Of a stretch of 64,000 nucleotides of DNA, positions 1 to 64,000 are shown in pieces (position 1 is the first letter of the stretch; each line of letters opens with the position of its first letter). The DNA lies in NCBI RefSeq assembly GCF_009914755.1, contig NC_060926.1; one strand, given 5' to 3'. The notes below the pieces were generated by a model that saw only the letters and a program-made list of their open reading frames with translations, did not search any database and had not been told where the DNA came from. A program made the translations under genes and the position numbers. The stretch is from the human T2T-CHM13v2.0 reference genome, Homo sapiens.

Positions 1-94
1 TAGGGATGCTCCCATCTCTCCAGCACTGCCTTGCCTCTGCATTTCCCCCTCTTTCTTTCTGCTCACCCATCTCCAGATACAAATCTTTAGACAT

Positions 95-285
95 CTTATT
101 TCACTTCTCTTGGTTATGTATGTAGGAGTGGGATGGCTGAGTCATGCAGTAGGTATATGTTTAACTTTTGAACAAACTCACAAATAGTTTTCCAAAGTAG
201 CTGTCCCATTTTACATCCCTTCCAGCAATCTATGAGAGTACTAGTTGTTCCACCTATTTGCAATACTTGGTATTGTAAATCTTTT
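95..285 (-). mobile_element. Old L1 (L1M) fragment, 3' region
   Basis: 'taggagtgggatggctgagtcatg...ttttccaaagtagctgtcccattttacatcccttccagcaat' resembles the antisense L1 ORF2-end consensus; boundaries approximate. Confidence 0.75.
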
Positions 286-414
286 TAGATGAGGGCTGAG
301 GTCATGTGGGTTATAACAGCAACATTAAAGGGACAGAGTTGGAGGTGACAATACAGTTAGAACAGGTAAATAAAGAAGAATGAGATTGAGATGGGGAATG
401 GACAGTGTTGTTGG

Positions 415-572
415 GATCTCACCTCCATCAATTATCAGCCATGTGACCTTGCACAAGTAACTGAACCTTGCCATGCCTTCATTTTCTCACCTGCAAACAG
501 GGATGTAACATTTACCGCTGCTGAGATTAAATGAGGCAATGGACATAAACATATCTACAGAGTGCCTGGCAT
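415..572 (+). mobile_element. MIR SINE
   Basis: MIR core 'tgtgaccttgcacaagtaactgaacct...cttcattttctcacctgcaaacagggat' and 3' 'gattaaatgag...agtgcctggca'. Confidence 0.8.
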
Positions 573-987
573 CAGGGCTTCCGTTAGTCTTTGCATGAAT
601 TAGGTGAAGGTGTCCCTTTTTTGGGGTTGATACAGCCCTGGACTAGGGTGCTGGGATTGGCCCAAACTGCATAGTTATTCACAGTGATTCTGTTTGGCCC
701 ACAAGTTGTCAACCGAAGCACCCTGAACAGACCGAGTTGAAAGGAAGAGGTGAGCGTATTCATCAGTGTGCCTGCTCTGCCCTCCCCACAGCCCTCCCCT
801 TCTCTCTGGTGACTTCCCCTGTCCTCCACCTTCCCCTGTCCTGCTGCCTTGGGTCTGTGGAAATGTGGGTGCCAATCTCTAGGTCAAATCTACAGGCAGA
901 AACTTCTTTGAAGTTTGGTATCTCTACTGAATCATAAGAAATCCTGCTTAAATAGTCTGGTTCTCAAAATAATTTAAGTGTCGCAGA

Positions 988-1292
988 GGCTGGGTGTGGT
1001 GGCTCATGCCTGTAATCCCAATACTTTGGGAGGCTGGGGCGGGAGGATTGCTTGAGGCCAGGAGTTGGAGACCAGCCTGGGAAAAAGGGAGATCCTATCT
1101 CTACAAAAAATTTAAAATTAGCCTGGTATGGTGGCACACACTTGTGATTTCAGCTACACGGGAGGCTGAGGCAGGAGGATTGCTTAAGTCCAGAAGTTTG
1201 AGGGTGCAGTGAGCTGTGACTGCACCACTGCACTCCAGCCTGAATGAGACACAGCAAGAGACCTGACCCTGTCTCAAAAAAAAAAAAAAAAA
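988..1292 (+). mobile_element. Full-length AluJ-type SINE
   Basis: Dimeric Alu with J-type 'ggaggattgcttgaggccaggagtt', poly(A) tail, TSD agtgtcgcaga (977-987) / agtgtcacaga (1294-1304). Confidence 0.95.
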
Positions 1293-1884
1293 GAGTGTCA
1301 CAGAGATGAGCTCAAGGCAGCAGCATTTATGGTGACTGGATTTGATCTTTATTTGAGGGGAGCCAGAGGGAGGCACAGAACTTTTGGGGGGCCCAGGAGA
1401 TATTGCAGAGTTCACGGTTTACAGCAGGGAGGTGCTGAGGGCCTGGAGACAGGTTCTCAGTACCCTAAGGTGAAGCCTTTGATCAGGAAAACATCTCTTC
1501 CCAAGGCCAAAGTCCTTGGGCTGTCTATGGCACACACATGCGGAAGGCCAGGGCACATTTGCCTCAGCTCAAAACATACAACTCACTACATGAACAGCTC
1601 AACTGAACTAGGCCCTTTGATTTATGTGTTTACATTCCCAAAGGGAAACTTTCTTTACCTGAGGGACTCTTGGCTGGGTTCCTTTCATGATGAGAACAGG
1701 ACATGAAACTTTGTTTATGGAGAGGTAGTACTCCAAGCCGGGGTGGAAGCCGGCCCTTAAAGTTTGGGGCTGGGCAGCCCTGATAACCACCAGGTGGGGA
1801 ATTTTGTCTCTGAGCTTTCTGTCCCTGATGTCTCAGCCTGGGCACCCAGCAGGACTCCCTGGTGTCAGCAACATGAGTGACAGA

Positions 1885-1919
1885 TGAATCATTCATTCCT
1901 GAGGCGCTCAGATGAGTCA
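1885..1919. promoter_or_regulatory. AP-1/TEAD motif cluster (candidate enhancer)
   Basis: TGAATCA 1885-1891, CATTCC 1894-1899, TGAGTCA 1913-1919; motif match only. Confidence 0.4.
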
Positions 1920-2429
1920 CTGGAGAAGCAGTGTCACCTTTCCAAAATTTAACTTTCCAGCAACTTCAGGAATTCAGCAGTCGTGTAGAGAGAGGGATGC
2001 CTGCAGTTCGATTTTTGTCCCTTCCCACCACCCTTTTCACCTGCTTGATGGTGCAGGGTGGGGAGGACGGGCAGGACACTGCAAACAGCTTTTAGCTGGG
2101 TGAAGATGAAGGAGAACTTTCTTGCTTATGGCCACCCAAAATAGATCCAAATGCAGTTCTTTCTCTCCCCAGCAGAAGGGAGTGAGGCTAGACTTTGGGG
2201 AGTACTGATCTGTAGAGGAAGAGCAGTGGAGCGGCTCCCCTCAGTCTTCCAGGCTGAACCTTGTCAGGGTTGAGAAGGTAGGTCAGATGCCGCTGGGGCC
2301 CCACTGGAGAAGGTGACAGCTGGTGGCAGAGGGCCGGGCTACCCAGGGCTGTGTCAGTGCTGGAAGGCCGCCTGGAAGAGGCAGCTGTGGCTTAGGGCTG
2401 GGCAGCGGTCCTGCTGGCACCCCACCCAC

Positions 2430-2830
2430 CCCCGCCTTTCTTCTGCCCCTCCTGGGGTAGTGCCCCGGCTGCTCCGCCGGAGTAGTGATGGCTCTGAAGG
2501 TGAAAGTCACCTTCTGCCGCTCTCCCGACGGCCTGCTGCTGGGGTGGGGAAGCGGGGGACATAAATCCTTCCTCATCCCTGTCCCGTGGCGCTTGCCTGC
2601 GCGGCCGCGGGGAGGAGGCTTCTTGGCTGTAAATCAGGGCCGCCCCCAGCGCCTGCCGGCCCTTCATCACAGTGCTTTACGGTGCTGACACCGGCCAGGA
2701 TTTAGTGGGTCCAGCCAGGCTGAGGCCGCCTCCTCCCCTTGAAATTAAGGCCACCCATAAATCCTGGAGATGCCCATTTGCATATCCATCTGCATACATT
2801 TGCCCCTTAAATTGCCTGCCTTGAAACACC
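2430..2830. promoter_or_regulatory. Small CpG-rich patch with HOX/PBX/octamer motifs (candidate developmental enhancer)
   Basis: About 20 CpGs in ~300 bp incl. GCGGCCGC 2601-2608; GTAAATCA 2629-2636, CATAAATCC twice, TTTACGG, ATTTGCAT 2776-2783. Confidence 0.55.
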
Positions 2831-2874
2831 GCATGGAAGTTGGAGCCACTGGGACTGAGAGTCTCCATTGTCTC

Positions 2875-2972
2875 AGCTCCTGTTGTAGAGGGGAAACTGA
2901 GGCTCAGGAGGGACAGGGACCTGTCCGTGGCACAGTGGAAGGCAGAGGCAGAGTAGGGTTGGACCCAGGAAG
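2875..2972 (-). mobile_element. MIR fragment
   Basis: 'gaggggaaactgaggctcag' antisense MIR core. Confidence 0.7.
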
Positions 2973-5444
2973 GATTTCAATAGATATAGCTGGGTTGATT
3001 TAGATAGAAGTAGAACAGAGAGTCAGAAGTTGAATGCCTGTGGTGAGCAGATTCCGGATTCTCTCCCTGGAAGGCCAGGGCAAGGAGAGAGGACAGTGGG
3101 AGCACCCTGGAGGAGGGCGGCAGTGGGGACGGCCACCGGGAGGCCTGAGGACACCTATCAGGAAGTTTCCACAGAGGGGGAGCATTGGAGGGGAGCCTGC
3201 AAAGGCAGTCCTTGAGGACAGGACTGGCTGACGTGGTCTCACCCAGGCCTCTGTAGGGAAAAGCGGGAAAGGAAAGGAAGATGCCAGAAGCAGGAACACA
3301 CAAGCCAGGGTCCCCTTGGCTCCTTCTGCTTCCTGCTGGTGTCAGTCATGACCAGGACCCTACCTGGACACGAGTGATCTGTCAGAAAGGCCCAGACCTG
3401 GTGGGAGCTTGGCATGGCCAAAGCATTCTCCTCTGTTGAGCCCCCCACCTTACCATTCCGCCTCTGCTGTGCCAGACAGCCACAGTGCACCTGAGAGCAG
3501 TCCATTGCTTCAGGGAGAGCCTCCCTGGGGCCTTTTTTTGACAGACCCTCTCCAAGGGTGAGCACCCACAGAGGCCCTCCCTCATGTCCCCCTTCCACCC
3601 GGGCAGGACCTTAGAGCCAAAGCTCAGGTCTTTCTGGGCCCTAAGCGGGAGGGAGAGCCATGGCACACCCGGGAAGCTTTTGCCTCCCTCGACCCCAGGG
3701 GCCATTCCGTCTTCCAAGCAGAAGTCCTATGGGTGAGACCCCGTGCTCCCAACTGGGTCCAGGGCTGGCCGGTGACCAGGACAAGGAGCTGCTCTGCTCC
3801 AGGAGGTCACCCCTGGGTCTGCACGAATGCTCCCTCCTTCACCCGTGGGGTGCGTGCATCATGGGTTTCTGATGGACTCAAACATGCCCTCTCATCTGTG
3901 TTGCAATAGTCTGGGGAGAGAGGCTTTGGGGGAACCTGATGCTCTTTCTGAGACCCAGAGTTCTGGCAGGGTTTGGGGATGGGCTCTTCCCTGAACCAGG
4001 CCAACCCATTGTGGCAGCCAGGCCTGGGGACCCCCTTCTTCCGTCTCCCAGATGGGACCCAGAGGATCAGCAGTATACGGGTAGAGCTCCAGTCTGGCCC
4101 CAGGGGCAGAGGACCCCTCTCAAAGTCTCCTTTTCCTGCCCCCGCCCCCCTCCCCATTCCACCCCATCCCATCCCACAGCCTGAGGCTGGTGGGCAAATC
4201 CCAGCCAGGGCTGACAGGGGTAAGGGATCCTGGCAGGCTGAGCCCTGACAACAATGTCTCTGCTCTGGGCCTCCTCTGACCTCTCCAGGGCTCTGTCCTT
4301 GCAGCCTGGGTGAGACTAGGTGTCCCCAGGATAGGGCTGCATGTTCTGACCACTCCAGCTCAGGGAGTGGCTGCTGGTGGGGACAGGCCAGGAGAGAGGA
4401 TGGGAGCCAGGATGGTAAGAAGGTTAAAAGGCAGCTAGGCGGCTGTCTCAGAGCATGGGCATCATGGAATGATGGGACAAGAGTGGGAGCCCACCCCACA
4501 GCAAGCCCTGGCTGGGTGCACAGGGAGATGTCTGCAGGAGGGGCTGGACCTGCCCCCAGCTGATCCCAGCCCTCCTCTCCTTTCCCCTGGGAAGCCTCAG
4601 TTGCTGCTTTCCCCTTGTTCCCTCCATCCCTAGCTCCCACCCCTCCCCTCCACAGAGGCCCCACAGTGGATATGTTTTCTCTTCTCTGGGAAAATGGTCT
4701 CTCCTGGTATTGGGAGAGGAAGGCCCTTCCCTCTATCTCCCTGCCTTCAGGGCAAAGCAGCCAGATGAAGCGGATAGAGGGGATGCCAAGACACTGAGAG
4801 CATCTCAGGGAGGAAAGAGGGTAGCAACAGTGACACCACATTCTCCGTCTGTGCACTCCCTGAATAACTACTATGATGACTACTAAAGGATGGGATATGG
4901 CCCCCTGTTAGCTTGGGGATAGTGGGGATCACAGAGGCAGGGGAATGGCCCAGAAGACCTCCCCAAGCCTCCCTGACTAGCGTTTGCTGGGATTCTTAGA
5001 AAGCATGCACAGACTTTGTGGCGGCGCAGCAGCGGGCCTGGGCAGAAGGGCCCCCCATCTGGAAGCCTTTAAAGTCTCCCTCCCCCTCTTCTCCAAATAG
5101 CTTGTTCCCAGAAAACAGGAGGAGAAGTTACCCAACAACATGCTGGAGCTTCCTGTGGGGCTGGCGGCCCCCTCCCTGGCCTCTGTTGTAGCACACCAGG
5201 CCCGCACCAGCAACTCAAGCACTAGCTCAGGAAGGCTCTGCCAGTTATATATTGCAGAGCTGACGTCCCTCCCCTCCTCCAGGATCTGGGATTACAGCTC
5301 ACCTCCCCCAGGAAGCCCCCAGAATTGCCTCTCTGCTCTCTGGTACCTGCTGCCAGATCTTTTGAAAAGACACACCTTGCTTTTGTGGACTCCTTCCATC
5401 CTGTTCCACAAACGGTAGTCAGTCTGTTTGTCGTAATGAGCCCC

Positions 5445-5550
5445 CCTTCCTATTTTACGTCATGGGAAACTGAGGCCCGGGGCAGCCAAATGACTTGCCC
5501 AAAAATAAACAGAGCCAGACATAGACTCTGGCTCTCCTCCCCAGTCCAGG
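5445..5550 (-). mobile_element. MIR fragment
   Basis: 'attttacgtcatgggaaactgaggccc...tgacttgcccaa'. Confidence 0.75.
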
Positions 5551-5933
5551 GGTCAGTCACACCATGTCCATTTGGCTGTGCCTATCTCCCCAGGTTGGCA
5601 GGCCTAAAGAGAGCACCCCAGTTCTGATTGCTGACATGACATTGGGTTTGGCAGAGCTGAGGTGCTGTTCAGGCATAGAAGCTGGCAGGGACTGAGGGGC
5701 AGAGACCTTGGTGAGATGGGTAGGATCCTGGCCAAGCAGGACTGAGGACCACCAATGCTGCGCCCTCCTCGGAAGACCTCGCTGCCTGGCCTGCATGCTG
5801 ATTGTCTGGGCTCCTGCCCTGCCCTGCCCCCCTGGCATCCGAAGGCACTTGATTTGGACAGCTTGGCAAGAAAAATTTCCAAATTTCCAACCCCATGGGT
5901 AATAGCAAAAGAGGTTTTAAAACTTTTAGGTAA

Positions 5934-6260
<327 letters not shown>

Positions 6261-6499
6261 AAGAGTTCAGTTTTAGATGGCAGCCTGGCCCCTGCAAGAG
6301 CTGACGGTCAATGCAGTCACTGCGCTGTAGGTCTCAGTTTCCTTAGCTTTAAAATGGCGGTAAGAGAACAGAGGCTTCATGGGGAAGATGGAAATGGGCT
6401 TTGAAGGATGGGAAGGAAGAGGAAGGAGCACCTTCCAGAGCAAAGCAGAAGCAAAGATTCAGAGGGGAGAGTGGACGGCGACTGTTTTCAGGTATGAAG

Positions 6500-6675
6500 G
6501 AGGCTAGGCTCTGTCACTCTCCCCAGCAGCGCGACCTGGAACAACTTAACTTGTCTGTGCCTCAGTTTCTCATCTGCGTAGTGGGGATTGTAACAGCACT
6601 ATGCCGCCCTGGTTAAGTGACATCATGTTTGTAAAATTCTAGGCAAATGCCTGACGCATAGTGAGTGCCTCATGA
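6500..6675 (+). mobile_element. MIR SINE
   Basis: 'acttaacttgtctgtgcctcagtttctcatctg...atgcctgacgcatagtgagtgcctca'. Confidence 0.8.
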
Positions 6676-9419
6676 CAGGTTTGTGTAGTATTTATTCACT
6701 TATTCATTTATTTAATAACAGCCTTTGGCTATTCATTTTAATTCCCTTGAGCAACACAAGATGGCGTTCGCTCAAGCATGCGACTCCCAGACGCTCATCC
6801 AGAGGTCTTCAGGGAGGGAGATCCCTGGGACTTGCAAACTCCAGCTCCTCACACAAGATGCTGTTGGTGTCTGCAAGGCTCCCCTGATACCTTGAATTCT
6901 TCTCAGGTGGTGGGGGAGGTTTTCTCTTCCTCTGGGGCAAAGAGGGATGCAGGCAGGGGTGGGAATTCAGCTCCAGGGCAGAGGGTGTCCATCTCTAAGT
7001 CCTGCCTCAGTCCCAGCTTCCTAGCCCCCTGTGTCCATGACCACAGCCTGGTAGAGAAGGGGTCCCATAGGAGGCCAATCTCTCTGGCCACCCCAGCCTG
7101 TCCCAGGGACCAGAGACCCCACAAGTCTTTGATGCTGGGGGCAGTCTGAGGAGAAAAGGGTGAGGTGGTGGAGAGGGGGCATGCGTGGCCAAGGATTGCA
7201 GCTCCAAGTGAGAAATAAGCAGGAGCAGATGGAGCCCAGAGCACAAAGTTCCTGTTTTCACGCAAATGTCTGGGACAATAAAAGTCAGGGGGGAAGACGG
7301 GGGTGGGGTTGGAGGGGAGCATAGAACCAGGGGTGGGGGTGCAGAAAGAAGATGCCATGTCAGCAGAATTAGCTCTTATTAAAATAGTTTCCGTCGAATT
7401 GGTTGGGGATGGGGGTGGACTTTCCAGCCCCCTGCCCAGAGCCCTTGGCTGGCCTGCTAGGGACTGGCCCAGCCTGAGAAGGACGGGGAGGGCTCTGGGC
7501 CTGTGCCTGCTGGGGACGACCAGACAGCGAGTGCTCCTCAGAGCTGATTGCATTTCCTGGCCTTTGATGCCCAAGATCAAAGCAGGGCCAGGCCATCCTG
7601 GCCTCCAGGCCTCCTGGCAGCCTCTCTGCCTGCAGGGTCCAGGCTGTGTGGTCATGGTGGCTGGAGAGGGCAAGGCAGCCTGGCATCCCTGGTAGGCCCA
7701 GAGCAAGAGCAAGCTAGAGGACCAGGATGTGGGCTGCGGGGGGCTGCAGCCGTGGATATAGCCCATATCTGCTGTCCACGCATGCCTGTGCTTATCATGC
7801 TGGTTCTGTGTCCTCAGATGAGATGTTAAACGTGGAGGTCACTAATGCCCAGGTCGTGGGAACTTGGGAGTTGGGTTCCATATGGCCCAGATCAACTGTT
7901 ACATGAGCCATGCCTTGGATCCTGCAGCCTGTGGAGATGGCTGGGGGGTCCATCTTGCTATAGCAAGAAAGAGCTGTAACACTGCTGTGCAAGCTGGCCT
8001 TTCATGGGATCCTGGCTGGGAGGGCTTCAGGGGTGGTTTGGACAAGGGTCTCCATACACAGACCTTCCTCCCAAGGGTCCCCTAGCTCCCCTTGCTGGCC
8101 CAAAGGGCTCCATCCTGGGGCATTTCTAGTACCTTCCTTTTATTTGCACCAGCCTGGGCCCCCTTTGGGGAACTAGCCCTGGGGGTTGCTCAATGATGAG
8201 AGGACAGCTGCTTAGGGTCCTGCTCCTAGTGTACAGGGAGGCAGATAAGCCCCTCTTGATGCACTGCAGCGATCTGCAGGAGTTGGTCCCCAACTCCCGG
8301 GCAGGTTTCCTGGACGTCTTTGCCTGTTATGCCCTTGTGAGGGCTTCAGGTTCAGACGGCTGCCTCAGCTCAGGCCAGACTCCTTGCCTGGCTTCTTCCA
8401 CCCAGGTGTCCATCGGGTGGTGCTGACTCAGTTTCCCTTTGATGTGAAGCATGCAAGGGGATACCAGGCAGAGGCTAGCCTGGGGTAGGAGTTGGGCAGT
8501 GTGGAGGCTGTGTAAAAAATGCTGGGGAGGCAGAGGCTTCTACAATCACATACCTGCAGGGCCTGGGGGCAGGGTCCTCCCCGTGCAGTGGCGTTGGTGT
8601 TCCTGCAGGCCTGCGTGTTGCAGCGGGGCCCTGGCGGCTCCAGTGCCCACCCATGTGGAGAGGATTAGGGCCTGGAAAGATACATTTTCCCCTCTTCCTT
8701 CTTGGAAAGAGGATCAAGGGGACCTGGTGACAGCCCAGAGATTCTGGGCGTGTGAACAGCCCCACTTCCGTCCATTTCCCAGGCAGCCTGAGAGATGCAC
8801 ACCATCTGCCCCAGTGCCGAGCCTGGAGCCCCCAGCCCACCCAGAAAAGGAGGCACCAGTCGCCTGCTCTTCCATCCTTGGAGGCCCTGCCCTAAAGGGG
8901 GAGCAGAGAAAGTGGACTGGGGGCTTCGTGGAAATAAGGCAGCCGCTGGTGATTGATACCTCCTGGGTTATCTGGAGTGGTTACTCTTAACTCACTGGTT
9001 GTTCTTGTATTCTCAGGATGTAATTACATTGTGACTTCCTGGGATAGGAGCCCTGATCGCACCCCTACAAGGTTTCTATAGTCTGGGCTTGGTCTTCAGC
9101 CAGCCCCTGCCACTGATTTCTTGGGACCTCTGTTGGGCCTTCCAGAGTTTGAGGCTGAGCACAGAAATAACTGTTTCAGTCTGAGCCATGCCCTTGTGAG
9201 CAGGAGTAGCAGTGAAGTGGGTGGGAGCATGGTTTAGGTGGCTAGGAAAGACCCAGGGCTCAGGCACCAAGCAGAATTAGGACTGGGGCAGGGATTTTTA
9301 ACCTGGGAATACGTGCATGGCTAGCCCCTTCCCCACTGCCAGACCTTATTCTCCCTGCTCTGTGTGATGTGTGTGTGAGTTTGCTTGGGCACACACGCAA
9401 GAATGAAATGACACTGGTC

Positions 9420-9528
9420 ATCTTCCCCTCCCCTTGCCTCTCTTCTCCTGTCATCTCCTTCTCCACTCCTGTCCTCTTAGCTCTCTCCTTCTCTCTCTCC
9501 CTTCCTTCTCTTCCTTCCTCTCTCTCTC
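9420..9528 (+). repeat. Polypyrimidine (CT-rich) low-complexity tract
   Basis: ~110 nt almost entirely C/T. Confidence 0.85.
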
Positions 9529-10014
9529 GGATACCTCGGACTGGGTGGTGATATATCTCAATTGCCTATGCCATGCCTATGAATAAGGGGCTAGAAACTG
9601 CCGTGCTCGGTTCCCAAGCTTGAGGGAAGGTTGTTTCTTCTCCCTCTCTTCCGAGTCCTCAGCATAGCTGAGTGTGGTGGTACACGGGTCTTGTGGGAGG
9701 AGGGGATGTGTCATTGGCCAAGAGTGGGGATTGGAGAACAACTCTGAACTTGGTTTTCATGCTGTTCCTCCAACAGGAACCCTCTTTAGATGTGACTTAG
9801 TGTGACCAAAGCCATTCTGCTACCCACCCAACAGGATCCCATTCCTGAGCCATGTAAGCCAGGGCCTTGCCACAGGGTTGCTCAGAGGTAGAACGGGGTG
9901 GAGGGAAGTGGCTGAGACCTGACCCATGCTAAGACCTTGTGCCTGGCCCCTTCAGCTGACCCTTCCTGAGATTCCTTGTGTTTGAGTGTGTACACACTTG
10001 CATGTTTTCCTGTC

Positions 10015-10137
10015 TGCACACGAGTCAGCCTGCATGGGCAATTGTGTGTATGTATATACATCCATGCACATGAGTCAGTATAGGGAAAATGTGCTGTGCA
10101 TACACATACGCACTGTACATGTATGCACGTGAGTCAG
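10015..10137 (+). repeat. Three spaced copies of TGCACRYGAGTCAG (E-box/AP-1 composite)
   Basis: Copies at 10015-10028, 10065-10078, 10124-10137. Confidence 0.8.
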
Positions 10138-11949
10138 TGTGGGGATTACGTGCTTGCGTATGTGGGCTCACAAATGGAAGGCTTGGCTGGGAAACCCAAG
10201 TCTCCCTGTCCCAGGCCTCAACCCTTGCTCCCTGGGGCCCTGATGGAGGAGAACAGAGAGTCCCCAACTCTCGCTATCTGGGACAGCGGCTTCTGTTGGA
10301 TTCCCCCCCACCCCTTTCTTTCTTGACACAAATAGCCTGTGGAACAAAGGGAACTGGGGATTTGGATTATTTACACAGTCAACATTAAGCAAGTTGTGGT
10401 CTATTTAAATTCTTCTTTATTAGGCTGGGAAATTCCATGGCAAACACTCAGACAGTAAGGAAACCTCCAACGCAGCAGCTCCCAGCTCCTGCCATTGCTG
10501 TGGTTCCCCATCTCCTCTCCCCTGCTCCCACCTCTCTGACCCCTGCTTCCTCCATTCAAGCTCCCTGATATCATGCCAACCCCCTCCACCTGACACAAGC
10601 CCTCCAGATTCCCCCTCCATGCCTCCCATCCATTGGCCCAAATTTCCTTTCTTCCATCTCCCTTCCCTCTGCCTCCATTTCTCAAACCTCCACCCCTGCC
10701 TCCCACCTTGCTTCTTCTTCCTAGACTTGGGAGGGACAGCTGGAAGCCCAGCCCCACACCCAGCATCCAGTCTACAGGCACAGTGTGCAGAGAGAGGGAA
10801 AAAAAGCAAGGCCCGTGAAAGCATGGGAGGAGGCAGGTGGTGGCCATCCCAGTGCAATTCATCAATGTGCCTGGGAGGCTGAGCCTCTCTGCAGCTGACT
10901 CTGTGAGACAGTTTGAGTGGGGAAAGAAAGGGTCCTATCTACAGGTAGAGCCACAGGGGTGCTCCATGTCTCCGGTAAATTCAACATAGTGACAGAGTGA
11001 GACAAGTCGAGGGATCTGATGCTTATGCTAAAGACAGGGGCCTCTGCTGTCACCCAGGCTGACACTCAGGAGCTCTGTGATCTGGGGCTACAGCAGATGA
11101 TTTGTCTGGGCCAGAGTGAAGGAGACGCCAAGCATTAGGTTTCAGGGCAGTGAGAAGTCCTGGGTGGAGGTGAGGGGGAAGTTGGGCAGAAGAATGGGAG
11201 GCCCCTGAGGCTGCAGGGCCAGAGTGGGGAGGGGCAAGCCACTTGGGAAGGGGTCTGCTGGGTAACCTGGTCCTGAGGTAGCTGCAGCCATGTTAGCTGT
11301 GTTCTTCAAGACTTTTTCTATGAGGCCTTAGAACCCAGGCCTGGGACTCGAGTCTGGAGGATTCAAGGAGGCTGATGCTCCCCCGTATAGGGCAGGGAAT
11401 CACTTCTGCTCCTTCAAAGCTGTCAAAAAGTGGCTTCTGGATGTCTCCAGAGGCAGAGGTTTGCACCACTGAAATGCCCCAGCAGAAGCTGGGCCTTCCC
11501 AGAGGGGCTCCTGGTGCGGGTGCAAGGGGCCCTTCAGATCCCTCCCCATGGAGCCAGGCAGGCCTGGGGCAGAGGAGGCGCTGAGCATGGGGAAGCTCAG
11601 AGGACTGCGAACTTCCTTCAGAGGGGACCCCCTCCGGACCAAGGGTCTACAGGGTTGGTCTCTTCTCCCTTGGGAAGGGCTCTCCATCATGTCCCTGGGG
11701 ATGGGCCATACCCTTTCTTTAGCCCTGAGGGCTTTTCCAGAGGAAGACATCATCAGGGGCAGAAGGGAAGCTTGAAAAAAGATGAGAGAAGGGGGTGCTG
11801 GGAAGGTGGGGGGTGGGAGAGTATGGATTGAGAACCAACAGAGAGCATCCAGTGGACAGCCCAGCCTCCCATTCTTGAGCAGGGGCCCCTCTGCAAGCCC
11901 TCAGCTCCAGAGTGCTCTCCTGTCACTGTACTCACCTCTTTTGAAATAG

Positions 11950-12075
11950 CTCTTTTCTTGTTTTTCTCTGCAACTAGACTGTGAGCCTCCTGAGAGTAGA
12001 GAATACAAAGAATTTGCTTTGTAACCCAGTGCCCGGAGTGTGGGTAACAGCAGGAGCTTGTTCAGTGCTAAATGA
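11950..12075 (+). mobile_element. L2 3' end fragment
   Basis: 'actagactgtgagcctcctgagagtagag...tttgtaacccagtgcc' typical L2 tail. Confidence 0.7.
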
Positions 12076-12195
12076 GCTCAACAGAACTGCATTTTCAGGG
12101 GTGCTGGCTGAGCCCAACCCTCACCTTTCTCCCGTAAGCTCAGCTGTTACTTGCATGCCAGGCACTAGTCTTGGTTTTTCTGAAGCCACAGTTTG

Positions 12196-12583
12196 CATGA
12201 CAGGGTGGACAGACCCTGGAAAGCCAGAAAGTGATGCTCTCTGCTTTGGGAGTCTGTCCTGAGCCCTTCCCTGGTCTCGGCCTGCTCTGCCCTTGTCTGG
12301 TGACCAGTGGCACATGTGCCAAGGTCTGGGCCTCTATCACCCACTCTGAAGGGGACACATTTGAGAAGCTGAACAGATTCTGCTTGGTGGGCAGTGACTA
12401 AGTCTTGAGCTGCCCCAGACAAGCTGGGGGACATCTGCCCCACCCCAGGAGAAAAACTCCTGAGGCTGTGCCCTCCAGGAGGAACCCCCTGGGTGTAAGG
12501 GTATTTGTGGCAGCCCAGGGGACTGGGGTGAGAAGCAGGTGGCAAGGCCAGGCAGCTGGTTCACACCTGTGGCAGGAAGTCAC
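12196..12583 (+). repeat. Long inverted repeat, left arm (not recognised as a transposon)
   Basis: Reverse complement of 13092-13471 aligns end to end; by-hand count ~50 substitutions plus a 7-nt and a few 1-nt indels (~85%). Confidence 0.97.
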
Positions 12584-13091
12584 TGCCACACACCTTTCTC
12601 AGAGGGAGAGCCTGTGCCCATGTGCTGAAACCTTTAGGAGAGGGAGCCCACTGAGGGCTGGGAGGCTCATCTCAGAAATCTCCTGCTGGCAGGCTGTGCT
12701 GGGGGAAGGGAGACAGGCCCCAAGGGTTTTGGAAGCACAGTTACCTGAGAAGGGGACTCCACAGGTAAAGGTCACTACACCCTGTAGTCCCTTGCTTTAG
12801 CTATTGTTTAAACTGATGTTAGCATTATTGACGAACAGCGCACAAATCCCCCTCCAGGCAGGCAGGGCTCAGGAGAGAAACTGCCCTTCCAGATTGCAAT
12901 GTGACAACCTCCTTCTCCAAACAGCAGCACAGCCTGCAGCGGAGAGGGCCTGAGAGCTGGCTGCCCATTATCACCTCGGTGCCGGCCCTGCCCTCTGGGC
13001 CTGTCCCTGCTGCCACCTCTGGGCCTGTGTTTCTGATTAGCGGCCCCAGCTGCGCAGCATTAGTTGCATTTTTCCAGGATGAATCTTGGTT

Positions 13092-13471
13092 GTGACTTCC
13101 TGCCACAGGTCTGAACCAGCTGCCTGCCTTTGCCGCCTGCTTCTCACCCCAGTCCCCTGGACTACCCTAAACGCCCTTACTCCCAGGGGGCTCGTCCTCG
13201 AGGGCCAGCATCAGGAATTTGCCTCCTGGGATAGGGCAGAAATCCCCTAGCTTGCCTGGGGCAGCTCAGGGCTCAGCCACTGCTCACCAAGCAGAATCTG
13301 TTCAGCTTCTTGGATGAGTCCCCTTCAGAGTGAGTGATAGGGACCCAGACCTTGGCACACGTGCCACTGGGCAAGGGCAGAGCAGGCCAAGGCCATGGAG
13401 AGGCTGCAGGTAGGCTCCCAAAGCAGACAGCATCACCTTCTGGCTTTCCAGGGTCTGTCCACCCCGTCATG
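13092..13471 (-). repeat. Long inverted repeat, right arm
   Basis: Pairs with 12196-12583; ORF track shows the same peptides on opposite strands (MTGWTDPGKPE[S/G]DA[L/V]CFGSL; QTLAHVPL). Confidence 0.97.
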
Positions 13472-13669
13472 GTCTTGGTTAGCATGAAGTCATGGTCTCC
13501 AGCTAAGGCTGCACAAACCCCGTTCTTTTCCAGAGCTCTTCTGGAAAGCTAAGTGAAGCTATCAATAGAGTCAGCATTCACCTGAGAGGTAGTGAGCTCC
13601 CCGTCCTGCAGGTCTGTGAATAAAATCTTTCACATTCATAGTGGCCTTTAAATCTTTTGTGATCCTTAC

Positions 13670-13790
13670 TATGTCCCTGTAAGTGGGTACGGCAGGGGTG
13701 AGCTTGACAATTTTTGGAGGAGAAAACTAAGGCTGGAGTGAATGTGTGCTGGAGTCTAGGCTAGAACCCAGATGTGAAGCCTACTTAGTC
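13670..13790 (-). mobile_element. Degenerate MIR
   Basis: 'ccctgtaagtggg...gaggagaaaactaaggct...ggctagaacccag'. Confidence 0.55.
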
Positions 13791-14074
13791 CACTGTGAGT
13801 TTGATTCAATATCCCTTCTCTCTGAACCCAAGCAGATTCCAAGAGACTAAGACCCCAGACCCCAACCTGGCAGCTGGTGCATGCTCTTTCCTCTTTCCCT
13901 GCCTACCAGCTCCCTGGCCAGCACCCCCGAACAATCTGACAGCCTATCCCAGGCCGGCTTGATTCTGACTGTTTGTCACTTTCCTGCCTCAACATCCTGC
14001 CCTGGGCCTCAGCCTTTGGTCTATGCTAGGGTCTGTGATCTGGGATGGGCCTCTGAAAATCAAAGCCCTAAGAG

Positions 14075-14180
14075 GACTCACAAGACTGTGAGCAACCTGA
14101 GTATGGGGCCCATAGAGGGTAGCTGGCTTCTGTGTCCCCAGTGCCCAGGGCAGGCCTGGCATAGAAGAGAACTCAGGCAA
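14075..14180 (+). mobile_element. L2 3' end fragment
   Basis: 'agactgtgagcaacctgag...ctgtgtccccagtgcccagggcaggcctggcatag'. Confidence 0.7.
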
Positions 14181-16849
14181 GAGAGTGGGACCAGCGGCTG
14201 GAAGAAATCAAGCAGGGAGTGCCATGGAGAAGCGGCTGCAGTTGGCTTTGGGGACTCCATGTGGTCAGGGAGGCTCGCTTGCTCTGGAAAGTAGGTGGAG
14301 GCTGGAGGCCAGTACTCCCTGGGGAGAGGGTGCCTGTGTAACAGGAGCATCTGGCCCTTGAAAATGCTGAGCAGAGAAATGCTAGCAGTAGCGCCAGGTG
14401 CCAGCACTCAGGGTGGGATAGAGTTCTATTGTGGCCATAGAGTCCTGCCATGGGTAGAGCTTGCTGAGGGGGGACCAGATGCTGTTGGGACCCTGGGGCT
14501 GCCATCGACTGCCTTTAGCCTGTGCTGCTGCAGGGATGCAGTGTTTCTACCCCATAACCCATCTCAAAACCCCAGTCAGCAACCGGGCTCCTGAGAGGTG
14601 GGCACATCAGCTCTCTCAAGTGCCCCGGGAGAGTTTCCTGGCCTAAGATGGTGAGTGGCATGGGGCAGGGAACAGAGACTCTGCTGGGGAAGCCTCTGTC
14701 CCAGCGGGGAGATGCTGTCCCTGTCTTCAGAGAGGCCACTCTTTGGTTTATGATGTATTGACATATCATAACCCCTGGACTCCTTTGCCCAGGAATTAAT
14801 GATTGTATTTCTATAATTCTTCAGTTATTTTAGGAAAATGTGAGCTGTTTCTTTAATTATCTACAAGGACTTGCCAACAGCTATTATACATTTGGCTAGA
14901 TTGAGACTATGAATGAAACTTGTATTTGTCCCTAAAAGTCTCGGTTGGTTTTAGCCTTCACTGTCCCCTGGATGGCTGGTGGTGGAGTGCGACGTGTGCG
15001 GTCAGCTAATGGGGACACAGTGCTGATTTGCTTGGGCTGTGTCAACAGGATCTTGGAGCTGGGAGGACCCATGACAACTTTTTACATGATGAAGAAATTC
15101 CCCTGTTGGAAGACAACCCTTCCAGCCTCCATCGCATACCTGCTGTGATAGGGAGCTCACTGCCTGCTACTTGATCATAGGTTCTGTCACCTGCTCTAGG
15201 GCCACAGGTCAGGCCAGGGGTCACTGCAGGCTCTCTTCCAGAGGCAGCTCTCCCAGGGTCCCCCTGGTGGTCACTATGAAGCTGTGCGGCTCTCCTGGAG
15301 GGTTCCCTTGCAGCCCTCAAGTGGACAAAGGGCTCATCTTTCCTTGCCAGGGGCTCCCTTGTAAAGGCCCTTTGGCCAGCAAAGGCCCCTGGGTTAGAGT
15401 TTCCTTGTGCCGCCCACCAGGCAGAAGGTCAAAGGTCTTGGCCAAGGCCCACTGTCCTCTCCCTGCAGTGACCTTCTTTGAGCACCTCTTCCTGAACATT
15501 CTCACGCCACCCTGCCAAGTCCTGGCACATACAGGACCAGACAGTAGAGTTCAGGCTGTCCCTGAGACTGCTGAAATGCCCCTTCTCCTTCACCAAGGAC
15601 CAGGGGAGAAAAAGGGACCATGGACTGGAGACAGACAGCGGGAAGGGCGGGGAGCCAGGCGATGTCATCAATGCCTGCTGTCAGGCTGGGGCCCTGCTGT
15701 CATCTAACCTGCCCGGGGCTGATGTGTCCTGGTCACTGTTAGTCCATGGGAGAAGGACCCTTATCATGGCTGGGAGACCAGGAGAAGGGGTGCAGCTCCC
15801 CTTGTGTCTTGGATTAGAACATGATTGCCAATAGGTGGCCCCAGTGGTGATGAGGGCTGTGAAGGAGGGTCCTCCATCTTTCCTGCCACCAGCCGCACCA
15901 CCATGGCTACCTTCACCGCCTTTCCAGCCAAAGCCTTTCAAAGCCATGTCTTGGTGGGTAGAACTGGATGGGGCTCTAGGCTGTGACTTTAAATGAGAAT
16001 CACTAAACTGTTGGAGATAATGGAAGGGAAGTGAGGGGCCAGTGGGGACAGGCCAGCCCTTGGGTCCATGAGACCAGTGCACTGTAGCCAAGAGTCTGAA
16101 GCCTGGCCCACATCCTCAGCCCTGGGAACATAGGAATGGCCTCAAGACCCCTGCTCAAGTCCTATGTTCTCTCCCACCAGGGACAACTGGCCATGTGGGC
16201 TTGTCTCATGGCCCCTGCATGTAATAGCTCCATTCAGTTTGGGCTTTTCATTCTTAAGTAGCACCACAGTGGGAAGTCTCTGGGCCTGTCCAGCTACTTT
16301 ACACGGCCTCCCCCAGCTGGAGTTGAAACCTATGCCTCCAAGTCCTTCCTGCACCCCTTGGGGTTTCCTCTTCAGCCCTCTAGCAAATAACTATTCCAAC
16401 AAAAACCTTCACAGCTCCCCAAGAACTTGCCATAATTTATAGGCACAAGGCAGTCCAAATCCATATGGAGAAAAGTAACATTCCTCCCCAAGAAGCAGCC
16501 CAGCCAGCCGAGAGTGGGAGAGAGAGAGAGAGACTGCTAAAAGATATACCTGTGTATTAAAAGAACTGGGGACTGAGGACTGGGGACAGACAATGGGAAG
16601 GCAGGAAGTGAGGCAATGTCACCTCACAGCTTTTAGTCCAAGGGTGACCAGCTGCCTTCAAAGGATGCCTTGGGACAAAATATGGCTGCCAGGTTTCATT
16701 TGTCCAAATGGTGGTTTTCCTAGAACAAAGGGACTTTTTTTTTTTTCTCAAAGGTAAATTAAAGCTACTTCTTTTAGGGAAGCCCAGAAAGATTTGAATT
16801 TTTAAGTGAGTTCGTCCAGCCTCTGCCCTGTTATGCAATTGAACTTGTA

Positions 16850-16995
16850 CAGTAAACCCCAGGGAGGTGAGGTGTTACCATCCCCATTTTGTGAATGAAG
16901 AAACTGAGGCTTAGGGTGGTTAAGCTGCTTCTACTCTGATGTAACAAGAGGAGGCAGGATGCAGAGCCAGGTCTGCTGACCTGCAGAGCCCATAC
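16850..16995 (-). mobile_element. MIR SINE
   Basis: 'atccccattttgtgaatgaagaaactgaggcttagggtggttaag'. Confidence 0.85.
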
Positions 16996-17629
16996 TGCAG
17001 GGGAGAGGGGGTCCCCAGAACTTAGAGGATATCAAGTCGAGAGGACAAGCACCGTCCAGTGGCTGAAAAGGCCAAGTCGAGCTGCACCGGAATGGGAGGG
17101 GTTAAGAGCCATACTGTGGAGGCAAAGTCATTCCAACACCACCCCCTCCCCCCTTTTCTCTTCCTTTTCCACTGAGTTGACCTTTAAATTATGGCATCAG
17201 CTGTCGTGCCAGACATGCTGCGATTTCCCCTCACTCCATCTGCCCAGCCTTCCCACTGGCGCAGTTTCTAGCTTGCTGCATTCTCCTCCCTCCTTCCCGT
17301 TCTCTCCTTCTCTCTCCTCTGCCCCCATCAGCTGCCTCCCTCTGAGTCCCATTCACAAAATCCCAGCCATGTCGCTGGCCCTGCTGCAGGTGGCATTCGG
17401 GCATTGCTGGTGTCCCCCCAGGGCCATGTCTCCCCACCTCCCAACTCTGCTCCGGGACACTGCAGCTGGGAAGTCACCTCTGCCCAGTCCTACTCCTGCC
17501 TCCCTCCAGGCTGGTCTGTAAGCCTGCACACCGGCCTCTCCCCACCCGTGCCCCATCCAGGCCCTTGCTGCTCCCATCTTCCTCCAGCCCCACCCCTCCC
17601 CAAAGCCTCCAGTGGGGATGCACCCTCTG

Positions 17630-18010
17630 CTTAATATTCATTTGCATTTGGCCCAGGGCCTAAACTATATATTTTGTTTTTTTGCCATGACTGTAGAATA
17701 TAGCAGACATTAAATCTTATCGGTTTAATTTTCTTCCAGATAATAGTACAGGCTTTGAATTTTTTCTTAAACTATGGAAAAAGTGTCAAAGAAAAGTGGA
17801 ACATTAATCAAGGGACTTTGATGAAAGGAATGAAAGTGTTTTCCTAAGAGCCCAACATGTGGTGCAGCTGCTGGTGGATATTTAAATGACATTTTTCATA
17901 TGTTGCTATAAAAAAAAATCTCTTTGAGTTGATTCTGGAAATATATTACAATTTGCTACAATGCCAGTGGTCTTAAAATTATTTAGAAATAAAATGTGTT
18001 TATGATTTCT
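17630..18010. promoter_or_regulatory. AT-rich unique island with octamer and TCF/LEF motifs (candidate enhancer)
   Basis: ATTTGCAT 17640-17647, CTTTGAA 17753-17759, CTTTGAT 17816-17822, TAAT cores; sharply AT-rich in a GC-rich context; no repeat recognised. Confidence 0.4.
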
Positions 18011-19779
18011 GCTCTACTTTGTATATTTGTCTGCTTCAGGACTCTTTCCTTTGAGGAGGGCCTAACCAGTCTACCCCAGAAGCAGTAAGTCTCTTCAGGA
18101 CAGGCACCATCAGACAGGGGGTCCCCAAAGATGGGAGTCATATTTTCTTCTTCTGTGGCCTTTGGCCTAACATGTCACTCTTCTCCAGAGGTTTAAGCTG
18201 CAATGGGAGGGATTCAGGCGAGAAAGAAAGAGGTGATGGAGAACGTCATTATGTATTAGGAAGGTCTGGGGAAAGCTTTTTAAAAGGTGTGATTTCTCCT
18301 GTAAATGAGAAAGGAATGAATTCGTTCAACTCCTAGGTTTCCTTATAAGCCTGAACACCCAGGAGAGTGGAATCCAGAGGCCAGAAAACCCTGACCTCCA
18401 GCCTCCCTTGTGAGGCTCCTCACAGCATGGAAGGGACCCCTCCCTCCATTTGGGCTGGGAGAGACTGGAGCTTCAGTCTCATTTTTGGAGCCAGCTGGGC
18501 TGGGAAATCTTTGGGAGTCTGCCCTTCCCAGCCCCCTCACTGGGATGCCTTCCTCAGAAGATCATTTAGGGCTTCTAGGCTCCTGCCCTCTGAAGGACCC
18601 ACTTCTCCCCTATGAACCCTGCATCCTTGTAACTTTGCCAATCCTAGTGCCAGGGGAAGGAAAGAGACTCCCGAGAGGTGCCCTTGGCATGTGGACACGG
18701 AGGCCGTCTGTCCTGGGCTCTCTGACGGACCGCAGAGGCAAGGCCAGGGTCTCAGCAGTAGGAGCGCCTAGGCTGATTCCAGAGCAGAAGAGGCCCCACA
18801 GTCCCTCCCAGGACCCAGAAGGCAGATGTCCTGGGCGCTTGCTGTTCTTCCCCCAGCCTGCGCAGCTCCTGGGGGAGATGAACGGAGGCCTGAAAGCCTT
18901 CCCAGTCTGGCCTCGGGCCCTGCATTGGCAGTCAGTTCTGTCCCCATTGACCAGTGGGGGGCACACTCTCCCAAGTTTTCCTGTCTCCACTGTAATTGTC
19001 ATTTGGACCTGAAGGTAAATTCAAGGGTGCTGGTGCCTCCTTCCCTGCCAGGGGCTCCCTGGAGGAGGGGTGGACAGGAGAAGCTCTGCTTCTGCGCAGT
19101 CTGCAGGGCATCTCCAGCCTCTGGGCTGCTCTCTTCTCCTGTTCTGGCCTTTGGGTCCCCAACTTCTCCTCCTGTCCACTTGCCCCACATGTCCTCCCGA
19201 GAGGAGACCTTTTATGAGGACTCTGGTTTGGGGAAGGGAAGAAACCTGCCCAAGCGCAACTAAGCTTTCCTTCCTCTCAGATCTGCCTCCACTTTCCTTC
19301 CTGATCTCATTGTCCCCTCTTTCTACCCAACCTACTCAGTTCTACACTGTCCCCCAAGTGTCCAACCTTGGGTCTGCCTCTGCTTCTTTTCTGCAATTAG
19401 ATGCCTTCTTGTAGGCCCAGCCGAGGCTCCACTTTCTCCCTAGGGCCTTCCCTGTCTGACTCCAAAGAACACAGTGGCTGAAGCTTGGGAAGAGGAGTGA
19501 GTGAGGTGGGGTCTTGCCTTGCCAGTTGCCTTAGCTCTGCTACTTTTGTCTTACACCCCCTCGGACTATGAGCCCCTTGGGCAGGACGGTGCCAGGAGGG
19601 CAGCCTTTATTTTTCCATAACACTGTTTGGTGCAGGTGGAGCTCAGAGAAGACACCCCTGGAGGGATTTGGAACAGCCTCTTAGGCACCTTTGGGAGGTC
19701 CCTGAGTCTCAGCTGATTGAACTAATTTAGCTGATCACGATAATTCTCTTGCCTGTAACAATTTAGGAATGAAATATGA

Positions 19780-20085
19780 GAAGAGTCTGTTGGGGGCTTT
19801 GAGGAAATATTTTCTCACACCCAAGACAGAGATACAGTGACACAGGAAAACAAGTCCTTTGCTTTCCTCTGGTCGTATCCATGCCTAGATGAGATGGTAG
19901 AATGCCTGCAGCATCTGAGGATGAAGCCGTGACACAGATGAGGACAAGCCAAGAGCATCTCAGAAGCATGCAACAGGAGCCCTGATGAACCTTCTTAGAA
20001 AACAAGATCATCAGTTTCTCTCACCATGTTGTCTAGCTGAAGATGGAATGTCCTGCTACTTACAGCCATAAAACAGCCTACCTGC
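19780..20085 (+). mobile_element. Old MaLR (MLT1-type) LTR fragment
   Basis: 3' end 'tcctgctacttacagccataaaacagcctacctg' and internal 'gcagcatctgaggatgaagcc' resemble old MLT1 LTRs. Confidence 0.5.
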
Positions 20086-21102
20086 ATGGGAAGAGGTGGA
20101 TGGAGGCTGGAGAAACACTCATTGCTGAGCTGAACCGGGGCTGACTGATAACAAAGACCTTACCCTCTCTCCCTCCCTCTTCTTCCTTCCCAGAAAGAAA
20201 GAAGGGGTCTTTTTCCAAGGCCACCTCTGAGACTAAATAGGGATGGCTAGGACTGCATCACTGGGCCATTTTGAGGTCCTTCTAGGATAACACACATACT
20301 ATAAAGGCTCATTAGGGGCTCCATTCCATCCATCCCCTTTCCCCTGCTGTTTTGCTTGCAAAGACAAAATGTTCGTAGGTCTTTGTTGCATGCTGAAGAT
20401 AGCCATTAGTAAAGAAAAGGGAAACAAGGGCTCAAATGGAGGAATCCCAGTGTCTGCCCTTGATCCCAAACCAATCAGATCCTAGGGGCTTTCAACAGCG
20501 AAGGAGCATTGCAGAACCTCACTGTGTCTTGAATACTGCATTTTATGATTCAACACCATTGGGAGATGGACTGCATCTCATAATGGATCCAAGAACACAA
20601 GAGTTTCCGCTTCCAGGGATGCTGCATGACCATAGGGATGCAGCCCATGTCAGCAGCAGTTGCCTTAGAAAATACTGGAAACTGAGGGCCTGGTCACTCA
20701 TGCCTGGTGAGAGCATTCCCAGCAGGGTAAAGTGAAGAACCCAGCCCTGCCTGCATAGTTCTCTGAGACCACTGCATGTAAAGTAGCACCCAGTGCTAAC
20801 CAGATCTCCAAGGAGTTGGCTAAACTCTGTGCCCTGGTGTTGTAGATATTGCTGTGCCCCTGAAAGCCAGCGCCAATGAACATAGCATGGCACCAGGGCT
20901 CCAACATTCACTGTAAAAAGTCAGGTAGAAACAAGCTTGAACTACACCCATAAAGGTTTGAGTCAGCTGCAAGGAGACTTCCTGAAAGAGTGGTTGGGCC
21001 ACAGCTAGAAATGGGCAGCCAGTAATATTTTCCCTGCCTCTGTTTTAGACTCAGATATCTTTAAAGGCAGGAGAGCTACTCAGGAGACAGGTTTGGTAGT
21101 TG

Positions 21103-22135
21103 GTGCTGTTCTCAGTTAGAGGCTAGGGCTAAGTGACCTGCCACTCCTCTCTAGGCCTGGAGAGGGACATGTGTACTACGTGTACTCAGGCTCAGTCCTG
21201 AAACACGAGGACTGAAGTGTTACATGGCCTGTTTCTGGTTTACTGGGAATTTCAGGAAACCCAAATACAAAGTGATTTGAGTGGGAGGGGCTTTAAATTT
21301 CTCCAAACGAAAACATTTTTACACTGTATAAATTCCTTTGTGGGATTACTTGCTAGCATTTTTCTGTCTCCCAACCATGTTGAAAATTCAGTCATCCAGT
21401 TTCATGGACACATACAGAGGGCCAAAAGGGGCTGCATTTCTATGCATATGACTTAATCTCTGGCAAGGAAGGCTGAGGGGAGGACAATGGCAAGCTCTTT
21501 GATGAGAGATGACCCTGGGAAGAAGGAGTGAGGAGAGGAAGACTAGGATACAGCTGGGGGAAGGACTCTCGTGCAAGTGGAGACCATCAGATGAGAGAGG
21601 AACATGTGTTCTCATGACTGCCCTCTACTATCCTGGCTGGATTTTAAGGGGACTCACATATTTTCCTTCCTTGACCTAGCCTCCCCTGATCAAGGAGTCA
21701 AAGTCCTAGTCAGCTGGAGCTGCCAGTCTGATGAGCAGATAACCTCTGGACTTGAGAAGTCTCAGGTCCATGTACTCAGACACATGGCAGAGACACAAGG
21801 CTGAGAAAGCAGTTCTAATATTTAGCACAGCTAAGACTCTTTGGACCTACATCTGAGCACCTGTGACAGGACAAAGGAAAAAAAATGAGATCCTTTTCCC
21901 AGGGAGCTAGAACAATAGGGGTATGAGTTCCTGGATCCTTATCCCTAAGCCCTGGCCTCCTAGAAATGGGCTACTAGCTTTTTCATGGGGAAGGGATGTC
22001 CTACCACCCCTACTCCCATTAACAACACAAACTATCTTTGTCAATTCTGAGTCTTCTCTTGCGAAAGGCACAGTTACTCAGTTGTGTGCTGTTCTCAGTT
22101 AGACACTAGGGCTAAGTGACCTAGGGCTAAGTGAC
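21103..22135 (+). repeat. 37-bp direct repeat pair (21103-21139, 22086-22122) plus 15-bp tandem duplication (22106-22135)
   Basis: gtgctgttctcagttaga[gg/ca]ctagggctaagtgacct, 35/37 identical. Confidence 0.9.
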
Positions 22136-22202
22136 TTGGGTGGAAGTCCTAGACTTCCTCCCAAGACATCTCTCGCTGTGAACTCCTTCAAGATGATATC
22201 TT

Positions 22203-22811
22203 TGGTTTCCCTAGAAAATAGAGACTGCAGCAGTGCTTAAGTGTGAATGCTTTATTTTGGAAGTGGAAACCCATGGAAGCAAAAGTGAAACAAGGTAGAA
22301 GTGAGGCAGTAAAGGGTAGGGAACAATGCAAGATGATATGTTATTGCACTGGCTGTTGCTTTCTGACAAGTTGCAAAGAGACACCGCTGTCCAAGATGTA
22401 GATGCATCCCATCAGCCAGGAAGGATATCTCTGGACAAGCTGTTCAGAAAACATTTGCCCTTGGAACCAACAATTAGAAGGGAAAAGGAGGGAGAATTTT
22501 ATCTAAAGTTCTCTTCCATCTTTTCTCTTTTGAAATTACTCTTATAGGGCACTCACCTGAACTCCCTGATTGTATCACTTGGCCCCTTCAGCAGTGGCTT
22601 AGGAAGCTAGATCCCACACCATATATATTGTTCCTTCTTCCAAGTCTAAAATGCAGCAGGAGTCTGCGGTTCTGGCAGGGCAGCTGGTCAACCTCAGATG
22701 GCAGAACCGTGCAAGTATGAAAGGAGTCAGTTGACTGTGGAAGCAGCTGAGGAGAAGCAAGTGTCTGAGTGTTCAAGAGAATCTGAAGAGGTTCATAAGA
22801 TGTGCCCAACA
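22203..22811 (-). mobile_element. Old ERVL-type solo LTR (LTR16/LTR33-like)
   Basis: Begins 'ggtttccctagaaaatagagactg...tgctttattttggaagtg' (antisense polyA-signal region), ends '...gtgcccaaca'. Confidence 0.5.
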
Positions 22812-23127
22812 GAAATAGAGAGGATTCCTAGAGGATGCGGATGGAAAGAAGGGATCCCTTCAGAGAGGGAAGGTACTTAGAGATCGTTGAAAGTGAGGGA
22901 AGAAGGAACTCTAGGAGAGAAAACATGAAGGTGGGAAGTTGAGGGTGTCATGGAAGTCTAAGTAGGCAAAATAGAAAGACCCAGTGACTCTGGATAGAAA
23001 GCTACTCCAGTTCTGGAAGCTACTTCAAGGGCATCCTCTGGATAATAAAGCACATTAAATCAGAACCTTCTCAGACAGTGTATGCTCCTGGTTGTAAAGA
23101 ACAGGTCTGTTTTGTCTTTGCCCACCT

Positions 23128-23606
23128 GTGTAGTAGATTGTAAAATGGCCATAAATTCTTCCCTTCCCTCAATCCATGCCCTTACAATGTGACTTTGTAG
23201 ATCCTCCCATTATGAGATGAAGTTTATTTCCCCACCTTTTGAATCTGGGTTGACCATGTTATCTACTTTAGACAATGGGACATTAGCAAACATGACACAA
23301 GTAGAGGCTTGGAAAGCACCCTTGTGCATTGGGGCTTGCCCTTGGCTGAGCTTAGAACATGATACTGCTGTGATACCAGAAGCCTGAGGTAGCCTTCTGG
23401 AGGATGAGAGACCACATGAAAGAAAATTGAGGTGCCCGTCAGACGTGAGTGAGGCTATCTTTGTGAATCCAGTTGCTAGCTGACTGCAGACACACGAGGA
23501 AGCCCAGAACTGCCCAGCTGACCCAAAGATCATGCACTAAATAAAATGGTGGTTGTTTTAATATGCTAAGCATTGGGGTTGTTTGTTATGTAGTAAAAGC
23601 TACACT
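23128..23606 (+). mobile_element. MLT1 (MaLR) solo LTR
   Basis: 'tgtgtagtagattgtaaaatggcc...gaatctgggttgacc...aataaaatggtggttgttttaa...ggggttgtttgttatgtag'. Confidence 0.85.
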
Positions 23607-23739
23607 AATTCAACCTGAATAACCAATCGTGTGTTAAACTCATGGATTGTGTTTTGTGAAGATTTTCAGAACAGAGTTGAACTTCATAGACTCCACTAGT
23701 CAGAGAAAACAACTGAATAGAGTGGATAATTGACAATGC

Positions 23740-24295
23740 GGATGCTGATGAAGGGTGGTAGCAATGGGTGTTGATACTAGCAATGGTACTGATGATAATA
23801 GTCATGATGATGGTGATGGCAATGTATAATGATGCTTGTGAAGGTGGTGGTGATGGTGATCCTAGTGATGATTGGTGATAACAATGGTGATGATGTTTGT
23901 GAAGGAGATGGTGACTATATGATGATTATGGTGTTGATATTACTAGTGGTGAGGGGGCAATGATAGAAGATGGTGATCATGGTGGCAATGATTGTGGTGA
24001 TGTTAATACACTTGATCTTAGCCAACAGGCTGAGAAGCAATGTAGTTATCTTAATAGTAGTGATTATAAGTGGGGATGATTGTGGTGGTGGTGGTGATGA
24101 CTCTCAATGATGGTGATGGTGATGGTGATCATGGTGGAGATAATGGAGATAGTGATAAAGATGGCAGTGATGATGAGAGTGATGATGCTTATTGAATGGT
24201 GGCAATGTTGGTAATGGTTGTGAAGACTATAGTTATGGTGGTAATGATGGTGGTGATGAAGATGATGGTTTTAATGGCAGTAAGTTGATGATGCT
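23740..24295 (+). repeat. Degenerate (GAT/GGT)n trinucleotide array
   Basis: Long run of tgatgg/tggtga/tgataa units. Confidence 0.9.
24007..24041 (-). pseudogene. 3'-truncated U2 snRNA retrocopy (U2 nt 1-35)
   Basis: Reverse complement ATTGCTTCTCAGCCTGTTGGCTAAGATCAAGTGTA vs U2 5' end ATCGCTTCTCGGCCTTTTGGCTAAGATCAAGTGTA (32/35); degenerate TSD 23994-24008 / 24042-24056. Confidence 0.92.
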
Positions 24296-25387
24296 AGCTA
24301 CAGATATGCCCAGATCTTTATGGCCAGCATGCCTCTTGGTTTGGATTTCTCCTTCCCATTAAAACCCAACCCCAAAATCTAGCTCCCAAGCAAAGAGGGA
24401 TTTTCTGAGCAAATTGTTCTATGAGCTGAGAAGATTAGAACTCCTGGCACCAATTCCTTTCTTGAGAAGAATTGATGAACCAGAGCCAGGGTATAAGTGG
24501 AAGGATGAAGGGCTTGTGCTGTGAGCACTGATTTGGCTTCTTTGAAGACAGAATGAGAGAAAACACATGTAAGGACACACAGCAAGATTGGTCAGCTGTA
24601 GGATGAAGGAGGCAAAGTGCATACCCTCTCAAGCCAGAATCCACATCCACAGATCTGGGTCCCTGGATCCTTTTCCCTCTGTCCTGGAGAGAGCCCCACA
24701 CCTAGGGAGAGAGACATGGACAGTGAGTAAGTCCATGGCCTCATATGGCCAGATGGGGCCACTATGGCAATGTGTCGGGGAAGACCTCCAGGGACCAAAG
24801 GCTCAGGCTTGATGGGGATTGGAGTGCTTATCACACCTGCCATCCAAGATGGGAGGAGCCCACCGTGGCTTGCTTGGACCCAGCCACTCTCAGGGTGTGA
24901 GCCACAGAATGCACTGTGTGCTGGAGGATGGGAGAGAGTGAAATGAGAGGCTGACGACAGGCTGCTGGCTTAGGGGGGCAGTGTGATCTACGGGGCCATG
25001 TGGAGGTCAGCCGTGGGGAGGACAGGGCGGGCCAGAGCTGTCCCAGCTGCAGTGCAGCTGTTCACTGACCGGTCATCCAGACATTGCTGAGAACTGGAAA
25101 TGCTGCAGTGTTTTACCACCCAGCACAGGCCCTCCTTCTGGTCAGCTAGATGCAGCCCTTGCATCTCCGATCATCCCCAAGATCCTGCTCTGGAAGTACA
25201 ACCCGTGTTTCTCCCTGGCTGAATGGGGAACCCCCCATAATTAAACACAGAGACACAACTGGGAGCCCAGTGAAGTATGTAGGGCCGGGATGTCTTGTCT
25301 GCATGGCAAAGGCCCCTCCTCAAACAAGATTCTGAGCAAGTCCCATGACAAGTGTCAGCAGAACTGGGGAGAGAGTAGGGGAGGGCG

Positions 25388-25430
25388 AATCCCTGATTTA
25401 AAATCCCTGATTTAAATCCCTGATTTAAAA
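25388..25430 (+). repeat. Tandem triplication of ATCCCTGATTTAA(A)
   Basis: aatccctgatttaaaatccctgatttaaatccctgatttaaaa. Confidence 0.9.
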
Positions 25431-26039
25431 AGAACCGAGGAACTAAGTGGCCAGGGCTTGTGGAAGGCCCTGAGATGTCTGCGGACTAGGAAATAAAACT
25501 CAGAAAGAGGCTCAAAGGCACTGTGGAGGAAAAGGGGACACAGCTTCTTGAGGCCCAACTGGGTCTTGAGAAAGCTGCAGAGTTTCTGAACATGGGTCAG
25601 TGCCTTTCATTGGCTTGAAAATGAGTTTATTTCTGTACCTGGGTCTTAATCAGGGCATACCCTGTAATAAGATGCTTGCACCAATGGGTGGCTGGGAACT
25701 GAAATGTACCAGGCCTGTGCTCTGCTGTGGGGCTGCATCCTCCCTGAAGAAGGGGCATCTTTTCTTAACCTCACAAAGGCACTGTACAGGCTAATGAAGC
25801 ACTGCTCTAAATGTGCTTAGAGCGTCTTTTCCAACCCAGCTTGGCTTCATCCCAGTTACTCCAATATGGCCTACAGGCTTTAGCCAGGCCATTGGAAGGG
25901 ATAAATGGGATAGTATTCTCCAAGCTCTTCCACCACGAAGGCCTGGGGTTAGTTGAGTCAGCCCAATATCTGCAGTGAACACAGACAGGGTCCTTCCTCT
26001 TGAGGTGCTTGTGATAGTCACGGGAAGGAAGCCATGGTT

Positions 26040-26480
26040 ACTTAAATGATTACTTAGCATATGCTAAGGGCAATGATGAGAGCACATGAGCTGCACTCAC
26101 TTTGCCTGAAGGTCAGGTAAGATGTCTCTTTCTGAAGAGGTAACTCTTCCATTGAAATGTGAATGAATGGTAGGAGTTAGCAAGAAGAGAGTGAGGATTG
26201 GGAAAGTGTGGTAGGCAGGGGAACAAAGGTAGTGAGGGAGGAGGGAACTTGGACGTGGAGGGTCCTGAAACCCATTGTGGCTGTAATAGGTGAGAAGATG
26301 CCCAACTCAAGATAACATGGGAGGGCATTCAGGGTACGGATTGTGCTGAAATTGGTATTCCATTAAGGATGCTGACCTTTACCCTAAAAGCCCTTGAAAG
26401 CGCTGGAAGGATTTTAAGCAGGACAATGACATTCTCAGATTTGTATTCTGAAAAATCTCCCTGGCTGCTGAGTGGGAACA
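26040..26480 (-). mobile_element. L2 fragment
   Basis: 'ctggaaggattttaagcaggacaatgacattctcagatttgtattctgaaaaatctccctggctgctg' antisense L2. Confidence 0.8.
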
Positions 26481-29319
26481 ACTTCAGAACAGAGAAGGGG
26501 GAGGTTGGTTGACAGCAGCTTCATTAGAAAGGCTGGAGCTGCAGAGAAGCAGGTGCTCCCTGGAATTCTGTCTAACTCAAAGGGGGCTCTTGGAATTTAG
26601 TCTCCATTCTGCGTACCAAGTTCTGTGTTCCACCCATACCTGGGCTGGACCAGCCTAACCCTTGGTCAGATTTCATCTTGGGCTGGAATCCTGATTGTAC
26701 TTCATAATCCTTTTTTTTAAATGGAGGAAGAAGATAGAAAGAGCCCAGCACTTTGTATACTGCAGGGTCTTGATCAATACTTGGCAAACGAAGAAACAGT
26801 AGAGAAACAGAGAGGCAGTTGGTGAAAACCAACAGTAGAGATGCCCCATCTTTCTGCAATTTGATGAAGTTCTATTATGATCAGGAGAGTAGCGATACAA
26901 GGTCAGTATGGAGAAGGGAAAGAAAGAGGAGGAGGGGCAAAGGAGAAAGAGAAGGAAACCTTAGTCAAGAGCTAACTCTGGGCAAAATTTCCACAAAGGC
27001 TCTTGTCTTTGACCTGCCCTCATTCCTTTTCTGGAGCACCTCCTCTAGCCAGCCAGAGACAATCACCATGCTCCCAACCCCCATGGGCTCCCAGGGGTCC
27101 CCGCTCCTCTACCCACTATCTCTTCCAGACACCCATGTGCCCACAGGGTCCTGGTCTCAGTCGGAAGTGCAGGAACTCTAGAGTATGCATGAGGACAAGG
27201 CCTAGACTTTGCAGAGGGCCTTGCATTTAAAAAAAATACTATTCCTCAAACAAATTCACAGTAAGCACATTTTTAGGGAGTTGGGGAAAGGGAAGGAAAA
27301 AGTCAAGGTGGTAGAAAGGCAGCTGTTTGGGACTCTGGGCACCTGGGGGATGGCCTTCCCCTCTGAACCTGACCACAGGAGCATCAGGCTCCTCCCACTG
27401 TGCCCTTCGTGCCTCCAGATAAGCTCCAGGTCTTCCTCTCCAGAGTCCATGGTCACCATATGGACAAGAGGGGCAGCAGGGAGGGTGGGAGCAGAGGGTA
27501 TCAGGACTGCGCAGGAAATTCTGGAGTCAACATCTGCTTGGGACTCCCTTTTCAACCCTTTGAGGCCCCACTTTGGAGCCATCTCACCAGAGACCCAAAT
27601 ACATGCAGACAGCCAGGCCGTGACTTAGCACATGGAGTGGAGTTTCAGGAGCCCACATGAATGGGATGAGAGAAGTATGAAATAAGTGACTTCCACATTT
27701 TGGAGAGATTCAGGGTGCTGGTGGAGATTCAGGTGAGAGTTAAGGGAGGGAGCTCAGAGATCCCTGGAGACCTCAGGAGAGCTGCACAGTAGTAGAGTCC
27801 TCAGAGAGGCCTAGGAGAGGACACAACTGTAGCTCTCTGGAAGGGATAGTGTTTGATTAAAGGGGATAAGGACATCGTAAACACTGCATCACCCTCCATA
27901 ACATTGGCATTGATGAAGCTGCCATCTTATTTGGGGCTGCTGATGAGAATGACCTAGGTTCTAGTGGGGAAAGAAGTTTGATGAACCCCAGAGTATTGCC
28001 ATGAGCTTCATACAAGCCAGGGGAAGTGGTGTCCCCTGAGGCCTCAGACATCTGGTCTCTCAGGTGTCTCACATCCCACACTTGAGAGTTGGCTGGATGA
28101 GCTTTTGGGGTCATTGTGAGGGGACAGCTGGGGTCAAATGAAGGTGAGAGTTAAGGGTCAATCATTGTGCAGGTCAGGGAGGTCAGAGCCAGGCTTAGGG
28201 GACAGCCTGAGGGATAGCTGGTCTTTGATTAGAGTATGGTCTCAGTTTGGGCCTGGTTTATGGGCCTGTCTCTGCTGGGGTGAAGCTAACAGTACAGAAA
28301 TTATACCCTCAAATGGGGCCTATGCTTTGGGGCTCCAGCTTCATAAGAACTATTCTGAAAGGTCTAAACCAGCAGACTACTTTTCAGGGACAGGGAAAGG
28401 GAGTGACAGGACAGGAGGAGCCTCCTGGGTGAGGAGGTGGCAGTTCTTGGGACCTGACAGTGAGGAAGAGAATGAAATGGCCTTGAGGGGAGGTAGAAGG
28501 AGGGTTTGTGGAGATTCAGGCCAAGATTCCAGCAGGCAACTGAAAGCCAGAAGCTTGAGAGGTGGTGAGATATTAGAGTGAGATGGGAGAGGGGGCCTGG
28601 CTATTCCTGGGAGCCCAGACCATCTTGGAATGCTGTGGAGGAACAAAATGTTCCGGCCTTCCCTGGCGTCTGGAGTCCAAGGATGAGCGATATCTGCCTC
28701 CTCATGTTCTGGGTGGCGGCAGGCAGGAGGTGGCCTTGGATCTGGACCCCCTGGGAATCCAGCAAGTGGAAGGAGGTGCTGAGGAAGTAGAGAGGGAGCC
28801 AGCATGGAGGAGCAGGGGTGTATAGATGAGGGAGGCTAAAGAAACCCACTCCCTTGACAACATTCATCAGGGCTTTGGGAGCTGGGTCCAGCCAGGCCTC
28901 CCTTCCTCTTGACCACTTCCAGAATAGGGGTGAGCCCTGAGTACCCACACCCCAGGATGGCAAAAAAGGAGCCATCAGATGGAACCTTTGAGGTCCATAT
29001 GGCTGGCGAGTCTGTATCCCACAGGATCGGGGACCATTCCCAAGGCTGTGGCGGACACTGGACACCCAGGAAGAGAGGCAGAGGCCAGAAAGTTCAACCA
29101 GGCACTAGGGAGCTATGGGTCCTGGGCAGGTGGGAGGAGTTTGTTCTCTGTATGATGGATTGGTTCGTTTTAGAGAGACCGATGAAGCTGCAATGCGTGG
29201 TGAGGGAAGAGAGGATGGACTGCAGGTGTCTGCCCCATGGTGTCTTTCGTTGTCTGTTTCCCATCCATTCTTGGGCTCCTTTTTCTCTCCCATCCTTTTA
29301 TAGTGAGTTCAGGCCTTTG

Positions 29320-29465
29320 CACATTCATGCATTCATTCATCCATTCAATAAATATCAAGCATCTCTATTGTGCCAGCACTGCTTGAGAGACTTGGGACAA
29401 GAGAACATCTGTGAACAAGAGACACCAAGGTCCAGCCTGCATGGGGCTCACCTTCCAGTGAGAGC
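29320..29465 (-). mobile_element. L2 3' end
   Basis: (cattcatt)n tail then 'caataaatatcaagcatctctattgtgccagcactg'. Confidence 0.8.
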
Positions 29466-29999
29466 CCAGGTCTGGAAGAGCTGTAGGTGGGAGGCAGTGG
29501 GGAGTTGTGGAACAGGGAGGGGGTTTTGGCCATTAATCTGGGAGCTGGGCAGAGCTTGGGCCTCTGGGAGGAGATTAAGAGCGAGGTCCAGGCCTGGGCT
29601 TCAGAGTGATGCTAAGAGGATCTCACAGCAGAGCTTCAGACTCAGGAACAAGTTTGGTTGGATACTGGCACAAGGTAGAACCCTTTGGCAGGCTGTGGGC
29701 CCAGGGTCCAGGCTGCCTGAGGATGGGCCCTACACTGCCCAGGCCCCTCCTCCCTCTGGCCCACCTGAGTGTCAGGAACAGAGGGGTGTGTGCTGGGGAC
29801 TGTATGCAGAGTGGGTCCTGGCTCTGTTCAGAGCATGCGCTGGCTGTCTGATCTGGGGGGCTCTGTCTTCCCATCCTCTTAGGCTGGTGAAGGATTCAAC
29901 ATTTTCAGCAGAAGATCCTCCAAGGGAGGATTTCTTCTGGAATACTTCAAATTGCCTTTTTTGCTTCCTGGGTGCCTGAGAAGCTGTAGTTTCATGTTA

Positions 30000-30125
30000 G
30001 TCCCCACTATGTCGGTGGGGTGAGAGGTCAGGATTTGTCTCCCTCTTCTACAAATGGGCACACTGAGTTCCTGACCATTCAGGGTGAGCTCAATGCTACA
30101 AACACAGCTGGTGGTAGAATTAGGC
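30000..30125 (-). mobile_element. Degenerate MIR
   Basis: 'ttctacaaatgggcacactgag...acacagctggtggtagaattagg'. Confidence 0.5.
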
Positions 30126-32989
30126 CTGCATGCCTGCTCTGCAGAGTCCGGGCAGCTCCCCTCATTCTGGTGGGACCCAAAGCAGGGGCTGGAGGCAAGG
30201 AATGCCTTAGTCTCTCTCAAAGGGACAGAGGAACAAGAAGGAGCAGGTGGGGCCAGAGCTCTGTCGTGTGGTCATGGCTGTGATATAGGGAACCCTAAAT
30301 GCAGTTCAGATGAGGAAGGAGAATATGTAAGGAAATCCTCCATTTTCCCCTCACCTCCTCTCCCCTGGTTCCTGGGGGCCATGCTGAGCTGAGAATGAAG
30401 CCAGAAGTCAGGGCTGCCGGCCCTGATATGGGGGGGATGCCCCACGGAGTCCAGCCTCTTGAAGCAATAGCAGAATGGTGCCTGTGCTGGCCTGTCAGAG
30501 ACCTCTTGGTGTGCTGGAGCTGAGCTTGCTCAGCGCAACCTTGACCCTCTTCTGCTTGGTCTCTCTCTCCAGCTCTGCTTCTCAGCCTGAACCTGCTTTC
30601 CATCCCTGGTACTCTGTTTCCCTGGGACTCTCTTTGCTCTCCCTGTCTCTACTTCTGACCTTCTTTTGCTTCCTATGATTGATCTCCCCGCCAGTTGTGG
30701 CCAATCTGTGTCATCGCTACATGGATACCACAAAACTGGTCTCCAGGGAACATCTGCTGGATTCCTTTAGTAGACTATAAGTAGCTGCTCAGATGTGTGT
30801 CTTTCCGTGCTTAGGGGCCCTCTGAGCCTTGGGGTACAGCTCTTTCTGATGGCTCATTGATCTTCCTTGGGGGTGTGGGTGGCAGCCGATCCCCCCAGCT
30901 CTAGCCCCATCTCCTGGATCTGCATCTCCTGCTCTCAGCCCCAGGGCTGCCTGCACCCCTCCCTTTGCAGGCAGCCTCCTGGCTGACTTCACTCCCTGTC
31001 ACATTCCTGGCTGTGAAAGGGACCTCTTTCAGGGCCCTGGGGAAATGACATGAGTTTGTTTGTTTTTCTCCTGTCTCTACTTCAAGGGCTCCACTGGCAA
31101 AAACAACACCCTGATGACTTCCAGCTCTTCTCCTCCTTTGCCCTGAACATGGGAAAGACAGCCTCCACTTTCAGATGTGTCAGCTGACAGAGGAGGAGCA
31201 AAGGGGGTAGTCTTTAGGATGGCCACCTGTCCCACTGCCCTTTTGTGGAGCAGGTACAGAGCCACCTGGTACCCACAAAGGCACCTCTATGTACCCACCC
31301 CAGTGACCTCCCAGGAGAGGCGGGAAGACTATTGTTTAAAACTAAGGGTTGGGTAAGGCATGCCTCAACTCAGAGAAATGGAGGTAAAGAGCAAATATTG
31401 AGACAGCTTGTAAGATCAGAAAGCTTTTCCAGCACCTCTCACACCACACTGTGCAAGATTAAGCCTTCTCAGAGTGATGGTGTGTGCTCCTGTACAGCTT
31501 AACTCTGTTGAACCTTCAGAATCACGATTAGGAGAGACTGCCCTCTCACTGGCAGAATCAGTAAGAAGGCATAGTAGGCACCTGGGGCACAGCAGGTGTC
31601 CACTCTCCAGGCTCCAAAGATGAGCTTCTGAAGACCAGACTCTCTTTTAAGGAACAAAGAAGGCAGCTGCAGTTGCCTTTAAGGGACAGTGCTTGGGTAA
31701 AAGAGGCCAATGTTGAAAGTCCATGGATGAACAGGGTGAATAACTGAGGACATTGTACATATCATATCCGCCTCCACAACCTTGCCATCAGTGGGGCCAC
31801 CATCTTGGGCCTTGGGTCTATGGCCTAGGTTCTAATAAGGGAAGAAGTTGAACTGACCCCAAGAGGAGAGCAGAGCTTTATTAACAGGAACGTTGTGTGT
31901 AAACTCCAGACAAGCCCAGCAGCCACAGAGAAGTGGCCCAGGGTCAGAGTAGGACTCCAAAGAACCCTTTTGATGGCAGAGGCATCTCTATGAAGCAGTG
32001 AATGCAGGGATAGCTCTAGGGATATTTAGGAACACTTAGGGAGCCAAACAAGAGCTGCATGACTATCCAGTCCATCTGCCATGGATTCTTAAAATGCAAG
32101 GGAAGCTGATGAGGCTCAAAGTGTCCACACAGAAGCTGATACAGGAAAACAGCAACAAGGAGGCCATGGAGGATGGGACATTCCGCTTCTTCAAAACCTC
32201 AGGGTTCAGGCCTCTGCTCCCCACTTAGGAGGAGCAGCCACTTGCCCTAAGAAAAACCATTGCATAAAATTCACTTGAGGTTGCAGAGGAGAAACAGTGT
32301 CATCTTAAGCTTTTTCAAATGTCTGCTTTGTGTCTGCCATGGTGGACAAGACTTTGGCTGATTTGATTCCATAAGGTTAGACCTATGGCCCTTCCCTTGT
32401 AAGCCTTTTGCCTTATGAGAAAACAGACACTAGCCTTTGGGGAACTTCTGTTTGTTCTGATCAGTAAAATACATTTTCTTCCCTGGTGAGCTAGGTCTCA
32501 GGGAACCTCACCCTTGTAGATCCACTGCTCAGCCTAAAGAATAAAGAGGACTCATGGACATGAGACATATGCACAGGAACACAGAATGAACAGTGATTGC
32601 AGCAGGCTCAAAACTATGCTGGGGGGGGTGTTGGGTAGACCATGGAGAGTGGAACCAGCTGAAGTTGACCAGGAGAGCCGTCTGAGGAGTCTTCAAAGAC
32701 AATGAGAGGCATAGATTGGAAGAGAGGTGAAAAGAGGTGTCATGGAAGAGAGGCTGGTAGGAATGAAAAGCCCTGTGTGGCTGTGCACCAACAGAATGGT
32801 GCTGTTGGAGGCCACCAGCATCAGCATTCTAGCGTCTCAGGACAGATAAAGACCATCCGGCCCAAACTGAGTTGTTGTCTCTGCGTTTCCCTGACATCAT
32901 ATTTTCTCCTCGTCCCTGACTTTTGAACATGCTTCATGGAGCTGTCTGTATTCCTCTTGACATGTAGTATTCAGAACTTAATCTCTCTT

Positions 32990-33530
32990 CTACTCATTCA
33001 ATCAACATATTTAGCATATTCTATTTTCTAGGTACCATGCTGAGGGCCAGGAGTACAAAGATGAATAAGAGCCAGTTTGGTCTTCAGGGAGTCATTAGTC
33101 TAATGCAGTTGTGTTCAATAGAACTTTCTGTGATGAAGAAAATGTTCTCAATCTGTATTGTCTAACATGGAAGCCTCTAGCTACATGTAGCTACTGTGTA
33201 CTAAAATGTGGCTAGGGCAGTTGAATAATTGAGTTTTTAATGTTATTGAATTGTAATTAATTTAACTTTAAACATAACATTCCCCTGTGGCTAAGCGAAG
33301 CTATATTAGACAGCACAATCTAAAGGGAAAGAGACAAGTAACCAGGCTGTTACATGATCAGGACAGCATGGTCAGAGCTGTCACTGTGGTTGGGTCAAGG
33401 AAGTAGAGGAGAGAGAGTGAATGGATCTGCCTGGGAATTAAGAAGGCTTCCCAAAGAAGGGGGCATTTGAGATAAGTCTGGGATGATCAGCAAGATGTGC
33501 TTGATGATGGGGAGGGGGCGTGTGTGGGTA
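32990..33530 (-). mobile_element. L2 3' fragment interrupted by MER3
   Basis: 'tcattcaatcaacatatttagc...tacaaagatgaataagagcc' continues after MER3 with 'gaaggcttcccaaagaaggggg catttgag'. Confidence 0.75.
33106..33318 (+). mobile_element. MER3 hAT-Charlie MITE
   Basis: 'caatagaactttctgtgatgaagaaaatgttct...tgtggcta...tattagacagcaca'; 8-bp TSD-like flanks gtctaatg / atctaaag. Confidence 0.9.
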
Positions 33531-34139
33531 GAAGGCTCACACTAACAATTCTTGTGTTTTTTTTTTTTTTTTATAGACTTCCCAGCTGGGCTCTCCCATA
33601 GGTTAACCAAAAGAGTTGGGCTTGAGCAAGAAGATGCAGATGTGCTCTGCCCACTGGCCTGGCTCTCTGCCCTCCTCAGTCCCCAGGGGGTGGGTGATGA
33701 CAGATGGACTCATGACTCTCCCAAGTTTGAGGGATCCAAGGGGCTGAACTGACCCTGGGAATGATGATTGTACCCAAGGGGAGGGTGCGGGGGTATCTGG
33801 AGACCATCTGGAAATCTGGGAAGCATTTAGAGGAAAAGGATTGACGCAGCGGGAGTAGGTTTCTGGGAGCCAGTTCTCAAGAGGAGGCCAAGAGCTACTC
33901 CCAGGGTCAAACCAATCCTTCCGTCCAGATGGAACAATGGGGGAGCAGTGCTTGGGGCACTGTGGGGCAGTTGGAGAACAGCTATTGCGGGGCTTGGCCA
34001 AAGAGTAGGAGATAGGGTTTTCCAGGGCTCTTCTGTGCTCTAGAGTCCTTGGTGGTTGACGCCACCCCCACCAGACTAAGGTCCCCCGTGGATGAGGCCT
34101 AGTGTGTTGCCCTAGAGAAGAGGGAGTTCAAAAGGTAGA

Positions 34140-34985
34140 TATTTAATTTCTGCATGCCTAAAGTAGAACTCCTGATTTATCCTTTGAAGACTCACCACAC
34201 CCTCAAGCGTTTCCATCTCAAGATAGCGACACCACCCAACAAGCCACACCATTCAGAAGCCTGGGAGTAATTGTGGATTCTCCCCTCTTTCTTATTTCCC
34301 ACAATGTCTACATCATTAGCAGGTTTTGCTGATTCTCCCTCCAAAATACATCTCTAGATCATTTACTTCTCTCCATTTCCACTGACACAATTTTGTCCAA
34401 GCTTCTCTAATTTTTCAACTGGGGATTTGCCTTTAACCAGTGTTCCTATTTCCTAAGCTTCCCTCTTCAATCTATTTTACACCTAGAGGTTTGAGCAATT
34501 TTTTAAAATTAGGTTTTTTATTCACCTGCCTAAAACATTTTCTATGGGTTTTCATTGTACTTGGAATAAAATCCATCCTCCTTAACAAGGTCAAAAAAGG
34601 GCCTGCATGACTCGGTCCTGATCCATCTTCAACATCCTCTCACAGAAGTAGCCCCCTGCGCAGGATGCTCCTGTACATGGTTGAGTCTTCCAGTTCTTCA
34701 GAGAAGCCAAACGCTCTCCTGCTACCAAGAATTTGCCTATGTAGTGGCTGCTCTCCCTTTTCTCACCCTTGACACTTCCATGTGTGTATCCTCTCTCCTT
34801 CTCTCCCACAGCACATTCTTTCTTTACTTTCCTTCATAACAGAATTTAACATTTGTTTTCTCGTTGACTGTCTCTTTCACTAAACTCTAAAGTCTGTCAA
34901 AGCAGGCATGTGTTCTTCACTATATACTAAGCAGCTGGTGGGCTGCCTTGCACACAGAAGGGACTAAAGAAGTATGCATCAAAAA
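34140..34985 (+). mobile_element. L2 fragment
   Basis: 'aagtagaactcctgatt...ttctccctccaaaatacatctctagatcatttacttctctccatttccact...aataaaatccatcctccttaaca'. Confidence 0.8.
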
Positions 34986-37341
34986 GATACATACTTATTT
35001 ACATGAAAAAGAGTTGTTTTCCTTTTTTGCAGTCCTACAAAATCAACACTGTTCTCTGGTAGGAAGAGACGGCTAACCCAAGGGCTTCCCACATTGGCTT
35101 TCGCTGTTACTGAAGTTTGTCCTACATTTTCCCAATCTCTCTTCAGCAAATGTCAGATAAGTCAGACTTTTCAGGGATTACTAAAGTCCTGTGGATTTTC
35201 CAGCAACTCTGATTCATTTTTATGTCAATTCTAGTGTTTGTGAACACAGAGCTGGTAGTTGCATGAACATTGTGATGGGGCCAATCCTTTCCCAGTCGAG
35301 GACTGACTAGGATTTCCATAAAATTTTTATTTTCCTAACACCTCTCCATCTCTAGAAAAAAATGTGTGTGGTGTGAGAATAGGAGACCTCCATCCCTGAG
35401 AACCCTTTTAGACAGCAGGGGACCAAGTAGCCAATCCTGATGAAAAGGTCTCTGTGGACCAGAAGAAGCTTCAGGCCCAGGTAATGTCAGACGTAGGCGT
35501 GGGGAAGGAAACTGTTTCCTCTTTTCCTGAACTTTCATTTTCATATTTATGGTCTTTCTTCTGAGCATTATAGATCAGCCCTCAAGGCAATATGGTAGTG
35601 AGGCTGAGAGCTCAGGCTTTGCAGGCAGACTGCCTGGGCTCAAAACCTATGTGACTGGGGCAAGTCACAGGATGGCTGTCCCAGTGTCCTGATCTGTCTT
35701 CTGAGTGCCTCTCCCCCTCCATCAGACTTTAATCCTGTCTGTTACCTCCAAGACCATTCTAATAGAGGTCATATGGAAGGAGCAGTTGGTGGATTGGGCT
35801 ATCCTGGGTGCCTGCTTCTAACATGGTTACCATCCTTGTGGCTCATGTCCTGGAAGGGCACAGACCTAAAGTCTGGGTCTGAAAACAGAGCCAGCTGCCA
35901 TATCCTCAAACTTGGCTCACAAATGCCCTCCATAGATGCTCACCACATTTCTCTCCTTTAACCAGGAGCTCACCCATAATGGAAAAATGTCACAACTTGC
36001 TCATTGCTTTTTATTTAAAAAAAAGTCTGTTCACTCTGCCCCACATTATAAAAGCAATTCACAGAAATGCAGAAATGGTTCAATGTTAAGAAATTTATTC
36101 ATGTAATGTATCACACAAATAAGACATCAAATGCATAATCATTTATTTTTAATTAAAAATTTTCAATCAGCTTGACGTAGAATGATATTTTCTTACTTAG
36201 TAAAGAGTATCAAAGTTTATCCAGATAACTTTGTCCAAAATGGTAAAATACCAATAAAGTCAGGGAATACTATTGCTACAGTTTTTCAGCTTAGTTCTGA
36301 ACATCCTAGACAATGCAATAAGAAAAAAAATGAGTAGCACAAATATGGGAAATGAAGAGGCAACAACACCACTATTTTCATAATTTCATTTCATTTGATT
36401 GTCTCCAAATTGGATATCTATTGGCTCTCCAGCATCTGTTGCTTCTTCTTCCTCACCAATTTCACTTGAGGATCCATTCCTTCATACAGTCTTGCTCCAT
36501 GTAATCTGGATGGAACTCCTCTTTCAGCAAAAGAGTGAAGTCTGTGACCCAGGCCTAGCCAATTAAAACACTCCATGCCCTTAGGTCATTTGGTGATGGC
36601 CATGACCAAGTGCATGTAGCCTGAGAATTAATCTTACAGATCCAAAGGCCAAGGAGAGATATGGAGAAAAACTATATTTTCCTAATGTCAGTCTTTCCTC
36701 TGGATTTTTCTTTCTGAGAGCAAATATGTTTGCTTTTTGTTTTTAAAAAATTAAAATTAAAAATTCCTAGTTAATACAGCTACTAAAAAATACAAAAGAA
36801 TAAATGGAAAAGCGATGATAATTAATATGAGGATATCCTAAGTTAGCTAAATATAAGATAAACATAGCTTTTCTATATGTTGTCAATAATCATTAGAAAA
36901 TAAAACTAAATTATTTCTCATTAGCAATAGTAAAAAAAATCATAAACTTCACAATAAATATTCAACATCTGCAAGGAAACCATAGATGTCACTGAATGAT
37001 GAAACACTTGTTTCAATGGAAAGACAGATTCATTATTGCAAAGATGGCAACACTCCCCCAAATCAACCAATAAATTCAATGGAATTCCATCAAGTCCCAA
37101 TTTTCTTTTCTTTTTTGAAATTATGTGGTTTAGCATATTGGTTGTAAAGTTCATTTGAAAGAGTAAATGAAAGAAAATGGCATAGGTTATTTTGTTTGAG
37201 AAGAGTCCAGCCAGATACCAAAATATTCTATAAAGCAACACTAACCAAAACTATGCAATATTGATGCAAGCACAAATAGACAAGGAAATAGAGAATGGTG
37301 TCTAGCAACAGATTCATGTATATTTTTGAAAATTTAGTATA

Positions 37342-37717
37342 TGTATTAGTCCATTCTCATGCTACTAATAAAGACATACCCGAGACCGGGTAATTTATAA
37401 AGGAAAGAGGTTTAATTGACTCGCAGTTCAGCACGGCTAGGGAGGCCTCGGGAAATTTACAATCATAGCAGAAGGGGAAGCAAACATGTCCTTCTTCACA
37501 TGGTGGCAGCAAGGAGAAGGGTCAAGCAAAAGGGGAAAAAGCCCCTTACAAAACCATCAGATCTCCTGAGAATTCACTCATTATCATGAGAACAGCATGG
37601 AGGTAACCACCCCCATGATTCAGTTACCTCCTACCAGGTCCCTCCCACAACACATGGGGATTGTGAGAACTACAATTCAAGATGAGATTTGGGTGGAGAC
37701 ATAGCCAAATCATATCA
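37342..37717 (-). mobile_element. THE1 (THE1B/C-like) solo LTR
   Basis: 'tgtattagtccattctcatgct...gagatttgggtggagacatagccaaatcatatca'; perfect 5-bp TSD GTATA (37337-37341 / 37718-37722). Confidence 0.95.
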
Positions 37718-37907
37718 GTATATAATAAACATTTCATTTCAAGGCAGTGCCAGATGAATAGTTTATGCAAAAAAGAAATGGAGTTGGGACTAATAACTAT
37801 CCTTTAAAAAAATAAAATTCCTTTCTCACATCCTACACAAAATATTAATTCCATATAGTTTAAAGATTTATAGAGCAAACTGTATAAAATTAGAATAAAA
37901 TATAAGC

Positions 37908-40170
37908 ATTTAAAAATAGCTTTATTGAGATATAATTCACATACCATCCAAGTCACACATTTAAAGTGTACTATTCAATGGCTTTTAGTATATTCGCTGT
38001 TATACAACCACCACCACAATTGGTTTTAGAACATTTCCATCACTCCCCTGAAAAAATCATTTTCCCCCCACATTACTTCTCTAGCCCCAGGCAATCATTA
38101 GTCTACTTTCCTGCTCATAGATTTGCCTATTCTGGACATTTCATACAAATGAAAACATATATGTGGTATTTTTGTGATTGGCTTGTTTCATTTATCATAA
38201 TGTTCTCTAGGTTCATCCATGTTGTAGCATATCTCAGTACTCCTGTTTATTGCCAAATTGTGTTTCATTATATGGATACACCACATTTTATTTATTTATT
38301 CATTAGTGTAAGGAATTTGAGGGTTGTGTCCATTTTTTTGGTTATTAAGAATATTGCTGTTATGAACATTTGTGTACAATATTTGTGTGTGTTCACGTGA
38401 AGATTTGGTTTTATTTCTCTTGGGGATTTATGTAGGAGTGGAATTGCTGGGTCCTATGGTAACTCTATGTTTATTCTTTTAAGAAATTGCTAGACTCTTC
38501 CCAAAATGGCTGTACTGTTTTGCAGCAGTGTATAAAGGTTCCAATTTCGCTACTTGTTATTATATAACCTATTTTTACAAGTAAAATTTATTTTTATTTT
38601 TTACAGGTTTTATTTTGTTTCTAATTAACACATAAGAGTTGTACATATTTATGTGGTACAGTGTGATATTTTGATACATACATTGTGTAGTGATCAAATC
38701 AGGGTAATTAGCATATCTAGCATCTCAAACATTTGTCATTTCTTTGTGGTGAGATCATTCAAAATCCTCTCTTCTAGCTATTTTGAAGTATACAGTACAT
38801 TACTATTCACTATAGTCACCCTACTATGCAATAGAATACCAGAACTTATTTCTCCTATCTAATCACAACTTTAAACCTGTTGGCCAACCTCTCCCCATTA
38901 TCTTCTCTCCACTACTCTCTCCTCAGCCTCTGGTAACCACTATTCTACTCTCTACTTCTGTAAGATCAGCTTTTTAAGATTTCACATATGAGGGAGATCA
39001 TGCAGTATTTGGCCTTCTGTGCTTAGCCTATTTCCCTGAACATGATGTCGTTCAGGTCCATCCATGTGGTCCCAAATGACTGGATTTCATTCTTTTTATG
39101 GCTGAATAGTATCCCATTGTATATGGACATCGTGTTTTCTTTATCCATTCATCCATTGATGGACACTTAGGTTGATTCCATATCTTGGCTATTGTGAATA
39201 GTGCTGCAATGAATACAGGAGTGCAGATATCTCTTCAGCATACTTATTTCATTTCCCTTGAATATATACCCAGTAGTGGGATTGCTGGATCATATCATAG
39301 TTCCATTTTTAATTTTTTGAGGACTGTTATCCATAATGACTGTACTAACTTACATTTCCACAGACAGTGTACAAGGTTTTCCCTTTAACCACATCCTTGC
39401 CAACATCTATCATTCTGTCTTTTTGATAAAAGCCATTCTAACTGGGATAAGATGGTATCTCATGGTGGTTTTGATTCACATTTCTTTGGTGATTAGTAAT
39501 GTTGAGTATTTTTCCATATACCTTCTAGGCATTTGTATATCTTCTTTTGAGAAATGTCTATTCAAATCACTTGCCCATTTTAAAATCATATTATTTGTTG
39601 TTTTTTTTTTTTGCTATTGCGTTCTTTGAGTTTCTTACATATTCTGGATATTAACTCCTTGTGAGATGCATAGTTTGCAAATATTTTTCCCATTATGTAG
39701 ATTGTCTTTTCACTCTGTTGATAGTTTCTTTTGCTATGCAGCTTTTTAGTTTGATGCAATTCCATTTGTCTATTTTTGCTTTTGTTGCCTGTGCTTTAGA
39801 GATCTTAGTTTAAAAAGTCCTTGCCCAGACGAATGTCATGCGGTACTTTTCTTCTGTTTTCTTCTAGTAGCTTCAGTTACAGGTCTCACATTTAAGTCTT
39901 TAATCTGTTTTGAGTTGATTTTTGCAAGTGGTGAGAGATAAGGTTCTAGTTTCATTCTTCTGCATAAGGATATCCAGTTTTCCCAGCACCATTCATTGAA
40001 GATGCTGTTATCTGACCTTTTGATTATAGTCATCTTCATGGGTGTGTAGAGGTATTTCCTTGCTGTTTTGATTTACATTTCCCTGATGGATAATGATGTT
40101 GAGCATCTTTTCATATAAGTATTGGCCATTTGCATATTTGCTCTGGAGAAATATTTATTTTATCCTTTGA
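37908..40170 (-). mobile_element. L1MB-like 3' portion, split by an L1MA insertion
   Basis: 'gctttattgagatataattcacatacc' 3' terminus; resumes at ~40003 'tgacctttgattatagtcatc'-like sequence. Confidence 0.8.
38585..40002 (-). mobile_element. L1MA-type 5'-truncated element (~1.4 kb)
   Basis: 'tgtacatatttatgtggtaca...gatcaaatcagggtaattagcatatc' 3' UTR; ORF2 remnant [24 protein letters not shown] (39836-40039, - strand). Confidence 0.9.
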
Positions 40171-41060
40171 CATTTTTTTTCTAATTATGGGGTGGGAAAG
40201 ACCTTGCTAGGCAACACATGAAACTCAGATGTCTTAAAGGAAAAATATTGAAAGATTCAACCACATGAAAAGTGTAAATATCTTTATTTTCAAAGACAAC
40301 ATTAACACAATTAAATAAAAATCATTTTTCCATAGAGAAGAAAATATATGAAACACATATAGCAAGAGTCAATATTTGTAATATATAAAGAAGCCCTACA
40401 AATCAATAAGAAAAAAAATCAAACAACTCAAAGCAAACTGGGCAAAGGGTAAGAATGAGCATTTCACAGAAGGGCAAACATCCAGTACACATATGGAACA
40501 GTGCCCAACTATTCTTTAGACCTGGGACTACAAGTTATAGCAATAAGAAATTACACATTTTTCCACCACCAGCTTGGCAAACTTTTAATAAATCAATAAT
40601 ACATACAGTATTAGTAGTGGGTGTGAGGAAATAGGAATCTGAGACAGCTGGCTGGCATGTACACAATTACAACCCTCTTGAAGGTTCTGACAGGATCTAT
40701 TCACATTGAATTCATAGGAGAAATCTCACAGTAGTAAAATTGTAGATGGCTTTTGCTTTGTGTGTTTGTGTACTTTTAGAGCATTCTGTATTAAGTATGT
40801 TTCAGTTTTTTAGATGGGTTGTAGAATGTCATTTAAAAATCAAAAAGGAACCGGAGATAATCTGTTTCCTGGGAATGTCCAGATGAAAGGATTGTAGGAA
40901 CATAAACATAGAAATGGTTAAGATGAGGGTATCTGGTTCCCACCTAGGTGCAAATAGTCACAGCACAATGGCTCCCTCTCCAAGAATCAGCCTCTATAAA
41001 GGGGAACCTATAAAGGAGAATGCAGAATCCAGGAAACAAAACCACAACCATCACCAGCAC

Positions 41061-41108
41061 CACACACACGCGTGCACACACACACACACACACACAAACA
41101 CACACACG
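41061..41108 (+). repeat. Interrupted (CA)n microsatellite
   Basis: Direct reading. Confidence 0.9.
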
Positions 41109-41689
41109 CCAGCAAAGAAAAAAAAATAGAAATATCCAGGGAAACTGAAAGGTACTTTGAACTGGTATTTTGGTAAAAACCTGAATGAAAGGTGATTGAT
41201 AGTGACAATGAGAGGTTAAATGAGAGAAAAGTGGTTTAAGATCTGATCTTGCCTTTTCCCTACATTACATTAGGGCAAGCATTGTGTACCTCTTACGGCA
41301 GATTTTGGAGACAGTGGCCGTGCAGTTTGAGCAGGTATCTGTAGGGGTATTGTCTGGGCAATGCACCTACTCCTCTGGAGGAGGTAGTTGGGGAAGACAG
41401 GTTGGGACAAGCTCAGCTGCATATTCTATCTTCTTCCTCTCTCACCCTAGGCTAGTGGTTTCTATCCAGAGAGATTGTTCTTTCCACCAACCTTTGGCCT
41501 GAGGAGTTGCTTTGAAGTATGATGGTAAACAAGTGTCTCAATGTCTTGGCCCCATGACTACAGTGTGGCCTTCCCTTCTCTACTATGTATTTTAAGACAG
41601 TAACTGAGACCCTTGGAGAATACGTGCCCAAATAACCCTGAGGGAATGCCACCACCTCAAGAGTAAAACCGCATTACTTCTGAAGTAGG

Positions 41690-42960
41690 AATATTAGAAA
41701 ACTGGATTGAAAATTTAAAATAAGCTAAACACATTTACAGAAATGGAGCACCATATATGTAATACTATGAAATGACAATTTTAAAAATTTTAAAAGTACC
41801 CGGTAGAATTATTACATAAGAGAAATATAATAGTTGAAATAAAGAACATGATACACAAATAAATAATAGTATGAATACAGCCGGAGAACAAATTAATGAA
41901 TTGGAAGATCAGATTGAGGAAGCTTTCCAGAAGGTGATAGGAAAGGATAAAGGAATAGAACATACACAAAAAAAGTTAAAGAAGATAGAGTATGCAAGTG
42001 TTAACATCCAGATAATAAGAGTCCCAGAAGAAGATAAAAGCATAAGAATTAAGAAGATAAAAATATATAGAAAGTATTTGATAAAATAATAGAGAAATGT
42101 TTGCCAGAATTAAAAAATAAATAATATGAGATTAAATGGATCAATAAAGTGCAATAAAGTGCAAACAGGAGAAAGAAGGAAAATCTCACTCCTGAATACA
42201 CTACAGTAAAATATAAGAATATGAAAGAAGAGAACATTTTAAAAGCTTCTTTAGAGAAAGGACTGAACAACTACAAAGGTGCAAGAGCTGTATTGACATC
42301 AGACTTCTGAATAGCAGCAGCAGAGTAAAAAAGACAATGGATTAATATTTTTTAAATATTGAAGGAAAACCTTTGAATTAAGACTTTTGTATATACCCAA
42401 ATTGTCATTTGAATGACATAATAAAAATATTCCCAGTTATACATGGGCTCAGATGACCAGCTGCAAAAGACGCACACTGAAGATACTTTTTGAAGTATCT
42501 TTTAAGAAAAGAGCTAAATTCTAGAGCTACTGCAAGATATTTTAGATTCAAAGGTGGTGAAAAATCTTGTTAAACTTATATGTCTATTTGTAGTTATAAG
42601 AACAAGGAAAAGAAAAAAAGTATACATCCATGTACTACTTACATGGATGAATCCATACATTTTGGATGAAACATTATTTAGAATGAAAAAAAGAAACTTC
42701 AGAAGGTTCTGGCCCTCAGCTCTAATCCCACAAGTTTGAAAACAAATAAAACTAAAGAATTATGTTTTAAAATACATATATACATATATAAGTTTAAATG
42801 AGTTTTTTGTTAAAAAAGCAAGAGAATGATAAGGAGATGGGGCCAGGCAACAGGATTGGGGAGGAAAATAGGTAGTTGTAAATTGTCTGTAATGTTCTGT
42901 TTCTTGAGATGGGTGGTGGTCTGTGGGTGTTTATTTTCTTAAAAATAAACAAATACATAT
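41690..42960 (+). mobile_element. L1 ORF1-like relic (HAL1 or old L1M)
   Basis: ORF 41871-42089 'AGEQINELEDQIEE...NIQIIRVPEE' resembles the L1 ORF1p coiled-coil/RRM start; L1ME/HAL1-like 3' end near 42880-42960. Confidence 0.7.
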
Positions 42961-43274
42961 ATAAGAAATAAAGGAAATCCACATGTGAACTAATGATGAT
43001 GAATCATGGAGCAGACACTGTAACTCTGCACCTGAAGTCCATAAGAAGAAAAGGTAAAGGAAATGTAAGACAATCGCATTTATTTGTTTTCTTGAAGTTG
43101 CAAACTATTCATAACCAGTGTCAGGAGCTTCTGCATGAATTTCACCTGGAGCAGGAATGGGTCCAAAGGTTCACATGTGTCCCTGGCAGGGCACTTCACA
43201 TTAGATGCCTTGAGTTACAAGGAGGGGTGTGGACACACAGTCAAAGAGAGGCAGGGTGGAGGGTGATCAATACA

Positions 43275-43470
43275 TAAGTTTTAAGGTCAGAGAGCCTGGT
43301 TTCAACATCTAGCCCTGCCACTTTCCAGGGGAACAGCTGTGGATGAATTATTTAACCCGTCTGAGCATGATACAATGATATATGTACACAATGCCTTGCC
43401 TGATAAAACGATAAATGATCATGTTGCAAAATGCTTGGCACATAGCATGTGCTCAAAAGGATTAGCAAAA
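43275..43470 (+). mobile_element. MIR SINE
   Basis: 'gtcagagagcctggtttcaacatctagccctgccactt...atgcttggcacatagcatgtgctcaa'. Confidence 0.75.
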
Positions 43471-45149
43471 CATAATGAGAATGAGGACTAGTATAATAAA
43501 ATAAGAAAGAAGAAATAAGAAGCACTTCTAAAAAAAATCCCGAGAGATTTGAGTTGGGTTCTTTGACCGAAGATTGCTGTTAGATTCTACAATCCTGTAA
43601 TAGTTCATCAACCTCCATCACTTGCCTTTGGTTTTGTTTTGTTTATTTCTTAGTTTCCTAGTAAACATTTTGAGAAAGTCCAATCTTATTTTAGCTAAGT
43701 GAAGGGGGAAAGGGACTTGGCTGGAAGAGCAAAGAGGAAGCTCTTACATTCCTGGGGAAGGCTGCCGCCCAGGCCTCCTAGGAGGAGATAAGCCAGGCGA
43801 AAGGAGTTAGGGATGCAGGACTGGGAAGGGAATCTCACGTTTGTTGTCTTTCCAGAGTCAAGTACCACATGTAGTGTTCTGGCAAAGGGCAGAGCAAGGT
43901 TGGGTAAGGTCGCATTCAGTCTTAAAACCTCAAGACTCTGCACCCTAGGTGAAGTCAAGGTCTTCTAGGTAGCAATGAGTGAAGAGAACTCAGGGAAGCC
44001 CCATGCTAGCAGTTTACAAGTCCACCTTCCACCATCTTGCTCAAGAGGGTTGCAAATGGCCATCCCTTTGCAGGTCTTCCCAGCAAGAGACTACTTTCCC
44101 AGCCTAGGCTCTGAATCCTCTAAGGTCTTCTGCCTTCTCTGGATCCCCTAGAGGTCTGATCTGGGCCACTTTCCCCACCAGGCCCCCAGGCCTCTGCTTT
44201 AGTTACCGGTAAGGACACAGAGGTACAGAGATGCATGTCATCAACTTCCCTGCCTTCTGGAAGCCAGTGACTCTGGGCCTTGAGGTCATGTAGGCCTCTG
44301 TGGATCCCCAGGCTCTCTCTGCAGTCTTTGCTGGGGTTTCTGGGAGTTTCCCGGATTGTCTCCAGTTTGCCTGTAATGCGCCCTCTTCCTCTCCATCCTG
44401 CTGCCCCTCCAGCTCCCTTCCGGCAAACCCTTGGGAAGGTGCCAGAGTTCCCTCTCCCAGCGTGCAAAAGCTCCTGTTGCTAAGGCACTGGTCCTGGCGG
44501 CAGCTGGCAGGACATATGGACAACCTCACAGTGTGATTGGTCATGGGATGGGTGGAGGCCCCAAAAGATGTCTTTTGATAGCTGATGGTCTTGGTCTCAA
44601 GTTGACTCCTTGGTGTCATCTGAATCTTCGTTTAGTTCAATGCTTCGTCTTTTGTCTTCCTGCTTCCCTGAAATAAGGAATGACAAACAATCCTAGAACT
44701 GGAGCCACATGTCCCCAAATGCGTGTGGCTCAGCATTGGCCATGTTTTTCCAATTATTCCTTGCTCTGAATGCCACAGCTAATATGCGCGTGCACACTCA
44801 CACACATACCCAGGGCAATTTTTAGCCAGAAATTCAGGCTCCTCTTTTCCCAGAACCCTTTGGCCCTTCAAGACCTTGCCCCACCCAGCCCCTCCATCCC
44901 TGCTCTACACCCTCTGCAGCCCCTGGCCCTTGGGCTCACCCCTGCCCTGGGAAAGTCACTCTCTCAAGACAAGATGTCCTGGTTTATGTGTTGCCCAGCA
45001 CGCCTTCTCACCCGCCTGGGGATTTCTAAATCCTACCCATTCTTGAGATCCGGGGTGAGGCTGTCCACCATGACAGCTTCCCAAGGTCTGGCACCCACGC
45101 CCATCTCCCTGAAGGAGCAACTCCCAGCCTTATTGAATTAAGAATACCT

Positions 45150-45690
45150 ACCATAAATCTTAACAAATATTTCAGGCTGATCACAAAAGGAAAGTATGTT
45201 CATTGGAAATACAGATAAACAAAATAAAGAAAATATAACCTGCCCCATTTCCTCTACTTAGGGTTAACCACCATTCACATCTTAGTGAAGGTCTAAAATG
45301 AAGGTTTTTTCCTGCACACACACACGCACACACCCTTGCTGTTTTAAAGAAAGCGAATTAGACTCATACTTACATATGGCTTTATAACTGTGTTTTTTCA
45401 CTCAACAGTGTGTTGTGAGCAGCTTTCCACAAATAATCCCTTTTTTAATGTCAAAAGATTTCATGAATGACCACATAAGAAAGAGCATTTATACTTTTAA
45501 AGAAACATTTTATTATGGAAAATGTCAAACATACAAAAGTTGAGACAAGAGTATAATAATCCCCCAAATACTCATCATCCAGCTTCAATAATTATTAACA
45601 TTCTCTCCTTCCAGTTTCATCCACCCCTGCCTTTTTTCCCTCGAGTATTTTAAATAAAAGGCCAGATATTGTTTTATGTCCCTGTAAACA
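45150..45690 (-). mobile_element. Old L1 3'-end fragments (L1ME/L1MC-like)
   Basis: 'ttaaccaccattcacatcttagtg', 'ttttattatggaaaatgtcaaacatacaaaagt...catcatccagcttcaata'. Confidence 0.6.
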
Positions 45691-46129
45691 ACAATTGTCT
45701 TTATAAGGTCTGCTGCTTGAGAAAATGCATAGCAACCCAAAGGGAGTCTGCATTCAGGACCACTTTCAAATGAATCTGCATTTTATTTGTGACAGCAGCA
45801 TTGATGATTTGAAAAATAGTCCCACATATACGTGCAAGTTGTATTATTTATTCAGCCTTCGGTCGATGCTTGTAGGGCATATGGATGTACAGATCTCTTG
45901 CAAGAGCTCCAGCCCACAAGCCAGGCACTGCTGGTCTGATCCACTAACTCAGGCATTCAATCAAACTCTCTCTTGCATTTTTCGCCAGTTGGTTCACACA
46001 TGTGAGTTTCCTCTCCTAACTCCACCACTCCACCCTTAAATCCCAACGCCTGGGATCATGTCGGCTTCTCTCCTGCACACAAGGTTGTAAGTATCAAACT
46101 AAATTCTGGCCATAAAGTTGCTTCAAGTG

Positions 46130-46250
46130 AGGAGTCTCATTCTACATTGAGGAAACTGAGGCCGCAGAGGAGGAAGGATTTCTTTAGGAGCAGAGATGGA
46201 ATTGTAGGTCTCCTATCTCTTAGCCTTTCCTTTCCACCTTAATCCACTGC
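46130..46250 (-). mobile_element. MIR fragment
   Basis: 'cattctacattgaggaaactgaggccgcagagg'. Confidence 0.7.
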
Positions 46251-48859
46251 CTTGTGGGCAGAATTTCACAGAATGTACAGGATATGGGGGGAGTGTGACC
46301 TTGAGAACGGCATATTCAGCATCTTCACTGAATTACTGCTGCCCTGGCTTCTTGTTGGGACTCCAGGGAGGTTTGGGGCCTGAATCCGGCTGCTCACCTC
46401 CCTTCCTTCCAGGTTTCCTGCCAAGGGAATCACAGCATAAGGATAAAATCCAAAAGGGAAACACAGTAGTAGCTCAATCTCTGATGAGTGCCCAGTATCT
46501 CCCTGAAGCAGGACTTCTCTGATAAGCTGGGCTGGCCCCAGAGACCCTTTCCTGGAAGCCCAAGGGATGTTTCCTGTCCCCAAGTCCCTAACATCCACGT
46601 CTCCACCTAGCTATAGGCTGGAAATGTCCCATCCACCTACCCACAGGCAAACAGAGAAAGACATGGCTGCTTTTGTGTCTGGGAGGTGTGACACAGCACA
46701 GTAAGCGAGAGTGGGCAGGAAGGTGGTCGTGCCTGCCTGGGAAGGCTGAGTCCCAGGAAGTGAGAGGGAAAGGAAGGTGGTATCTGAGTGAGCCCACTCT
46801 CAGAAAGCCTGGTCAAGGGAGCATTCTGCTCTGACTAGAGCAACGCGTTTCTCAAGGACCAGATAGGAGGAAGATGAGGAGGAGGTTCATGATCATTCCC
46901 CCTGCCATGCCCAAGGTTGGAGAGAAGCTAGGAGGACTTCCCTCCCTTTGTGAGTCAAGCTGAGCTGTAGAGGTAAGCATCCTGGCTCTTCTCCAGAATA
47001 TTGAAAGATTTAATGTTTACTATTCTGACCATAATCTGTAGTTACTTTGTTAAAACTGAGATAGACTGATGTCTTTGTGAGCCACTGTACTGTTTGTATG
47101 TTATAATTACACACTAAATTGTGCTATAGAAAGTCTACATATTTATTCCTCATTTCCATTTTTCTGCCCGAAGTTTTAGATTTAAAAACTAATTTTCTTC
47201 TCTCACCCTCCCTCCATCTCTCCCTTCCTTCCTTCTATCGACCTGCAACTTTTAGAGACCTGCTAGGGGTCAGATTGTTTGCTTACGCCCAGGGCTTTTG
47301 TAGTTCAGAGGCTCCCACATTCAGAGTGAGACAGCTGGACTGAGGCAGTGAGAAGGAGAGGGCCCTGGGGGAAGAGCAAAGGTACAGTTGTATAGGAATG
47401 GTCAGCCATGAGACACACCCTTGACTCCACGTGTCCTCATTCCTGCCACTAAAGAATAAAAATCCCAGTCAGTTACAACGGCAGCAATCGAAATCCAGCT
47501 TCTGATGTGAGATCTCACCAGGGCCCCCAGAGGTTCAACCAAAGGGAGGAGGCACAGGGCAAAGCCCAGGCAGAGATTCCTCACGCTCCTCCCCCGACTG
47601 CCATTAAGAAGATTCTTTTATAAGAAGATCAATCTAACCTTCAGAAATTGAGGGAAAGATAGACCATCCAGTGGCACATTGTGTGATTCAGGTTCTTAGC
47701 CAAAAGGAGCTTAGAAGCCTGGGAGCCTCCCCAGAAGAGGTCAGAGGTGATCTGTGAGATGAATATGAGTCCTGAACAAGCTGGGGATAAACCACGAGGA
47801 GAAGAGAGAGTGCTTCGGGGAGGGGAGAATGCAGACAAAGTTTGGGAGGTAGGAAGGAGCCCAGCCTGCTCTGGAGATGGAGAGGAGCCAGGCCTGGGTA
47901 GAAGGCAGGTGTGTAAGCCCCGAGGAGAGAGTGATGGATAGGCTGGTGAGGAAACAGCAGATTTCAGGGGCCTGCATCAGATGCATTTGTAGGACACTCT
48001 CTTGGAATTTTTCTGGAGAGGTAGGGAATCTGGGTCTGCGTGTATTTTTAGCCTGTCTTTTCTGCCCTCTTCTGAGCAATGATTCTAAGAGCTTTCAGCC
48101 TGAGGTCATCTGTTTTCCTAGTGCCTGTTCCAGGGAAGCAGATGCCAGCACCACTACCTCACACAGAGGCTGCTGCCGCCCCAGCGCTGACCCCAGGAGA
48201 GCGACGTGTCCACTGCACCACGGGAGCAGGCTGTAGGAGGCTGCCCCATGGGAGGCTCCACAGTCCCGAGCTCTGCCAGAATGTCACCCTTCTGTTCTGG
48301 CATGACCCTAGAGGAGAGTTTCTTTGAGGTCCATGGGAAGCCCCAGATGCCTGTCCCCATTTCCTTCAGGGCCAATATGGGCACCCCTCAGGCTGGAAGG
48401 CTGTGGAAGGACGCGGGTTGTGGGATCCAGCCCTCAGGATTGCAAATGTCTGCCTCAACCTTGTTTCCCGGGAATTCTGCCCTTCCTGTCTGTCTTCTTA
48501 CCTTCCAGCTCCCTGCCTCTCCATCGCCATTTCCTACCTCTCTGCCAGCAAAGCAGGGGCAGGTTATTTTCTAAGACTCTGCTTTCTCCATTTAGGAATC
48601 TATAGTGCACACAACGGCTCCTAGAGGAGAGTTCATTTGCTCCCTCGCTACAACCCAGTCTAAAGCTTCTTTTCTGTGCTCTAGGTTCATGTTTTCAAGT
48701 CCTCAGTGGACATGACTACTGGAGAATCATGACCCAAAACAATTCACAGTCTTCCCTCCAGAATGTAACTCCTTTCGGCCATCTTGTTTATGTCAGGGAT
48801 GCCTCCAGTCTCCTCCCAGGCTGAGCCCCTGGGACATGGCTCCTCTTCTTTACCTCCCA

Positions 48860-49330
48860 CATCCAGTTAGGCAGCAAAATGGGTCCATCCTTTCTCAGCA
48901 CCACTTTTCCATTTCTGCCACATCTACCATTTCAATCCCAGCTCTCCTTGTTGCTTGGCAGGATGACCCCCACAGCCCCCAAGTGGTACCTTCCCTGAAA
49001 CCCCTTCTTACCCTGCCCCTCTGCAATGCCACTGCCACCCCTTCACAAGTCTTCTGTTACCTCTTTTCTTGTCTCATCAAATCTCAAGTCTTTGCTCTGG
49101 CTGCAAGGTCTTTACCCGGTTCCCCGCTTCTGCCCAGCTTTAGCTTCTCTTCCCCTCCTCCTCTCTTCCACTCCTGTCATTCTGAGTCGCTCACCATCCC
49201 TGAAACATATCTAGCTTATTCCCCTTAGGGGATCTCTGTCCTGTGGATCCCCCACCTTCCTCCCTTCTCTCCACTGTATGTCAGATCCCTAGCAAGGATT
49301 TAATTAGCCAAAGGCAAACTCAAATTTCCT
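48860..49330 (+). mobile_element. Degenerate L2 fragment
   Basis: 'ccacatccagttaggcagcaa...ttttccatttctgccacatctacc...aaatctcaagtctttgctctggctgcaaggtc'. Confidence 0.55.
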
Positions 49331-49469
49331 TCTCAAAGTTTACAAACATTCCTGCCTGGAACTGTCCTCAGATACAGCTTCTAAGTCACAGAAGAAAATT
49401 CTTCTCATTGCTAAAATATTTTAGCCATTATTTTTATTTTTGCCAGAGTGGTATTACTCAGTTTGGTGA

Positions 49470-49896
49470 CCCAGGCTTATTAATATGATTCTGCTGAAAA
49501 ACATAGAACAAGACATGAGCAGACATGGAAGAGATTTGTTGGGGGAAATGGCTGTGAGGAATAAAAGAGAAGGAGCTAGAGAAGGGGAGCACAGCCTTCA
49601 GATGGCACTGCATGTTGGACTCCTATGGAGGAGAGAAGGAAGAAAGAAGGGCTGGGGAGGAAGAGTCTGAGACTGCAGTGCAGTTCTAAGAAAATTTCAT
49701 CCATGATGTGGAGTCGGACGGGGAGTGCCTGAGCCAGTCACCTCGCTGTGGTTGGTCACTGGCCAGAGTAGCCCTTGGGAAGCAGGGCCTTGGCACAAGT
49801 GATATGGCAGATCTATAAGGACAGCAGCAGGAGCCACCTGTCCATCTGCTCATCACAGCAGGAGTTCCAACAGGGCATTCTCATGGCAGCCACACA
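49470..49896 (-). mobile_element. LTR16-family (ERVL) solo LTR
   Basis: 'agagatttgttgggggaaatggctgtgagg...ggggaggaagagtctgagactgcagtgcagttctaagaaa...atggcagccacaca'. Confidence 0.7.
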
Positions 49897-50044
49897 ACAC
49901 TTGGTTTCTGCTGCTGAATGAAGATTTGAATGAGGACGCAAACTCCAAATCATTCCAAGGTTGAAGAATTAAATCCAAAAATATGTATTCCTAAAGAGAA
50001 TTCCCTGAGAGAAGGCAATTTATCTTCATTATCACATCAAGGCT

Positions 50045-50420
50045 GTGTCACCATCATTACCGCCATCTCCACCATCATCATACTATAACCACCTTAACCA
50101 TCATCATTACCATCATCATCACCGTATCATCGCCATTCCTCCCATAATCACCACTATCACCTAACCACATCATCACCACTACCATGACCACTATTATTGC
50201 CATCAACACTACCACCACCAGCAGGATCATCACCATCATCACCACCACCATTACCACCATCATCACCATTACCATTGCCATTTCCACCACCATCACCACC
50301 AATATTATCATCACTATTTCCATCATCATCATCATCATCACCACCACCATCACCATCATGACCACTACCATTATCATCAGCCACCAGTACTATCACCATT
50401 ATTACCACCATTATCATTAT
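50045..50420 (+). repeat. Degenerate (CAT/CAC)n trinucleotide array
   Basis: Long accatc/atcacc run; source of the M/V-, D/G- and T/I-rich spurious ORFs. Confidence 0.92.
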
Positions 50421-51401
50421 GAAGTCAGAGAGTATGGTATGGAGAAAAAGAATCTGATTGCAAGGCTTAACACCTGGGCTTTGATCCCATCTCTGCTGCT
50501 GATTTGCTGTGTGGCATTGGACAATTCTCTCCATCTCTGTGAATCTTCATTTTATTTTTCTGTTTAGCAAATAATTACAGTGCATCTGCTGAGCCAGGCT
50601 CTCCTATCTGGAGGAGTGAGTAGGCCTACTGTAAGTCTGACCAGCTGCCAACTCTGAGGCCAAACAATCAATGGCATTGCATGACATTGACCACACCTAA
50701 GGTTTTATGAAAACAGTGGTCATGGTAGCTGCACAACGGGATGTGACCTTGCCCTGTTTAGAATACCCAAGGGCAATAAAAGCAATTTTATATCTTTTCC
50801 AGTTCCTGTGGGGAGCAATAAATGCATCACTAAACTCAAAGACCTCAGGAATGAGGAGAAAATTCACTGGAGAACTTGGGCTCAAGCTTTAGCTCATACC
50901 TATTAAGGCCTAGGTAGGGTAAGGCCTCCCACACTGGTCGCATGACATATTGTGGCCGAGCTAGGCTGTTGATTCTCAGCCGCCAAGTGTTTCCTGGAGC
51001 TGCTGGAGGAGGATGGTGGCTGGGTGGGACCTGTCTGGGATGGGGACAGGAATGTTGCTAGAGTACAGCTCAAGGGTGAAATGAAGGCCATAGGCCCTGG
51101 GTGATGACAGAGGCAGCTGCCGCAAGCCAGAGTCCCAGCCACATCTGGGCTTCTGATTGCACAATCCAGCTGTTGGCTGGGCCTGCTGACTCCCCAGTGG
51201 GATGGGCTGGCTGGGAGACTGGAGGAGGGTGGGCTAGAGGCCTTGGGAAAATTCAGCACCTGCAGATGAGTCTGGTGAGTCCCTCTTCCTTTCGGAGAGT
51301 GCCCTGGCTGAGGATGAAAGTGGGTGGGTGGGGGTCGAAGGATCTTTTTCTGTTCTCAGTATCCCTTTATCCTGCTCTCTGTTACCCCATGTTCCTAAAA
51401 A

Positions 51402-51490
51402 GGGAATTTCCACAGTTCCCTTCCCACCATCCTGGGGATTGGGCAGGGGCGGAGGGTGAACTGAGGGGCAAAGGAGAGATGGAAATTCCC
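51402..51490. promoter_or_regulatory. Pair of consensus NF-kB sites flanking a GC box
   Basis: GGGAATTTCC 51402-51411, GGGGCGGAG 51446-51454, GGAAATTCCC 51481-51490. Confidence 0.55.
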
Positions 51491-52849
51491 TTAAAGTTGG
51501 CAATAGTTGGGGGTGCCATGTGCAGGACTGAAACTACTAATCTGTGGCTTCAAGTTTGTTCCAGGAAGGATGCATTCTTAGCACCCCCCAACCTGAGATC
51601 CTTTGTACCCAAGGGTCCCCTGTTCCCTGGAACCTGAAAGAGGTTCTTGAGCTGTTTACTCTCTTGCGCTGTCTACTGTGCATAGGCTGTCTACTCTCTC
51701 ATTAATCTGTGTCCCTCATCTGACCTCTCCCCATGCAGATGTTAAGGCTGGGACCCAGCAAGAGACAGAGTCCTGAGCCCTCCCTAAAGTCAAGAGCCAT
51801 GTCTCGCTTTGGGAAAGGAGTTCCCCCATGCTTCCCCCACAAAGCTGGGGTTCCTGGGGGATTGGGTGCAGAGTGCCCCAGGAAGGGAGGAGTTGGGGAG
51901 GGGGATTCCTTATTCTCCATGATCAGCAGGAGTGAGGCTCTGTGAGGAATAGAACACCACAGCTAATTTTGGCACTCTATTTTTTTTTTTTTTGAGAACT
52001 GGCACAAAACAGAAAATACAATATTTCCTCAATTTTAAGACTTGACTGATTGTGAGAAGCCCTACTGATGTAATAACATGTTTTTATTTTGGTTTGTATT
52101 TTTCCTTTGGTGATGGGGTGGAGAGACTTGAGGTGAGAGTGGGTGTGAATTGCCTGACAAGAACTCAAGCCCCTCTTCCTGTATCAGCAAAATTTGGGGC
52201 TTTCCAAGATGAAGCCAGAATTCTAACTGTCCAGGTTTCTTCTTGTAATTGTGGCTTGAGTGGAGGTGAGATGGTTGGATGAGAAAGTAAAGTAATTCCC
52301 CTCCTTTCCACAACCCCATTCCTAACACACTTCCCATTCCCATTCAAGGGACACATTCTCTGAGGGCCAGAGGGACCTTAAAATACACCTCCAAGTTATG
52401 TTCAGATACATTTAGGGGAAGGGACCCCAGAATTCCTGCCCCCAAAGAAATAATCCCATCTCAGGGCCACCTCAGCAGTTAAAGATTTCTTCTTCATGTG
52501 GAACTAAAATAGACCTCTCGGTACTTCTGGGTTTGAGTTCTACCCTAGGGAGCACAAAGCATAAGTTATATATTTTTAATAAAATGGCAAGTATTCTTAG
52601 ACCTTTTCTTCTTTTGATGAAATTTTCATGCCCCATTTCTTCTGTTTGAAACATGGATTTCAGATTCCTCCCCATCTCGCTGCCCCTTCTATTTGTCAAT
52701 ATCCTGTTTAAAGGATTGAAGCCACAACTTAGCGCCATGTATCAGAGATGGCGTGGTACCCATGGGGCCCTTCCTAAATGATGACATGGTGCATTTTTTC
52801 ATTCCAAGACTGCAAGTATTTTTGTGTCTGTCTGTTTTCCACTGAGCTT

Positions 52850-53780
52850 ATAGTCAATCAAAATTCTTAGGCCCTTTACAAACTGAAATAGTCTTCTATG
52901 TCCTGGCAATTTGTATTTGGTTATTTTCCTGGACCTTAATATAGGATTTTGTACTAAACCTACATTTTAAAATACTTAGTTTTGCTAGATGCACCTTATC
53001 ATCTCAACCAGAGTATTAGTTTCCTATAGCCGCTGTAAAAAAATTACAACACACAACACAAATGTATTATCTTGTAGCCCTGCAGATCAGAAGTCAAAAA
53101 TGGATTTCACTGGGCTAAAATCTAGGCCTAGGCAGGGCTGCGTTCCTCTGGAGGCTCTAAGAGACAACCAATTTCCTTGTCTTCTTTAGTTTCTAGAGGT
53201 TGCTAGCATCCATTGGCTCAAGACCCTTTCCTCCATCTTTAAAGTCAGTAGCACAATATCTTCAAACCTCTCTCCTACTCTGCTTCTACCCTCACATCTC
53301 CTTCTGTAACTATTCAAAAGATTCTTTCTTTCTTTTTCTTTTTTTTTTTTTCCGTTGACCAGCCACAGCAGTATCAAAGGATTCTTGTGATTACATTGGG
53401 CCCACCCAGATAATCCAGGATCATTTTCCCTTCTCAAGATGCTTGACATAATCATACTTGCAAAGTCCCTTTTACCATGAAGGGTAACATATTCTTAGAT
53501 TCCAGGGATTAGGACATGGACAATTTTGAGAGGGCCATTATTCTGCCTACCAACCAGTTAAGATATTTTGGCTCCTGATTGTAGAGTCTAATGTACTAAT
53601 TATTTCTGTTAACAGTTACAGCATCTGTCAAATTGATTTGCGTCCAGCCATTATTCTCATGCAAACTACTGATGAAAATGTTGAGGAAGGCAGGAACCAG
53701 TATAGTCTTCAGGTTGACACTGGTTCATTAACAAACACTCTTGGATTATGATCATTCGTACAGTTAAGAGTCCACAGATA
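52850..53780 (-). mobile_element. L3/CR1 relic split by an MLT1 LTR
   Basis: 'gcatctgtcaaattgatttg...tcatgcaaactactgatgaaaatgttgagg' resembles the antisense CR1 RT region (FNIFI..FADD). Confidence 0.55.
53012..53552 (-). mobile_element. MLT1D-like solo LTR
   Basis: 'gtattagtttcctatagccgctgtaa...gattacattgggcccacccagataatccagg...ccattattctgcctacca'; possible TSD accag. Confidence 0.88.
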
Positions 53781-53969
53781 GACTACATTTCCCCCTGATT
53801 TCTTCCTTCTTTTTCTCCTACCTTCCTTCCCTTCTTTATTTTCTTTTCATAAATCCAATTTATATAAGCACTGCACCAAATTACAGAATATAGGAGGGGA
53901 CAAACTAGAAACAGTCTCTTCCTCATTGGGTCTTATAGTATATTGGTGAAGAAATATTATTAAACAATT

Positions 53970-54400
53970 ACTCTAGCTAAGGTTTGATTTGGCAGTGCCT
54001 ACTGGAGATGCAACTTCAGTGCCTTAAAGAAAAAACTATTTCTCTTTGCCCATGAGAGAAGCCTAAGGTAGGCAGCCCACAGTTAGTAGAGCAGTGCATG
54101 AAGTCATAAGAAATCCACACTATTTGGATCTTTCTGCTTCACTACCCTGGCTTCCATTCTCAGGGACACCTCATATTCCAAGATCAATGCTGAAGCTCCA
54201 ATCATTTCACCCTTTTCAAGTATCAGGACAGAACAGGAAGCAAAGATAAAGAAACGTCTCTGCCCCTTAAAAGGGTTTTCCTGGAAGTTTCCTACAATAC
54301 TTCTACTTATATCTTACTGGCTAGAGCTTATTTAATTACTTGGACATATCTGGCTGCAAAGGGAAGCTGGAAAATATAACTTTTTGTTTGTTGCATTGCA
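53970..54400 (-). mobile_element. Old MLT1 (J/K-like) LTR
   Basis: 'acttctacttatatcttactggctagagctta...ctggctgcaaagggaagctggaaaatata'. Confidence 0.65.
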
Positions 54401-54407
54401 GCTTCCA

Positions 54408-55760
54408 CAAGGGTACCAATGCAATTCAATGGGAAAAGGAAAGTCTTTTCAACAAATAGTGCTGGAACAACTGGATAGCCATATGGAAAACAAAATTCAA
54501 CGCTGACTCCTAACACAAAAATTTATTAGACCTGGATTAGATCAGAATGTAAAAGCTAAAACTATAAAGCTTCAAGAAGAAATCATGAGATAATATTTTT
54601 ATGACTTCGGGGAAAAGATTTCCTAGGTTGGACAAAAAAAAGTACTAACCATAAAATTAAAAAAATTATAAACATAACTTTTGCTCATCAAAATAAAAAA
54701 TATTTGCTTATCAAAAAATATTATTAGAAAAATTAAAAAGCAAGATACAAACTAGAAGAACTCTATCTATCTGATTCATATCCAGAATAAAGATACAAAT
54801 CAATAATGAAAAGATAAACAATACAATAATAACAATTCTACTTATACTGATATCAATACAGTCAGCCCTCTGTGGGTTCCACATCCATGGACTTAACCAA
54901 CCACAGATAAAAAAAATTATTAAAATACCCAGTAACAGATAATAATACAACAATAAAAATAATACAAATAAACAACCAATATCATATAACAATTGTTTGC
55001 GTGGCATTTACATTGGATTAGGCATTCTACGTTATCTACAGATGATTTAAAATACATGGAAGGATGTGCATGGGTTATATACAAATCCTACACCATTTTA
55101 TGTAAGGAACTTGAGTATTCATGGATTTTGGTAGGGGGATCCTGGAACAAATCTCCCATGGATACTGAGAGATGACTATTTTGAAGAACGGTTTGGCAGT
55201 TTTGTATAAAGTTAAACACATACCTAATGTATAACCAGCAATACCACTTCCAGGTATTTACCCAAGAGAAATAAAAACACAGATCCGCAAAAAGATGGTT
55301 CATGATTGGTCATAATTTGCAGAAGCTTATTCATAATTACCCCAAAGTAAAAGCAACCAAATGTTTATCAACAGATAGATTTTTAAAATTGTGGTCTAAT
55401 CATACAGTGGAATACTACTCAGCAATACAAAGGAATGAACCACGACTGCAGCAGCGTGGATGACTCTCAAACACATCACTTTAAATCAAAGAAGTCAGGT
55501 GTAAAGAGTACATACTATATAATTCCATTTATAGAAAGTTCCAGAACAGATAATACTAACATGATAGAAAGCAGAACAGTGGCTTGCTTTGGGGGTGGAG
55601 GAGGGGAGGACCCCCCAGAAGGTGGCATAAAAGTGATGGGAATATTCTCTACCATGACTGAGGTGTGGTTTTCACCAGTGTGTATGTATGGGTCAAAACT
55701 TATCAGGCTGTAGTGTGCAATTAACTGTATGTAAAATATATCTCAATAAAAATTAGAAAG
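54408..55760 (+). mobile_element. Old L1 (L1MC/MD/ME-like) 3' portion, interrupted by Tigger
   Basis: 'ttcaacaaatagtgctggaacaactggatagcc', 'ccaggtatttacccaagagaaataaaaac', terminal 'atatatctcaataaaa'. Confidence 0.85.
54859..55178 (+). mobile_element. Tigger3a/MER7A-like DNA transposon MITE
   Basis: TA + 'cagtcagccctc..gtgggttccacatccatggacttaaccaacc' ... 'ccatggatactgagagatgact' terminal inverted repeats. Confidence 0.85.
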
Positions 55761-55934
55761 TCAAATTTGTAAGCACAGCATGGTGAAAACATGGCTCAGT
55801 AATAGTTCATATGATAAAGAAATATGGCCTCAAATTATCTATGACTGATTTGAACCACAAGCATGAGGTGATTGTTAAGAAAAAAAACTTGACACTAATA
55901 AAGGTTGTACACCCAGGTCAAAGTAGAAAAAATA

Positions 55935-57560
55935 TAGCTATACCAGTTTTCTTTTGGTAAATATTTGCCAAGTAGATATACTTTTTTATCTTTTGTTTTT
56001 AACTTTCCTGTGTTCTTACATTTACAATATATCTTCTAAAAGCGCTTAGCTGTATTCTCAAGTAACCAATATAAAGTGATGAAAATCTTTCCCTTTAAAC
56101 TGGAAAGTTTAATTAATTTACACTTACTGTGATTATTAATTCATTTGGGTTCATTTTATTATATTATTTTGGATTTTCTATTTTCTCCAATTTCTCTAGT
56201 TTTTTTTCTGTTTCTCTATTCTTTTGAATTATTGGAGGGCTTAATATTCCATTTGATCACTCTTATTTGGAAAATACATATTTGTTTATGTTCTATGGGA
56301 ACTTACCTTGTCTACATTGCTGCTTAACAAAGTCCAAAGTTATTCAATATATCTATACTCTTTCTAAACAGTACGAGGACCAAGCATCTTCTAACTTTTG
56401 CATGCCAAAATATTTATTGTATTTAAAGTATTGTATTTCATTCCCATGCGCGTAATGCCCCCAAATTAATCATCATGATAATTCTTGTTTTATAGAATCA
56501 ATACTTCTTTAGATTTGTCTATATGTTTACCAACTTTTTTGTTCACTATAGTTTCTCACATCCCACTACTAACCTCTGGGTTCAGTTCTTTTTTCCTGAA
56601 AAGCATCCATTAGTAGGCTTTTCAGTGAGGGCCTGCAAGTATGCGTCTGCTGTTCTTATGAAAATCTCATTATTTCATTCTCACTTTTGAATTATACTTT
56701 ATCTGGGTGTGGAATTTTAGTTGGCAGTTGCTTTCTCTCAGTACTTTGAAGATGGTCCAGTTGTCATCTGACCTCTCTTATTGCTGATGAAAAGTCTGTA
56801 CTTTTAAATATTTTTCCTTTGTGAGTAATCTGTCTTTTACTACTGGCTGCTTTTATTATCCGTTGGGTTCTGCAATTCCTTGACACTTAATAGACTATGA
56901 AGTGTCTAGATGTGGATTTCTTTTTATTTGTCCTGTTAGGAATTCTTATTTCTTGAATATGAGAAGTCATGATTTTCATCAAGAACATGGATAGTTCTTA
57001 ACTGTTATCTCTTTAAATATTGCCTCTTCCTCATTCTTTATTCTTTCCATTCAGAAATTTATATTTGGTACTTTCTCTTTCTTCCTGAAACATTTATTAA
57101 ACTCCCATTTATATTTCCATCTCTTTTTCTTTCTGTCCTGCAATTTGGGGAATATTCTCAAAATGGTCTTCCAGTTGACTAATTATCTCTGTGGCTGTGT
57201 TTAATATGCCCACCCACTGAGTTTTTAATTTTGGTGAGTCTACTTTTCTGTTCTAGAAGTTCCACTTGGCTCATTTAAAGGTTCACCTGGTCTTTTTAGA
57301 AGGCATTTTTGTTTTTTCATACATTTAATATTTTCTTTTGTCTTTAATAATTAAGACACATTTATTTTACAGTATTTATCGATAGTTCTATTATCAGAAT
57401 TCTTAGGAGTTTACTGCAACTACTAGTTAATTACAGATTTTTTTTTCCTCCGAGTTTCATCTTCAGAGGGTCTTTATGGAAATCTAGTGCTATATGGATT
57501 AAGCACGTAATATTCAAGGATTTTGTGTTTGCTTCTGCCAGACATTTTAGGGATATCACT
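55935..57560 (-). mobile_element. Old L1/HAL1 relic (endonuclease- and ORF1-region fragments)
   Basis: 'ctataccagttttcttttggtaaatatttgcc', 'ttctctcagtactttgaagatg...ttgctgatgaaaagtctg'. Confidence 0.7.
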
Positions 57561-57999
57561 GGGATAAAACTGCTTTTCCTGAGGATCCTATGAGGAGCAC
57601 AAACATGAAGCCCAAGCTTCCAAGAAGGCAGACAAATGGTTAAAAAATTTTAGAGGATTTTTTTCCCACATCTAAATCATAGACAGAGAAAGTAGGCAAT
57701 TGAATATTATTCGATTTCATTTTTGCACTTAGATCATATCCCACGATACTGGAATTATGAAGGGAAATAAATTCCATGGACCATTGATATTTTTGGTGGG
57801 GAATATATTTCATCGCCCATGTCTGGTCTCTTGTTTCCACATGGGCACTGAGACTCAAGCTTCCTGATTTCTGAGTTTGAGAAACCCCTGTATACTATGA
57901 GACCATTTAAAACATAACTGCTTACATTCATGGGGGCTCAACCAACTTCTTTTACATCATGGAAAATTCAACAAAAAGAGAGAAACTTGATGTTTTTAA

Positions 58000-58200
58000 A
58001 TGATAACTTAGGCATTCTGCTGAACTCTGTGTAAGCATCATCCCATTAATCCGCAGTGCAACCCTAAAGGTGGTATTATTATTCTCACTTTTACAGGTGA
58101 GGGAACAAAGCTTCAGAGAGGTTAAGTGATTTTTTTCCAAGATCACACAGCTAGTTACTAGCAGTGGCAGGCTTTAATCCTAAATTTGATAGATACCATA
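58000..58200 (-). mobile_element. MIR (MIRb-like)
   Basis: 'ttttacaggtgagggaacaaagcttcagagaggttaagtgattttttccaagatcacacagctagt'. Confidence 0.9.
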
Positions 58201-58299
58201 GTCCAGGTGTTCCCTCATTTTATGTATGTGTATATATATATACACCTCTGCTCTGGTCTTCAGTAGACCCTCTAACTGTTACATCTATGGCCCCTATCC

Positions 58300-59000
58300 A
58301 CCTTGGCTTTGGCAGGATTTCCTCTTGTTCCTTGACTCCTTTGTTAGAAACTTCCTCTGTTGGCTTCCTGAGGTCTGTCCATTCTTCATCTATGTCTTTA
58401 CTTTCCATCTCTTTCTCCTTTTCATATCTAAAGTGAAGGTATTTTTCCACTTCCCTCATCTTCCCCTAGACTCTTCTCTCCTTTTGCTCCTTTTCCTCCT
58501 GGTGGGCTCACCAGTCCCTTAGCTTTGACCTCCACCTCTAAGCAGGTGACTCTTGAATTTCCATTTCCAGCTCAGTCCTCCCACTCCAACTTCAGACCCC
58601 TGTGTACAATCACCTACCAGACATCTGTACATGGATGACTAACAGGGACCTCAAATTCAATGTACTCACATCCCTACTCATCATCTTTCTCCTGAAACCT
58701 GCCTGGATCTCATCACAGTGAGTACTCTACTTCCTACCCATGCGTAGAGCTCTGGTCTCCTCATACTTCCCACAGATTATACATCACCTCACAAAATATC
58801 TCTACCCACAGTTCATTCTAAGATCCCAGTGTTCATGTGGTCTCCTTCCATGGCCTTGATCTTGCTGTTTCTCTCTCCTTGAATGCCTCTCTTTGCTTTT
58901 CCCTACTCTTACTTCTGGTTTTCAAAACCTTGCCCAACCTACTTGGTCCACCTCAAATTTAACTCCTATATGAAGCCATTCCTTATCTCTGCCTCCTTTA
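58300..59000 (+). mobile_element. L2 fragment
   Basis: 'ccatttccagctcagtcctcccactccaacttcagacc...gacatctgtacatggatgactaacagggacctcaaattcaatgt'. Confidence 0.75.
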
Positions 59001-59029
59001 AACAAATCCCTTGGTAAATTTTAACAGAT

Positions 59030-59452
59030 GCTGTCTGTGCCCATATCCTCTTGCTCTTTCCATCTTAGTGCATTCTGGCTCAATTTCCAAGTACCAGCCC
59101 CCATATTTATTTTCCAGAGGGGTTTCTCTGGTCACTGGTAGCTTTGTCCTTCATACAGCGGGCTAGAAGTATGGGTATGTTAACATTCCCTACAAACAGC
59201 TTCAACCAATACATACCCAGCTCCTCATTCTTGGGTAAAATGACTGAGCAGGGGTCTTATGTTGGTCCCTGGATAGTCTCTAGTCAGATTCTAAACTGTA
59301 GTTGCCTACAGTGGTAACTGTCTTGTTAGGGCACCCACTGATGGCCCTCCCTTCCTTGTCTCAGGTCCCCACTTCTGGAAATACCTCTTAAATAGACAAC
59401 TTCACTTACATCCTTGTCTCAGGGCCTGCTCTGGAAGGCTCTAGCTAGGATG
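59030..59452 (+). mobile_element. LTR16A/B-like solo LTR
   Basis: 'agttgcctacagtggtaactg...cccttccttgtctca...aaatagacaacttcacttacatccttgtctcagggcctgctctgg'. Confidence 0.7.
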
Positions 59453-59659
59453 CATGTGGCCTGTGGCCATCCCAGCACACTCACATTCAGCGTTGTTTTT
59501 TGATGCTGTTCATCCTTCTGTTTCCAGCCTTGGTGGAGCCCTGCCCATCAAGGATGATGAGGGAATGGTGGTTCAATGAAAAGGCCCTGGAGCCTACAGA
59601 TATAAGTTAGGGACTGCTTGTGGTGTGTGCTGTATGTCAGAAGGCCACTCAGCACAGAC

Positions 59660-59772
59660 TGTGTGTGTGTGCATGTATGTGTGTGTATATGTGTGCGTGT
59701 GTGTGCATGTGTGTATGTGTGCATGCATGTGTGCATGTGTGTACGTGCATGTGTGTGTATGCATGCATGTGC
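59660..59772 (+). repeat. Alternating purine-pyrimidine (TG/TGCA) tract
   Basis: ~113 nt uninterrupted RY alternation with eight TGCATG hexamers. Confidence 0.9.
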
Positions 59773-60263
59773 TTGTGCTATTGAAGCCATGCGAGCAAGA
59801 GAACACCCAGAAGAGAGAGGTAGGGGGAAGTGGAGTCCTCAGTGGTGGAGGCCCAGCATGGGGAGGCCTGATAGACAGTGGCAGAAAAATAGTTCCAGAA
59901 AGCTAAGCTGAGGCAGATGAGGCTGAAAGTCGAAGGTGAGAAGGAGGGTTTTACCTTTTAAAAAGTAAGCAATGAACTAGAACCTTGAAGAATACTATCC
60001 CAACCTGAGCATGCCAACTTCGTCTTCTGCCCCAGGGAGGCCCCACTTCACTTGCAAGGTTTCTTCAGGCCAGTAGCACCAGGATCCTTGGGTTCTGGGC
60101 CCCTTCCTGCCCATCAGCACTCATTCTTGGTGACCCATTGCCCTTCCCAAGGGCCTAAGACCCACCCAGCAACCAGACAGGAGGGCCAGGCCTCCTCAAC
60201 ACCCTGATCTCTAGCTCAGGCACTTCACAAATGTCTGCTCTGCATCGCCCCTGTCTTCACCTC

Positions 60264-60281
60264 TGAGTCATTCTTGACTCA
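60264..60281. promoter_or_regulatory. Inverted pair of AP-1 sites
   Basis: TGAGTCA-ttct-TGACTCA. Confidence 0.5.
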
Positions 60282-61904
60282 CTCCAGTCCTTTCCCCTCT
60301 GTCCCTCCAGGACAGGCCTGGAAGCCAGTGGGACTGGGAATTGTTCTGAGTGGAGAGAGTGTTTCAGGCCCTCGTGCTGACCTCCACCCTCCTGCAGGCT
60401 GGAATTGTATGAACAGCACACTCCTTCCAGTGAATACACCATACTCACCCACATGTGCCTCAGCCAGCAGCCCTGGGCCTGGAGGATTGGGAGGCAACAG
60501 CATTTACCAAGGAGATGGGGCAAGGCCAGGATGCCCCAAAAGGCTGGACTGGGCGCCAGCATCTGTCTGGGATGACCTCTTACCTGCTTCTGAGGCAGGG
60601 ACCTAAGGCTCTTTTTCGGCCAGCCCGGGGAGGAAATGGGACTTCTGCAGAAGATTCAAGCTCTATAAAGATAACCCATGCTAGAGAGAGGCAGATGGGA
60701 GCAGCATGGAAGAAAGGAAGTTCTTTGGCTTAGGAAGAATGGTCCCTGCAACTCTGCCCATTAAACTCAGAGATTTAAACAGGGTAGGAGCTGCCTGGAT
60801 TTAGGCTAAGCATCAAGAAAGGACCTCATGAAAAAATCAATGAACGAGGCAATGTTGAACACCTGCTCTGAAACGCTGCATTATTAGGCCACTTGTGACA
60901 GAAACAAGGGAAGAAGCCATCCTTACCCACAGGAAGGAGGCATCCTTACTTACAAGTGTCTTCTCCCATGCCCTAGGGACCTCCCCACAGACCCTTCCTC
61001 CACCCCTGCATCCCTGGGGTCAGAGGCAGGAGGCTTTTCTCCTGGCAAAGGCTGGTCTCTCCTTCCATGTCCTTCAGCCAGGACACTCTGGTTCCTTCCC
61101 ATCCCTTTAGGTCACTGCTATGATGCCAATCTCCTCCCAGGAACGCTGGGTCTAAATCAGGCCCTCCTCAACACCACTGTGTCCCCTTATCACCCCCAAA
61201 GGAAATTATATTATGCATTGACTTATTCACTTATCAATTGTCTGCCCCCACTAAAATCTAATTCCCATGAAAGTAAAGATGTTGTCTTATTCCCTTTGGT
61301 ATCCCTGACATTCAGACAGTGCCTGGAACAGAGGAAGAATTATTCCAGGAGGTACAAAGGGGTGGCCTCCATCCATGGAAGCTCACAGTCTTTAGAGGAG
61401 GGAGAACTCTACATCAATGAAAGAGCTAGAGAGCAGCTTAACACTAGGAAAGGGTGTCATGGGGCTTGTCTCGGCAGTTGAAGAAAGGCTTTCTGGAGTA
61501 GGTGAACCTTCCATGGGACCCAGAATGATAGGAATGAGTGAGGAGAGAAGGAGGGAGTGGCATGCCAAGTGGGGAGCCCTTCTACATAGGCCGATTGGCC
61601 ATGATGAGTAGTGTGTGGGGTACAGGGGGGAGGCTTGGGAGGCTGGAGCAGTGAGAAGGTGTGGTGGCTTTGTAGAATGGCCTCTACCTGTGTTCTCTTC
61701 CCCAGTGCGCCACCATCCTTGGAAGCCAGTGTGTTGTTCATTGTAACAGCAATGGTGGCATAAATAATATGGTGGTAGTTTTGGGCAGGAGGGAAGACAG
61801 GGGACTCTCAGGAGAGCTGAGTTGTAGTCTTACTCTGGTCATTCATACACTGTGCGGGTCACCTGGCCAATCCAATCCTTTGTTTTCTCATCTGTAAGGC
61901 CAAT

Positions 61905-62910
61905 GATTCATTTATTTACTCACCAAACATTTCTTGAGCACTGACTGTGTACCAAGTACTGTCCAAGACACTGGGAACAAAGTCAGGTCCTAGCCGGACA
62001 TGGTCCCTTTCTGCTGGAGCTTGCAATCTGCTGGGAAAGCCACACGTCAAATAACCTACCTACAAATTCATCATTTCATATTTCAGCAGTGTTACGAAGG
62101 GAAGGTGCCAGGTGCTAGGTGGAGGAATAGCAAGAGAACTCATTTAGAATGTGGATCAGGAAGGGCCTTCTGAGGAGGGGATATTTTATCTGAGACCTGA
62201 GATGAGAAGACATCAACCAGGGGAAAAATGGAGGAAAAAGTCTTCCAGACAAGAGAACAACAGGGGCAAAGGCCTAGAGATAGGAGAAAGCTTGTCTTGT
62301 TCAAAAACGTGACAAGTGGCTGACATGGCAGGAGTGAGACTAGAGGGAGCGGGTGGGACCAGACCATGCACAGCCTTGAGAACCATGGTCAGGAGTTTGA
62401 ACTTTATCACGAAGCAGCTGAAAACCTACTGCAGGATTCTAAGCAAGGTGGTAGCATAACCCAGTCAATACCTTAAGAAGATGACCCTGTCTGCTCAGTG
62501 GAGGACAGGGTAGGGTTGCAGCATAGGCAGGAGATGATGGAGGCTTAGACGGGGGTAGTGGTGGTAGAGATGGAAAGAAGTGAGGTGAGTGAATCCTGGA
62601 CACATCTGGGAGGTGGAATCCATAGGTTCTGGTAGTGGATGGATATGGCAGGTGAGGGAGGGGAACCAAGGGTCACTTGCAGGTTTCTGACATGGTTCAG
62701 AGAGGCCTGTGAAAGGGATAAGGAGCCTGGGGGAGGAAGAGATATAGGGGCAAGATGGAGAGCTCAGTTTTGGACATGCTAAGACACAAGTAGCTGTGGT
62801 GTTTCCAAGTAGAACATCTTGAAGACAGTCTGGAGCACAGAAGAATGTTCTGGGCATGAGGGCAAATTTAAGAATCAGGGCATATGGTATTCAGAGCCAA
62901 AAGGTGAGAC
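61905..62910 (-). mobile_element. L2 element, 3' ~1 kb
   Basis: 'attcatttatttactcaccaaacatttcttgagcactgactgtgtaccaag...gagctcagttttggacatgctaag'. Confidence 0.88.
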
Positions 62911-64000
62911 TTCCATGGCCTGCATCCCAGTAAAAGTAAAAGGATCATGGATTCATGGATGGTAGAGGAGCTTTGCCACATTCCACAGCATCAGCAGGAG
63001 TGAGGGTGAAAAGGTGCAGGCAGCTGGCTAGAGTCATGGGATCTCAGCCTCCCTGTTTCATCTGAGGCATTAGGTTGACAGACTCGTAGTGAGTCTGTTG
63101 GTGTGAGTGGGAGTCTTAGTGCCTGAGGAGTGGCGGGGAGGAGCCATTGGGTATTTTGAGAGGAAGATGAGGGGTAGCAGAGAGGCTTGAGCAAGGAGGC
63201 AGGGCTGATGAGGATAGAATCAACGGACTGCTGGATCAAAGAGCCAGGCAGCTGACCCTTAAGGGGCTCTGGCAAATGCCATATCAAAAAAAAAGAAAAA
63301 AAAAAAAAAAGAATTGTAACCAGTCTTGCCCTAATTGGAGAGCTCAATAATCTCCTTCTCCTCCCTCTCCCGTTCCCCTTTCTTCATCTTATTGTTTTTT
63401 AAACTAGAGATCAAATTGGCTCTCTGGCCCTGCCACTAGATTGCACCTGAGGAACCCAGACCAAGGGTTTGGCCAAGAAAGCCAAAGGGGAAGAGACTTC
63501 ATGAGATGTGGGAATTGCAGGCAGGGGGTTATAGGGGAGGGAAGAGGTAGGGGCTGGGAAGGGCTGCAGCAGGGGTGAAGCTGTGGCAGCGGACTCAACT
63601 CAGCAGACCATCTCCTTCTAGTCACTCTTCCCTGGAGTGTCCCTTCGACAGGGACAAGGTTTGAATGAGAGGCCCTCAGAGGAAGATGCTCAGGCCCCAG
63701 GCCCAGGGACCTGAGCTGAAATCTGCTGCCTGAGGGAAGTTTGAAAAAGCTTGCCCTGATGGTAACTGTGAAGCTGTGATTACTCAGGGCTCCCGGCAGA
63801 GCTCCTGGCAAAAATCATAGGAAGTGACTGGTATGGTAATTAGTGTGACTGAGAAGTCCAAGTCCTGGTTGAGATCCAGGGTGGGGTTCTTTCCATTGTT
63901 CTGTTTCTCATCTCCTCAGCCACAGCTGGAACCTCTACCAGTCTCTGCAGGCTGAGTTTGACCCCAATTCCAGTGTGGCAGGGACCACTAACTGTTGCCC

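What the first reader, a model, noticed from the sequence alone, without database searches (positions are those of the whole stretch)
12196..13471. ~385-bp inverted repeat, apparently not transposon-derived, enclosing a 508-bp spacer: possible invertible cassette or long dsRNA hairpin
Seen: 12196-12583 and the reverse complement of 13092-13471 align end to end at ~85% (by hand, ~50 substitutions plus small indels). Perfect blocks include gggtggacagaccctggaaagccagaa (27 nt), agaagctgaacagattctgcttggtg (26 nt), ccaggggactggggtgagaagcagg (25 nt) and the inner terminus acctgtggcaggaagtcac (19 nt). The arms resemble no Alu, L1, LTR or MITE I recognise. Both termini are better matched than the middle. 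Transitions split about evenly between those giving G-U pairs on + (~16) and on - (~19), so there is no strand-specific sign of RNA-structure selection. Known: closely spaced inverted repeats can drive spacer inversion and arm-to-arm gene conversion, and when transcribed form ADAR/Dicer substrates. Inference: this may be an old fold-back duplication kept similar by gene conversion, acting as a flippable DNA module or a ~380-bp non-Alu dsRNA stem.
Basis: partly seen in the sequence, partly recalled or inferred. Interest (0 to 1): 0.8.

Follow-up and report, generated by a model that had tools for sequence, protein, structure and literature searches.

The report
Old local inverted duplication, decaying neutrally
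A 380-base stretch of unique human DNA was long ago copied backwards and inserted about 500 bases downstream, and the two copies have since drifted apart like ordinary unconstrained DNA, so this looks like a mutational relic and not a working switch or RNA hairpin.

Summary
The inverted repeat is real. 12196-12588 pairs with the reverse complement of 13087-13471 at 85-87% identity (49 substitutions, 5 indels, BLAST E 9e-108), around a spacer of about 500 bp. Each arm finds only itself and its partner in the whole T2T genome. A control repeat of similar divergence gives 9042 candidates, so the arms are not two copies of an interspersed family of that age.

New here: the right arm is bracketed by a direct repeat of TCTTGGTT (13084-13091 and 13473-13480). 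About 1 in 10,000 pseudo-inserts show this by chance. An older paralogous stretch at 12138-12216 shows the same site uninterrupted. The right arm is therefore an inserted inverted copy of the left arm with a target-site-like duplication. It has no poly(A), no terminal inverted repeats and no second copy elsewhere.

The divergence looks neutral. K2P is 0.142, no CpG is shared, mismatches are evenly spread, and G-U-compatible transitions split 16 to 19 between the strands. The longest uninterrupted identity is 27 bp, far below what efficient homologous recombination needs.

There is no Rfam, tRNA or Pfam signal. Orthologues, haplotypes and RNA data could not be consulted, so function is unsupported but not excluded. 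Ordinary; low interest.

The parts
12196..12588 (+). Left arm, inferred to be the original (donor) copy
   Evidence: Inverted match to 13087-13471. The older direct similarity S/S' runs uninterrupted across its outer edge at 12195|12196, so this edge is not an insertion junction.
12589..13082 (.). Spacer of unique sequence between the arms
   Evidence: It finds only itself in the genome (1 candidate, 1 scored). It has only weak internal inverted similarity, 12639-12742 against 12996-12879 (score 22; 6 of 400 GC-matched real-sequence controls reach it).
13083..13091 (+). Upstream copy of the target-site-like direct repeat (ATCTTGGTT), abutting the inner end of the right arm
   Evidence: Read. 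TCTTGGTT occurs 6 times in 64 kb on both strands, 3 of them at this locus.
13092..13471 (-). Right arm, inferred to be the inserted inverted copy of the left arm
   Evidence: Ends come from the local alignment. It is bracketed by the 8-mer direct repeat; 8 of 63,600 pseudo-inserts of 380 bp show such a repeat, this one included.
13472..13480 (+). Downstream copy of the direct repeat (GTCTTGGTT), directly after the outer end of the right arm
12138..12216 (+). S: an older paralogue of the insertion site. It is contiguous and holds one GTCTTGGTT at 12168-12176, 19 nt before the left arm.
   Evidence: 12138-12176 resembles 13052-13091 (score 15; 4 of 300 shuffles reach it) and 12168-12216 resembles 13472-13520 (score 17; 0 of 300 shuffles). 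Anchored and ungapped, 24 of 40 bases match after the 8-mer; 0 of 7622 local 40-mers reach that.
13481..13520 (+). Right half of S', the interrupted insertion-site sequence (its left half is 13052-13091)

Best explanation
This is a relic of one old, local, duplicative rearrangement. A stretch of about 380-390 bp of unique intergenic sequence (now 12196-12588) was copied in reverse orientation. The copy was inserted about 500 bp downstream, into a site whose 8-9 bp (TCTTGGTT) were duplicated on both sides of the insert.

Since then the two copies have diverged independently at about the neutral rate. They no longer share enough uninterrupted identity to recombine or convert efficiently.

Shown: the repeat, its uniqueness in the genome, the flanking direct repeat, the paralogous uninterrupted site, and the even, unbiased substitution pattern.

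Inferred: the direction (left arm is the donor); an age older than the split of apes and Old World monkeys from New World monkeys; and the way it was made. I put about 55% on capture of a copy at a staggered double-strand break whose overhangs were filled in, and about 45% on a replicative template switch that returned 9 nt upstream of where it left.

I expect no present function beyond possibly adding a duplicated set of binding sites to a regulatory neighbourhood.
For: Repeat.

Unique in the T2T genome: the left arm gives 2 candidates, 2 scored, namely itself and its partner at 85%. The right arm gives the same at E up to 10. The spacer finds only itself. An nhmmer profile of both arms finds nothing else in the window below E 0.16. 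As a positive control, the repeat at 37449-37742 gives 9042 candidates, with the 40 scored at 86-100%.

Insertion signature: TCTTGGTT lies at 13084-13091 and 13473-13480. The background rate is 8 of 63,600 pseudo-inserts. The paralogous stretch S carries the same site contiguous with one copy.

Neutral decay: K2P is 0.142 with a transition-to-transversion ratio of 35:14. Eight of the 35 transitions are in CpG context. CpG counts are 1 and 6 with none shared. Dispersion index is 0.70 (p 0.57) and the longest-run test gives p 0.66. The G-U split is 16 to 19 (p 0.74).

Age: the per-arm distance is 7.1% (5.8% without CpG-context transitions). The hominoid branch since the ancestor shared with New World monkeys is 4.23% (10.1101/036434, passages).

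No known RNA, tRNA or protein signal: Rfam gives 3 weak hits at E 0.26-0.95, none inside the repeat. ARAGORN finds 0 genes. Zero of 6 ORF translations match Pfam.
Against: No orthologous sequence, haplotype or expression data could be consulted, so neutrality rests on one pairwise comparison.

The two ends are nominally better matched than the middle (75/80 against 253/300, p 0.028 post hoc).

Both the donor edge (12196) and the insertion site (13091|13092) fall inside paralogous stretches of about 80 nt, 19 nt out of register. The model does not explain this.

The own-genome search is blind to very old repeats: the stretch 11950-12110, which by recall looks like an old SINE, found only itself. 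The arms may therefore contain ancient repeat-derived sequence.

A template switch with the return point upstream of the departure point was not seen among 794 short human-chimpanzee events (PMC5453318, passages). For the break-capture route no enzyme or source of the copy is identified.
Confidence: 0.7

Rival explanations
1. The duplication is much older than the divergence suggests. The arms have been held at about 87% by past arm-to-arm gene conversion or by purifying selection on both copies, for example as paired regulatory sequence around the spacer.
For: The ends are nominally better matched than the middle. The locus lies next to RefSeq-listed enhancers (hub annotation: 8092-9079 and 11063-11674). 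The region is GC-rich, 0.57-0.59.
Against: There are no conversion-like tracts (dispersion p 0.57, longest-run p 0.66) and no shared CpG. Identity is 85-87%, and the longest uninterrupted identical run is 27 bp. The requirements read in print are about 92% overall and 200-500 bp uninterrupted (PMC3966225; PMC2583991). The same review notes alpha-globin events with matching fragments under 50 bp between repeats 5 kb apart, so occasional exchange is not excluded.
Confidence: 0.1
2. The unit is transcribed and works as a long non-Alu hairpin (a substrate for editing or dicing), or it is a DNA segment that still flips between the arms.
For: If transcribed as one RNA, either strand is predicted to pair the arms end to end (MFE -891.7 kcal/mol for + and -918.8 for -). 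That follows from any inverted repeat, and no shuffle control is given above 1000 nt.
Against: No gene is annotated in the window (hub annotation). No Rfam family reaches its threshold. The 14 transversions and 5 indels break pairing on both strands, and wobble-compatible transitions show no strand preference (16 to 19, p 0.74). Uninterrupted identity is at most 27 bp. Hairpin extrusion in DNA is described as rare for inverted Alu pairs more than 100 bp apart (PMC3215922, passages), and the spacer here is about 500 bp. The arms (385-393 nt) fall under the 400-nt arm cut-off of LIRBase (PMC8728187, passages).
Confidence: 0.05
3. The whole unit (about 12177-13471) is a single-copy relic of a DNA transposon with long inverted ends, flanked by a 9-bp target-site duplication (GTCTTGGTT at 12168-12176 and 13472-13480).
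For: The two outer 9-mers are identical 9 of 9.
Against: The left 9-mer lies 19 nt outside the left arm, so the inverted ends would not be terminal. The third copy, abutting the inner end of the right arm (13084-13091), is left unexplained. So is the similarity of 12138-12176 to 13052-13091 and of 12177-12216 to 13481-13520. No other copy of arm or spacer is found in the genome, although a family of that age should have left some at detectable identity (control).
Confidence: 0.05
4. The arms are two independent insertions of one interspersed repeat family in opposite orientations.
For: This is the commonest origin of inverted pairs of 200-400 bp at 80-90% identity in the human genome (PMC11794170, passages).
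Against: Two copies at 87% mutual identity imply a family with many copies of similar divergence, yet each arm finds only its partner (2 candidates, 2 scored). A control repeat gives 9042 candidates. The left arm has no flanking direct repeat of its own (read).
Confidence: 0.02

Closest known systems
Intrachromosomal inverted repeat pairs of at least 200 bp and at least 80% identity, catalogued in GRCh37, GRCh38 and T2T-CHM13 (PMC11794170)
   Same: Size (385-393 bp) and identity (85-87%) meet that catalogue's stated cut-offs. It counts 627,791 inverted pairs in T2T-CHM13, with a median identity of about 84% (passages).
   Different: Pairs of this size and identity are mostly Alu and other interspersed repeats. 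This pair is unique sequence with its arms only about 500 bp apart. I could not confirm that the pair is listed: 0 occurrences in the 2 supplementary files held.
Template-switch mutations under the four-point model (Loytynoja and Goldman 2017, PMC5453318)
   Same: [quoted passage not shown] The candidate microhomology at the return junction is short (ATG, read).
   Different: The fragment is about 380 nt, where that model deals with short events. The order of switch points would be 3-2-4-1, with the return upstream of the departure, which duplicates 8-9 nt. Types in which point 4 precedes point 1 were not observed among 794 events (passages).
Insertions with target-site duplication made by L1 machinery (retrocopies)
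   Same: A discrete insert is bracketed by a short direct repeat of the target.
   Different: There is no A-rich tail at either end of the insert on either strand, and the target is not T/A-rich (read). The typical L1 target and tail are recalled, not taken from a call.
Long inverted repeats that give hairpin RNAs (LIRBase, PMC8728187)
   Same: Two long imperfect arms with a loop, predicted to fold end to end if transcribed.
   Different: The arms are shorter than that database's 400-nt cut-off. No transcript is annotated. The substitution pattern gives no sign of selection for pairing.

Membership tests
Pair of independent interspersed-repeat copies | Other copies of the same family elsewhere in the genome at comparable divergence | tested here: not met
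   Each arm finds only itself and its partner (2 candidates, 2 scored). The control repeat gives 9042 candidates at 86-90%. Very old families would be missed.
DNA transposon or MITE with terminal inverted repeats | Inverted repeats at the very termini, directly flanked by a target-site duplication | tested here: not met
   GTCTTGGTT abuts the right arm, but on the left it lies 19 nt outside the arm. The 8 bases flanking the two outer arm ends do not match each other (read).
DNA transposon or MITE with terminal inverted repeats | Multiple copies in the genome | tested here: not met
   no copy other than the locus itself.
L1-mediated retrocopy | Target-site duplication flanking the insert | tested here: met
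   TCTTGGTT at 13084-13091 and 13473-13480; 8 of 63,600 pseudo-inserts show this by chance.
L1-mediated retrocopy | A-rich tail at the 3' end of the insert | tested here: not met
   The insert ends read GTGACTTCC... and ...CCCCGTCATG on the + strand; neither strand has an A run at a junction.
Short-range template switch (four-point model) | Fragment 2->3 copied in reverse complement from nearby sequence | tested here: met
   13092-13471 is the reverse complement of 12196-12583 at 85-87%.
Short-range template switch (four-point model) | Switch-point order of an observed type (point 4 not before point 1) | tested here: not met
   The duplicated 8-9 nt require point 4 (13083) to lie before point 1 (13091). 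Such types were not observed among 794 events (PMC5453318).
Inversion by staggered breaks, with inverted duplications at both breakpoints | The second duplicated piece appears inverted next to the other arm | tested here: not met
   The bases after the left arm (12584-12592) match the reverse complement of the 9-mer at 3 of 9 positions, counted by eye. All three copies of the 8-mer lie on the + strand.
Recombination-competent inverted low-copy repeats (invertible segment) | A stretch of uninterrupted identity of the order of 200-500 bp, and overall identity of about 92% or more | tested here: not met
   The longest uninterrupted identity is 27 bp and overall identity 85-87%. Thresholds come from PMC2583991 and PMC3966225, with exceptions under 50 bp noted there.
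Recombination-competent inverted low-copy repeats (invertible segment) | Both spacer orientations found among haplotypes or species | not testable with these tools
   Only one human assembly is held, and no other vertebrate genome.
Hairpin-RNA locus | Transcription through both arms, and small RNAs or editing on the arms | not testable with these tools
   No expression data are available. No gene is annotated (hub annotation). Rfam has nothing on the arms.
Hairpin-RNA locus | Substitutions biased towards keeping pairs on the transcribed strand | tested here: not met
   G-U-compatible transitions split 16 on + and 19 on - (p 0.74). There are also 14 transversions and 5 indels.

The most novel reading that the evidence does not exclude
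The inverted copy was retained because the pair does something. One possibility is a non-Alu double-stranded RNA stem of about 380 bp made from an unannotated transcript. Another is a symmetric pair of regulatory blocks bracketing the 500-bp spacer in the DYSF-CYP26B1 gene desert, kept in all anthropoid primates. A milder version: it is a rare, large example of a template switch whose return point lies upstream of its departure, a class not seen among short events.
Probability: 0.05. Interest if true: 0.6.

Novelty: new member of a known kind. Interest (0 to 1): 0.18.

Why it matters
As it stands it matters little. Inverted pairs of this size and identity number in the hundreds of thousands in the human genome, and this one shows no sign of function.

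Its modest value is as a clean, datable example of how a non-transposon inverted duplication arises. The insert is bracketed by a duplicated 8-9 bp target, and a nearby paralogue preserves the uninterrupted site, so donor and copy can be told apart without an outgroup.

If primate orthologues confirm an empty site, the locus would document a large inverted duplicative insertion, either by break capture or by a template switch of a type not seen in surveys of short events.

Tried and rejected
- **Own-genome profile search with the two-arm DNA alignment:** not accepted by the tool. I searched with the right arm as single DNA instead.
- **Third, direct copy of the arm in the right flank:** a global alignment of 12168-12600 against 13472-13910 scored 6, and 110 of 400 random window segments score as high. 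Rejected.
- **Weak arm-like stretches:** 13960-14100 scored 21 against the left arm and 25 against the right arm (2 of 200 and 0 of 200 shuffles reach these). 11518-11648 scored 23 (1 of 200). The nhmmer arm profile does not confirm them; nothing else in the window falls below E 0.16. Left as unsupported.
- **Palindrome extending into the spacer:** score 22, reached by 0 of 300 shuffles but by 6 of 400 real GC-matched controls. Too weak to claim.
- **S and S' as tails of an old SINE (MIR, by recall):** the reverse complement of S resembles 12027-12059 (score 15; 3 of 400 controls reach it). The two halves of S' show nothing against the same stretches (244 of 400, 244 of 400, 23 of 400 and 74 of 400 controls reach their scores). 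No repeat library is on hand, so this is untested.
- **Target-site-like repeat around the left arm:** none at its ends. A 6-mer (GCCACA) lies a few bases off both ends (read) and is judged chance. One of the 8 background hits (GCCAGGCA at pseudo-insert 12165) lies at this locus but out of register with the arms; also judged chance.
- **Known signals:** Rfam at E up to 1 (3 hits, none on the repeat), ARAGORN (0 genes) and Pfam on 6 ORF translations (0 families).
- **Catalogue look-up:** a search for the pair's coordinates in the supplements of PMC11794170 gave 0 occurrences in the 2 files held.

Full report
**Observation**

The inverted repeat is in the sequence at the stated coordinates. The repeat finder returns three collinear ungapped inverted blocks that tile 12196-12588 against 13087-13471, at 82-87% complementarity.

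A gapped global alignment has 335 of 384 ungapped columns identical (87.2%), with 49 substitutions (35 transitions, 14 transversions) and 10 gap columns in 5 indels. MAFFT counts 331 matches, 54 mismatches and 8 gap columns in 393 columns. BLAST gives 84.8% over 394 columns with E 8.7e-108. The count of 16 against 19 G-U-compatible transitions is reproduced.

Across the whole window 7 inverted pairs of at least 60 nt were found. Three are blocks of this repeat. Three belong to one pair at 988-1242/6005-6247, which look like Alu by recall. One is low-complexity sequence.

**Copy number**

The window's own assembly (T2T-CHM13, 3.1 Gb) can be searched. The left arm finds 2 candidates, both scored: itself and the right arm at 85%. 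The right arm finds the same pair, even at E up to 10. The spacer finds only itself. An nhmmer profile of the two arms finds nothing else in the 64-kb window below E 0.16.

Two controls bound what this means. The masked repeat at 37449-37742 gives 9042 candidates; the 40 scored are the query itself at 100% and 39 copies at 86-90%. Families whose copies are as similar as the two arms are therefore readily seen. The stretch 11950-12110, which by recall looks like an old SINE tail, finds only itself, so families of much greater age are not seen.

Two independent copies at 87% mutual identity would imply a family of the first kind. That explanation is therefore rejected. Whether the duplicated stretch contains ancient repeat debris stays open, because no repeat library is on hand.

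**A target-site-like duplication around the right arm**

The 8-mer TCTTGGTT directly abuts the inner end of the right arm (13084-13091). It recurs one base after the outer end (13473-13480); as 9-mers the two read ATCTTGGTT and GTCTTGGTT. The 8-mer occurs 6 times in 64 kb on both strands, and three of these are at this locus, all on the + strand. Sliding a 380-bp pseudo-insert along the whole window, 8 of 63,600 positions have such a flanking 8-mer repeat within a slack of 0-2 nt, the real one included. The chance rate is therefore about 1 in 10,000.

The third copy (GTCTTGGTT, 12168-12176) lies 19 nt before the left arm. It turns out to sit in an older paralogue of the insertion site:
- 12138-12176 resembles 13052-13091 (score 15; 4 of 300 shuffles reach it).
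- 12168-12216 resembles 13472-13520 (score 17; 0 of 300 shuffles, but 6 of 400 real-sequence controls).
- Anchored on the 8-mer and ungapped, 24 of the next 40 bases match. None of 7622 local 40-mers reaches this for either sequence. Only 0.06% of 16,094 window position pairs that share an 8-mer reach it.

Sequence S (12138-12216) is thus contiguous, with one copy of the 8-mer. Its paralogue S' is split by the right arm, with the 8-mer on both sides. This is what an occupied site beside an empty-site paralogue looks like.

The S/S' similarity also runs unbroken across the outer edge of the left arm (12195|12196). That edge is native sequence and not a junction. I therefore infer that the left arm is the donor and the right arm the inserted copy.

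**How the copy was made**

This is inference. Several routes do not fit:
- **Retrotransposition:** the insert has no A-rich tail on either strand, and the target is not A/T-rich.
- **Transposition of the arm:** the arm has no terminal inverted repeats beyond 4-5 nt, the left arm has no flanking repeat, and no other copy exists.
- **Inversion with staggered breaks:** this would place the second duplicated piece inverted next to the left arm. The bases there match the reverse complement of the 9-mer at only 3 of 9 positions, counted by eye.

Two routes remain. The first is a staggered double-strand break whose 8-9 nt overhangs were filled in while a copy of nearby DNA was captured. The second is a replicative template switch that copied the left arm backwards and returned 9 nt upstream of where it left, with ATG as the possible microhomology at the return. 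In the four-point model this order would be 3-2-4-1. Loytynoja and Goldman report that types in which point 4 precedes point 1 were not seen among 794 human-chimpanzee events, because the return would need the new duplex to be reopened (PMC5453318, passages). That tilts me slightly towards break capture (about 55 to 45), but a break-induced form of replication is not bound by that argument.

One point is unexplained. The donor edge and the insertion site both fall inside the paralogous stretches, 19 nt out of register.

**Pattern of divergence**

The K2P distance between the arms is 0.142, or 0.116 without the 8 transitions in CpG context. CpG counts are 1 and 6, and no CpG is shared. Where one arm has CpG and the other TpG or CpA, the split is 1 to 3.

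Mismatches are spread evenly (index of dispersion 0.70, permutation p 0.57). The longest perfect run is not longer than expected (p 0.66). That test skipped gap columns and so counted a run of 28 nt; the true longest uninterrupted run is 27 nt. So there are no conversion-like tracts. The two terminal 40-nt windows are nominally better matched (75 of 80 against 253 of 300, Fisher p 0.028), but the windows were chosen after looking.

Transitions that would leave a G-U pair split 16 on + and 19 on - (p 0.74). The 14 transversions and 5 indels break pairing on both strands. Nothing here points to selection for a duplex.

**Age**

Per arm the distance is 7.1% (5.8% without CpG-context transitions). 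Moorjani and colleagues estimate 2.68% neutral substitutions per site on hominoid lineages since the ancestor shared with Old World monkeys. Since the ancestor shared with New World monkeys they estimate 4.23% (10.1101/036434, passages).

If the arms evolved neutrally and without conversion, the duplication predates the split from New World monkeys. Both arms should then be present in all anthropoid primates. The local rate in this GC-rich stretch (0.57-0.59) is unknown, so this is a rough bound.

**Function**

- **RNA families:** Rfam at E up to 1 gives three weak hits (E 0.26-0.95, far under their gathering scores), none inside 12196-13471.
- **tRNA:** ARAGORN finds no tRNA-like gene in 11500-14500.
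- **Protein:** stop-to-stop ORFs of 60-132 aa are unremarkable for GC-rich DNA. Six translations have no Pfam match at E up to 0.1.
- **Folding:** either strand, if made as one RNA, is predicted to pair the arms end to end (-891.7 and -918.8 kcal/mol). This follows from any inverted repeat, and no shuffle control is given above 1000 nt.
- **Flipping or conversion today:** the arms offer at most 27 bp of uninterrupted identity and 85-87% overall. Passages read give 134-232 bp in mouse cells, 300-500 bp in human meiosis and about 92% overall. They note exceptions below 50 bp between close repeats (PMC2583991; PMC3966225).
- **DNA hairpin:** extrusion is described as rare once inverted Alu pairs are more than 100 bp apart (PMC3215922, passages). 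The spacer here is about 500 bp.

**Comparison with what is known**

A catalogue of intrachromosomal repeats of at least 200 bp and at least 80% identity counts 627,791 inverted pairs in T2T-CHM13, with a median identity of about 84%. The 200-400 bp class is dominated by Alu (PMC11794170, passages). This pair meets those cut-offs, but I could not confirm that it is listed (0 occurrences in the 2 supplementary files held). LIRBase keeps only arms longer than 400 nt, so this pair falls just under (PMC8728187, passages).

A search listing also showed a preprint abstract stating that about 85% of human inversions under 2 kb arise by twin priming of L1 (10.1101/2021.12.20.472354, listing only). I saw nothing L1-like in the unit (no repeat library on hand), so that route was not pursued.

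**Verdict**

The feature is real. It is not a transposon pair. It is best read as an old inverted duplicative insertion that has since decayed neutrally.

They could not be tested against orthologues, haplotypes or RNA data, because no vertebrate genome other than this assembly, no repeat library and no expression data were available. The new details are the flanking duplication, the paralogous empty site and the inferred donor-to-copy direction. Interest is low.

Noticed in passing
window 12138-12216 versus 13052-13091 plus 13481-13520: An older direct paralogy of about 80 nt at roughly 65-70% identity spans the insertion site of the right arm. Both the donor edge and the insertion site fall inside these stretches, 19 nt out of register. 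This is not explained.
   Followed up: partly
window 11960-12110 and 14060-14210: Two stretches in the same orientation resemble each other (local score 21, null maximum 19, 0 of 400 controls). By recall they look like tails of an old SINE (MIR). The reverse complement of 12138-12170 also resembles 12027-12059 (3 of 400 controls). No repeat library was available to check.
   Followed up: partly
window 988-1249 and 5940-6267: A pair of Alu-like elements (by recall) lies in opposite orientation about 4.8-5.1 kb apart, at 76-87% complementarity. It is an ordinary inverted Alu pair and the only other sizeable inverted repeat in the window.
   Followed up: no
window 50168-50379: A degenerate run of 9- and 12-nt units rich in CAT/CAC (12 overlapping 92-nt copies at 64-74% identity). 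It also gives a weak inverted match to 24107-24175.
   Followed up: no
window 13466-13475 and 13489-13498: The 10-mer GTCATGGTCT occurs exactly twice in the window, 23 nt apart. One copy spans the junction between the right arm and the duplicated target; the other lies just downstream. It may bear on how the junction formed.
   Followed up: no
whole window: The stretches masked in NCBI's file cover only high-copy elements that look like Alu and L1 by recall, plus simple repeats. An unmasked stretch in this annotation therefore says little about old repeats.
   Followed up: partly
window 99-176, 38409-38486, 39247-39324: Three copies of a 78-nt stretch at 67-74% identity. Two lie within or beside masked stretches that look like L1 fragments by recall.
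   Followed up: no
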